A stretch of 63,111 nt of DNA, filler included, from Hausera hauseri (lineage: Eukaryota), in assembly GCA_046269625.1 (NCBI GenBank). It is 11 parts of 11 records of this genome, joined end to end, with 100 filler letters (N's around TTAATTAATTAA, not from the genome) between each part and the next. Parts side by side here need not be neighbours in the genome. Positions count along the whole stretch, not along the records: positions 41,514 to 46,472 come from JBJURY010378702.1; 10 more parts are not named here. One strand, 5' to 3'. Below the pieces are notes generated by a model. That model was given only the letters and a program-made list of their open reading frames with translations, was not told the origin of the DNA and ran no database searches. The stretch's first letter is position 1. Each line of letters begins with the position of its first letter. The position numbers and the translations under genes are program-made. This document shows positions 1 to 63,111 of this stretch, one piece after another.

Positions 1-990
1 ACTACGCCTTATCACCCCCAATCGAATGGCCTTCTAGAACGTTTCCACCGAACATTGAAAACGTCACTAAGAATTCTGGCAGAGTCCAACGCTAGTTGGA
101 CGAATCTTCTTCCGTTTATTATGCTCGGCTGGCGGAACACTCCGTTCACTTCTACAGGATGCTCACCTACTGAAGCTTTATTTGGCGCTCCTGTCAGAAT
201 ATTATTCCAGCTAACCGTCCTAGACGACACTCCCACGGATGAGACGATACGGGCGACGCAAAATCACTTCGTCGAGGTCAGCAAAGATTCGTTCTGCAGA
301 CTACTTCACAAAACAAAACATACTTACCCGAAGATTTGTATTTGGCGAAATTCATATGGCTAAAGAATCAAGCGCCTTGTGGTTTCCAACAACGGTACCT
401 GGGGCCCTATAAACTGATACAGCTACCCTAACACAACGTCGTTACCTATAAAGACGTTAGAGACCTTACAGCGCACATTACCAACTTAAAACCAGCTTTC
501 TTTGTCGACGACACCTTACCAACCGACACGTCAACTTCTTTTCTCACGCCTCCATTCCCTGCTATCCCTACATTTATTGCTACACCATTTCCACCTTTCT
601 CTTCTACGCCTAGTCCTGCTCCATCATTTCCTACACTTTCTACTTCTATTCCTATCACTCTTCCTATCTCTACCACTACCTCTGTATCAACTTCCTCTTC
701 CACTCTTTCACTCAACAGAATTCCAATCTCTACTCCAACTTTTTCCTCTCTTCCTTTATCCGTCACTACACCTTTCATCACTCCTTCGTCTTCTAACACT
801 CTTTCCAATGCCTTTAACCATCCGTCTCCAACAATCCCTCTTCCTTCTTCGTGCTCTTCTCTTTATCCCGCCTTATCTTCGCACGACAAAACACACCAAA
901 ATCTACCAATTTTTCCCAACCTCAATCTCTGCAAACAAACACATCGCATAAACACACAACACGCAGAGTCACATTCAGCAAGTATAGTAG
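1..990 (+). mobile_element. Ty3/Gypsy (Mag-like) integrase C-terminus with Pro/Ser/Thr-rich tail, copy A (decayed)
   Basis: TTPYHPQSNGLLERFHRTLK (integrase E motif), GPY motif, then a low-complexity tail ending RRVTF; contains a frameshift and stops. Very similar to 6960-7990. Confidence 0.9.
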
Positions 991-1111
991 GTAAAAATCA
1001 GCCGAAGGTATTCAACGTCTTATTCACACTAAGCTCAATTGACAAAAACACTTCGTTTTGCGATTTTTTCTCTCTGTTCTTTTTTACTCTTTATAGTTTT
1101 AACTTCGCCAC

Positions 1112-1218
1112 GAAGAAGGGTATGTGATGCCCACAGCGGCCGGCGCCCTCTCGCCCATTCGGTTAGGTACGGCCGAGTTTTCCGTTATCGGCGCGTCGGG
1201 CACATAGGCGGGCCACCA
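1112..1218 (+). repeat. Polypurine tract (1112-1122) and short GC-rich 3' LTR (1123-1218)
   Basis: GAAGAAGGGTA followed by TGTG...CCACCA; homologous to 8110-8203. The right boundary is inferred from where similarity between the copies ends. Confidence 0.65.
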
Positions 1219-2503
1219 ATCTCCCACCAAGATTGTGGAAGAATTGATCAAGGATAACAATCTTCTATTTTCTCTTCAGTCTCAACTTAAGCATTTCTTA
1301 TCGTTAGATCATCTGTGATCTGTCTGTGTTCAGTTGCCAAAGCAACAAACTGTGAAGAGTGCAGAGAATACAAAACACAAGACATCCAACAGAGTCTTAT
1401 CCATTTAATGCCAACCTGTGATCAAATTGTAAATACCAAATTCTCCAACGAACCATACCTAACAAACAGTGCAATGAACAACGAATTTTTCAACAAAACA
1501 CTAAAAAACTTTCTCCGAAAACTCTTCAATAGCAAATCCGTAATGACAGTCGATTCGTTCATCAAACGACTGAAGAAACAGTCAAAAAAAACTGCTGCTT
1601 GGAAATCCGGTGAATAAATCGGATAAAATCGATGGACGAAAATCGGAAGTAGGTCATAAGAAATCCGATTTGAAATCCGGTCATGACGTCAACCGGTGAG
1701 TGTGGATGGACAACGAATAATTTTAATGAGATCATCAATACGTGTCATGAACCGATGAATAATTCGTATTCCGATTTAGAGCATTGCATATCAGAAATAC
1801 CAAAATGGTCGAATTGTGAAAATAAGAAATTGCAAGCTTGCTGCAGTGATTCCAAAGGAACCATATCGCCATGTGCAAAGACCTACAACTCACTCCATGT
1901 TAACCCCGAATCAGATTCCATTATATCCAAGGCATTTAAGTACAAAAGGAAAAAGATGTTAAATAGCAAATCGCCTATTCCATCGAAACGTCTAATCAGA
2001 TCAACTGCTGACCTATTACCAGCCAGACTCAAATCATTGTCCCCTCCAAATCGAATCCCAAATGTATCCATTGATTTACTTTCATTGAACCCTCTCACTG
2101 AGAAATCATCATCATATAGTCGAACAACAGCAGCAACCGGTACAAAATAGAAAGACAAATCCAAAATCAGCGACAACATCAGTAAGACCAATGACAAGAG
2201 TTCAGTGAAACAACCGAATATCAACAGTGGTACAATTTTATTCAATCTCAGGAATACTGTCAAACGACTACAAAAAATATCCAGAGTACTATTTCAAATC
2301 ATTTGACACCGCCTGAAACTCTGTTTAATATTTACCCGCGTATCAATTATTATAATTCCAAATCACCGAACTTTTTCGCCGTACGGATATACGAGATAAA
2401 ATGCATTTTGTAAAAATTGTACTATATATTTTTATGTTTACTCTGCAAAGTGAATTGAATCCTGAATTGCTTGCTTTGATTACTGAAGAACGACGATTAT
2501 TTT

Positions 2504-2929
2504 ATGAATTTTACAAATTTTACTACAATGGACATAGGCATTCGATATTTTAATCCAGTTGTGTTATTTTTGTCTATAATCATTGCATTACTCATAATTT
2601 TCATTGTCATCGTTATTGTCTATACTCAAGTATTTAAAAAGAAATCTCATGCAAATCGAAATGATTTAACTGAACCCATCGAATCTCTTCGGGTGCTTTT
2701 GTCACCGGAAAATCAAGATAATCCATCGGATCGACAGTTTATTCAATGCAAAGATATTTTGAATTACGATTGTATTTTTGATGTTTCAAGTTTGTTTTTC
2801 AATGAAAATAAAATCACCAATGGATGTTTGTTGTGGAAAGAAAATGAAATTATAGCTGAAACATTTTATTGTGAAATTCGTAAAGTTAATCTTGTAGTAT
2901 TGCCAATCCTGCAAATACTTTTGTTTTAA
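2504..2929 (+). CDS. Hypothetical single-pass membrane protein fragment
   Basis: 141-aa ORF with a long hydrophobic stretch (VVLFLSIIIALLIIFIVIVIVY) followed by KKK; no family recognised. Confidence 0.3.
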   Translation: MNFTNFTTMDIGIRYFNPVVLFLSIIIALLIIFIVIVIVYTQVFKKKSHANRNDLTEPIESLRVLLSPENQDNPSDRQFIQCKDILNYDCIFDVSSLFFNENKITNGCLLWKENEIIAETFYCEIRKVNLVVLPILQILLF

Positions 2930-3116
2930 TAATGTAAATGTGTTTTAGACAATTTGTAATTTAATTTGAATATAATAATTTACTCCATTTTGTGAACTTT
3001 CATAACAAATGGAATTTTCTCAACCATTTTATTCTTTCAGTTTGCAAATCTACCTTTTGGAATTATATCGTATACCTTAGGATATTTCTCGAACAGATAT
3101 ACTTAATAAGCTTATT

Positions 3117-5315
3117 ATGGGTAAAAGCGTAAATCTACAATATTGACTAGAGCAGAGAGTAGCAAGAAGTTCTGTGGACAATCATCCCTTTGGATACAGC
3201 AGAGCCTCCCACGTTGCGTCAAGTTATTCAATACAGCTATTTTCTTAAAAACGGTAATCCAGATTTGAAAGACTATGACATTTCTAAAATAATTGTGAAT
3301 GATGTTATTGAAGTCTGGCGATCGGTGAACCCACGGCTGCCACTCTATGATGAATATTACATTGTAAAAAAGACAGAAAAAGCTTGTTTCCAGAAGACGA
3401 TGACGATCAACCGGAAGATGATTTCAACAGTCCAGCATCAAAATTTAAAGGAAAGCCTTCGTAAACTTTTTGACATTTCTGCGTGCATTTGCTATTTGCC
3501 TATTCGATCATGCAATGACAAATCTGTGAGATGCTCAAATAAAAATTGTCAAACTCAACATATAGTCTGTTCGTGACCACCAAGTAAGAAGGTCCCACTA
3601 GAAGAGAGAGAGTATTTGAGAAATCAGAGAACAAAACATGGAACAAAAAGCACGTTCCAGTTGGGATCGGTAGATCGTGAAGCAGTAAAGACAATGAGAA
3701 AGGTCAAAGCAGAAGCTGAGAGATTGCAGAGGCAGAAGCAAGCCAAGGACCTACTCTCCATGACCACGTCCCATGTTGTGTCGTCAGATTCAAGTCAATC
3801 TTCAAGCAACGATTAAAGCGAGGATGGACAGTGCAATCCTGATGGTGTGCCCAGTGGTGCTTACAGTTTATTGAAAACTCCAAAATATGCAATGGACCTG
3901 ATTAGGGGTGACGTGTCTTCTCGTCTTGGAGCCAGCCTTGCAAACGCATTTCTCCTCGACTTATAGGCTTTGGATCTTCTCAAACCTGCTCTGGATATAG
4001 GACAAATAATCCTGGATAAATGAAAAATTGATCGAGAAAAGAACAGAATGAAAGAGAAGAGTGATAAGAAACCAGGTGAAAGTATGAATCCGTTAGTGCG
4101 TATTGGGGTTGATTCAAAGATTGATAGAGATACATTAATGTACCGAGAGGTTACACGTGAAGATGGACAGATCAAACTGAAGAAAGGAAAGGGACTTGAG
4201 CATTCCAACAAAAGAAGCTACAATAGCTGTTCTTGGAGCAGAAGTGGAGAGCATCTTGGAGGAATTCGAAAGTGTAAACTATCTCAAAGCAGTACTTGAT
4301 AATACAGCAACAAACACTTATTGGGAAAGTGGCCTTGTTACATTGGAAAATAATCTCAAGCGAAGACTGTACACTATTGATTGTTCTCTTCATCAAAATG
4401 AACTACCTTTTCGAGAAGTTTTTTAAGTTTCTTAATGACAACACTAAGAGTTCGCGGCCTTCAGCGATCCATTGGTTAAATGATGTGCGATTGATCACTC
4501 GAATCTGTTACAGACTAAGTTCACTTGATAATGTCCAGTTTCCTGATGAAACTTTGGCTGATATCAGTACCGACCAGATACTTCTTTTGGAGTATATTCG
4601 GGGAATTTCCAGTGGCAGAGTTGACTCTAGATTTGCTGCATGGAAAATTGGATCCCTCGGTCATGCTAGATGTCTGACTTCGGCAATCAGGTTGATATAT
4701 ATTTGGACGAAGGTGTTTGTTCGCCAGAACTGCAAGACAAGTTGTACCGCGCAGTTAAGTTCTTAGTCGAGGTGTATGTAGTCAGCTGGTTTGAGATCAA
4801 GAGGGATAACAAGTTCAGCAAGCAGCAGCAATACATCTATAACATGATCCAGAGGATCACGAACCAATAAGAAGAGGTTCAAAGGATGGCACTTAAGAAC
4901 CTGCGGCACAACGCCTTTGCTTTGCTGCCGGAGAACATGTTTTACTCCATGATGAAGTAAAACGATCTGACAGTGAGACAGGCTGCTCTGCAGAAAATCC
5001 TCTCAATCAAAGCTGGTGTCCCGCCAAAGAAGAGACTGAAGAAGATTACAGCCATCAACATGGATGCAAGCCACTGGTGTGAACTGACCAATCTGTCACA
5101 TGGAGGCATCTGTGAACCGCTCTAACTGAACACTTCTCCGGCAGCGATTTGAAGAGCGACATAGAGCTGAACCTACTAGATCTACTGTTACATTCTCAGT
5201 GTTGAGAGGGCAGTAAAATTGATATCTGAAGCTTCTGTCGTTGTTTATGGACTGGAATTGAGACACACACGTTCTTGCAAAGGTTACAAGCCGCCAGATG
5301 AGACCCGCATTTTGA
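3117..5315 (+). mobile_element. Decayed DDE DNA-transposase, hAT-superfamily-like (probably hATm type)
   Basis: LFDISACIC...KVP..EREYL, GVDSKID, LDNTATNT.W.SG, CSLHQNELPFR (C2H motif), GHAR.LT, VERAVKLISEAS (final Glu); many stops and frameshifts. The subfamily name is from memory of the motifs. Confidence 0.7.
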
Positions 5316-6714
5316 TGACATTTGTAATTAGGTAATAGATATTAGACATGCGTTTAAGACTACAAATATTTACTTCTCTGGAGTAATTGTCAAAACTTTG
5401 GTTATCTTTGCCAATATTTATGTTCTGCTTATTAATTTGACAGATATCGGTGATGAACATAATTTTAGCAAATTATAGTTCATTATTTTTTAAGATGTTT
5501 CCTGAAAATTTGGTCTCATACAACAAAGTGAAAGTTTTTGTCCTTTCTTCTTACCATAAGTCCTACATATCTCAACAGGTTCAAAATTGATTTCTTCAAA
5601 AAGTTGGAAAGACGATCCATTCTATTGCGTAATCCAATTAAAAACGCTTTATAGAATTTTCGTTTATGTAAGTAATGATCGGAGTTTCTTGAGTTAGATG
5701 TTCCACCTAAAAGAGACGCATCGCGCTAAAATGAACTCTTCTTCACCTCGAACAAGAATGACCAAAATCAAGAAAATGGAACAATCACACTGGGACTAGA
5801 ATACGAACAGACTACAATACGCCGAAAATCGTATTCAGCGGGATAATTAATCGCACTTTCTGCCTTAAGCTGTGTTAGCATAGGGGTCATAGATTAAATT
5901 CTCGACCTTTAATGTTTGCGAACATATAAAGGATATATTCGTGAGTTCCCTTTTTAATTCATTATCAATCAATTTCTTATTACCTTTTCTACTACTCTTC
6001 CCAAGGTGTATGAATTACTTCTTCTATATCATATCCTATTAGGTGTATAGTTGATTTCTGGGCTTTATATCTAAACCCGAACACCTTATGTAGGGATCTC
6101 CTTATTTCATGGATTCCTCTTCCTATAAGTATATATAGATATTCACGTTGAAGGTTCATTCGAGCTGATAGTCGTATTACTCTACATGCATGCAGATCTG
6201 TTTCATCCACAAAATTAGATCCTAACCTTCAATTGTTAATTAATAATTATTTCGCTGATGAAAATTTTAGAGTGGAGATTGATTGATAATTCCTTTTAAT
6301 TGGCAAAGTTTTGATCATACTTATGATGATATAGTGTCCCGAGTTACCAATTTCATTTTGAGTCTTCGAGAGAACGCCGATCTAATACAGTATATGATCA
6401 TTCTCTATATCAAGCACGTATTACAACACCCAATGAAGGAAGGCTTCAAGTGACAGGTACTCATCAATACATACGATAATCACTCTTGCAGTAATCACTT
6501 TTGCAATTGAGACTATTTACATCGCATACACATGATTATACATATACAAATATATATTACTCCTGTTTAAATGAGAGTAAAATACCGGGTCCAAGAAGAA
6601 CGCCCTTTATTTCATCAATTCAAATTCTAATAAAGTATTTTATTATTAAATTAAACTTATATATACATACTCTCAATATCCGACTCGTTAACTACTTACA
6701 TGGTGTTTTCCCTA

Positions 6715-6814
6715 NNNNNNNNNNNNNNNNNNNNNNNNNNNNNNNNNNNNNNNNNNNNTTAATTAATTAANNNNNNNNNNNNNNNNNNNNNNNNNNNNNN
6801 NNNNNNNNNNNNNN
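6715..6814. other. Artificial contig spacer; the same spacer occurs at 14487-14586, 20546-20645, 27233-27332, 32852-32951, 37041-37140, 41414-41513, 46473-46572, 51014-51113 and 58608-58707
   Basis: Identical 100-bp N-TTAATTAATTAA-N linker, with stops in all six frames, present ten times. Confidence 0.98.
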
Positions 6815-7990
6815 CATCCCTCTGCGGAGCACAAACACCGACACCATAGCTGACGTTTTCATTCGCACATGGATTAGCAGGTTTGGATCATCTCGTTTTA
6901 TCATCACGGATCAGGGTCCACAGTTTGAATCCAACCTGTTCAAATCCCTTGTTAACCGATTGGGAATCCATCACATATATACTACGCCTTATTATCCCCA
7001 ATCGAATGGCCTCCTAGAATGTTTCCACCGTACACCGGAAACGTTACTAAGAATTCTTGCAGAGTTCAACAGTAGTTGGACAAATCTTCTTCCGTTCGTT
7101 CTGCAAAACTGGCAGAACACTCTGTCCACGTCTACAGGATGCTTACCTACTGAAGCCTTATTCGGAGCTCCTGTCCGATCATTATTTAAACTAACCGCAC
7201 TGGACGACACTCCCACAGATGAGACGATACGGGCGTCGCAAAATCACTTCGTCAAGGTCAGCAGGGATTCGTTCTGCAGGATACTTCACAAAAATAAAAC
7301 ATACTTACCCAAAGATTTGTACACGGCTAAATTCGTATGGCTGAAGAATCAGGCTCCTTGCGGTTTCCAGCCACGATACTTGGGGCCCTACAAACTGTTA
7401 CAGCTACACTTGCATAACGCCACCATCTTCAAAGATGGCAAAGACGGCAAAAAATTCACAGTACACATTACTAACCTAAAGCCAGCTTTCGTCGTCGACG
7501 ATACCATACCAACAGACACGACAAATTCTTTTCTTACTCCTCCACTCCCTGCTATCACTATATTTATTGCTACACCAGTCCCACCTTCCTCTTCCGCGCC
7601 TAGTCTTGCTCCATCATTTCCTACTCGTTTTACTTATATTCCTACCACTCTTCCTATCTCTACCACTACCTCTGTATCATCTTCTTCCACTCTTTCACTC
7701 AACACAATTCCAATCTCTACTCCAACCTTTTCTTCTCTTCCTTTATCCACCACTACACCTTTCATCACTCCTTCCTCCTCTAACACTCTTTTCAACGCCG
7801 TTAATTATCCGTCTTCAACAATCCGTCTTCCTTTTCCGTCTTCTTCTTTTCTTTATTTCAACTCATCTTCGCACGACACGATACCTACACCAAAATTTAA
7901 CAATTTTTTCCCAACCTAAATCTCCACAAACAAACAGATCGCATAAACACACAACACGCAGAGTCACATTCTGCCAGTATAGTAGGGAAA
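6815..7990 (+). mobile_element. Mag-like Gypsy integrase core and C-terminus, copy B
   Basis: WISRFG..IITDQGPQFES, TTPYYPQSNGLLE, YLGPY, Pro/Ser/Thr tail. Confidence 0.92.
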
Positions 7991-8098
7991 AATCAGTCGA
8001 AGGTATTCAACGTCTTATACACACTAAGCCCAACTGACAAACACTTTTCATTTTGCGGTTTTTCTCTCTTTTGTTCTTTATAGTTTTAACTTTGCCAC

Positions 8099-8203
8099 GG
8101 GGAGGGTGATGTTGTACCCGCATCTACGTTCCGCCCTCCAGCCCATTCGGTTGGGAACGGCCGGGTTTTCCGCTGCCGACGCGTCGGACACAGGCAGGCC
8201 CCG
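8099..8203 (+). repeat. Polypurine tract (8099-8109) and short 3' LTR from 8110
   Basis: GGGGAGGGTGA then TGTTG; shares GCCCATTCGGTT, CGGCCG and CGCGTCGG with 1123-1218. An alternative end is 8273 (AATAAA at 8224, ...CCACA). Confidence 0.6.
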
Positions 8204-8530
8204 ATTTTCTCCTTGAAAGTTGGAATAAATCAATAGAAAGGATTCATTCAGCGATTTCAAATCTTTCTCCACATCGTCAAAGCAGCAGGTTGAAGAAACT
8301 CCCAGATGAATTCAGAAGGATGCTAAATTGTCGGACATAAAAAAACTTTCAATAATAGAAAATATATTGGTAGTCAAAGTAGACAACGCAGATGACTTTA
8401 ACAAACGTTTTGGCAATATCAACCTCTTCGAATCCTGTTTATTTATTGGATGAAAGGCCAACTTTTTCTGTTTTTAATGATGGAATTGTCCTGATTCAGA
8501 TATCAACTAAAGAACTAATTATTTTCAAAA

Positions 8531-9440
8531 ATGACCGACATAACTTGGCAACATAAATTTTTGGATTTTGCTAACGTTTTTAAGGCATTTATTGGACCGG
8601 CTTACTTGGCAATGGCTTTTGCCATGTATCAGGCTGGAGTTGTGCTGAGCCCAATACTATTGTTACTGATGGGCTTTCTCAATGACTATTGTTGCATAGT
8701 GATTGTCAACTGCAAGAAAATTATCATCGATCGACTGTTACAGTTAAAAAAAAATTTAAAAATCAATCTCTTCCTCCACTTGAAGCAGAATTAGTGCGCA
8801 GAGAACAACTACAAAATGGATGGGAAGAAAGAATGATGATAAGCCATGTTGCAAAGTACGCGTTCGGTAAACCGGTCCAGTGGCCAATCAATCAATGGAC
8901 ATGTTTTTATAATCTCAATTTGGATTTGGTCTTTCATATATGATCTTCATTGGTAGTACAGTTTGGACAATTCTTTACACTAAACCAAACAATACTAATT
9001 AATCTCATACTACAGAGAGTAGTTCGATCAGCCACAACATTGTCAGCATTGATTTAGTTTATCCTTATTCCATTTCCCATATGCTTTTCTCCTTATTGAG
9101 AAATATTCGAAATATGGGCTTTATCAGTACTTTAGCCAATATTGCATTTTTCTTTGGTTATTTCTCCATTTTTGTTCCATATATTAAGAGAATTCAAATT
9201 CAGTGATACATTTAAATTAGTCAATTTCCGTACCGTGGGTGTTGTATTTGGTATCATTTTCCATTTACGGTTCAGTGATTCTATTTTACTAATTATATTG
9301 AACAATTTACCTCCAACGATATTTGTTTCGATTCTCAATGCTATTCTGATTTTTAGTGTGCTTTACACATACATTGCAATTGTATCCAGTGATCGAAACT
9401 GTCGAATGTTTATTATTCCAAAAACGGGTATCGGATGATA
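8531..9440 (+). pseudogene. SLC36/Aa_trans-family amino-acid transporter pseudogene
   Basis: FANVFKAFIGPAYLAMAFAMYQAGVVLSPILLLLMG..NDYC is the typical TM1-TM2 of Aa_trans proteins; later hydrophobic segments are broken by frameshifts. Confidence 0.75.
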
Positions 9441-12400
9441 TTGGAAAATTCAAGTCAAACCAACAACAAAGCGACGGTGAAACAGAAATTTAAAAGTGGT
9501 AGTATAACTAAGACCATTAATTGTAATAATCGAAAAAATGATAAAAGACAATCACCCAATGTCAAGTTTCTTGTGCTATATACATGTGCATTATACATTG
9601 TATTTATGTGGATATAAATGGTAATTGCAAATAAAATAAATTGATTTTTTTGACCATGTTTGAATAAGAATCTGCTTTGATTGTTCGGATTTTATCACAT
9701 TGATACTCCAATTTCGTTAATTTTGGATTTTCATCTGTATTTGCTTTCGTTGTTTTCGTTTAATTTCAGTCGAGATTGATATTTTTCACGTTGCTATCGA
9801 ATTATCCAACGGTTATATATTATAAATCCCTATATTCGGTAATTTTTAAAAGCAGTATAAATTCAATTTATTAAGTTTATTTACTTATTTTCAAGTCACA
9901 GAATAACAACAGTGATGAAAATTATGATAACATAACTGACCTTTGCTTGTTATTGTAGTCTTAAAAATGATCTAGCTTTGATTCTTTTGAAGTACCACCC
10001 TTTTCTTTCTTTCATTTCTTTTTCGCTTATTTTGATCATCCATTTTAATTTTTTCTTAAAATTGCAACACGTCTTATCCGTCAATTTTAGTTTTACAAAA
10101 TGTTTTCTCTCTGTCGATTCATCAAAAACTTTCTTAGCAGTATCAATAATCAATAAATTCTATGACTGGTATCAGCAGTGTAATTCAAATGCTGAAACAA
10201 AAGGACAAAGAGAAATGACAAAAAAGTATAAAGATAAATATCTAACATGATTTAACATGAATTCTGTTATACAAACAGTTAAACGGTTTATTGTTGTTCC
10301 TTCCTTTTGTTGTTTCTTCCTTTGCCTCAGCGATTCAACCGAGCTACTCGTACTAATAAAAACCATCGATTACTAATTCTATTACTAAAAAGTTATTTTG
10401 TGCTTTTACAGTGAAAAAACATTCTGTGTAATAAATGAGTAGTCAAAAATCGACATGCAGCACGCAGATTATACGTTTTATTTTTTAAATTGGTAAAGAA
10501 ATATTTCAATTTTTAACTGCCAGCAACTGAAATTTTTACTGCCAGCTTTCAATTTTAACTACCAGAAAGTATAGTAACTGCCAGCTAAATCAGTCATTGG
10601 CTGAATCTAATAATAAGTACACAGTGTTATATATTGGAGTGGCGCTTATACAACTGTTACAGTTGGGGTGGCCCTAAACGTCTCCCACTATAACAACGTT
10701 ATACTAATTTTATATCGCTTTATCAACAGATTAGGATTACTCGTTCTCGAGTAATCTGCTTGTGCCTTAATAACGTTTAAAGAATTTGATCTAACTGCAG
10801 ATACTGCGTGCGTGTAGATGTTTGCCTCAAATTACAAAATCTCGTCTTAACTATAAGATTTTAAGTAATATTTTGTCTTTAGTGTAGTGCAAATCGTCCT
10901 TAAGGGACTATGGAAAACTATGCGGGAATTTAACAAATAAACAAATAGAAAATTCACCTTTATTTATCTGCTTCAACCAAAAACTTCAACAACGAATTAA
11001 TGATCAATAGTGTCAGTAATAAAGTCTTTAATGATCTGTCAGAAATTGAATTTCGCTTTCAGGTGCTTTGCGAACCTAAGTCGCAATTTCAAACTGTTCA
11101 TTCTGTTACTTCTACTGTCTGCTTATATAGTCGCAATCAAAACCTTAAATACAGTATGTGCAGATGATAATCATTTAATTCTTATTTCCGGCAATTTCAT
11201 TTTCATTTGCCACGCTATATAATTTTTTTACAATTTTATTTACAGCATTTTATTTCAGATTATCGATTTAAATTGTCACGAAATTTCTCTTTTATTTCTC
11301 TGTACAATTCTAAATCAGCTGTCTCAACACTTCCATTCAATCAATATTTCTACATATATAATGTTGCGGAATAAGCAGAATAAGAATAAGTTAATGTTGT
11401 AAAATAAAATAGAATAAGTTATGATTGTAAAACTAATGTTGCGAAATAAAATGATTACGATTATCAAGTTTTTACAATATGATAAAAATTCATATTTATG
11501 CTTAAAAAGGAGATGCTATAAAATGTTAAATAAATTGTAAAAAGCCACTAAAAATTACTATTGATATTGATTTTTGGTACGAAAACCAGTACCACATGTT
11601 TTCAACATTGAGTAGATTAACAAAAGTCTACTCAATGATTTAAAAGAGGATTTTAAGTATTTTTTGTTAATATTTATATAATTTAAAAATTTAAAATTGG
11701 TTTAATTAGTTTATCTAAAGTACCAAACCACATACTCAAAAAACTTAACTTATTTTGACTCAGTTTTGAGTCATTAACAATAATTGTTCTCACAAACCTT
11801 CAGAAAGTTACTAACAAAAGTAACAGTCTGACAGTTGTCAAACTTACCCCCTTAAAATTAAATTATTTACTAAGCATAGCCCGGCAATATACCAAAAACA
11901 TCCTTGTAAACGTACTAAAAAAGTCAGTTGCAAAACACCCCTGCAAAATAAGACTGCTATTTAAGCAAATACCAAAATCATTAAGACGCACAATTTTTTG
12001 GCACAAGAAAGCCTAAGCACAATTTTTGGAGATGCACAATTTTGGAACAAGTTTTCCGACTCAATAAATATTGAGACACCGTTTTGACGACCACAAAATT
12101 GACGTTCCGCTTCTTTTGGAATAGACCCTCAAAATTTACATAAAGTTTACCCAATTCATGGAACCAAAACATTTGTGCNNNNNNNNNNCCTATCAACCTA
12201 TACATTGTATCACTTGCCGCTGAAAAACCACATTGTAATTCAACGTGAATAAAAGATTTGAAGTTTATCCGTTTCTTCAAAAAAGATAACAATTTAATGT
12301 ATTTACGCGTGTTTACTTTCTTTAAAAATAATTTTAAACTTTATCCAACTAACTAAGAGCGGTCACAGCCGAACAGCACAGTAGGCTACGCGAGACGCAC

Positions 12401-12699
12401 AAAGTAAATAAATTCTCAATATTATTATATCAATAAATTCACTTCACTGAATTTCGTTAGAAGAATTTACACAAAGATTAAACAAAGAAACCAACCTAAA
12501 AGTTATCATTTGATTCCAATATTTGACACTAAGCCACAATATAAATTTTATTATTATTCCGAGGAGGAATTGAAAGGAATGAATAAATATAATTCAACAA
12601 ACAGGCAACAAAAAATTAGGAAATTCAGAAACGAAGGATAATTGTTATATAAACTTTTATAATAGATCTTTTATGGATAATTCTATCTTACAATCATCG

Positions 12700-14486
12700 A
12701 GTGACGTAGAGGTCGGGATGGTAGAGATGCGATCTACTAATATGTAGACCAACGCTTCAAGAGACATATTTGAGAAAAAACTGATGCACAAAGAATACCA
12801 GAAAGGTGACAACGTGGAAACCTTTATTGGAAAATGCAAGAGATACATCGACTTCATAAAGATGTCGGAGGCGGACCGAAAAACCGCGGTCCTGTGAGAT
12901 TTGGCGGAAGAAGCACAGGTAAATACCATCTTATGAGCCAGAAGGTTAAAGGGTACCAAAACCAGTTGAGAAAAGCTTTTTCAAAACCCACAACGCTATG
13001 CGGCGATCTAAGGGAGGCCTTTAACTACAGAATAAAGGGGGCAGATCCAACTGCCTACTTCAACAAAATAGAACAGCTGGCGAATAGCATCCTTAGGCAC
13101 AAAATAACACTGGAAGCACTAACACAGGAATTGATAATCCACTGTTGCGACAATCCGGAGAGGAGAAAGGAAATCTACCGCAGCGACGTAGAAATGTAAA
13201 ACAAATTAAAGCGAAAATACAGAAAGTCACGAAGTGGCCACAAAGATGAAAGAAATAAATACAGTCAGGGAATGGTCGATGGAGTTATCGGCATGTGGTG
13301 GTGCACAAATTTGACAAATCAAGACAGGAAAGGAGGGATTTTAAATCACACAATACACAGGCAAAGAGGTTGGTGAAATGCTGGTCGTGCCAAAAGGATA
13401 GGCATAAAAGCCGGCCATGCAACTTACAACAGGCACCAAGATGTTTTGGTTGCGTGAAAGAAGATCAAATTAACAGGAGTTGTCCGGAAAGGAAACCCAT
13501 AATATGCTATGGGTACGATCAGCAAGGACACATAAACTGCATAAACATAAAATGTAACAGATGTCACAATAAAGGTGCAGGAAAGAAGAATGCTATACAA
13601 AATTGGACAAGAACAGAAGAAAACAAAAAACGTATACCGACAATTTCAAACGTGCGCGGTGAACAGCAGACACGCATTCGTTGCAAATATTGATGACGAC
13701 TATGAAGAATCAATCACAGAGTCGACAACCCCAAAATGCAGAGCCTCGACAGAAGTGAAGCTAGTCGGGACATTATATTAAACAACTCCAAAGACTCCCA
13801 AAATATTCAAAGGAATGGACAAGGTATTGAAAAAATGAAGGAAAGAACAGTGGAAAAGGTACGGAGATTCATAAAAAACGAAACGTTTGCGGACAGAAAC
13901 GAAGAAGTACGATTTACAGAAAGTCAAAACGACAGCTTCCATGAAGAGAGGATTTTTTTCCTTGGAAGGATTAACGGAAAAGAGTATCACGTATAATAAA
14001 CTACAAGGACACCCAGGTATAAAAATAAAGATACAAGATAGATGGAAAGACTGCCCATTGGACAAAGGGGCATGGATAAACGTGATGAGTAGGAAGATTT
14101 TTGAAAGATTGACAGATTTCCGAATGGAGAAATTAGATATCGTACTTTGTTGTGCAAATGATGTCCCACTATATTGCATGGGTAAACTGTCCGTAAATGT
14201 GCAACTCAAGGGAGTANNNNNNNNNNCACCGGAAATAATAGGAGGAATGGAACTGCAAAAGACTTTTGGAATTGAATTACGTTGGATACAGAAACAAAGA
14301 GAGGAAGAAACGTATGATGCATGCAACTTAGAAGCAAAATTTGGTCGAAAAGTGACGAATGAAGATCGATTCAAAAGAGCAAAGGAGATTCTGCGGATAA
14401 ACGAAAACTCAGCGGTATGGGATATAGTATGGAAAAACCAAGAATTCTTTATCGCCGACAAGTAAGATATCGGCTGTACAACATTG
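12700..14486 (+). mobile_element. Second Gypsy family: decayed gag (several CCHC knuckles) and protease
   Basis: CWSCQKDRHKSRPC and CFGCVKEDQINRSC knuckles; eroded protease LDKGAWINVMS...IIGGMELQK; contig ends just before RT. Confidence 0.8.
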
Positions 14487-14586
14487 NNNNNNNNNNNNNN
14501 NNNNNNNNNNNNNNNNNNNNNNNNNNNNNNTTAATTAATTAANNNNNNNNNNNNNNNNNNNNNNNNNNNNNNNNNNNNNNNNNNNN

Positions 14587-14838
14587 ATTTTTAAAAAAAG
14601 TAGCCAATTTAATTCGTCTGTGATAATTTTGTAAGTCAAATTTAGTCTCTAATTGGTTGTTTAAGTTAAAATTTGGGGTTGGAATAAAGGTTAAGCCTCT
14701 CTCCAAAATTTGTTTCTGAACCGTACTTAATTGGAAGTTTTTAGCCAAATTAATAACATTTCTTTTGACCAGATTAGCTGTATTTTTATTACTTAGTTGC
14801 CCCTCCAACTGGTGGCTTATGGGGCTAATAAGTTTAAA
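14587..14838 (-). CDS. N-terminal part of the PLE RT ORF (continues at 20468 through the circular join)
   Basis: VINLAKNFQLS..QKQILERGLTFIPTP and YHRRIKL are conserved PLE N-terminal motifs; no ATG in this part. Confidence 0.85.
14795..14838 (-). promoter_or_regulatory. Candidate -1 ribosomal frameshift signal: T_TTA_AAC plus downstream stem
   Basis: Heptamer at 14838-14832 is in X_XXY_YYZ phase with ORF1; 6-nt spacer; GCCCC (14825-14821) can pair with GGGGC (14803-14799). The -1 frame is the RT ORF. Confidence 0.7.
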
Positions 14839-16847
14839 TACGAGGCCCAAAGGGCAAAAATGCTCTTAGCTGTGTCCTTTGTCCAGTGTATGTTGTCAGT
14901 CTCTGTCTTGAAGTCCGTGTTCGGTAATTTTGGTAGGTAAGGAAGTTTTGTTTTGATGTGATTATTTAAAATCTGCAATGTAGCTCTGTCTGATGAGCAC
15001 AAGTTTGGAGAATAGTTGATTAAAGGAATCCAAATGTCTGCATTTGGAAACCTTGTTCTAGCTACTCTGATGGCAGCTGAGAGTTGCCTAATCGCAGTTT
15101 CATTGGCTGATTGTCGTCTGTTATTAATGCCAAAAGACATCACCAACAATTTCAGCTCCAAGGAACCATCTGATTTTTTTAGCAACGCTTCAGCATGCCT
15201 AAAGTTAGCTCCAGGAAAGCACTCAATCTGGAGATCTTCAACTGAGTGAGTTGGGAAGTTAGCTAAATTGGAATCTCCAATTATTAGCCACTTTTTTGTC
15301 ACATTTAAACCCCAATCAATCAGCTTCCTTTGAGTGTTTGGATTCCTGTGTACTTTAAAAACTCCAACAGGTGTAGATGTTACTCTGTCAGCTAATTGAC
15401 TAGCTTGATCCAGAGCTTGGTCCATACTAGACTCCCTCATAAACTCATTCTCCAAACTTGCAGTGATCTGATCCTGTGCCTCGGGACTGCTGGTAAGGTC
15501 AACCACTGGGGTCACGTCCAACTGTCCAGACGGCAGCCTGTCCGGTGTTTGGGATGAGGTCGGCGTCTCCACGTTCTCCGGTGGATCAAAAAGATCAGCA
15601 GAACCCACAGACTCATCAAGGGCCTGCTGGCTCGAACTGGGCCTTCCGCACACCGGTCTGCGAACCACCGAGTCCTCACTGTCACTCCCGTCAGTCGTCG
15701 CCCCCCCAGTCCTAAAGTCAGTCATTGTTCCCACATCACACAATGTTTTGGTTTCATGAGCTGCAGCTAACATGCTAGTCTGAACTGCTACTCCTTTAGC
15801 TGCTCTCTTCCTTTGTGTGTTGGTTTGTGTGACTTTTTTAACACAGGTCTTCAAAATGTTCCTCACTTTAACCAAAACTTCGTCAGTCAGTCTCGTCAGG
15901 TATTTCTTGCACCTTGTTGTTGCTGTGTCAAAAAGTACAGTCCAGTCAGAGTCCAGTTGTCCTGAAAGTTCGCCTGTCATTTCGTCAATCTGCTTGTCAT
16001 AGTGAGCCTGAAGAATGCTAATAGTAGCATCCCCCCACGCTCTAGCGTTTTCAGCCACCAGTCTTAATGTGTCATCTGTTGGACAAGCTGGTTTCACCAT
16101 ATTGGTTAGATTAACCACCATCCTCGAAATCATTTTAGGTTCTGGCTTGTTGTCTGACAGACACACATTCTCACGGTGATGAAACAACTTTATCATCTGT
16201 TCCATTTTAGTAAGCAGTTGTTTATTAGCAGGCTCTGACTCGACTCTGACTGGCTGGTTCCTAACCCTTTTCAACTGGACCTGTCTGGGGACAAATCCAG
16301 CAGGCCTTCCTGCTGTCACATCAGCATAAGACCTAACAGTAAGGACCTGAGGACCAGGCCTGGCCTCAGTCTCACTCCTTGCTGGTTCATGTCGTTGAGT
16401 AACTCGTTTAGGCTTTGGTTGTGGATCAGCTAACCTCTTACGTGGTTTAGTTGCAGAATCCCACCTGCCTTCCTCGTTCCTCAACTCAACAAACTCCCTC
16501 CTTTTAAAATGTGCCCTCTCCGGTTTTCCCGGAGGGGCAGAGTCCCTACATCCGTAGGGTCTCTTTCTCTTTTCCCCTCTCTCACCTTGTCTGTCCCACA
16601 CACTGCTCCTTGGAGCTGCATTGTAGTGAGGCTGATTAGAAGGAGGCCGTATGTAGGCCCTTTGACCCAGGGGAGGAACCGGCCAGTCAGAGTCAAAGTG
16701 GCGAGGATGCCCTCTAAAAGGGGCATTAAAATGCCTATCCTCCCTCCAGTAGGGCTTCCGGCTGTGGGCACGCGGGGGGCGTTGTGGACGACGAGGTCGT
16801 CCTCTTGGCCCAACCATAGTCCACCCCTCCTCTTCATCAGACCTCAT
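14817..16847 (-). CDS. PLE ORF1 (676 aa): basic N-terminus, helical core, C-terminal SGNH/GDSL hydrolase
   Basis: Intact ORF with all four SGNH blocks: IIGDSNL, FPGA, FGINN, DNIH. Confidence 0.85.
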   Translation of the reverse strand: MRSDEEEGWTMVGPRGRPRRPQRPPRAHSRKPYWREDRHFNAPFRGHPRHFDSDWPVPPLGQRAYIRPPSNQPHYNAAPRSSVWDRQGERGEKRKRPYGCRDSAPPGKPERAHFKRREFVELRNEEGRWDSATKPRKRLADPQPKPKRVTQRHEPARSETEARPGPQVLTVRSYADVTAGRPAGFVPRQVQLKRVRNQPVRVESEPANKQLLTKMEQMIKLFHHRENVCLSDNKPEPKMISRMVVNLTNMVKPACPTDDTLRLVAENARAWGDATISILQAHYDKQIDEMTGELSGQLDSDWTVLFDTATTRCKKYLTRLTDEVLVKVRNILKTCVKKVTQTNTQRKRAAKGVAVQTSMLAAAHETKTLCDVGTMTDFRTGGATTDGSDSEDSVVRRPVCGRPSSSQQALDESVGSADLFDPPENVETPTSSQTPDRLPSGQLDVTPVVDLTSSPEAQDQITASLENEFMRESSMDQALDQASQLADRVTSTPVGVFKVHRNPNTQRKLIDWGLNVTKKWLIIGDSNLANFPTHSVEDLQIECFPGANFRHAEALLKKSDGSLELKLLVMSFGINNRRQSANETAIRQLSAAIRVARTRFPNADIWIPLINYSPNLCSSDRATLQILNNHIKTKLPYLPKLPNTDFKTETDNIHWTKDTAKSIFALWASYLNLLAP

Positions 16848-17147
16848 TTTTATTTATTTTCTCTTTTTGGAGATGTGTGTGTGTGTAAGTGTGTGAGTGT
16901 GGTGGTGGGGAATGAGTGTGGGAGTGCTTGTGAACGTTTTTTTAATTTATTTTTTTATTTTATTAATTTTTTTGTTTATTTTTCTAATTTTATGATTGTT
17001 TTTTGTCTTTTTTAATTTAATTTTATCAATTTTTTATTGTCTTTTTTTATTTTTATGAGTTTTTTTGGTCTTTTTAATTTATTTTTAATATAATTTGGAG
17101 GTTTGAATTAAAATGTGAGCACTAAAAAGTGCTGTTTATTTTTAAAT

Positions 17148-17205
17148 GTGCCAACTCTCGCGACGTTTCGATCCCGTGGGATCTTCCTCAGGCTTAGGTT
17201 GGCAC
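17148..17205 (-). ncRNA. Minimal type I hammerhead ribozyme
   Basis: Minus strand reads GTGCCAAC-CTAA-GC-CTGAGGA-A-GATCC-CACG-GGATC-GAAA-CG-TC-GC-GAGA-GTTGGCAC: CUGANGA and GAAA boxes, 5-bp stem II, palindromic stem III, GUC site, extended stem I. Confidence 0.9.
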
Positions 17206-17689
17206 CTGGTCTAAATGTTGCACGAAGCACAGTTAAAAACTGCTTGCACGCACTGTGAACCTCGCTTTCAGAATTCAAAGAATAAACTCGTTCTATCAAC
17301 CTCCTCTGTCTGTGTCTCGCTGTGGAATGAACCAGGAAACTCGGTGAGTCAGCTTTTAAGCAGGAGCGGGTGCCCCTCCCGTCCTGTGTCGCTGGCCCCA
17401 CCCTCTCCGGTACAGCTGACCCGGAGAAGCAGCTTCTGCTGCAGGGAGACCTATGTGACTCCTTTATTTTAATTTAATTTGGCCAAATTGAACTTTAAAA
17501 ATATTTCAAATTAACAATCTTATTTAAAACCCTCCCAATTAATTTTCCTGATTCAAATTTAAATAATTTAACCCAATTTAATAAATAAAATGCCAATTAA
17601 TTCTCTAATAAATCCCAATTTGACTATATAACTAACTTTAAATCTGTGATAAAAATTAAATAACTAACCCTATCCTATATTAATTTGGT

Positions 17690-18330
17690 GAAGCATCTTT
17701 AACGATGTTCAAATTGATAAAATTTAATAAAATTAACTCATAAAACCCCCTTAGGAAACCTCTTTAACGATTGTTTCCTAAGTTTAAAGTACCCCCTAAA
17801 ACATCTTTAACGATGTCTTAAATAAATATAAATTATTCTAAATTTAGCTAAACCCAATTAAAAAATGACTCTTTTAACAGTAGTCATGTTCAATATAATA
17901 ATTCTAATTAACCCCAATTAAAAAATGAAAAAACATCTTTAACGATGTTTTACAAAATAATTAATTTCATGCCGACTAAATTTAGTTATGCCCAATTAAA
18001 ACCAAGATCCCTTTAACGGGGTCCTGGCTGCCCTGATGCTTTCCCGGTTCCCTCACCTGTGGACCAATCAGATTTCGTGAGGTTAATATGGGGCGTCAAA
18101 AGCGAGTGGTTAGCCTCAGGGCAGGCAGTCATGTCCAGGTGTCCTTCGGAGCCCCACCTATCAACAGACAGGTAAGTCACCTGGTTATTATGGGGCGTTT
18201 GGTAACTAATAACCATGGGTTGGTTAATTTCAGGCGATAATATACAAAATTTAAGCTAATATCAATTGGTTAATATGAGGCGTCGTGACTTAACCAGCGT
18301 CACCTCCTCTGGTTATTATGAGGTTTTTAA
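17690..18330. repeat. Two short-motif arrays in the PLE non-coding region
   Basis: (CA)TCTTTAACGATG-like unit about 4 times (near 17695, 17761, 17802, 17934); GGTTA(A/T)TATG(G/A)GGCGT-like unit about 4 times (near 18081, 18183, 18268, 18311). Confidence 0.75.
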
Positions 18331-18467
18331 CCCTCAAAAACAACCAGAAAACTAACAAATAAACATCGCCATGACAAAAACAAATTAACAAACACCGAGT
18401 GAGGTTTAAAAATAGAACTGAAGCCGTTCCGTTGTCGTGCGTATAAGCTAGCGTTTAACACCAGAAA

Positions 18468-20545
18468 TTACGGCTGCGGCTCTGACGTCACTGGATCCTG
18501 AGTCCAGAAAGAGGCTTGGATTTCACCCAGACCCAGGTTTCGGGTCCAGATCCTCCTAGCTTTTTCCCTTTCGGACTCAGTCCAGCCGTCATTTTTTTGC
18601 AAACCAGTAATTTTCCAGTTTCGTGAGTCGTGTTTGTGAGTGCGTTCGGTGTAACGCTGTTTTGACCCACAAAGTTGGACAATTTCATCCAGCTTACCCG
18701 AGATTGTGCCCTCACAGTCTTCCACAAATTCAAAACCACAAAGCTTACAAGTAATTAAAAACACACAATTTTTACACCATTCCGTGAACTTTTGCACTAT
18801 CGGAAATACTGTTTTGTTGTGTTTGTTTTTAATAAAACTTGAGCTTCTCATTTTTTCAGACCATTTTTCTTGTTTTCTTTCCAATTTACTGCCAAATTTA
18901 GCTCTTACCAATGAATCACTTAAATTTTTATTTCTCCTGTAGGCTGCCACCACCGTAGTGTCGCTCAGCACCCCGGAGCTCTGCAGGTAAGTTTCAAAAT
19001 TGTTTTTAATTTGTTGATTAAACCAAACATTTTTTTCTGAGAAGGTGGTTATGAAGGGGATCTTATCACCCTCCTTCACTATCCTCCTCTCAGAAACGCT
19101 TTTTAAGCAGGCCTTTAAAAAGCCTCTTGAATAACCTCTCCTTAATAGGGAGGTAAATAAAATAATGACTGCTTCCCAGAAATCCTCCTTTCTGGTACAA
19201 ATCCTCTGAAATCTAATCAGTTGAGACTTTACAATACCTTTAAAGGTATGTTGTGGGTGATAACTAGATTTGTGTAACAGGGCGTGGGTGTCTGTTACTT
19301 TAAAAAACACTTTGATGCTCAACTGTTGTGTAGCTAAAAAGTCAGGTCCCTTAAACACAGTTGTGTCCAAAAAGTCAATTGATTTGTCATCAATGACTTT
19401 TTTGCACTTAATTGATGGATCATGGCTATTAAGGATGGAAATAAATTCCTCAAATTCCTCCAAGGAATATTCCCAGATTCCAAAGATGTCATCTAAGAAC
19501 CTGTGATAACACATGGGTTTCTTAGTGCACTTTAAAAGGACTTCTGTTTCCCATTTAGCCATGAAAATGTTGGCATAAGCTGGGGCAAATCTTTTGCCCA
19601 TAGCTGTGCCTTTAATTTGGAGATAAAATTTAGAGTCAAATTCAAAATCATTTTTAGTCAAATTTATTTCTAATAGTTCTAAAATAGCCGAATCAGGTCT
19701 AATTGGGTCAGGATATTTTGAAAAACATTCTCTGACAGCTTGAAGGCCAGATGGAATGTCAATGTTTGTGTACAAACTGTCAATATCAATTGAAAATAAA
19801 AAAGAATTTGGAGGGACTCTGAGACTTTTAACAGTTTCTAAAAAATGATATGTGTCTTTAATGTAGGATTCGTGTTTTGTACCAAGAGGATTTAAATAAA
19901 AATCAATAAACTGGGCTGACCCATAGGTCTCTGACCCACAATCAGACACAATGGGTCTCCCAGCAGGGACTTCAAATGGAATAGACCATTTTTCAGGTTC
20001 TTTGTGGATCTTTGGGAGAATGTAGAACCTTCTAGGTCTAATTGGGCCATCTGGTTTTAAATATTCTAGTTGATTTTTTGTTATAATTTTGTCATTTGCC
20101 AATTGCTCAAAAATACGGTTCACAATAGGGATTGTTTCTGGATAAATTGGTTTATCCAATTCTTTGTAATATTGTTTGTCAGATAGTTGTCTCAATACTT
20201 CAAATTTATATTGTTCTTTAGATAAGATTACAATAGAGCTGCCTTTATCAGCTTTTTTCAGAACAATATCTTTATTTTTTGAGAGCTCCTTAAGAGCTTC
20301 TCTTTCAACTTCTGACATGTTAGAAGGAGGTCTGAGACTTTCTACTCCTAGCTCACAAACTTTATTGTCTTCCTGAATTAGGTAAGCCACTTCAAGTGGC
20401 AAATCCGCTAAATCAGGTGACCATCTTGATTTTGCTGAGAAGGGTGGAGGCTTAGACCTTCCTGTTTCATTTTTAAAAAAAGTAGCCAATTTAATTCGTC
20501 TGTGATAATTTTGTAAGTCAAATTTAGTCTCTAATTGGTTGTTTA
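18468..20545 (-). CDS. PLE reverse transcriptase with degenerate C-terminal GIY-YIG domain
   Basis: FYILPKIHK, GRPIVS, IDIDSLYTNI, QIKGTAMG..FAPAYANIFM, RFLDDIF, FLD, SYHP.HTFKGIVKSQ; open ORF; ends with an eroded endonuclease (CVFLITCKLCGFEFVED). Confidence 0.93.
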
Positions 20546-20645
20546 NNNNNNNNNNNNNNNNNNNNNNNNNNNNNNNNNNNNNNNNNNNNTTAATTAATTA
20601 ANNNNNNNNNNNNNNNNNNNNNNNNNNNNNNNNNNNNNNNNNNNN

Positions 20646-23600
20646 GTGTGGAAGGCGAAAGAGAGAGAGAGAGAAAGACGGCGAAGAGGGACAAGGCGCA
20701 AAAGAGCAAGAAGATGGAGAAGGCGAAGGAAAGTGGTTGGAAGGTGGTATACAAGAGATTGGAGTGATGAAATGGGTAGATGTACGAATTGGTAAAGTTG
20801 AAGTGGTGTTTGGCGGAGGATGTCTTGTAAAAGGAGAAAGCAAGTTGTCACCAGGGGATGAAGGAGATGTGAAAAAGCTTGAAGGTGCAAAATCGGATGG
20901 GGAAAAAGAGGCTGAACTGTCAGAAAAAACTGAAGTAGAAGTCTTGGGAGAAAACGTGGGCGAAAGTAGGATAAAGAATTGAGCAGTGATAGAAAGTGAA
21001 TTGTTGGATTGCTGCGCGTTGTATAAAGATCGTGGAGAAGTGATTTTGATGGGAGACGTGTCGTCAATGAAGAAAGCCGGCTTAGCTTTGTTGATGTGGA
21101 CTGTTACTTCTTTGTCGTCTTTGAGGATGATGATGTGGGAGTGTAAACGAATTACTTTGTAAGGACCAACATACTGAGGTTGAAAACCACACGGCGTCTG
21201 ATTCTTTAGCCATACGAACTTGGAAGTATATAAATCGTCGGGTATATAAGGTTTATTTCCGTGTAATAGTCTACAAAACGAGTCTTTGATGATCTCAATG
21301 AAGTGTTTCGGTGCCGCTTGTTTGGTTTCGTCTGTAGGAATATTGTCCAGCTCAGTCAGCACGAATAATGATCTGATAGAAGTGCCAAATAATGCTTCTG
21401 CAGGTGAACAGCCTGTAGAAGTAGATGGTGTTTTCAGCCAGCCAAGCAGAACTTACGAAAGGAGTATAGTCCAACTGCGATTGTACTCAGCAAGGATTTT
21501 AAGAGACGTTTTCATTGTTTGGTGAAAGCGTTCGAGAAGGCCGTTCGATTGGGGATGATATGGTGATGTGTGAATGTGGTTAATTCCCAATCGATTCACA
21601 AGAGCCTTAAACAGGTTGGATTCGAACTGTTGATCTTGGTCCGAAGTGATGTGGCGAGGTGATCCAAACCTGCTGATCCAAGTGCGGATGACAACGTCTG
21701 CGATTGTTTCTGTGTTGGTGCTCCGAAGCGAGGCAGATTCTACCAATCGCGAGGAACGGTCCATTATTGTGAGGATGAACTGATAGCCGTTGTCTAAGGG
21801 TAGTGGGCATACAAGGTCAATGTGAACGGATTCAAAACGAGACGTGCAGGGAAAATGATATAGTGGTGGCTTTAAATGCTTAGTAACTTTGTATTTTTGG
21901 CATGCCAAACATTGCCTAACCCATGCCTGCACGTCAGAGCGCATCGATGACCATACTACCTGGCGTTGTAAGAGTCGAAAAGTGGCCTTGGCACCAGGAT
22001 GATGCAATGAATAAATGTTGTTGAATGCTTCTTTTTGAAGCGATTCAGAAAGGATGAGCTTAGGATTATTAGGTTTGTAAGTGTCAAAGGCCACACCGTC
22101 GATGGTTTTGCACGATTTAAAAATTGAAGGATGTTAGGAGGTGGCTGGTTTTGTTAACGTTTGGACTGAGGGAAAATTGGTATAAAATCAATCGAGCTGA
22201 CCGATCGGTACAGAAAGTCAGCTACTAAATTGTCGACTCCGTTTAGGTGCTTAATTTCAAATTTAAATGTTGATAAATACGACATATGCCTCTCCTGATG
22301 TGGAGAAGGCGATTTCATGGTGAGAATTTGAAGCAAAAGCTTGTGGTCCGTTTGTATTATAAAAGTTCGTGCAGTTAGCAGATGCTTAAAGTGTTTTACA
22401 GCAAGGACCATTGCAAGCAACTCTCTGTTATAGGTGGAATATCTTTGCTCTTGTGCCGTGAATTTTCGACAGAAGAATTCCAATGGCTCATGGGATCCAT
22501 TTTTGACTTGATGGAGGACAGCACCTACAGTTGTTGTGGATGCATCCGTGGTTAAGAAAAGTTCTGCATGGGAGTCTGGATAGGCCAGGATTTCCACGGT
22601 TTTTAGATTATCTTTGAGGTGATCGAAAGCGTCAACTAGCTCGGCGGTCCATTGAATAGGCTGTTTTTTCTTTCCAGAGCTTAATGATGCAAATGGAGCA
22701 GTTAGAGTGGAACAATATGGAACATACTTATGAATAAAATGCAATATTACGAGAAAAGAACGCATCTTTGTTGATGTACGTGGTAGCTGTTTGTGTTTAG
22801 CTGTGTTATGCGCTCTGGCTGAGGTTAATGTCCGGAGGAGCTAATAACATGTCCTAGGAAGTTGACTTTATGTTGAAAAAAGAGCATTTGGCGAAATTAA
22901 TTTGCAAAATGTTTTGGTGCAAGCGTTGGAAGATCAAACGTAAGTGTTCGGAGTGTTGTTTCGAGGAGGACGATGCAATTAAGATACCATCGATATATGG
23001 ATAAGCAAAGTTTAAACCTGATAGGACTATATCAATATGCCTTTGGAAGGTCTGGGAAGCGCTACGGAGTCTAAAAGGTATGAAAAGGTACTCGAAATGT
23101 CCAAAAGGTGTAATGACAGCTGTTTTCGGAATGTCTGATGGGGCTACCGGAATTTGGTGGTATGCTTTGTTCAAATCAATGCAGGAAAAGATGGTCGAAT
23201 CATGTAGCCTGTGAAGGATATCGTTGATTAATGGTAGATGGTAGGCATCCATTGTTGTTATGATATTGAGTTGGCGGTAATCACCGCATGGGCGAAAGGT
23301 ACCATCTTTTTTGGAACCACATGCAGTGGTCTACACCACGGGGATTTGGATCTTCTGATTATTCCTGATCTTTCCAGTTCAAAAAACTCTGCCTCACTGC
23401 CTGTCTGCAGCGAGGCGATAGTGGGCGGACCTTTTGCCGTATTGGTCTTTGATGTGCTATTACTATGTGATGGAAGGTGGATTGAAGTGGTACAAATGAT
23501 TTGCCCTTTTGCAGCAGACGCGTGCAGGAAGATGAAATATATTGTTGTTGATCAGAAGGCAACGATGAAAAGTTATCCGTTGGTGTCGATGCATCGTGAC

Positions 23601-37140: not shown

Positions 37141-40100
37141 GAAGGAATAATTAACTGAAATAGTGGTCTTTTTACGTACATTTTGGATAAGCTCGGTAAG
37201 TACAGACGATAGGTAAGATTGTAAGTGCGTCCGAAATCTATGTTACAACATTGCGTGTAATCTCCAAACTCTAAGTCACAATTCTTGGCTTCTTCTATTA
37301 TTACATCATCTAAAACAATTTGGAACCTTCCAAAATCGTGATGTGATTTCTGCGCCTTATATCCAACGCATGTGGAGTTGGGTGAGTAATAGGAAATTGA
37401 CATTGATTGTAATAATCCTTGAATTTCTCTGACCGATGGTTTTCTTTTCGCTTTACTAGCTTCCAATCTTGCTTCATTTTTCTGACTTCTGTAACTATCT
37501 TGCAGTGTAAGTTTGTTATGCCCTCTTTTAGTTTGTATTCTCGGAACATAAGAAGCAATTAGTGCTATTGCTAAAATTATCTGAACGTACGATATCGGCC
37601 TAGCAACTACTGAGGAAGTTTTTATTTTGCGTTGGCGTAAATTGTCACGTTTCTTGGGTCGTATCTCTGTCTTGACAACTCTTTAAACTAATACAACTTC
37701 TTTCTTTCCATTTTCGTTGATATACACTGTGGTTGGCGTGACTTTGGTGACTTCGTATGGTCCTCTGCCTGTGCGAGTTAATTTTAATGAGGTACCTTTT
37801 TTGGCTACTGGGTAATGTAAATGGACCCATTTTTTTGTTCTATATCATGCGGTTTTGCTTTCTTATCGTATTGCTTTTTAAACTTCTCTTGATATTCTTG
37901 GGATAATTCTTTGGCGATTTCCCAACACTTTTGCAATCGCGTTTGTAACACTTATGCGAAGTTTTGTTCTAAATCTTTTAGGTTAACTGTGTATGGCGTC
38001 ATTCCTACGTCCGTGGGTAACACGGCTTCGCGTCCATACATCATGAAGAATGGTGTGAATCCTGTCGCTGGATGTGGTATAGTATTAATTGCAAATTGGG
38101 TTTCTTCTAAAAATTCGTCCCAATCTTTTTGGTCCTTAGCCACTACTGTTGATAGTATGCGTATGACAATAGCATTCATTCGTTCGACCATTCCATTGCA
38201 CTGAGAGTGATACACAGTAGTCGTCAACCGTTCGATTTCAAATATCCTAGTAATTTTCTCGAATAGTTCACTGGTGAAATTTTTTTCTCTGTCCGTGAGT
38301 ATGTGGTCTAGGGGCCCGTATCGGCAAATAGATCTTTTCACTACGGCTTCTGCTAAGGTCTTGGCCTTTTTATCGATTAATGATATCAACTCGACGAAAT
38401 GAGTTAGTCGATAAACACACGTCAAAATATACTTATTGTTCTTGTGAATCGTAGGGAAAGGTCCTACGATGTCCATCGACATGGCTTGTATGGGCCTATT
38501 AGGTACGTCAATTGGTTTTAACTCGGCCATGTAATTTTTCGTCTTCTTTTGCTTAGTTGCACATACTTTGCAAGCATTTACCCAATTTTTCACATCAATA
38601 TAGATAATAGGCCAAAAATATTTGTTCATTAGTCTTTCTAATATTTTCTTCCAGGACATGTGTCCGGCCAAATATGAATCATGTTTGGACATCAGTACTT
38701 CAGTTCGTAAGTCTTTTGGAATAATTATCAGTTTCCTTCCTTTCCGTTCGTAATATAAAATATCTGCATTGCTCTTGTCACTAAAAATGCAGTATTTATG
38801 TCCGTGTCTGCGTAAATGTTTCTTTAACTGTCGTTCTTTCGGTATAACATCCTTTTTAACAAATTCTATACTCTGTTGGATGACTTTATCCCTTCTCTGA
38901 TCTATCGAAATTTTAATTGCTTTATCCACTGTCAAGACGCGTTGACGATATATTATCTCTTCGAGTTGGCTTTTCTTTATTACAGTAATTGCACTGGTCT
39001 TGGTCTTTAATTTCCATAATGCGTCAGCGTCTACATGTTTATTCCCTGGCTTATATTGGAATTCAATATTATATCTGGAGATTTCTTCAATCCACCTGTT
39101 AAATCTACATGTTGGTTTATTTGCTCTGCCTTTTAAGGTCGTAACGGCCTTGTGGTCAGTGACAATTATAATCTTCTGCCCGTACGCATAAACGTTGAAG
39201 TGTCGAATTGTTTCCTTTACAGCTAGAGTTTCTAATTCAGTAACAGAATAGTTTTTCTCGGCCTTCTTCAAGGAACGTCCTCCATAAGCAATCGGATGCT
39301 CTAGTTCCTCATCTTCTCTTTTCTGCGCTAATTCGTATCCAACGCCTTCCTTACTGGCATGTCTTGATTATAAAGGGTAAGTTAAAGTCTGGATAATGTA
39401 AGACAGGTTCGCTTGTTAATATCTACTTTATCTCATCGAAGGCCTTTTGTTCGACGTCTGTCCATTTCCATTTAATTCCCTTCTTAAGTAAGCGATATAA
39501 GGGTGCATTTATTTTTAAATTATCTGGCACATAAGTTGCATAATATCCAAATAGTCCTAACCAGCGCCTTAGCTCTTTTGGATTTTGTGGTTCCATACAG
39601 TCTGATATTTTATTTAGCAACGATTTATCTGGTTTTGATCCTCCTTCTCCAACTATATGGCGAAGGCAGGATACGGCGTTTTGAGCCCATTTGCATTTGT
39701 TTGGATTTAATTTCACTCCGGATTGTTCGAGTCTTATTAATGTATGCTCGATATCTTTTAAGTGTTCCTCTTCTGTCCTTGACGCTATCATTAAGTAATC
39801 TAAGTACACAAAAGCATGATCCAGTCCCATTAGCATTTTGTTCATCATTCTCGTGAATATGGCTGGTCCAGTAGCAATACCGAACAGCATGACATTAAAT
39901 TCATTAACACCATCGTGCGTTTTAAATGCTGCCTTATAACGGTCTTTGTCCTCTATCTCCACTTGCCAGTATCCAAATTGCAAGTCCAAAGTGATAAACC
40001 TTTCGCTCCTGAGAGTCTATCAAATGCTTCCTTTACTGATGGCAATGGGAAAGAGTCTTTCATCATAAGATTATTTAAAACTCTGTAATCAATACAAAAT

Positions 40101-41413
40101 CGATGTTTCGTGGTACCTTTCTTCTTAATCATGAGGATTGGTGAATACCAAGACCTATAGCTAGGCTTGGTTATGTCTGCCTTAAGCATTCGTTCGACTT
40201 CTTTCGTTATTTCGGGCCTTAATGAATGCGCCGGAGGGTACCATTTCGGCGTCTTCTGGTCTTCCAAATCTATTTTCTCGTTTGACTCTGGCTTTTTCTT
40301 GAGTGGAATAGTTAGTTTTAATGCTTTCCCTCTACCGATATCTTCTTCGTCCTTAGCAATAATCGATTTATATCGGCATAGCAATTTGTAGAATCGACAA
40401 TATGACTCAGGCAAAAATTTAGTTTCGACATTGAGCAGAAATTCGGCATACTTATAAGGCTTTTCCTCAATCGTTATTGACGATATTCTATACGTGTCTT
40501 CTAAAGTAGTACAAGCATGGAACTTGACATATGTCTGCGCGTTATTAGCTATTCTGATTATTACTCGGCCGGAGTGTACTTTTGTGAGTACGTTACTGAG
40601 AGTTATATTCGGATACAATGTTTCCTTTAATTCAAAATATACCGGTTGATCATCATCTTGCTGGATCTGAGCATAAATTGTCATTTCTCTCTTTGGTGGA
40701 ATATTTTCGTCTACTGGTATCCATACATTTCCAAATTTTCTATCTTTCGCGTTTTTCACGCCTTTATTTGGCCTGATTTCTACCAGTTTCCCTGTTTGTA
40801 AATCAATTGCTATATTTGGCAGTCTTTTAGTCAATCACATCCTAAAACTACGTCGTCGGTTAATTGCTCCATAACTGAAAATTCGTGACTGAAAAACTGT
40901 CCAACTATTTGAACTTCTGGGTTCCATTTAAACATTAATTTCGACATCTGACCAAAAGCTCCTGTACTTCCTGGATTCTTCGTAGACGGTGGCATCTTCG
41001 CATACTTTCAGATCCATTAAGGAGTATCTCTGTCCCAGCTTAAACTTATCGCAGTCGTAGATGGTTACAGCGCCTATATGCTTAATTATCATCATCTAGG
41101 TGAGTAACCTAATTAGCCAATTCGATTCGTTCTTCCGACATCCAACGTCCGCTGTTGTCAAACTACGTAACATATCGTCGAGTTTATTGCTGTTTTGTTT
41201 GTCTTCGTTCTTATCAAATAGTCTTGAGCAATTTACTTCGCAGGGCAATCTTCTTGCCGCTTTTCATGCTAAGCTTATAGCTTTATTGATTTCATTTTCT
41301 CGATTAGGATTTATTTTGATAGCTAGGTATAGTAGTACTTTCCTCAATTCCTCATTGGTATTCTCTACCATGACCTTTTCGATTACCGATTCGTCGATTA
41401 AATTACTTTTCGA
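37141..41413 (-). mobile_element. Env-carrying Gypsy, copy 1: env N-terminus, internal deletion, PR end, RT, RNase H, integrase, post-integrase ORF
   Basis: RFCIDYR.LN, YLDY, NYSVTELE, H....AGH..C..C, MDIVGP, LTD, NGMVERMN; frameshifted. Confidence 0.93.
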
Positions 41414-41513
41414 NNNNNNNNNNNNNNNNNNNNNNNNNNNNNNNNNNNNNNNNNNNNTTAATTAATTAANNNNNNNNNNNNNNNNNNNNNNNNNNNNNNN
41501 NNNNNNNNNNNNN

Positions 41514-44500
41514 TTTTTAAGTAAGCGATATAGAGGTGCATTAATCTTTGAATTATCTGGTACATAAGTTGCGTAATAACCACAGAGTCCTAACCAGTGT
41601 CTCAACTCTTTCTGATTTTGTGGTTCCATGCAATCTGATATTTTATCCAATAATGATTTATCAGGTTTCGATCCTCCTTCTCCAACTATATAACCAAGGT
41701 AGGATACGGCATTTTGAGCCCATGTGCATTTCTTCGGATTTAATTTTAATCCGGCTTGTTCTAATCTCATAAATGTGTGTTCAATATCCTTTAGGTGTTT
41801 TTCCTCCGTCCTCGATGCTATCATCACATCATTTAAATATGCAAAGGCATGATCCAGTCCCATTAACATTTTGTTCATCAATCTTGTAAATATGGCTGGT
41901 CCGGTAGTAATACCAAACAGCATAACATTAAATTCGTAAACGCCATCGTGAGTCTTAAACGCCATCTTGTAACGGTCTTTGTCCTCTATTTCCAATTGCC
42001 AATATCCGGATCGTAAGTCCAGAGTGGTGAACCATTTCGCTCCAGAGAGTCTGTCTAGAGCCTCTTTTACCGATGGTAATGGAAAAGAATCCTTTATCAT
42101 AAGATTACTTAAGGCTCTGTAATCAATACAAAATCGGTGTTTTGTGGCGCCTTTCTTTTTAACCATAAGGATAGGCGAATACCATGATCTATAACTAGGT
42201 CTAATTATATCGGCCTTTAGCATCCGTTCGACTTCCTTTGTTATTTCGGGTCTTAGCGAATGTGGTGGAGGGTACCATTTTGTCATCTTCTGATCCTCCA
42301 GATCTATTTCTTCATTTGAGCCAGGCTTTTTCTTGAGCGGAATAGTCAGTTTTAACGCTTTCTCCCTACCGATGTCCTCTTCATCTTTAGCGATAATCGA
42401 TTTGTAGTGGCATAGTAATTTGTAAAATTGACAGTAAGTCTCAGGTGAAAACTTAGTGTCAATGTGAGGCGGAAATTCAGCATATTTATAAGGTTTCGCT
42501 TCGATGGTTATCGACGATACTCTATACGTGTCTCCTAGCGTAGTATAAGCATGGAGCTTAATAGGAGTTGGTGCATTGTTTGCTATTCGAATTGGTGCGC
42601 GAAGGAGTGTACTTTCGTAAGTACGTTACTGAGCGTTATATTTGGGTTTAACGTTTCCTTTGGCTCGAAATATACTGGCTGATCGTCATCTTGATGAATT
42701 TGTGCATAAATTATTATCTCTGTTCTTGGTGGGATATTCTCGTCTACTGGTATCCACACTTCTCCAAATTTTCTATCCTTAGCGTTTTTCACGCCTTTAT
42801 TGGGTCTGATCTCTATTAATTTACCTGTTTGCAAGTCAATTGCTATATTTGGTAGCCTTTTTAATAAATAGTATCCCAGAACAACATCGTTAGTTAATTG
42901 TTCCATGATTGCAAATTCATGTCGAAATGTTTGTCCAGCTAATTGGACTTCCGGGTTCCATTTAAACATTGGTTTTGACACCTGACCAAAAGCTCCTGTA
43001 CTACCTAGATTTTTCGTAGATGGCGGATATAACTGTCCTTTTACCATTTTAGGTATTGAATCATTTTGATGTAAGACATTTCAGAACCCGTATCGATTAG
43101 TTCATAAACTTCCCAGTCCTCAATAATGATTTTGGTGAAGGGTCTTCCTTCGATCACGGTTCCAAAACAATTTGCTGCTACTTTCGAACGTTTAGTCGCT
43201 GATATTTTGTGTCCGTTTATTCGTACGTCTGGGGCTGATAATATGTTTCCCGATAACTGTCTTAGTTCTTCATTTGGATATAATTCATTGTTCTCTACAT
43301 GTAGTTCTTCCATTTCATAAGTACTGATTAGCGGCTCTCTATTGTTGGTATGTAGTTCAGTATGTTGGAAGGTTTTTGATCTTGGGTTGTCCCAGACCGT
43401 CGATGTAGTTTCAATATTTCTAGGTTCTCTCTGTAAATACAACATCTTTGGATCATCTGCAGCTTGCCGGTAACACATTTTCTATAGAATTCAGTATCGT
43501 TTTGTTCCTTCATAAGGATCTTCTACACTAATTGTTCCTTTATAGATTTCCGTCTGATATGAGCTCATGGATCGTTTGTTACAATTTTTGTTGAATTGAG
43601 CGGTAGGAGGTAACATGGGTAATGGCGTTCTAACTACAGAGTACACCTTGTGTCTATTCATTCTTGAGAATGCTTCTCCTCCCTTAGGCTCGTCATCATC
43701 TGAATTATTTCTTCGTATATTCGGTTTTGTAGACCTCCGCTTCCGTAGGAATATCGGTCTCCCTCTTCGTTTTCGATTATAGTAACCGACATGACGTTCT
43801 ACGTCCGATTTCCATCTGCTTTCTTTGTACGCCTTTAGGAATTTTCCAAAAGGCGTTATGATTGCAGTCAAAATTTTACATGAGAATCCGGTTAGTGTAA
43901 ATAATTCGTACCCGTTTATTACTGCTTGGATGACTGCCTTAATCATTTGTATCAGAAAATATATTGCCAAAAATACGGATGCTGCTTGTCCGAAAATCAA
44001 AAATCTTCCCCAAATTTTGTAGAGTATTTCCGTTGTTACTCTTTGATAGTGGTTTACGCCAAGTAACGATTTCCATTTAGCCTGATATCGTGTGTCGTCT
44101 ACTACAGACGCCATAGCTCGATTTAGTTCATGTGTGTATTGTCGTGGAAAGGCAAGGAATTGTCTGAAAGCCTCGATTTCTTTTGGTCTATATATACCTT
44201 TCGACGAGGTATCTTAAAATTTATCGTCTGTGATTCCTTTTGCAAGATTAATTCCTGTCAGTTTGTTTGGAGAGGCGATAATACCTCCATTTGGCAGGCT
44301 AACCCAATCCGTTTCACTTCGTCTAAACATGGATTCTCCTAAGCTTGCTTTACAATTCTTCAAGATAGTCGGTTGGGTAGCGTTATCCAGTAGCACCCTT
44401 GTCAACGGTGTAGCTAATCTCGGAATATTTTGATAGATAACAGGAAGTTCCTGAATGCAACCTTTTTCTTCTACGTTGATGGGTACTTCTCTCTTTTCAC

Positions 44501-46472
44501 ATTCATAGGTTAGCAATACTTCGCCCATTACTCGGCCGAAAATTTCTTCTCTCATAGGAATTATTGGAGAAGCCAATTTCGGGTTTGCATGTATAAAAGC
44601 CGTTTTAGTTCTCATGATTTCTGTATCTAATTTACAATCATTCGTTATCATTTTGTGATATAATTCAGTTATTCCGACTTGTCCTTTGTAACAAAAGTAA
44701 TCATCCCTATTCTTCAAGTAATCCTCAATGCGGACGTCTTATGTTTCTAAATTATAAGTTTTTGTGCTTATTTCCGTTTCGGCTACAAAGAACGCCTCAT
44801 AGTTTGTGGCGAACATTACTACGTCTCAACGAGTCATCATCTCTTTATTTATAAATTTTAGTCCATGCGGATCCGAGATCAATATGGTAGGCGTAGGTTG
44901 TTCCGATACATCTTCTCGTGTCCTTGAATTGGTTTCTAATTTGTCCACGTATCTCTTTCCTGTAGTCTCATTGAACTTTAGCTCTTTAATTTTAATGAAA
45001 TTACAATTCCTTCCAGAAGAAGGTTCCCATATTAGAATCGAACTTCTAAAAGCACAGGTTCCATCTTGTAAATGGCATTTTTGGTTTTCAGTATATAACT
45101 TGGTAACACTATGAAACTTTACCTTCTGCGATCGAATTTCCGATTCGTAAAAATCAACAACCACCACGTTTGATTCTAATCCCTTTCCGGTATCATATTC
45201 TGCTCCATTACGATGTCCGCTATGCATGTCTAATCTTCCGGCCATTACCTTGTATGCCCTAATTATTTTTCCTGGTTGCATACCATCCCATTGTATTCTC
45301 ACAGTTTCCTTGGCTTGTTTGCAGTGCTGGCGTTCTAAGTTCATTGGAATTAGCGGAGTAGTCGGCTTGATTATAAATGAATGTCTATGAATCAACCCAC
45401 AATGAAAAATACTACGCGATCGTTTCAGCATACATTCCATTCCATCAAACGATATCAATTTTTGTTGTTGATACAGGAAGTAACTTTTCTCCCTTGTTGC
45501 TAGTTTGTGCGGTCTGGCATCCTCGCATACTTCTAATTCCATTAAGGAATATCTCTGTCCTAAATTAAACTTATCGCAATCATATACGGTTACCGTGCTT
45601 ATATGCTTTATTAGCATTATTAAGGTGAGCAAGCTGATCAGCCATTTTGATTCGTTTTTTTGACCTCCAACGTATGATGTTGTCAGGTTACGCAACATAT
45701 CGTCGTGTTTATTATTATTTCGTTTGTCTTCTTCCTTGTCAAATAGTCTTACCCAATTTACTTCGCAAGGCATTCTTTTTGCTGCTCTCCGTGCTAAGCT
45801 TATAACCCGATTGATTTCACTCTCTCAATTAAGATTTATTTTTATAGCTAAGTATAGCAATACTTTTCTCAATTCTTCATTCGTGTTTTCCACCATAATC
45901 TTTTCGATTACCGATTCATCAGTTAAATTTCTTTTTTGATAGTTTAAAACGCGAGCTTCGAATCATTTTGGCTGCATCGAAAATTATCTTTTCTTTGTCG
46001 TCCAACATATCGCCCTGAAAACTAGAATAATTCACAATTCGTATTAAATTTTTCATTAACTCACTTAATTCTTCATTCTCTGTGCTAAGAGCTGGGATCG
46101 GCATCTGTTTCAATTCTCTAATTAACTCTCCGTTGTATTCTATTTCTTCTCGCACTTTTCTAGGCCTACCTACTGGGTGTTTCTGTCTTGGACCTTTAGT
46201 GATTGATTCACTTAGTGGTACTAAGTTTATATCGTATTGTTCCTTATCTTCGTCCGTTTGTAAATACTCAAAATACAGGGCAGCGTCTCGGACTCCCATG
46301 ATTTGTCCTACGCATTGTTCTGTTTTAGCTTTACGTGTAGCTTCTTCTTTTGTCTGTTCGTTAGCTATTATTACCACTATCCGATTTGTTTCATCAGGAA
46401 TAATCCCGACGTCTATTAATTGTTCCAAGTCATCTAATATTCTACCTCTAAAATAAAATCTGTAGTTTAACT
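41514..46472 (-). mobile_element. Env-carrying Gypsy, copy 2: ORF X, glycoprotein, PR, RT (both ends missing)
   Basis: LIDTGSEMSYI protease and RT (LDLRSGYWQ, YLND) are homologous to copy 1; the glycoprotein lies upstream. Confidence 0.92.
43830..45650 (-). pseudogene. Chuvirus-like class III (gB-type) fusion glycoprotein with in-frame stops
   Basis: Signal peptide WLISLLTLIMLIKHIST, then VYDC..YSL..LEVC, C...R....CG..H, C.LQDGTC, LIW..C, GEVLL.YEC, C..ELPV, TPLTRVL, and membrane region WGRFLIFG..FLAIYFLI..INGY.L....GFS. All pieces are in one frame. Confidence 0.82.
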
Positions 46473-47249
46473 NNNNNNNNNNNNNNNNNNNNNNNNNNNN
46501 NNNNNNNNNNNNNNNNTTAATTAATTAANNNNNNNNNNNNNNNNNNNNNNNNNNNNNNNNNNNNNNNNNNNNTGAATTAGCAAAAGCTTGGAACTATAGA
46601 TGCGGCTTGAAATCCTTTTTTCTAGAAAAACATGAACACAAATTAATAGATATGTATAAATTACAGTTTTCAACTATACCCCAGCTGAAACAAACAATAA
46701 GATCAGTGGATTTATTAAATGTGAGACATGAATTTAACGCAAATGAGACTCAAGTAATTGGCTCTAGCATAGACTGCGAACCTCTATCCGTAGGTAGTAA
46801 AGCTGAACGAAATTTTTTGACGAAGTTCCTTCGAGGAGACAGCGCCTCTTTGCCAGTTAATCGTATCAGAAAGGAAATCGAAGCAGAATTGCCAGGCATA
46901 AATGAATATGTTGACGATGTTAGGATTGATTAACAATCCCTAGGATTGATTGGCATCCCTAGGATTGATTGGCAACCCCTGGAAACATTATCGACTAACA
47001 TTATCGACCAGATATTGAAACATTATTGACAGATATTTTGATCGACCGACATAGACCCCTTTCTTGTATATGTATTGTCGAGCCTCTATGATAGGCGTTT
47101 TTATTATGCTGTCAATTGTAAATTACTTGTGAACCTTTGCTTTACAATTGCAACCACCAAAAAATATAAATTATTTTAAAATACAAATTATTATTTCACT
47201 CATTTTACTCTTGCTTTGTTTTGCGAATTTAGATTAGTCGAATTTAGAT

Positions 47250-47515
47250 TAGTCACTACTGATTTTTAATTTTAAAAATTATCGCATGAATCACTGGTTT
47301 TTAATTTTGAAATTATCGCATGAACTTAATTCAAAATCGTCAGATTGACGTCATTTACATGAACTTATTTCAAAAATCGTCGAATTGACGTCATTCGTAT
47401 GAACTTCGAATTTAGAAATCAATTGACGTCATTCGTATGAACTTCGAATTTAGAAATCATTCACATAAATTTGAAAATAAGAATTTATAAACAATCAAAC
47501 CCATAGGTATAAATA
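47250..47515 (+). promoter_or_regulatory. Tandem-repeat enhancer-like block with three CRE palindromes and a TATA box
   Basis: TGACGTCA at 47346, 47386 and 47424; exact 38-bp tandem duplication at 47383-47458; TATAAATA at 47508. Confidence 0.5.
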
Positions 47516-50173
47516 GGTGAAGCATTCGTACAAAAACACACACACATGAAAAAATTTATTATCAAGTAACATACGAAAATTTTCCAGGAGAACTTGTGAG
47601 TAAGTTTCTCGTATTTTCTGACTGAAATATAAAATTAAGAAATACTAAGGCAACAGAGATTAGTACTGATAATCATTTGAAGAAACTGTATATTCGACTA
47701 TCGGAGCAAAACCATAGTAAATTCCAAATTGAATCTAATTTTGACGACTAAAGCAATAAACAGATCTGAAACCAATAAATGGCCGAAGCAAATTCCTTTA
47801 ACCAAATGCAGGAGAATAATGGTGAGTTGTCAATTGTTCTATTATTTTATTTACGTTAATGATGTAAAACGTTGTTATAAAATATAATTTTAATATACTA
47901 AATATTTGCGTGATGATAAAGGGAAGACCCACAGTAGACCTAGAGAATACGTTCGAAATGATGGATATAAATCGGGAGATGGGACACGAAAACAAAGATA
48001 TAGAATGCCAGAAATCCTCGGAGATGGGATGATGATTCGGAGCAATGTCAGTCGGTGCGTCTTGTAAAGTGACCAAAAGTGTCGGAACAACGTCAGTCAG
48101 TGTGTCTCGTAAAGCAACCAAAAAATGTCGGAACCGTTAAAATCGTGATGTATACGATACCCTACGTGTCAATAGACTACAATGGAAGCGCAGGTATGCC
48201 CAGAGCACCGAACATGGCCGATGACGGACTCTCCTGAAAACTATGCAGAGAATCCGAAACTACTGACCGGATATATTAGAGTCACAATTCTTCGATAATG
48301 AGCATATAGGTCACGAGTGTGCTGAATACCCTCTCAGTTTCGATAGATGGGTGGAGGTGCAAAAACAATTGTGGCACTAGTAAATGGTTGGTATAACTGG
48401 AGTTGGGAGTAAGAAGATAGAGGTGTTGGTACACTGTGTCGTTGTTTATTGAATAAAATCGTTAGTCCGTATAAGTTTGATGACCACTGCTTATGGCTAG
48501 AAACAGCATTCGTCAACCTTTTGTTGTAAATTTTGGGCCTTATGATCTACCGATATTCATCGGAGTAAGAGTTGAATTACTGCGTACTAAATGTGATAAT
48601 GGTGGATTTGTGTGTTGATATTGATCGGGGTAACATTAATGGTACTTATGTAATAATTCAGGGTTATGGATATTCGACAGTGCCCCTGGCAATGATGATG
48701 ATTCTCAAGGAATTTGAGGTTTCTAATGATTGATTGAGAGAGTAAAATAAGAAACAGTGAGTTATCATGTTCTACGGAGTTTATCAGATTAAAGTATTTC
48801 GACGGATGAATAAAATAGTGCAAATGATGATTATAGTGAGTATGTGTCTCTTTTTATGTAGGTAATACTATAATGTTACACAAGGTGATGGCGCTGATAT
48901 GTTTTGCGAAAAGATTGTTTACTAACAAATGCGACGGATGCATAACGTATAACCGTATAATATTCATTGATCTTTGAACTAAAATAACTAAATAAGGCTG
49001 AAAATGTTTTAAGATTGGATTAAATAAAATACGTCTACTTGACTTGATACTGAATCATAGAAAGCTTATACATAAATATAAACCAGAATATAGAATGAAT
49101 GTACGACGAGTTATGGGACAAAATATTAGATTAGGCGGTGGAAGCGTGCATAATACCTGTTAGGTACCTTTTGTACATTTTTATGGGAGATATTGGACGT
49201 ATGCTGTAGAATAAATACGCGACAATAATAATAATAAGCGTGTTTCAGCGATCAGGAACCATATCTATCGTACGGGGGAATCTAGGAGCAAATATAATAC
49301 GAGACCCAGACTCCGGGTATTAGAACTTATAATAAAATATATAAATCATTAGAATTCACGCCAAAGTAAAAACATTATGCAATAGTAATTTATGAGAAAT
49401 ATAGAAGATTCAGATTGATGGGATTTACACTATGATGCCAATGACTAGCAAATGTTACATATAGACTTGTCCTAATAAAAACAAATTCTAGATAGAATTG
49501 GGAATCTAAATGATAAAGTAGTAGATCTCGTTAAATGATAGTGATAATGTTTGAATACATAGTTATAAAGATCGGGATGGGGATTGATTTCTTGGTGGAA
49601 CTAAATGTATCTTAGTCGAGTAAGATTATCTTAACATCCTTTCTTTCAAAGTAATAATCACAATGAAATACTTTATTCAAAGAAATTAGATTATGTTTAA
49701 ATGAATGTATATATGAAGTATTTTGACCAAGGACTGAAGACTATGCTTATAAGAATTGGAAAACTGAATTACATAACCTCGATGACGGTAAAGGAACATG
49801 AAGTTTAGAAAGATGAAGTTTAGGGATTATGAGAACTTAATCTCAGGACAGTCGGACAAATAATACATGGAAATAGTGAAGTTGTAAAAAAGTGAGTCTG
49901 ACGGAATTGATGCATTGATTGAAATATCATAGAACTGGGGTTATTGCATCAACAACAAAATCCAGATACTACAAACTTTAATGCTGCAAAGAAACAATCT
50001 ATAATATAAGGTCCCTCAATGAACCCCGGCAGATTATAGGCGCAGGTATATTATAATACCGAACCGCCATCGAACTCTTCCTTCAGATTAGTCCAAAGAA
50101 TTTATATGTTACTATGAATAATGAAACATTGAAATAAATTGGATTCTGTTTTAACACCGATTAACATATAAAC

Positions 50174-50191
50174 TGGTGCCCCGAGTGAGGA
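50174..50191 (+). promoter_or_regulatory. Primer-binding-site-like 18-mer complementary to elongator tRNA-Met
   Basis: TGGTGCCCCGAGTGAGGA, 7 nt after an LTR-like end TAACA (50166), with AATAAA just upstream. One mismatch to the animal tRNA-Met 3' complement as I recall it. Confidence 0.6.
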
Positions 50192-50272
50192 CACCATACT
50201 GCTAAAAATAATTGATAATTCTGAGTTGGAAATCTTATTTGAATTTAAGATTTAGGTGATAGATACGCACCA

Positions 50273-50539
50273 GTGCAATGTGAAATCTGTTGTGGATTGC
50301 TTGGAAGACATTATGCATTGCTGCGGTGCACACACATTATGTGTGTTAAATGCGCGGATTGCTGGTTAGCAAAAAGTCAAACGTGTCCCTTTTGCAGAAG
50401 AAAGACCAGTTCCTATCAATCCAGAGGAACCACCATAGTAGTGATTTATGATGGCGAAGAAGATGAGGATTCAACAGAAGGCGACCAGCACGATTTTTAC
50501 GTATTTGGACCTAACGGGCTGGTTTATATGCCCATTTGA
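50273..50539 (+). CDS. Small C3HC4 RING-finger ORF or exon
   Basis: CEIC...CTH.MC.KC..W......CPFCR followed by an acidic tail; no ATG before the domain; possible splice acceptor at 50255. Confidence 0.7.
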   Translation: MQCEICCGLLGRHYALLRCTHIMCVKCADCWLAKSQTCPFCRRKTSSYQSRGTTIVVIYDGEEDEDSTEGDQHDFYVFGPNGLVYMPI

Positions 50540-51113
50540 TGATTATAATAAACCTTAATATAAAAGTTGTTTTCAACTTGACCGAGGGATATTTGATTGA
50601 TATTGAGGATAATGAGGATTAGAGTTGATGGTATTAATGTGGGACATATTAAGGGTGTATCGTATGTCAGAAGATCAACGAAGATCAAAACGAAGGGACT
50701 CAATGCCCGCTGTGTGATTTTATCAGGAAATTGGACCAGTTAGAAGATTCATTCACATGCGCCTATTGCGGACAGGAAGTGAATTTGGATATGATGACCA
50801 TGGACGATGGGTGTTTTTTTGTTATGTCCTATATGTGCCCTGACAGATGTTGACATACAAGAAATTAGAAAATTGACCGGAATCACTGACTTATGAATAG
50901 TTATAATCTATTAAATTTTGGCATTTAAAATTTGTTTTATTAATTGGAAGAAATTATTATTTGTAAATGAATATAGAATATAGGAGTTTACAGGAGATTT
51001 TATGGAAGTTCCANNNNNNNNNNNNNNNNNNNNNNNNNNNNNNNNNNNNNNNNNNNNTTAATTAATTAANNNNNNNNNNNNNNNNNNNNNNNNNNNNNNN
51101 NNNNNNNNNNNNN

Positions 51114-52080
51114 ACGTGTCCAGTAATCCGTCTGCCATTATCTACCACAGTAGTTGTTTACAATTGACGTTTCCCAGTTCCAAGCAAAAACTATCTGTGT
51201 CACCGGCAATTATATTGATCTTGCATCAGCCGAACATTTACCAGTATCGTTCCAAATTGCGATACTCCAACTTATACATCCGCAATTTGCTCAGATCCAA
51301 TACCACTTGTTTTACGTAACTTGGCCGGTCCAGTCCGACTTCTTCCGTGTTTAAAATCACGACAACCAATCCGCCGGCAATGTGCATTGACCGCCTGAGT
51401 TGCACCTTGCTCGTGTATGTGTCCAACCGCTTTTCGCTATTGCACAGATGTACATTGAGCCGCTTTTTCAGATTCTCTACTGTTTTCCGTAGAGAGAATT
51501 GTTTTTCACTTTGTAATAGTCCTTTTCAAACTTTGTACAAGCTGCAGCCCCTTTTTCCGAATTCCGACTGATATACGCCTTGAATATCGGAGACTGTGCG
51601 AATCGGATTGCGCGATGTAGCTGTGACGCGTACACCTAACTGCATATAAAATTGCAACAGACGCCAATGATCTATGTAATTTTGTTTGGGTTTATGCGTC
51701 ATTAGCAGCTTCTTCATTTTCGAGCGCGGTGGACATTGGCTGATTGGTGCGATCGGTAGTTCATCTCGAAAGTCATGCAGCTCATCTGGTACCACGAGAT
51801 AGACTTCCATCAGGTATCCGATTGAGTTGTTTTCTGAGCTGTCGGCTATCCATTCGATTTAACCTTATGAAAAGGGTTGTGAAAGCCCCCATCCGTACAG
51901 GTTATTAATGTCGATAAACAGCAGTGATCTGGTATCACACTGGTTAGGTGATTTTTGTTGACAAATATCATGCTGCCATGAATACCAACATCAAACATTT
52001 GGTACATTTCCGGGTATTACAATAGCTCAATATCACGATCCAGTGGCATCAGAGCCCAAGTTATTCCGGATTGTGAGTAT
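51114..52080 (-). mobile_element. Polinton/Maverick-type protein-primed DNA polymerase B remnant
   Basis: FIDINNLYGW, LHD...LPIAP, KKLL, NNSLYGKTVEN, LDLSKLRMY, GDTDS; frameshifted. Confidence 0.85.
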
Positions 52081-52098
52081 ATAATTGAGAGAGAGATA

Positions 52099-53560
52099 TT
52101 GTACATAATCGTGGTAGAGATATGGGATAGGTTATACGGGACCAAGTTTTTCTCGTCAATCGACCTAGGGAATACTTACTACCAAGTGAAGCTAGAGAAA
52201 GATTCCAAATTGAATACGGCACTTTCAACCAAATTAGAACAGTTCTGTTTCAACAGGATGCCATTCGGTATAGCAGCAGCTCCGGGCACCTTCCAAAAAC
52301 TAATGAATAAAGTACTAGGGGATATTGAACAAACAGTAGTATACCTAGATGATATACTAATCTTCTCTAAGACTCTAGAAGAGCATTATAGGATACTAGA
52401 AAAGGTATTGCAGCGGATCACGCAAGCAGGTCTCAGAATTAACCCAGAGAAATGTCACATCCTCAAGAAAGAAGTAAAATTTTTAGGGCACATAGTGAAT
52501 GACAAGGGGATACAGACAGACCCATCAAAACTGGAGGCAATTAAGTCCTTTGAAAAACCATAATGCGTCAAGAATTTGAGAAGCTTCTTAGGGATCTGCA
52601 ACTATTGCAGAAAGTTTATCCAAAGTTACGCTGCAAAGGCCAGGACATTGGAGCAACTATGCGGATTGAATAATAAAAAACTAATATGGACCGAGCAATG
52701 TAACGAGGCTTCCGAGTCAATGAAAAAAGCCTTAGCCACACCATCAATACTAGGTTTCCCTGACTTCAACAGAAAATTTATCCTCGATACGGACGCAAGC
52801 TTCGACATAATTGGTGCAGTACTGTCACAGAAGGATAATTTGGGACGCGAGAGAGTGATTGCGTACGGATCACACTCAATGCACAACCATGAAAAAGGGT
52901 ATTGTATAACTCGGAAGGAACTACTGGCCATGTATTATTTTTGTAAACATTTCAACCATTACCTATACGGGAAACAGTTCATATTCAGAACGGACCACAA
53001 AGCAATAACGTTCATGGTAAAGACAAAAAACCGATAACAGCCAAATTTCAGACGTGGATCAACTACCTATCCAGTCTAGACATCAACCTGGGGTACAGAA
53101 AAGGCACAGATCATGCGAACGCAGATATGCTATCTTGCACGAGCTACGAAACATGCAACCAATGTCTACAACACGACGACGCCAAAATGCAGAAAAGCAA
53201 GACTCGAAGGATTAACGTCGTAGAAACAGCAGAAACACACAAATATCAAAAGGACAGCAAGGAAATCGAAGAAATAAAAGAAAGCATTGCCAGACGAAAA
53301 CAAGGAAGATCTATACTAGAAGACGAAATAATAAAAACACGAACAAATAAAATTTGGATACCAACGAACAGACGAGTAGAAATGATAACGCATAACCATG
53401 TCATGCTGTCCCACGCAGGATCAGAAAAGGTAATAAAATACATTGGCAGTAACTATGACATGGACAACCTACGAGAAGCAGTACAGACAGTAGTTCGACA
53501 TTGCGAAGCTTGTCAGGGAAGCAAAACCTTGCCAACAAGCACGAAGGACGAAACAGTGAA
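52099..53560 (+). mobile_element. Gypsy pol fragment (RT, RNase H, integrase Zn finger), probably the same family as 12700-14486
   Basis: IDL..YYQV, MPFG, YLDDILI, LDTDAS, KELLAM, TDHKA, H..LSHAG...CEAC. Confidence 0.92.
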
Positions 53561-54427
53561 TGCAGAAAATAAATCCAATGTAATAAGTGAATCCAATGAG
53601 AAAGCATAAATTCCGACAAGAAGAGAACAGTCGAGAAACAATGATTTATTTTTTTCAAAGTTAGAAACTTTCCTAATGAGCTTCCAATTTATACAATTAT
53701 ACATTGCCATCAATTAGGCACCATATGGTTATTGACAGGGCATTTAATGATTGTTTTAAGCACATATAGAGGCATCAGCAGAAAGCTGAAGCTCTGGAGC
53801 ACTTCCTGCAGAAATATCGTAACACGTTTGCCATAATATCAGTGTATAATGATCCTAACTGTATAGTAAAGTGTCATAAAACAGTATTCAGACAAACTGC
53901 AGTAAAAGTTTTGAGACTGGAATTGTTTTAAGGCATTAGCAAGCCCCTTTGGTCTTGATACTTTCAGACAAGCCCTCACTTGCGAGGTTGATCCAATTAA
54001 ATTTTTATATTTCCAAACTGTTTTAGTTGTGTTTGTGGATATATCTGAACCAGAGTTCTGAAAAGAAACAACATGACACCTACCTGCGAAGGGTATCGTT
54101 TCTTGAACTATTTTGTGCAGTGCCAGTGTACTGGGATGAAGGGTGTAGCCTTCATAACAAAGGCTCTGACGTTACAATCTGTTGTTAATGATGAAAGTTC
54201 AATTGTGTATTTATTACATTCAAAATTATAAGTGTTTCTTTCCAGCACGAGAAAATCAGATAGTGTTTACGTCAAAAGTCATGCTTATATGTCAGAATTT
54301 TGGCTGTAGATGTCTGAGAGTTGGGAAACTGAACTTCAGGAGTTAAAATATGTGGCAGTTTTAATTGATAATGACATGGTCTAATATGACACTGAAATTA
54401 CTTTATAAGATAAGTGAATAATGATTA

Positions 54428-54604
54428 TGTATAACGGATAAAGTAGAAGCCGTGGTCAGCAAAGAACAAAGTGTCTGGATGGTTTGAAAGAATGGCTCGG
54501 AAGTAGGTCAACAGCAGAGATGATTGGAGACACCAGGAATCGCGTGAGGTGGAGATCCATGACAGCCTGTGCTTCGCAGCACGGCACCTGATGATGATGA
54601 TGAT
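54428..54604 (+). mobile_element. 5'-truncated RTE-clade LINE 3' end with (TGA)n tail
   Basis: Translates ..RGQQRTKCLDGLKEW...RNRVRWRSMTACASQHGT*, immediately followed by TGATGATGATGATGA. Confidence 0.75.
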
Positions 54605-54899
54605 AACTTTTCTTACATCCGGTCGATGATGGTGCACATTCATTCATATCATGGCGAACCATTGTCCTAAGTGACACAATAACACTAAATAAATACTGAG
54701 CATGTAACTCTGTATAACAGTCTAACCTTGTAAGGAACTTGGATGGAATCGCATGCGATGGCTGTAACTAGTAGGCCCCTCCCTTCTGTTGCCCTACCAA
54801 TTCGGCCCATGGTGGGCATGGAGGTGTCTGGTTCTAAATTTATGTCCGCTTGCATGATGTCTGCCGGCAGGGCTGGGTCTGCGGTGGCTAGCGGGTTCG

Positions 54900-55935
54900 T
54901 GGGTTGGCGGCTTCGCTACTTTGGTCTGGCGTTGTCACACAGGCTTCGTGCAGGGCTTGCCGACGAAGGTCTGTGCGAGACCGCTTTGCATTTGGTGGCA
55001 GGAACTTGTCCTTGAGATGCTCGTTTGCGCGTCCGTTTCGCATTCCTTGAAAGACATTCGGTGAACTTGGTCAGCATCAGCTGTTACTGGCGGGTCTTCT
55101 TCTTCAGTGTCACTGTTTATTGCCAGCGTTTGTGTTGCTGGGCATGAGTCTGCGCTCGTACTTTCTGAAGAGGGCCCAGGTTGTGGGCTACCCAAAGGTC
55201 GGGGAAGGCTTTGCCTGTCGCCCAGTCTTCCTAGGTGGGTGGTTGCTGGGCCATGGGTGGCGGTGCTGCTTGAGTGGCAGGCTGCCGACGTTGCTTACAT
55301 GGGCATTGGCCCGTCCAGTGATCATCCGCCCCACATATGTTGCAGGGGGTCCTCCTGCCAGGTAAGGTGATCAACACGTTGAAATCACCGCCTTGGGTGT
55401 CTTGTATGTGCAGGTGGAAGTAGTGGGGTATTGGCTGCTGAGGTCGACAGGTGAAGTGCCATTTATCTCTGGTCACGCTGACGGGAGCGACTTCGGCCTC
55501 TGCATCGCCGGAGATCATAACGGCGATGCGTCTGGCAGTATCCGCCTTTAGGCCTGGTGGAAGCCAGTGTAGCATGCCTTTGGTTCGTTCTTTTTCGTAG
55601 TGTTCGATGAAAACGCTTAGTTTCAGGCTTGCCCAATCCATCTTCTTGTCATGTAGTTGCTCGTAAAGGCGCACATGTGCGGCTTGCGTGAGGGTGGCGT
55701 ACCACTTGGATGGGTTTTAGAATCGGTATAGAGTCGCTATTCCGTTAATACCTATGCCGACGGGTCCCGCTAGGAAGCTCATCAAGGCAGGGTACGATAC
55801 TCGTGTGGAATGTGGGCCAGACAGGGTTATCAGAAGGGTGCCCGGCTTATGGATGCGGACATCCTCCGATGCCTCCTCGGCAGAAACAGTCAGTGAAGGT
55901 TTACCACGTCCGGACATGCTGAACACTCGAGACAT
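54900..55935 (-). mobile_element. L1/Tx1-like non-LTR retrotransposon ORF1 remnant
   Basis: LHWLP...IPHY...VLITLPGRRTPCNICGADDHWTGQC (single CCHC knuckle); frameshifts; GC-richer than the flanks. Confidence 0.65.
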
Positions 55936-56524
55936 GATACTGTTGATGAGCCAGTTGTTCGTGATGTTCAGTTTGCCAGAATCCTCTTTCCAGACTATAT
56001 CAGATCGGTGAATGGCCCTGCTACCTACAGCTGTAACAGGACTGGCCAACAGGATTACCAGACGAAAAAAAAATTGTTTTCGGCCAAACAAAATGCCAGA
56101 TAACAATGTTTAAATGGCCGGAAAAGGTCCAAAAAAAAAAAAAAAAGTCTGTATATTCATATAACATAAAACGCCCAAGAACGTGATCATCACTGTTCAG
56201 TGTTGTCAGGTTCCAAAGAAAGAAAGACAAACTCTTGTTTAGCCAGAAAGGCCCGGAAACCGGGGACAAAGGGTAGAGTTAAGAGCAGAACAAATAAATG
56301 ACGCGATAATTGTCAACATAAACAAATAATGGAGAATTCACATGATGCTTTCCCGAACATCAGCAGTTTACTATACACACAGTTCCGTCTACTGGCTGCT
56401 GCTACATAATTTGAAAAAAAAATTGTTTCTATAATGTATTTGTGTAAAATACAACATAGAGAACCGAGTCTCTACATGACTGATTATACTGACTTGTTCT
56501 TGACCGACGATAGACTTATGAGAA

Positions 56525-56758
56525 CTTTATTTTGTTAGCCCCCAGACCGTTCTAAGTGCCATGAGTAGTTTAAACTGAAGGAAAACAATAACTTGGCAAC
56601 ATTTTTTGATGATTAGAGGATCCACCTTCCCGGGTGCAGGTGGATCCCACGAGAGAAATTTAATGACGGTAATGATCTCCGCTCCCAATTATTATTTTCC
56701 TTCAATTTAGACTTAGCTATGGTGCTTAGAAAAGGTTTGGCGGCGCATAGAAATAAAG
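56525..56758. mobile_element. Palindromic MITE or foldback element
   Basis: Imperfect ~70-bp inverted arms (CTTTATTT...TTCTAAG...TGAAGGAAAA versus its reverse complement) with a central perfect stem GGATCCACCT/AGGTGGATCC. Confidence 0.7.
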
Positions 56759-57650
56759 AAAGTAAAGTAATCTTAGACAAAATTACAATTATATTTTTAC
56801 ACTTTTAAAAAACGTAAAATGATTTTATAGAGTAGTAAAAAATGTCTAGGAAAAGTTCTTTTGGTATTGAATGAGTTAATATTTTAGGGTTATGTCCCTT
56901 AAATAATGAAAATCAAAACAATTATATTTAGAGGGAGTTAACCAGACTGACTTGTCCTGGTAAATCTTCATTGATGCTACTAAATCTGACATGGATCATA
57001 CTAGGGAACATTATTATGGTTATAGTTGGGACGCTGAGACTTGAGATCGCTTCGCGATCTCGTCAGGGCCAGGAACCAACATACTGGCCAAGACCTTCCA
57101 ACACTTCCACGTAGTGCGTCCTGGAAACAGAAGCAATTCTGGCAAACGTTGGAAGGATCGACATGATTCCCAGTTGAGAGAGGTGGATCACTTCTAGGAG
57201 AAAAAAACAGAGCTTGACCAAATTGCTTCAAATATTGCACTAAATAAAGCCTGGAGGGCCCAGCCCACTCTATATATAGACACCACTGGGACAGAAGGAA
57301 TGCTCAATACAAATACTCATGGATCCTTCTTAGGACTACAGTATCAGGGCTCAATCAAAAAGAGATGACGCTCGGCGATGAACAACACGAAAACGATTAA
57401 ACACAAAAATTGTTTTTTGTACAATCCAGCTAAAAACTATCCAACAGCAAGGTGAAGACTCTTGGTAACAAGTTCTTTAAGACACAAAGCCATTCTTAAA
57501 AAGTAACTCCTTCATCCTAGGAAAGTGCAGACTGTGTTAGGCAATCCTACCACCACCACATCTTAGCAAGTCTGTTTGACTGAGCGCAAGATCAGACTCT
57601 TAAAGCTGGGGCAAGCAGCTGCTTCTCTTGCTCAGCTGCTTGATCAACTA

Positions 57651-57750
57651 CCCATGCACCAAGCGCCACCAGCACCGGCGCCACACCGCGCGCAATCGGG
57701 TAGACCTGGCTGAAGTCGCCCAGCCGGTAGGCCATCAGCAGAAAGCCATA
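57651..57750 (-). other. Bacterial EamA/DMT transporter gene fragment (~100 bp)
   Basis: YGFLLMAYRLGDFSQVYPIARGVAPVLVALGAW with high-GC bacterial codon usage. Confidence 0.8.
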
Positions 57751-58104
57751 ATAGAAGGAGTGGATGAAGGTGGATGTTTGGGATTGTCAAAGGTAGTTTC
57801 CAAAGGTGAGTATTTAGAGGGAAGAGTAGTAACTGGTGAAAGAGTGGGATGAGAAAGTGAAGTAGGGATAGAGATAGGAATAGGAGATGAAATGAATGTG
57901 TGAACAGATACAGGAACAGGAGACAGTGGAGTAGGAGTAGAGACGGGAGCAGAAACAGAAGGAAATACAGGAGTGACAAAAGTTGCCGAAGTTTCGGTTG
58001 GAGACGTGTCGTCTACAAAAAAGGCAGGTTTCACGTTATTTATATGGACTGCTAATTCCTTTCCATCTTTAAAAATTACAGCGTTTTGGGAATGTAGTTG
58101 AATC
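57751..58104 (-). mobile_element. Mag-like Gypsy integrase tail fragment, copy E
   Basis: IQLHSQNAVIFKDGKELAVHINNVKPAFFVDDTSP, homologous to copies A-D. Confidence 0.85.
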
Positions 58105-59499
58105 CCATTCCATGCTGCTGTACCATAATAGATGTATACCAGATGTGTCAAATCAGGTACAAATGAATGATATGCTCCCAGTGTTATAGTAACAGTTTTA
58201 GATGTGTTGTAAGTATTCATCATTCAATATAACTTGACTGGCAGATAGAAAGAAATGTTTTGTGATGTAACTGAAAACTTAACCATGCCATATAAATCTG
58301 GAAAAAACACCTACTACACTTTGGTTACGTACACTTAACAAGACAAACATTCTCACATGTGTTTGCATTTTTCTAAAGAACTATAGCAACAGCTGTTTAA
58401 TGTTTTTAAACAGAAAAAGCTCCATAATCACCTTAAACCTATAGCACAACTACTTTAGAGTTTCATAAGAGGCTCTTAAGTGGTCTCTGTGTTCTGATGA
58501 ATACACATATTAAACTGTTTTTAAAAAATGACTTTATTCTCACAGAAGTAAAGTGCCATTTATCTGTCTACAGCTGTGATGGTATGGGTCTTAGGGCCAC
58601 TGGTAGGNNNNNNNNNNNNNNNNNNNNNNNNNNNNNNNNNNNNNNNNNNNNTTAATTAATTAANNNNNNNNNNNNNNNNNNNNNNNNNNNNNNNNNNNNN
58701 NNNNNNNGTGTGTCCATAATCCGTTAATCACATGGTTTTCTACCACAGTCTTCTATTAAATCACTGAGAATTTCTTCATCCTAAGTTGAGATTTCTGATC
58801 GCTTCGGTCTATGTAGAGCTATATTGAGCAATTGATATAGGGCTGTATCCCATGTGGTGAAGGATGTAAAGGCTCCTGCGTGTATATTAAGAGTATTAGT
58901 TTTTATATATTATTGGGCTTCCAATGCTATGGTTTTTAGCGCGTAGGTTTCATCATGTGAAAAATCTTGTCTTTCCGATTTGTACATATGCATTTTCAAC
59001 TAATGATATTCTGGAGACTGTCTTTTATCTGGGGTTCTATTAATCTCCCGTAAGAATATACGTAAACAGGTTTGCCTATGTATTAACTCAATATGTGATT
59101 CCATCATCATTTTATTAGCTAATTCCACTTTGATATTTTCTGATTTTTGATTTTTTTAAGCATTGTTGGTGGAGAAAATGTATAATTTCATTCATACTTT
59201 GTTAGGGATGAGCTAAATGATATCTATGTATTAAAATCATACCAGTTTTACTCAATAAAGTATTATTTTTAGCCTTTGTAAGGAAGCCTGAATTTCACAC
59301 TTAACTTAAAGAAATACGGAGGACCGATCCATGAAACATTTATTCTCAAGATCACGATTAAATTCTACGGAATTCTTAACAATTTTAAGAATTCAGCTAG
59401 AAATGGAATAATATTATTGGATCTGGTCACATAAAGAATGTGACCAGATTGGTGAACTTGGTGAACACAATATCGTGTTTGGATCACCCAGCATTTATG

Positions 59500-60200
59500 G
59501 AAAGCCAAGCATCCTACAATTCAATACATTCAGAAGTTTAAAAATGTTTGTTTGTACTATGAGATAAGTAAACCCTCTAATAAATTAATATATTTTGTAG
59601 AATTGAAGGGATTCTGGATAACTGTTGTACAATAACAGTACATTTGGGAATGTCATTAGCCAAACCATAACTTGAGTTCCGCCGCAAACTCTATTTTGTC
59701 GACTGGTACAGTCATTTTCATTACGTATGCCTAATAATCATCCGGACTGTATTAACTGAACACCTTTCCATCCGTAAAGACCGCATTCAACCAACAATGA
59801 TGATTATGCATCCGTTGTTCTATTACGTTCAATTGCTTTTCGCATTGTTGCTTATTTACCACCATTTTTATCGTATTCTTTTATATTTCAACATTAATTT
59901 TCTTCTTAAAAATATTCTTACCGTATATTTAGCGTTCAATTTACAATTTCCTTTTCATTTTCGAATTATCTACCTTTTGTCTAAAACTGCATAAATACGA
60001 CACTTCTTTTTAACAAGCATTTCCTCCTGTTTGGAAATTTTACATTTTGGACTAGTCTTTTTTCTTTATTTCGTGTTAATGACCGACTTAAATTTCTTGT
60101 CACAATTCTGTATAACTATTCATTAGATTTGCAATTTCACTGCAACTCCTTCATTGGCTTATTAATCTTGTAGCAATTGCCCTTTACTCTTCTGATTGCA
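59500..60200 (-). mobile_element. Decayed Tc1/IS630-family transposase
   Basis: WLNAVFTDGKVFS*YSPDD (compare VFSDEKKF.LDGPD) and RQNRVCGGTQVMVW. Confidence 0.65.
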
Positions 60201-60401
60201 TAATTAGAAATTACGAAATATCCTTTCTACTACAAATTTCAATTGCTATTAAATATAAATGAAAACTAGTGCGTAAACTGAATGCGTGTCGAAAAATATG
60301 ATCACTTTGTAAATTGAAATTTTCACCACAACGTAAATATTATTTAAACAATGAGATTTACTAACATACAGACAATATAGGCAATTATTTTATATAATAT
60401 A

Positions 60402-60430
60402 CAGTGCTGGCAAAAGGTATTGCGTCACCT
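60402..60430 (+). repeat. Tc1-like terminal inverted repeat (partner not found)
   Basis: TA|CAGTGCTGGCAAAAGGTATT resembles Tc1 termini. Confidence 0.45.
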
Positions 60431-60626
60431 TTCATAAACTAACAAATCGTACGAAATCATGACGCAAATGTATAATATGACTATAAAGTGATCAAAAATA
60501 TTACAAATATGTATTTACGAGACACAATAAAAAAGTATATAAATATGTTAATATTTTGAATGTAAAATCAAACAACGCCATTTATAAATATATTTCGAAG
60601 GATTCTCCATCATCGTCAGTAAAATA

Positions 60627-61808
60627 ATGTGTTATAGAAACATTTTCCACTGCCTCTTGGAATTTCGCGCACAAAATGTAAAATTCTTACATAATGACGA
60701 ATTGTGTGAGCAAGTTGACGGAATAGCAATAGGTTCTCCATTAGAACCTACTTTGGCATCGTTGTTTCTAAAATCATTTGAAGCCAAAATACCACGAGAT
60801 ATTGACTATGCTCCCAAAGTATATAAAAGATATGTAGATGACATATTCCTTGTATTTAAAGATAAGGATCATATAGGTAAATATCTGACATTATTAAATG
60901 GATTGCGTGAAAACATTAAGTTCACGGTAGACCTTGAAAACAATAACATGTAACCATTTTTAGATATTGCAATCCAACGTGTTGATAGAAAATATGAAAC
61001 CAACATATTATAAACCAACTGATGCAGCACTTTATTCCACACCAAGAAGTTTCTATGACAACCGGTATAAGAATAAATTATTGTCTTGTTTGTTTAATCG
61101 AGCGTGGCGTCTAGCCTCGAATTTTCAGAACGCTACAAAAGACATAAATGCCGTAATACACAGATTAGAGCTAAATGGGTATCATGATGATTTCATTATG
61201 AAAATTCTGAAAAAAATCATCAACAAAATCTACCCAGAAAACGAGTGTAAAAGAGATACAGAAAATATTAAAAATGAAAATTCTCCTGAAACAAGTCCAT
61301 CAAAGAATTCAATAAATGAACGAATTAGGTCCACATATTTATTGAAATTACCATATTCAGATGGTTCTCATGTTCTTAAAAATAAAATTATGAACTTGAT
61401 CTCGGATAATTTTATTGATTTGAAAATAATATTTAAAACAAAAATTATTGATTATTTGACCAACAAATCTCGAACCCCCAAAGAAATGTTAACTAACTTG
61501 ATTTATCAATATTATTGTCATAAAGATAATTCTTCATACATAAGAGAGACCTCGCGACATCTTTACACACAAGTTGGTGAACATTTCAATGGACAAGGCA
61601 CGAAATCTGTTTATGACCATATTAAGTCATGCAGTAACTGCATTTCATTAAATGGTGAACAAATAATTTCAAAATTTAAAATTCTAAAATCCAATTTAAG
61701 TCATGAAAATTAAAGACGAATTGCAGAATGTATTTGTATTAAGAAGTTTACTCCAACATTTAATAAACAGACAGATTTTTTGAAGTCAGTTTTTTTGTTT
61801 AATGATTA
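60627..61808 (+). mobile_element. 5'-truncated, decayed Penelope-like element (RT and GIY-YIG)
   Basis: QVDGIAIGSPL.P.LA, YKRYVDDIF, FLD, YYKPT; NLIYQYYC...YIRETSRHL...EH...H...C, RRIAE.I.IK...P.FN. Confidence 0.9.
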
Positions 61809-61897
61809 ATTTACAAGTATTTCACGGATTCGTTCTGTTACAGTTTGACATTGCAATTTACTAGAGAAAAGCAGTGGAAAATTTGTTTCTATAACAT

Positions 61898-61943
61898 TAT
61901 TTTACTGACGATGGTGGATAATCCATCGAAATATGTTTAAAAA
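61898..61943 (+). ncRNA. Minimal hammerhead ribozyme downstream of the PLE ORF
   Basis: TTTTA-CTGACGA-T-GGTGGAT-A-ATCCATC-GAAA-TATG-TT-TAAAA: both boxes, stem II, weak AT stem I. Confidence 0.7.
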
Positions 61944-62524
61944 TAGAGTTATTTAATATTTAGTAACTATTGGAATTATTTTGTGCAATGGAATAATAAA
62001 TGTCGTTTCCACATATATTTTTTGATAAACATAGTTTCCACCGATATTTAAGTGGTGCATCGCTCTTGTAGAGCATCTATGGTGCTTTGATCCAATTTCT
62101 AAAATAAAGTAGTGTAAAATGATGCTTATGTGTGCATATCATATTTGAACTATGTACATCAAAACTTAAGCAAAAACTACATTTCTTTTTGGATGCCTAA
62201 CACAGAATAAGTTAAATATTTTTGACAACTTCTGGCTTCATTATTGATTAAACGAATATCAGGAAAGTACATACAAAATTCTGATGACATTATCTATATA
62301 CATGAATATATTCACGGTTGGAAATTTATCACTACAATGATAGTTGATCACAAAACAATATTAAAATAAGTCTAAAATATATAGAACTTTGGTAACTTAC
62401 ATCGGTTCATTCGTTTCAATACACCAAATATTTTATTCATCTTATCGTAAAGTTTGTGAATCTGTTTTCAATTAGGATTTGAAGTCGAATGAATACTGTA
62501 CCATTTATTACAAATTAGTTTTAC

Positions 62525-63111
62525 CTTTGGACGCATCATCCAGAGCCACAGCAGCAACATCGGTAATGTTACTATTTTGTAAACAAGCTTCTTCAATAGC
62601 AGAACCACTCATGCGCATTGCTGCTATTTTAATAACGTCATCTTTTCTACCAATAACCTTAAGAGTTCCGTCATTCAATTGTACCCCGGTATCATTCGTA
62701 TCATAGTAACCCTATAATAATCAATAATTTCATGAAATATGAATAATATTGTTATCTAACGGGATATTTCGTAAAATATGACTCGATTAGTCGAGAATGA
62801 CCTTTGTAAAATCCACTGAAAGCACCCGGATGTAAAGGGAGTTTAAGAACAATGGTTCCCGATGTGCCATCTGGTAGTTCAACACCAGTGTATGGATCAA
62901 CAATTTTAAAGAGAATTCCTGGACTTCTTGATAAGCATCTTCGGTTTGCTGAGCACATTTTGCTTTGCCGAAATTCGGGAAAAGGAGAAAATATTGTGCA
63001 ACCTAGTTCGGTTTGACCATAAATTTTGGATACCTCACAGTTAAATGTCTTTTCAGTCCAATCAATAATTGAATCCGTAACGTTTTCTCCTTCAATAAAA
63101 TGAAGTCAAGT
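62525..63111 (-). CDS. Acyl-CoA synthetase (ACSS3/propionyl-CoA synthetase-like), partial, spliced
   Basis: EGE, YGQTELG, GTIVLKLPLHPG, YFTKYP|GYYDTNDTG, GRKDDVI, IEE; 49-bp GT-AG intron at 62760-62712; in-frame TGA at the window edge. Confidence 0.85.

Follow-up and report, generated by a model that had tools for sequence, protein, structure and literature searches.

Among mobile elements, Penelope-like elements (PLEs) have the reverse transcriptases (RTs) most closely related to telomerase. Retroviral and Ty3/gypsy elements express gag-pol by -1 frameshifting, which joins a structural ORF to the RT at an X XXY YYZ heptamer followed by a short spacer and a 3' structure. SGNH esterases have been described in PLEs, namely in the Neptune element Neptune1_Ren of Repbase (PMC3905857) and in Neptune-like elements of fish and molluscs (PMC5408684), and the 2021 legend of Fig. 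1 in PMC8557442 mentions an optional PLE ORF1 separated by a frameshift, with a pseudoknot. Canonical members of the Neptune clade carry the RT, a GIY-YIG endonuclease (EN) at the C terminus, a hammerhead ribozyme and tandem copies (PMC8557442). Athena/Terminon, Coprina and the Neptune-like MjPLE01 have no working nuclease, but a hammerhead and head-to-tail arrays; Terminons contain GDSL ORFs, and MjPLE01 is a precedent for EN loss within Neptune (PMC8557442; PMC6431247). Outside PLEs, the ORF1 protein (ORF1p) of the CR1/L2 element ZfL2-1 (PDB 4c1b) combines an Arg-rich arm, a helical segment and a C-terminal SGNH esterase (PMC3905857).

Here we describe a contig from the window, i.e. the whole stretch of 63,111 nt that was analysed. 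The contig (14587-20545, complete between N-TTAATTAATTAA-N linkers) is most probably an intact unit of a two-ORF PLE, likely of teleost origin, whose RT is likely made as a minor esterase-RT fusion via a -1 frameshift and whose EN has lost its catalytic residues (Table 1). With Neptune1_Ren and the fish and mollusc elements it shares the SGNH ORF within a PLE, the conserved catalytic residues and, likely, fish hosts; these were compared by description only, and the text compared from PMC3905857 and PMC5408684 mentions neither a slippery site nor a dead EN or a telomeric tract. It resembles canonical Neptune in the position of RT and GIY-YIG domain, the hammerhead and probably the tandem copies, but has two ORFs instead of one, has lost the EN catalytic and CCHH His residues and, like its near teleost relatives, lacks the CX2-5CxxC linker between RT and EN. 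Linker and intact EN are found in the distant relatives L003 and L005, and the linker also in P0112. Like the EN-minus PLEs it has a hammerhead, no working nuclease and probably head-to-tail arrays. Unlike them it has an EN that is eroded in place rather than lacking entirely, no reverse-complement telomeric repeats adjoining the hammerhead of this copy, and a likely vertebrate host. From ZfL2-1, whose ORF1 plan it shares, it differs in RT class and in a helical part that forms a 145-aa multi-helix domain, and from retroviral and Ty3/gypsy gag-pol in having no protease, RNase H, integrase or LTRs and a hairpin instead of a demonstrated pseudoknot.

The original prediction regarded this organisation as a candidate new architecture, a claim that is not supported, given the published SGNH-ORF1 of PLEs (PMC3905857; PMC5408684) and the PLE ORF1 frameshift in the Fig. 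1 legend of PMC8557442. The two-ORF layout is common in relatives and partly in print. In the published text compared here, no U UUA AAC heptamer, dead-EN lineage or telomeric tract of a fish PLE is described; no literature combining Penelope, ribosomal frameshift, retrotransposon and GIY-YIG was found, and the excerpts of PMC7599744 and PMC5718144 hold nothing further on this architecture.

Results

Table 1. Features of the element, with positions in the window
Feature	Positions	Strand	Remarks
Whole element	14587..20545	minus	Single unit of 5882 nt with an overlap of 77 nt; fills the contig
Terminal repeat, copy 1	14587..14663	.	77 nt, exact, inside ORF2
Terminal repeat, copy 2	20469..20545	.	
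ORF2, 5' part	14587..14865	minus	-1 frame, no ATG, conserved N-terminal PLE motifs
Hairpin GCCCC/GGGGC	14799..14825	minus	6 nt behind heptamer; ORF1 stop in loop
ORF1	14817..16847	minus	676 aa counted from ATG at 16847
SGNH esterase domain	14820..15374	minus	C-terminal in ORF1; sequence and structure matches
Slippery heptamer U UUA AAC	14832..14838	minus	In ORF1 frame
SGNH motif DNIHW	14897-14883	minus	
SGNH motif GINN	15131-15120	minus	
SGNH motif PGAN	15215-15204	minus	
SGNH motif GDSN	15278-15267	minus	
Five-helix domain, ORF1 aa ~205-350	15798..16235	minus	Conserved, pLDDT >90
Arg-rich region, ORF1 aa 1-200	16248..16847	minus	36 Arg; poorly conserved
Leader, predicted cut to ORF1 ATG	16848..17161	minus	~315 nt, 56% A
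Minimal type-I hammerhead	17147..17206	minus	Stem II, palindromic stem III
Hammerhead GAAAC-GUC	17169-17162	minus	Predicted cut after 17162
Hammerhead CUGAGGA core	17191-17185	minus	
3' untranslated spacer	17207..18467	minus	Two short motif families, 4 copies each
Degenerate GIY-YIG domain	18468..18836	minus	Alignment to 45 GIY-YIG domains
ORF2 remainder	18468..20468	minus	Penelope-type RT, thumb, eroded EN
RT motif FLDD	19499-19488	minus	
RT motif A	19790-19776	minus	
RT motif DKG (ADKG)	20252-20241	minus	

Among the 11 contigs of the window this is the only one with a terminal repeat, and no insertion junction of the element was seen. The repeat most likely represents a collapsed head-to-tail array and is likely an assembler overlap from a looped graph. 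The proposed closed unit is a property of the assembly rather than a demonstrated circle. The tandem or pseudo-LTR feature of PLEs appears as a looped contig in the window and directly only in relative L006, a real tandem with a period of 5441 and 3665/3696 identical positions. Both ORFs are open, as predicted unlike the other transposable elements of the window: the remaining contigs, 10 in number, hold no ORF longer than 471 aa, and the matched ORFs there are pieces of LTR-retrotransposon pol. The observed/expected CpG ratio is 0.49, compared to 0.74-1.20 in the other 10 contigs, and the named relatives are teleosts. Because of this CpG depletion and the teleost homologues the suspected foreign origin is supported, and the source of the element is likely a teleost fish. 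Among the 24 runs listed no RNA run carried the element, no relatives were present in the viral contigs scanned or in a metagenome scan with a single sequence as query, and the genomes behind L006-L008 yielded no further copies.

An esterase domain ends ORF1, in agreement with the prediction. Ser, Gly, Asn and Asp-x-x-His lie in four blocks of a flavodoxin-like fold, and the catalytic residues are intact (GDSN, G546, N575, D651-x-x-H654). The predicted structure matches PAF-acetylhydrolase (Z 17.0, rmsd 3.0, 170 aligned), and the single match below E 1 in a PDB sequence search was the ZfL2-1 ORF1 esterase (E 0.0013). By analogy with PMC3905857, the Arg-rich region is likely RNA-binding. The five-helix domain gave no usable match in the ESM Atlas. 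Annotations of fish genomes mislabel ORF1 homologues as host genes.

ORF2 and ORF1 share 49 nt. The frame of ORF2 stays open over 759 codons only if the terminal repeat is read through (from 14865 to 14587, which equals 20469, and on to 18468). Its first Met is residue 144, and conserved motifs sit upstream of it. In 8/8 related loci, all fetched with ORF1, ORF1 is followed by a PLE RT, and in 6/6 loci with ORF2 open back to the overlap ORF2 is in the -1 frame. T TTA AAC, the coronavirus heptamer, occurs in the element and in 5/8 loci; one locus, the most distant, has A AAA AAC, and two have near-matches. TTA encodes the Leu of the terminal Leu-Asn in 8/8 cases, compared to 37/328 ORF1 Leu codons overall and 10/40 internal Leu-Asn pairs, counts from related and hence not independent loci. 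X-Asn/Lys closes the esterase at the same place in 182/201 ORF1 proteins (155 with Leu-Asn; 9 not anchored), and the constraint could in part be one on the protein, with Leu-Asn closing the last esterase helix. The -1 reading of the heptamer, [FV]-K-L, is found in 7/8 RT homologues that extend far enough upstream. Since linkage, -1 frame and an in-frame X XXY YYZ heptamer are conserved, the gag-pol-like reading of the original prediction is supported.

The hairpin is kept at 6 nt in 6/9 loci; in these six sequences 89.6% of alignment cells are paired and three pairs changed on both sides, in a model drawn from the same sequences it was scored on, with L003, L005 and L008 left out. In the latter (3/9 loci) the ORF1 stop directly follows the heptamer, without hairpin. 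The element's own hairpin folds weakly (z -0.6), and pseudoknot scores were equalled by 3-74 of 100 shuffles, leaving the hairpin only. In-frame ORF1-RT fusions were absent from 7003 candidates among longer proteins, which is weak evidence. Contigs of equal size (5518, 5211, 5239) occurred among the ORF1 and RT protein matches and were left out of the linkage count.

The RT is telomerase-related and has the upstream DKG motif of PLEs. The best structural matches of its model are TERTs (E 1e-11), and the best PDB sequence match has only E 0.24. Core identity to relatives is 63%, compared to 65% among the relatives themselves; the related two-ORF clade comprises 892 clusters at 50% identity (E up to 1e-30), and the RT tree holds 48 unnamed relatives. 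Read-based variants cover the RT half of the element. Among the 40 of 88 variants listed, mostly from one run and less one outside the ORF (39), 21 RT codon changes were synonymous and 6 were replacements (neutral share 0.26), and the RT half had no indels in 4 runs. This excess of synonymous changes shows that the RT is still under purifying selection.

In the EN region, identity to relatives is 30%, compared to 49% among the relatives, and 8 of 11 conserved positions checked are changed or absent: CxxC and Trp are kept, whereas the catalytic Tyr, Tyr, Gly, Arg, His, His, Glu and Asn are not. Each catalytic residue is retained by 44-45 of 45 relatives. The predicted dead endonuclease is thus true of this element but not a feature of the architecture, and homologues do not share it; judged from the alignment, erosion is specific to this lineage and not the family plan. 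Changes in the EN region were 5 synonymous and 3 replacement (P 0.03), and there is a hint that the region keeps a non-catalytic role.

The hammerhead of the original prediction was confirmed by its fold (z -3.7; 0/200 shuffles as good), its presence in 6/6 loci covering the spacer and stem II covariation (0/500 shuffles). Stem III is palindromic in all 6 loci, with three different sequences. It matches the minimal hammerhead described for PLEs in its palindromic helix III and its place within the repeat region (PMC4209133). An Rfam scan did not detect it and returned two chance matches only. Two relatives have leaders of 334 and 344 nt, and the spacer likely holds the promoter of the next unit.

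Discussion

We propose that a head-to-tail array would be transcribed across units and that two hammerheads would pair via the palindromic stem III, so that the predicted ribozyme cleavage ~315 nt upstream of ORF1 releases unit-length RNA. Most ribosomes would yield ORF1p with its Arg-rich arm, helical domain and esterase, which would coat the element RNA and, by analogy with ZfL2-1 ORF1p, may bind membranes. A minority would slip at the heptamer to produce a putative esterase-RT fusion of ~1420 aa. With no nicking activity of its own, the RT would depend on 3' ends made by others as primers, adding units to existing arrays. Nicks by EN-intact sister families and chromosome ends are about equally plausible primers, and one of the two is probably used.

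A rival reading is that the element is a specialist of chromosome ends, its family sitting at fish telomeres and this lineage having dropped its nuclease because the RT itself extends the telomeric 3' overhang, like Athena/Coprina. In L002 and L006 ~250 nt of degenerate CCCTAA-type repeats directly follow the ORF2 stop and end up upstream of the hammerhead by 650-700 nt. Their best 150-nt windows hold 38 and 44 exact telomeric 6-mers (median 0), but both of these relatives have an intact EN, and neither the element nor L003 and L005 contains such a tract, the CCCTAA hexamer being absent from the sense strand of the unit. The L006 contig starts with about six perfect telomeric repeats followed by a 5'-truncated unit, the C-rich strand being sense; as one contig end it could also be an internal telomeric target. 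A contig from run X3 joins the start of the element's spacer to a TTAGG-TTAGGG-like end, but is a single piece of 138 nt with 4 differences. The 450 nt that follow the element's stop contain six copies of TAACC (shuffle mean 0.68, 0/2000), mostly within one 4-copy motif. We therefore consider specialisation on telomeres possible but doubtful. Its fullest form is more tentative still: a large, barely described gag-pol-like PLE clade might occupy fish chromosome ends with telomere-mimic RNA tracts, the element representing a vertebrate lineage that switches from nuclease-driven to end-primed, telomerase-like retrotransposition.

The dead EN would also fit an end of retrotransposition, with a satellite-like array passively amplified by recombination, or domesticated. 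A contig depth of ~990 in a single run, compared to 5-30 in three more, which is not a copy number, and the recovery of nearly the same sequence from runs that bear different organism codes point in this direction. However, both ORFs, the RT motifs, the heptamer and the hammerhead are intact, and recent RT changes are mostly synonymous, which passive amplification would not give. This reading is improbable, domestication being still conceivable. Slightly less probable is that ORF2 is translated without frameshifting, either after splicing or from an mRNA with its own start, in which case the overlap would be incidental. PLEs may contain spliceosomal introns (PMC4209133), but ORF2 has no ATG in its first 143 codons, the aligned junctions show by eye no pyrimidine-rich acceptor ahead of it, and the heptamer is conserved at the codon level, the most distant locus having A AAA AAC in its place. 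A free circular replicon or intermediate, as the exact repeat within ORF2 and the missing flanks could indicate, is highly improbable: a tandem array produces an identical assembly graph, assemblers commonly use a word length of 77, the relative L006 is arranged as a linear tandem, and chromosome-scale contigs carry the fish homologues.

The wide spread of a two-ORF, probably frameshifting clade shows that PLEs arrived at an expression plan like that of retroviruses. A lineage that is intact and selected, its nuclease being eroded, is a natural experiment on the origin of EN-minus PLEs. If the telomeric tracts of the relatives are targeting signals, vertebrates would possess telomere-associated retroelements.

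Organization of the element

The layout of the original prediction was confirmed. The unit of 5882 nt consists, on the minus strand, of a hammerhead, a 315-nt leader, ORF1 with 676 aa, ORF2 with 759 codons (-1 frame, read through the terminal repeat) and a 1.3-kb spacer. As also predicted, both ORFs are more intact than the window's other transposable elements (the longest ORF in the other contigs has 471 aa, and the other elements matched are broken LTR-retrotransposon pieces), and the composition is unlike that of the neighbouring contigs (CpG observed/expected 0.49 versus 0.74-1.20). The proposed closed unit held only in part. Among the 11 contigs of the window only this one has a terminal repeat, which is exact over 77 nt, but a collapsed array most likely explains this repeat and a free circle is unnecessary; in the related locus L006 the units are genuinely arrayed head to tail, with a period of 5441. 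Contigs from all four sequencing runs compared continue past the ends of the element's RT half.

Positions of the features discussed (window coordinates unless a related locus is named)
Feature	Location	Strand
Contig of the element	14587-20545	-
Two spacer motif families	17690-17966; 18079-18328	
Region of high depth in run X3	18300-20545	
UPF0004 and radical SAM domain start	34500-35171	+
Two ORF pieces, fusion glycoprotein family	43494-45824	-
CCCTAA-type tract, locus L002	2820-3075	
CCCTAA-type tract and telomeric-repeat contig start, locus L006	1-240; 5410-5680	
ORF2 end with IPFV...YSRHKNL block, locus L003	4095-4252	
(TACA)n run, locus L003	5385-5483	

The Rfam scan missed the hammerhead. 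Its core, stem II, G10.1-C11.1 pair and palindromic stem III agree with the minimal PLE hammerhead of PMC4209133, and it is present, with covariation, in six of six loci covering the spacer. Since that paper describes minimal PLE hammerheads as cleaving poorly in vitro and needing dimers, cutting to unit length is plausible on multi-unit transcripts only. The spacer also holds two motif families with four copies each, one a near-palindrome around CATCTTTAACGATG, the other closing with TAACC (sense strand). Neither was found in the five relatives compared, and they could be promoter or protein-binding sites.

Elsewhere in the window, two ORF pieces are similar to the Monjiviricetes fusion glycoprotein family (E 7e-16 and 2e-20) and may represent either a retroelement env-like gene or an endogenous viral piece. 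The UPF0004 and radical SAM start is putatively part of a MiaB-like methylthiotransferase gene.

ORF1 and its junction with ORF2

A single weak GDSL match (E 0.0046) was returned by the Pfam search of ORF1. ORF1 keeps all four conserved SGNH blocks intact, the predicted structure matches SGNH hydrolases with Z up to 17.0, and the ORF1 profile search retrieved the ORF1 esterase of the LINE ZfL2-1. The SGNH domain comes last, after an Arg-rich arm, a conserved five-helix domain and a disordered linker. A word-based search yielded 67 ORF1 homologues; the full search, at E up to 1e-30, gave 892 clusters, 150 of them listed. Among the matches listed, those with eukaryotic names were all teleosts for ORF1 (tilapias, turbot, snakehead, pomfret, carps), and likewise for the RT (sole, cod); one homologue cluster carries a ferret label in nr alongside a tilapia name. 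Fish genome annotations name the homologues P0018 and P0320-P0322 'F-box and leucine-rich repeat protein 13' or 'proteoglycan 4-like'; these are likely mis-annotations of this element. Loci L006, L007 and L008 place a retroelement of fish type inside three genomes filed as bacterial, likely through host contamination of these assemblies with fish DNA.

The predicted gag-pol-like layout stood with regard to linkage, frame and heptamer. A PLE RT lies directly 3' of ORF1 in eight of eight loci fetched with ORF1, and in all six loci whose ORF2 stays open as far back as the overlap, it occupies the -1 frame. The element and 5/8 loci carry T TTA AAC in frame with ORF1; L005 has A AAA AAC at this position, and L007 and L008 have near-matches. 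TTA encodes Leu in 8/8 Leu-Asn ends of ORF1, against a baseline in the same ORF1s of 11% of Leu codons and 10/40 internal Leu-Asn pairs. The esterase domain ends in X-Asn/Lys in 182 of 201 ORF1 proteins, and [FV]-K-L stands at the junction in 7/8 RT homologues extending that far. In 6/9 loci the heptamer is followed by a hairpin (CCCC/GGGG) whose loop holds the ORF1 stop. Three pairs of the inner stem are compensatory, and the hairpin is weak when folded alone; a pseudoknot at this place found no support. Because conserved ORF2 motifs stand upstream of its first Met (residue 144), the best reading is a -1 slip, which would yield an ORF1-ORF2 fusion of ~1420 aa.

Erosion of the endonuclease domain

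The element retains only two Cys and the Trp of 11 endonuclease (EN) positions checked (the Arg and His columns fall in a gappy alignment stretch), in line with the predicted dead endonuclease. Its place in a general architecture was not borne out, since each catalytic and CCHH position is retained in 44-45 of 45 RT homologues retrieved with the C-terminal region. In the EN region the element shares 30% identity with relatives that share 49% among themselves, whereas its RT core is not unusually distant from theirs (63% versus 65%). In a 48-row RT tree, rooted for drawing only and without the named PLE clades among its rows, its branch (0.66, median 0.22) is nested in a supported EN-intact group. 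Taken with the residues kept by the relatives, this alignment and tree evidence indicates that the EN loss is derived and lineage-specific. P0109, a second relative on a separate branch, shows partial erosion of the EN, with changes at the Arg, His and Glu positions; this is possibly an independent loss.

The erosion is not the decay of a single copy: of the 24 runs listed with the element's sequence words, 11 contain half or more, each under a different organism code, and the four runs compared over the RT half differ by 0-24 positions per long contig, without indels. Among 37 changed codons, counted from 39 rows (of 40 listed among 88), 21 synonymous and 6 replacement changes fell in the RT (neutral share 0.26, P 3e-8), one of each in the linker, and 5 and 3 in the EN region (P 0.03). 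Contig depth in run X3 was ~990, versus 5-30 for the other three, whose sequences are nearly the same; the excess may reflect amplification or another type of library.

Relationship to known elements

Contrary to what the original prediction had suggested, the architecture is not new in outline. PMC3905857 and PMC5408684 describe esterases in PLEs, listing Neptune1_Ren, and in Neptune-like PLEs of fish and molluscs, respectively, and according to the Fig. 1 legend of PMC8557442 an ORF1 may be set apart by a frameshift with a pseudoknot. The literature search, with Repbase and some key papers outside its scope, did not find the heptamer, the family size, the eroded-EN lineage or the telomeric tracts. 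The element is a PLE and probably descends from a Neptune-like, esterase-bearing clade. PMC8557442 also names a case of EN loss within Neptune, MjPLE01. Since it lacks two features of canonical Neptune, the catalytic GIY-YIG/CCHH residues and the CX2-5CxxC linker, it is not filed there, nor is it assigned to Athena or Coprina.

In the distant relative L003 the IPFV...YSRHKNL block lies after the EN, not before it.

In L002 and L006, both of them relatives with an intact EN, the ORF2 stop is directly followed by a degenerate CCCTAA-type tract. No such tract was found after ORF2 in the element, L003 or L005; the L003 contig instead terminates in a (TACA)n run that may be an insertion target. About six perfect telomeric repeats open the L006 contig and run into a truncated unit, and one X3 contig joins the start of the element's spacer to telomere-like letters. 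With these tracts and junctions, end-priming becomes a realistic, though unproven, option for this nuclease-dead lineage, about as likely as the use of nicks borrowed from EN-intact sisters.

Follow-up and report, generated by a model that had tools for sequence, protein, structure and literature searches.

Nematode endogenous retroviruses (NERVs) are reportedly restricted to nematodes and are said to possess a continuous gag-env-pro-pol ORF, and in the Anakin elements env reportedly follows pol. In planarians, the giant gypsy-like LTR retrotransposons Burro/GYPSM1, described in 2019, have an env that sits in frame between gag and pol and is related to the fusion glycoproteins of mononegaviruses; it is preceded by a ubiquitin/SUMO-like and then a BCL2-like domain, with a dUTPase-like segment between the protease (PR) and reverse transcriptase (RT), as outlined in the element survey of Arkhipova and Yushenova (PMC6431247). 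According to the same outline, these elements exceed 30 kb, encode MATH, BIR, Smc, and ankyrin motifs, and occur at high copy number, and decayed copies bearing stops and frameshifts are reported from Dugesia japonica. GAG-ENV-POL errantiviruses with an HSV/gB-type ENV are described from Nematoda, Bryozoa, and Platyhelminthes in the main text of Chary and Hayashi (2026, PMC13524379), which cites NERVs (Sacco et al. 2022) as having env before pol. Anakin BEL/Pao elements (Dezordi 2020, PMC7642597) encode a chuvirus glycoprotein, a fusogen of the same family as the one considered here.

We analyzed a window of 63,111 nucleotides from Hausera hauseri (assembly GCA_046269625.1). It contains what is very probably a mutated member of an abundant Ty3/gypsy family of high copy number, with a fusogen gene between a ubiquitin-like region and PR-RT, whose working copies are likely to encode a single Burro-like polyprotein.

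Results

Env and Protease Share a Decayed Frame in Copy B. The window is composed of short contigs (4 to 5 kb) joined end to end with N spacers. The CDK5RAP1-like gene, compared in order to place the host, showed 50 to 65% identity to a wide range of animals and had no named relative close to it. The focal copy (copy B, 41514-46472) and a second copy (copy A, 37141-41413) both lie on the minus strand, on contigs whose ends fall within coding sequence (Table 1). A tandem pair was ruled out, as the two occupy separate contigs split by an N spacer. Copies A and B are 81% identical over two blocks. From one sequencing run, 19,610 contigs map to the element stretch and cover all 30 bins. This run contains 0.32 of the sampled words and may be the source of the window or a close relative; hence, its depth data show other copies of the family and do not amount to an independent study. 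Length differences were listed only where they reached at least 10% of depth.

Table 1. Coordinates of the features of copies B and A in the window
Feature	Position	Strand	Evidence or remark
Ubiquitin-like domain, C-terminal half, cut by contig end (copy B)	46374..46470	-	profile of 7 relatives' domains
Remainder of upstream ORF P0002: GRPRK motif ~46170-46156, helical stretch (copy B)	45922..46373	-	frame break near 45932
Region X, coding, helical, located where relatives have a Bcl-2-like domain (copy B)	45642..45938	-	dN/dS 0.14
Signal-like hydrophobic segment directly ahead of YDC ectodomain start (copy B)	45585..45641	-	hydropathy 1.92, aa 100-118
Class III fusogen ectodomain, chuvirus G/herpes gB type (copy B)	44004..45587	-	Pfam PF24664; stops 44828, 44741, 44216
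TM helix ~43985-43929, then weaker hydrophobic segment ~43904-43848 (copy B)	43848..43985	-	hydropathy 2.06 and 1.48
Basic variable linker, predicted cytosolic (copy B)	43143..43847	-	stops 43493-43491 and 43484-43482
Aspartic protease, frame break near 43063 (copy B)	42846..43142	-	profile of 22 relatives' protease domains
Stretch separating protease from RT, possibly dUTPase-like (copy B)	42500..42845	-	dN/dS 0.04; frame break near 42600
Gypsy-type reverse transcriptase, cut by contig end (copy B)	41514..42499	-	Pfam RVT_1, E 1.6e-32
Region X and signal with the start of the ectodomain, up to the deletion junction (copy A)	40990..41413	-	81% identity to 45515-45935
Protease C-half, RT, RNase H, integrase (copy A)	37686..40992	-	Pfam RT_RNaseH, Integrase_H2C2, rve
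Post-integrase frame, signal-like segment ~37595-37545 (copy A)	37141..37682	-	hydropathy 2.13; ends at contig end

The minus-strand frame 45938-43041 of copy B comprises 967 codons and contains stops at 45827, 44828, 44741, 44216, 43493, 43484, and 43043 (translated as X), while the remaining two minus-strand frames are stop-rich. The ORF pieces starting at 45773, 44717, 44114, and 43478, which the first-pass annotation had assigned to one frame, indeed share it and are interrupted only by point stops. Along this frame the proposed order was recovered, namely X, a hydrophobic signal (aa 100-118), ectodomain, TM (aa ~646-670), linker, and the protease DTG motif (aa 949-951). The stated start at 45773 falls in the correct frame, but this remains open for ~55 codons farther upstream, and another ORF (46470-45922) lies 5' beyond a frame break. 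No gag separates env from PR, as had been claimed, because a capsid profile matched nowhere in the window (best iE 1.1).

Continuity with pol was borne out as far as the protease catalytic motif but not beyond it. Protease profile matches at 43142-43067 (iE 0.0027) and 42966-42846 (iE 2.8e-5) are in different frames and RT is in a third, thus direct in-frame evidence ends at the motif. At 43063, 10 contigs differ in length (1803/2734 depth), and the break near 42600 is private relative to copy A, whose ORF 40834-39956 is open through the region. With three frame breaks (near 45932, 43063, and 42600) and six internal stops, the single frame of copy B is one that we infer. Likewise, the order was only partly shared by both copies: copy A joins X, signal, and env start to pol, but lacks the ectodomain, TM, linker, and catalytic motif owing to a deletion of ~2.49 kb that fuses the env start directly to the protease C-half.

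Purifying selection acts on the env frame at X, the signal, protease, and RT, where dN/dS between copies A and B is 0.04 to 0.14. For region X the ratio is 0.14 over 97 codons, against 0.84 and 1.02 in shifted-frame controls on the longer stretch of X, signal, and env start. Across copies A and B combined, the order PR-RT-RNase H-integrase and the gypsy-type domain matches are those of a Ty3/gypsy element. The closest PDB match of the segment between protease and RT was a dUTPase, weak at E 0.88.

The Ectodomain Is a Class III Fusogen. Sequence family and fold agree on the ectodomain, which matched Pfam PF24664 at E 3.3e-56. An AlphaFold2 monomer model (X at breaks; pLDDT 88.3) adopts a five-domain gB-like fold with a 48-residue central helix. 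Foldseek with this model retrieved VZV gB (E 6.7e-13) and chu-like virus G (E 4.7e-32), the latter with TM-scores reaching 0.72. The ectodomain therefore belongs to the class III fusogens, in line with the chuvirus-like identity first assigned to it, and trimer formation and fusion activity are predicted. Identity of env to its nearest relatives is only ~30%.

The internal signal-like segment occupies an equivalent position in relatives. Both hydrophobic segments following the ectodomain were kept in 12 of 12 relatives examined, with the second scoring 1.0 to 1.6; this conserved segment may cross the membrane again, in which case the topology would differ. The next 60 residues of copy B hold 12 K/R vs. 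4 D/E.

The Linker Stops Are Copy-Specific. Two stops 9 bases apart could mean that env ends in the linker and that pol has an ORF to itself or belongs to another, nested element, and depth does drop in the linker, with 47 to 49 contigs departing from the stretch near 43715. However, the first base differs from that of the 43493 stop in 99% of depth (1659/1678, 54 contigs) and from that of the 43484 stop in 90% (1020/1130, 40 contigs), answering the question of copy specificity raised in the first-pass annotation. No length differences were listed at 43420-43560 across the run contigs. Contigs bridge the stop region, relatives are continuous from env to protease, neither copy's contig contains a long repeat, and copy A links X to the same pol family at equal divergence. 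A pol in its own ORF or in a nested element is thus largely refuted, and we regard it as highly improbable. Scanned for sigma-70 promoters, the linker scored no better than chance, and such a scan is not applicable to an animal.

The distance from WG[KR]F to the protease is 305 aa in copy B and 130 to 390 aa in relatives. The linker yielded no match to Pfam, the capsid profile, or CCHC, which argues against a short gag hidden between env and protease, an arrangement seen in ENV-GAG-POL elements from oribatid mites; such elements with a short gag are on record in the main text of PMC13524379. Such a family, or one without its own upstream gag, would fit a window that shows no gag. Yet the ubiquitin-like domain, within which the contig of copy B starts, comes after gag and zinc knuckles in relatives P0008, P0017, and L002, and gag is missing from the window, as are LTRs and a primer binding site, because the contig ends. 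We therefore consider these arrangements highly improbable and place gag, presumptively, upstream of copy B.

A Ubiquitin-Like Domain Lies Upstream of Env, as in Burro-Like Elements. The best match of the ubiquitin-like profile in the whole window was at 46446-46374 (iE 0.039), a score reached by 0 of 1000 shuffles. An alignment of parts of four relatives and three window pieces (A1) matched ubiquitin-like PDB chains (best E 0.0041). Copy B thus carries a ubiquitin-like domain upstream of env, represented by its C-terminal half, as in Burro-like elements. The GRPRK motif of P0002, which we take to be AT-hook-like, has counterparts (GRP[RK]K) ahead of env in P0004, P0007, P0017, and P0153. P0002 gave no usable ESM Atlas match, and neither P0001 nor P0002 matched any PDB sequence.

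At 45932, copy B changes frame in an A-rich run, and a length difference there involves only 15 contigs (295/1952 depth, 15%). One ORF might thus hold gag and the ubiquitin-like domain and another X-env-pol, with a programmed frameshift linking the two; copy A starts just downstream and offers no test. We judge this improbable, since the offset is not that of the usual -1 slip, homopolymer indels may scatter over positions that each fall below the 10% limit, and the ubiquitin-like domain and env share one frame in P0008, P0014, P0017, P0157, L001, and L002.

For region X, a Bcl-2 identity is weakly suggested. The Bcl-2-like profile of relatives gave scores reached by 9 of 1000 shuffles for copy B and 5 of 1000 for copy A, a match not significant against the whole window. 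Alignment A6 had no Bcl-2 match in the PDB, and X lacks the GGW motif of relatives. Among the relatives themselves, three of seven rows matched Pfam PF00452 (best E 7e-5). A model of the P0017 upstream region (pLDDT 46) returned Foldseek top rows that were nearly all Bcl-2 family, none significant. The rows of a wider structure search (VIA) with this model were taken up by generic helical repeats, ESM Atlas gave no usable match for the Bcl-2-like region of P0017, and a sequence search with the upstream region recovered P0017 itself alone.

Relatives Carry Env and Pol in Single Frames. A word-based search found no longer relatives, after which HMMER returned many. Fourteen of the 17 best HMMER matches were scanned; in 11 the protease followed env in one chain, with 5 of these continuing to RT, and the other three stopped at or within env. 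L001 and L002 are stop-free DNA frames of 3,426 and 3,703 codons. The frame of L002 runs from a gag-like start through two CCHC motifs, ubiquitin-like domain, env, PR, RT, and RNase H to integrase, and so the relatives support the gag-env-pol polyprotein that had been proposed. Nothing that the first-pass annotation had listed as refuting its reading was observed. Gag is also present in P0008, P0013, P0017, and P0019, and P0153 (4,844 aa) carries an ankyrin match. The pol part of copy A is collinear with P0004, P0157, L001, and L002.

RT of copy B is 42 to 47% identical to that of env-first relatives. In a tree of 14 RT rows, built without named references (no named Burro RT among them) or an outgroup, it joined env-first relatives at 98/99. 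This clade also includes a window element in which no env was seen and one partial row, while the env-first relatives P0015 and P0019 fall outside it.

A second signal-like segment, beginning a predicted membrane protein, follows integrase in 7 of 7 complete relatives, and the segment in copy A is at the same position. The post-integrase frame of copy A showed no similarity to the relatives' proteins at iE < 0.01, and the post-integrase ectodomains had no credible match in PDB or Pfam. By eye only, these ectodomains look fibronectin-like. Literature searches of general scope, covering openly readable text on such elements, turned up no description of this membrane protein.

Discussion

In working copies, the polyprotein order would be Gag, ubiquitin-like, Bcl-2-like, Env, protease, RT, RNase H, and integrase, the whole chain being translated once. 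The internal signal would direct translocation of the ectodomain into the ER lumen; cleavage by signal peptidase would release the ectodomain's N terminus, and the upstream part would stay anchored through the signal helix. The TM helix would halt transfer, leaving linker and Pol cytosolic and, as hydropathy suggests, tethered to the fusogen tail until the element's protease releases them. Made as one chain at one membrane, Gag, Env, and Pol would therefore be produced 1:1:1, which would couple assembly, envelope, and enzyme packaging without frameshift or splice. After integrase, the second signal of complete relatives would start another single-pass membrane protein.

A broader and rather unlikely extension is that env-first gypsy elements are genuine enveloped viruses of one widespread lineage, and that this family would carry their design into an animal group with no earlier record of it. 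One chain would then supply a two-protein envelope, the class III fusogen ahead of Pol and an unrelated single-pass protein past integrase as its attachment partner (as gH/gL for gB), with Pol between them on the cytosolic side and a membrane-anchored Bcl-2-like domain preserving the viability of the producer cell.

The first-pass annotation took env genes of this sort to be normally 3' of pol, a premise that overlooks published exceptions, and the novelty implied for the order seen here is not supported: env before pol was described in 2019 (PMC6431247) and 2026 (PMC13524379). Env lies in frame ahead of the protease in copy B, as in Burro, and L002 has the full gag-to-pol ORF. By published description, Burro has the same domain string as the proposed polyprotein; in copy B itself the BCL2-like region is degenerate at best and the dUTPase-like segment is a candidate. 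The post-integrase membrane protein of complete relatives is absent from the Burro account in section 7 of PMC6431247.

Similarly, the GAG-ENV-POL errantiviruses resemble copy B, by description and not alignment, in a Ty3/gypsy pol, a gB/chuvirus-like env, and an ectodomain bordered by a signal or by two hydrophobic helices, and copy B shares their gB-type env directly upstream of pol (PMC13524379). The errantiviruses described there are intact, whereas copy B is decayed. Supplementary file 2 does not list the single planarian element looked up, and the terms polyprotein, fused, Bcl, ubiquitin, and Burro do not occur in the main text. This analysis links the Burro and GAG-ENV-POL errantivirus literatures, which are unconnected in that main text. 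Anakin elements, by comparison, are BEL/Pao, whereas the window RT is nearest to gypsy-type env-first elements.

The ubiquitin-like/Bcl-2-like/fusogen string is here displayed in 10 to 11 kb ORFs from unrelated public contigs, and all complete relatives examined have a predicted second membrane protein past integrase. Should this protein and the tethering of Pol prove real, they would define a way of assembling retroviral particles in which Gag, Env, and Pol are made at a fixed 1:1:1 ratio. Since env ahead of and in frame with pol was already published, copy B adds a family and not a principle: it is a decayed member of a new family with the Burro-like layout.

An env-protease frame in copy B and its relatives

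The window consists of short contigs and N spacers, with the element on contig B (copy B) and a second copy on contig A (copy A). On translation, four ORF pieces of copy B share one minus-strand frame, as the first-pass annotation had stated. Starting at 45938 and writing X for each stop gives 967 codons with seven stops in this frame; hydropathy places hydrophobic segments on both sides of the env ectodomain. A profile from 22 domains of relatives located the protease in two halves in two frames and Pfam placed the reverse transcriptase (RT) after them in a third, so copy B is directly in frame only up to the protease catalytic motif. The earlier claim that env is in frame with pol holds directly as far as that motif; beyond it, the second protease half and RT of this copy lie in other frames. 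That no gag separates env and protease was borne out, a capsid profile finding no match anywhere in the window.

A HMMER search against 1.84 billion representatives gave 478 matches; of the best 17, 14 were scanned and three short fragments left out. Protease followed env in one chain in 11 of the 14, five of these continuing to RT, and in three the chain stopped at or within env. Pfam detected gag or zinc-knuckle domains upstream of env in P0008, P0013, P0017, and P0019. Env lay after integrase in P0086, one of four weaker long matches also scanned. Because the protein relatives are gene calls, DNA was checked for L001 and L002, yielding stop-free frames of 3,426 and 3,703 codons, respectively, the latter ordered as gag-like start, two CCHC knuckles, ubiquitin-like domain, env, protease, RT, RNase H, and integrase. 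Judged from sequence, the relatives show the plan intact. RT of copy B was 42 to 47% identical to that of env-first relatives, most of which it joined in an RT tree (support 98/99); the group excludes P0015 and P0019 and takes in a window element that showed no env.

Tandem protease-like domains, at least two, follow env in several relatives (P0003, P0004, P0007, P0008, P0013, P0153, P0157, L001, and L002); P0153 has eight D[ST]G motifs, and some D[ST]G motifs lie after integrase in P0004 and P0153. L001 and L002 carry a separate downstream ORF matching RNase_T exonuclease (E 1.4e-5 and 0.0011), which a stretch before env in P0015 resembles by eye. The full env-PR-RT-RH-IN polyprotein P0005 (HBK71150.1) carries a Flavobacteriaceae genome label; its contig is probably of animal origin and was binned as bacterial. 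P0098 combines immunoglobulin domains and a chuvirus-type glycoprotein in one predicted chain, either captured or joined in gene calling.

The fusogen and the region upstream

Residues 100 to 708 of the copy B frame matched Pfam PF24664 (Monjiviricetes fusion glycoprotein; E 3.3e-56). An AlphaFold2 model of the ectodomain (X at three stops, 102 sequences) had a mean pLDDT of 88.3. In Foldseek, the PDB matches were herpesvirus gB chains throughout (best E 6.7e-13, TM about 0.43), and BFVD gave chu-like virus glycoproteins (best E 4.7e-32, TM up to 0.72), consistent with the chuvirus-like glycoprotein first proposed. By sequence family and modelled fold, the env protein is a class III fusogen.

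Three features precede the env signal in several relatives: a ubiquitin-like domain, a GRP[RK]K motif, and a helical domain that terminates in a GGW motif. In PDB, an alignment of parts of four relatives and three window pieces found ubiquitin-like chains at a best E of 0.0041 and had a weak match to Bcl-xL at E 1.5; Pfam Bcl-2 matched three of its seven rows (best E 7e-5). With a low-confidence model of the P0017 upstream region, Bcl-2 chains made up almost all of the highest Foldseek matches, none of them reaching significance. Contig B begins within the ubiquitin-like domain (iE 0.039 window-wide; 0/1000 shuffles reach the score). Region X, the coding stretch before the env signal, occupies the expected place of the Bcl-2-like domain, whose profile score there was reached by 9/1000 shuffles in copy B and 5/1000 in copy A and is not significant window-wide. 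Region X lacks the GGW motif and had no match in PDB; it is possibly a degenerate Bcl-2-like domain.

Copy-specific decay

Two blocks of copy A are 81% identical to copy B, and a deletion of about 2.49 kb has removed what lies between the env start and the middle of the protease. Of the claim that both copies share one order, copy A thus backs X-env...pol, but its env-protease junction is gone with the deletion. Copy A is open across the place of the break before RT. One public run holding the family, maybe the source sample, serves as other copies of the family and not as an independent study; 19,610 of its contigs fall on contig B, covering 30/30 bins. Both linker stops are copy-specific, differing at the first base in 1659/1678 depth (54 contigs) and 1020/1130 depth (40 contigs); the run's contigs have no listed length difference within 43420-43560. 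The protease frame break was unshared in 1803/2734 depth and the upstream break in only 295/1952. Between copies, dN/dS was 0.14 for region X, 0.10 for signal and env start, and 0.04 to 0.09 from protease to RT, against 0.84 and 1.02 in shifted-frame controls. The breaks in copy B are decay.

At 43715, 47 to 49 contigs of the run depart from the stretch, indicating that the linker's basic part varies from subfamily to subfamily.

Predicted topology and predicted post-integrase membrane protein

One strong TM was found in 13/13 sequences (hydropathy 1.7 to 2.4), with K/R exceeding D/E behind it in 11/13. A conserved second segment follows (hydropathy 1.0 to 1.6, central lysine or arginine); it could cross the membrane. 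We place it along the membrane instead, since RT and integrase have to end up in the cytosol. One long chain would be translated, its internal signal directing the ectodomain to the lumen and the TM helix halting transfer, such that the basic linker and Pol would remain cytosolic. Pol would stay on the Env tail until released by the element's protease, and Gag, Env, and Pol would thereby be made in equal amounts at one membrane. Topology and processing are predicted here, and infectivity is putative.

After integrase, a signal-like segment, ectodomain, and TM occurred in all seven relatives with a complete C-terminus (P0004, P0005, P0015, P0153, P0157, L001, and L002; P0010 and P0019, which end earlier, were excluded). 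The region is similar among L001, L002, and P0157, the others being barely alike; in copy A the corresponding place holds a signal-like segment. Searches of PDB and Pfam with the predicted protein gave no match.

Host and other elements in the window

A CDK5RAP1/MiaB-like tRNA methylthiotransferase gene points to an animal host; its matches, at 50 to 65% identity, are spread over many animal phyla, with no close named relative found to place the host. SGNH domains occur upstream of some Penelope-like elements; RT-like pieces in the window have a 678-codon ORF beside them that matches GDSL/SGNH hydrolase weakly. A second gypsy family is present in several copies.

Features in the window and in two relatives checked as DNA
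Feature	Position	Strand	Remark
Copy B (contig B)	41514-46472	-	
Copy A (contig A)	37141-41413	-	
Region X	45642-45938	-	
Upstream break	45932		
ORF starts	45773, 44717, 44114, 43478	-	
Linker	43143-43847	-	Basic, between env hydrophobic segments and protease
Linker stops	43493-43491, 43484-43482	-	
Protease halves	43142-43067, 42966-42846	-	
Copy A frame after integrase, with signal-like segment	37141-37682	-	
CDK5RAP1-like gene	34500-35571	+	
678-codon ORF	14820-16853	-	GDSL/SGNH, E 0.0046
RT-like pieces	18471-20597	-	RVT_1, E 2.8e-4
Second gypsy family	20646-27232, 27333-32851, 1-1204, 6815-8192		83-90% identity between two long contigs; integrase followed by low-complexity sequence; env not seen
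Cysteine-rich ORF pieces, then hydrophobic segment	1291-2926	+	No convincing Pfam match; possibly a decayed membrane protein
Post-integrase membrane protein	L001:9041-10279; L002:9994-11205		Predicted
RNase_T ORF	L001:10617-12104; L002:12085-13470		

Comparison with published elements

A gypsy element with env upstream of pol is a real feature, read rightly in outline at first pass. By description, the copy B element works like Burro of planarians (PMC6431247), where env sits in frame between gag and pol and ubiquitin-like and BCL2-like domains lie ahead of it; copy B is Burro-like, its strict membership putative. Chary and Hayashi (PMC13524379) report GAG-ENV-POL elements with gB-type env from Nematoda, Bryozoa, and Platyhelminthes, and credit the nematode case to Sacco 2022; the words Burro, Bcl, and polyprotein receive no mention in their main text. 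The env-before-pol design is already described in kind. Leads from the analysis concern the second membrane protein predicted downstream of integrase, the proposed tethering of Pol, and the host group.
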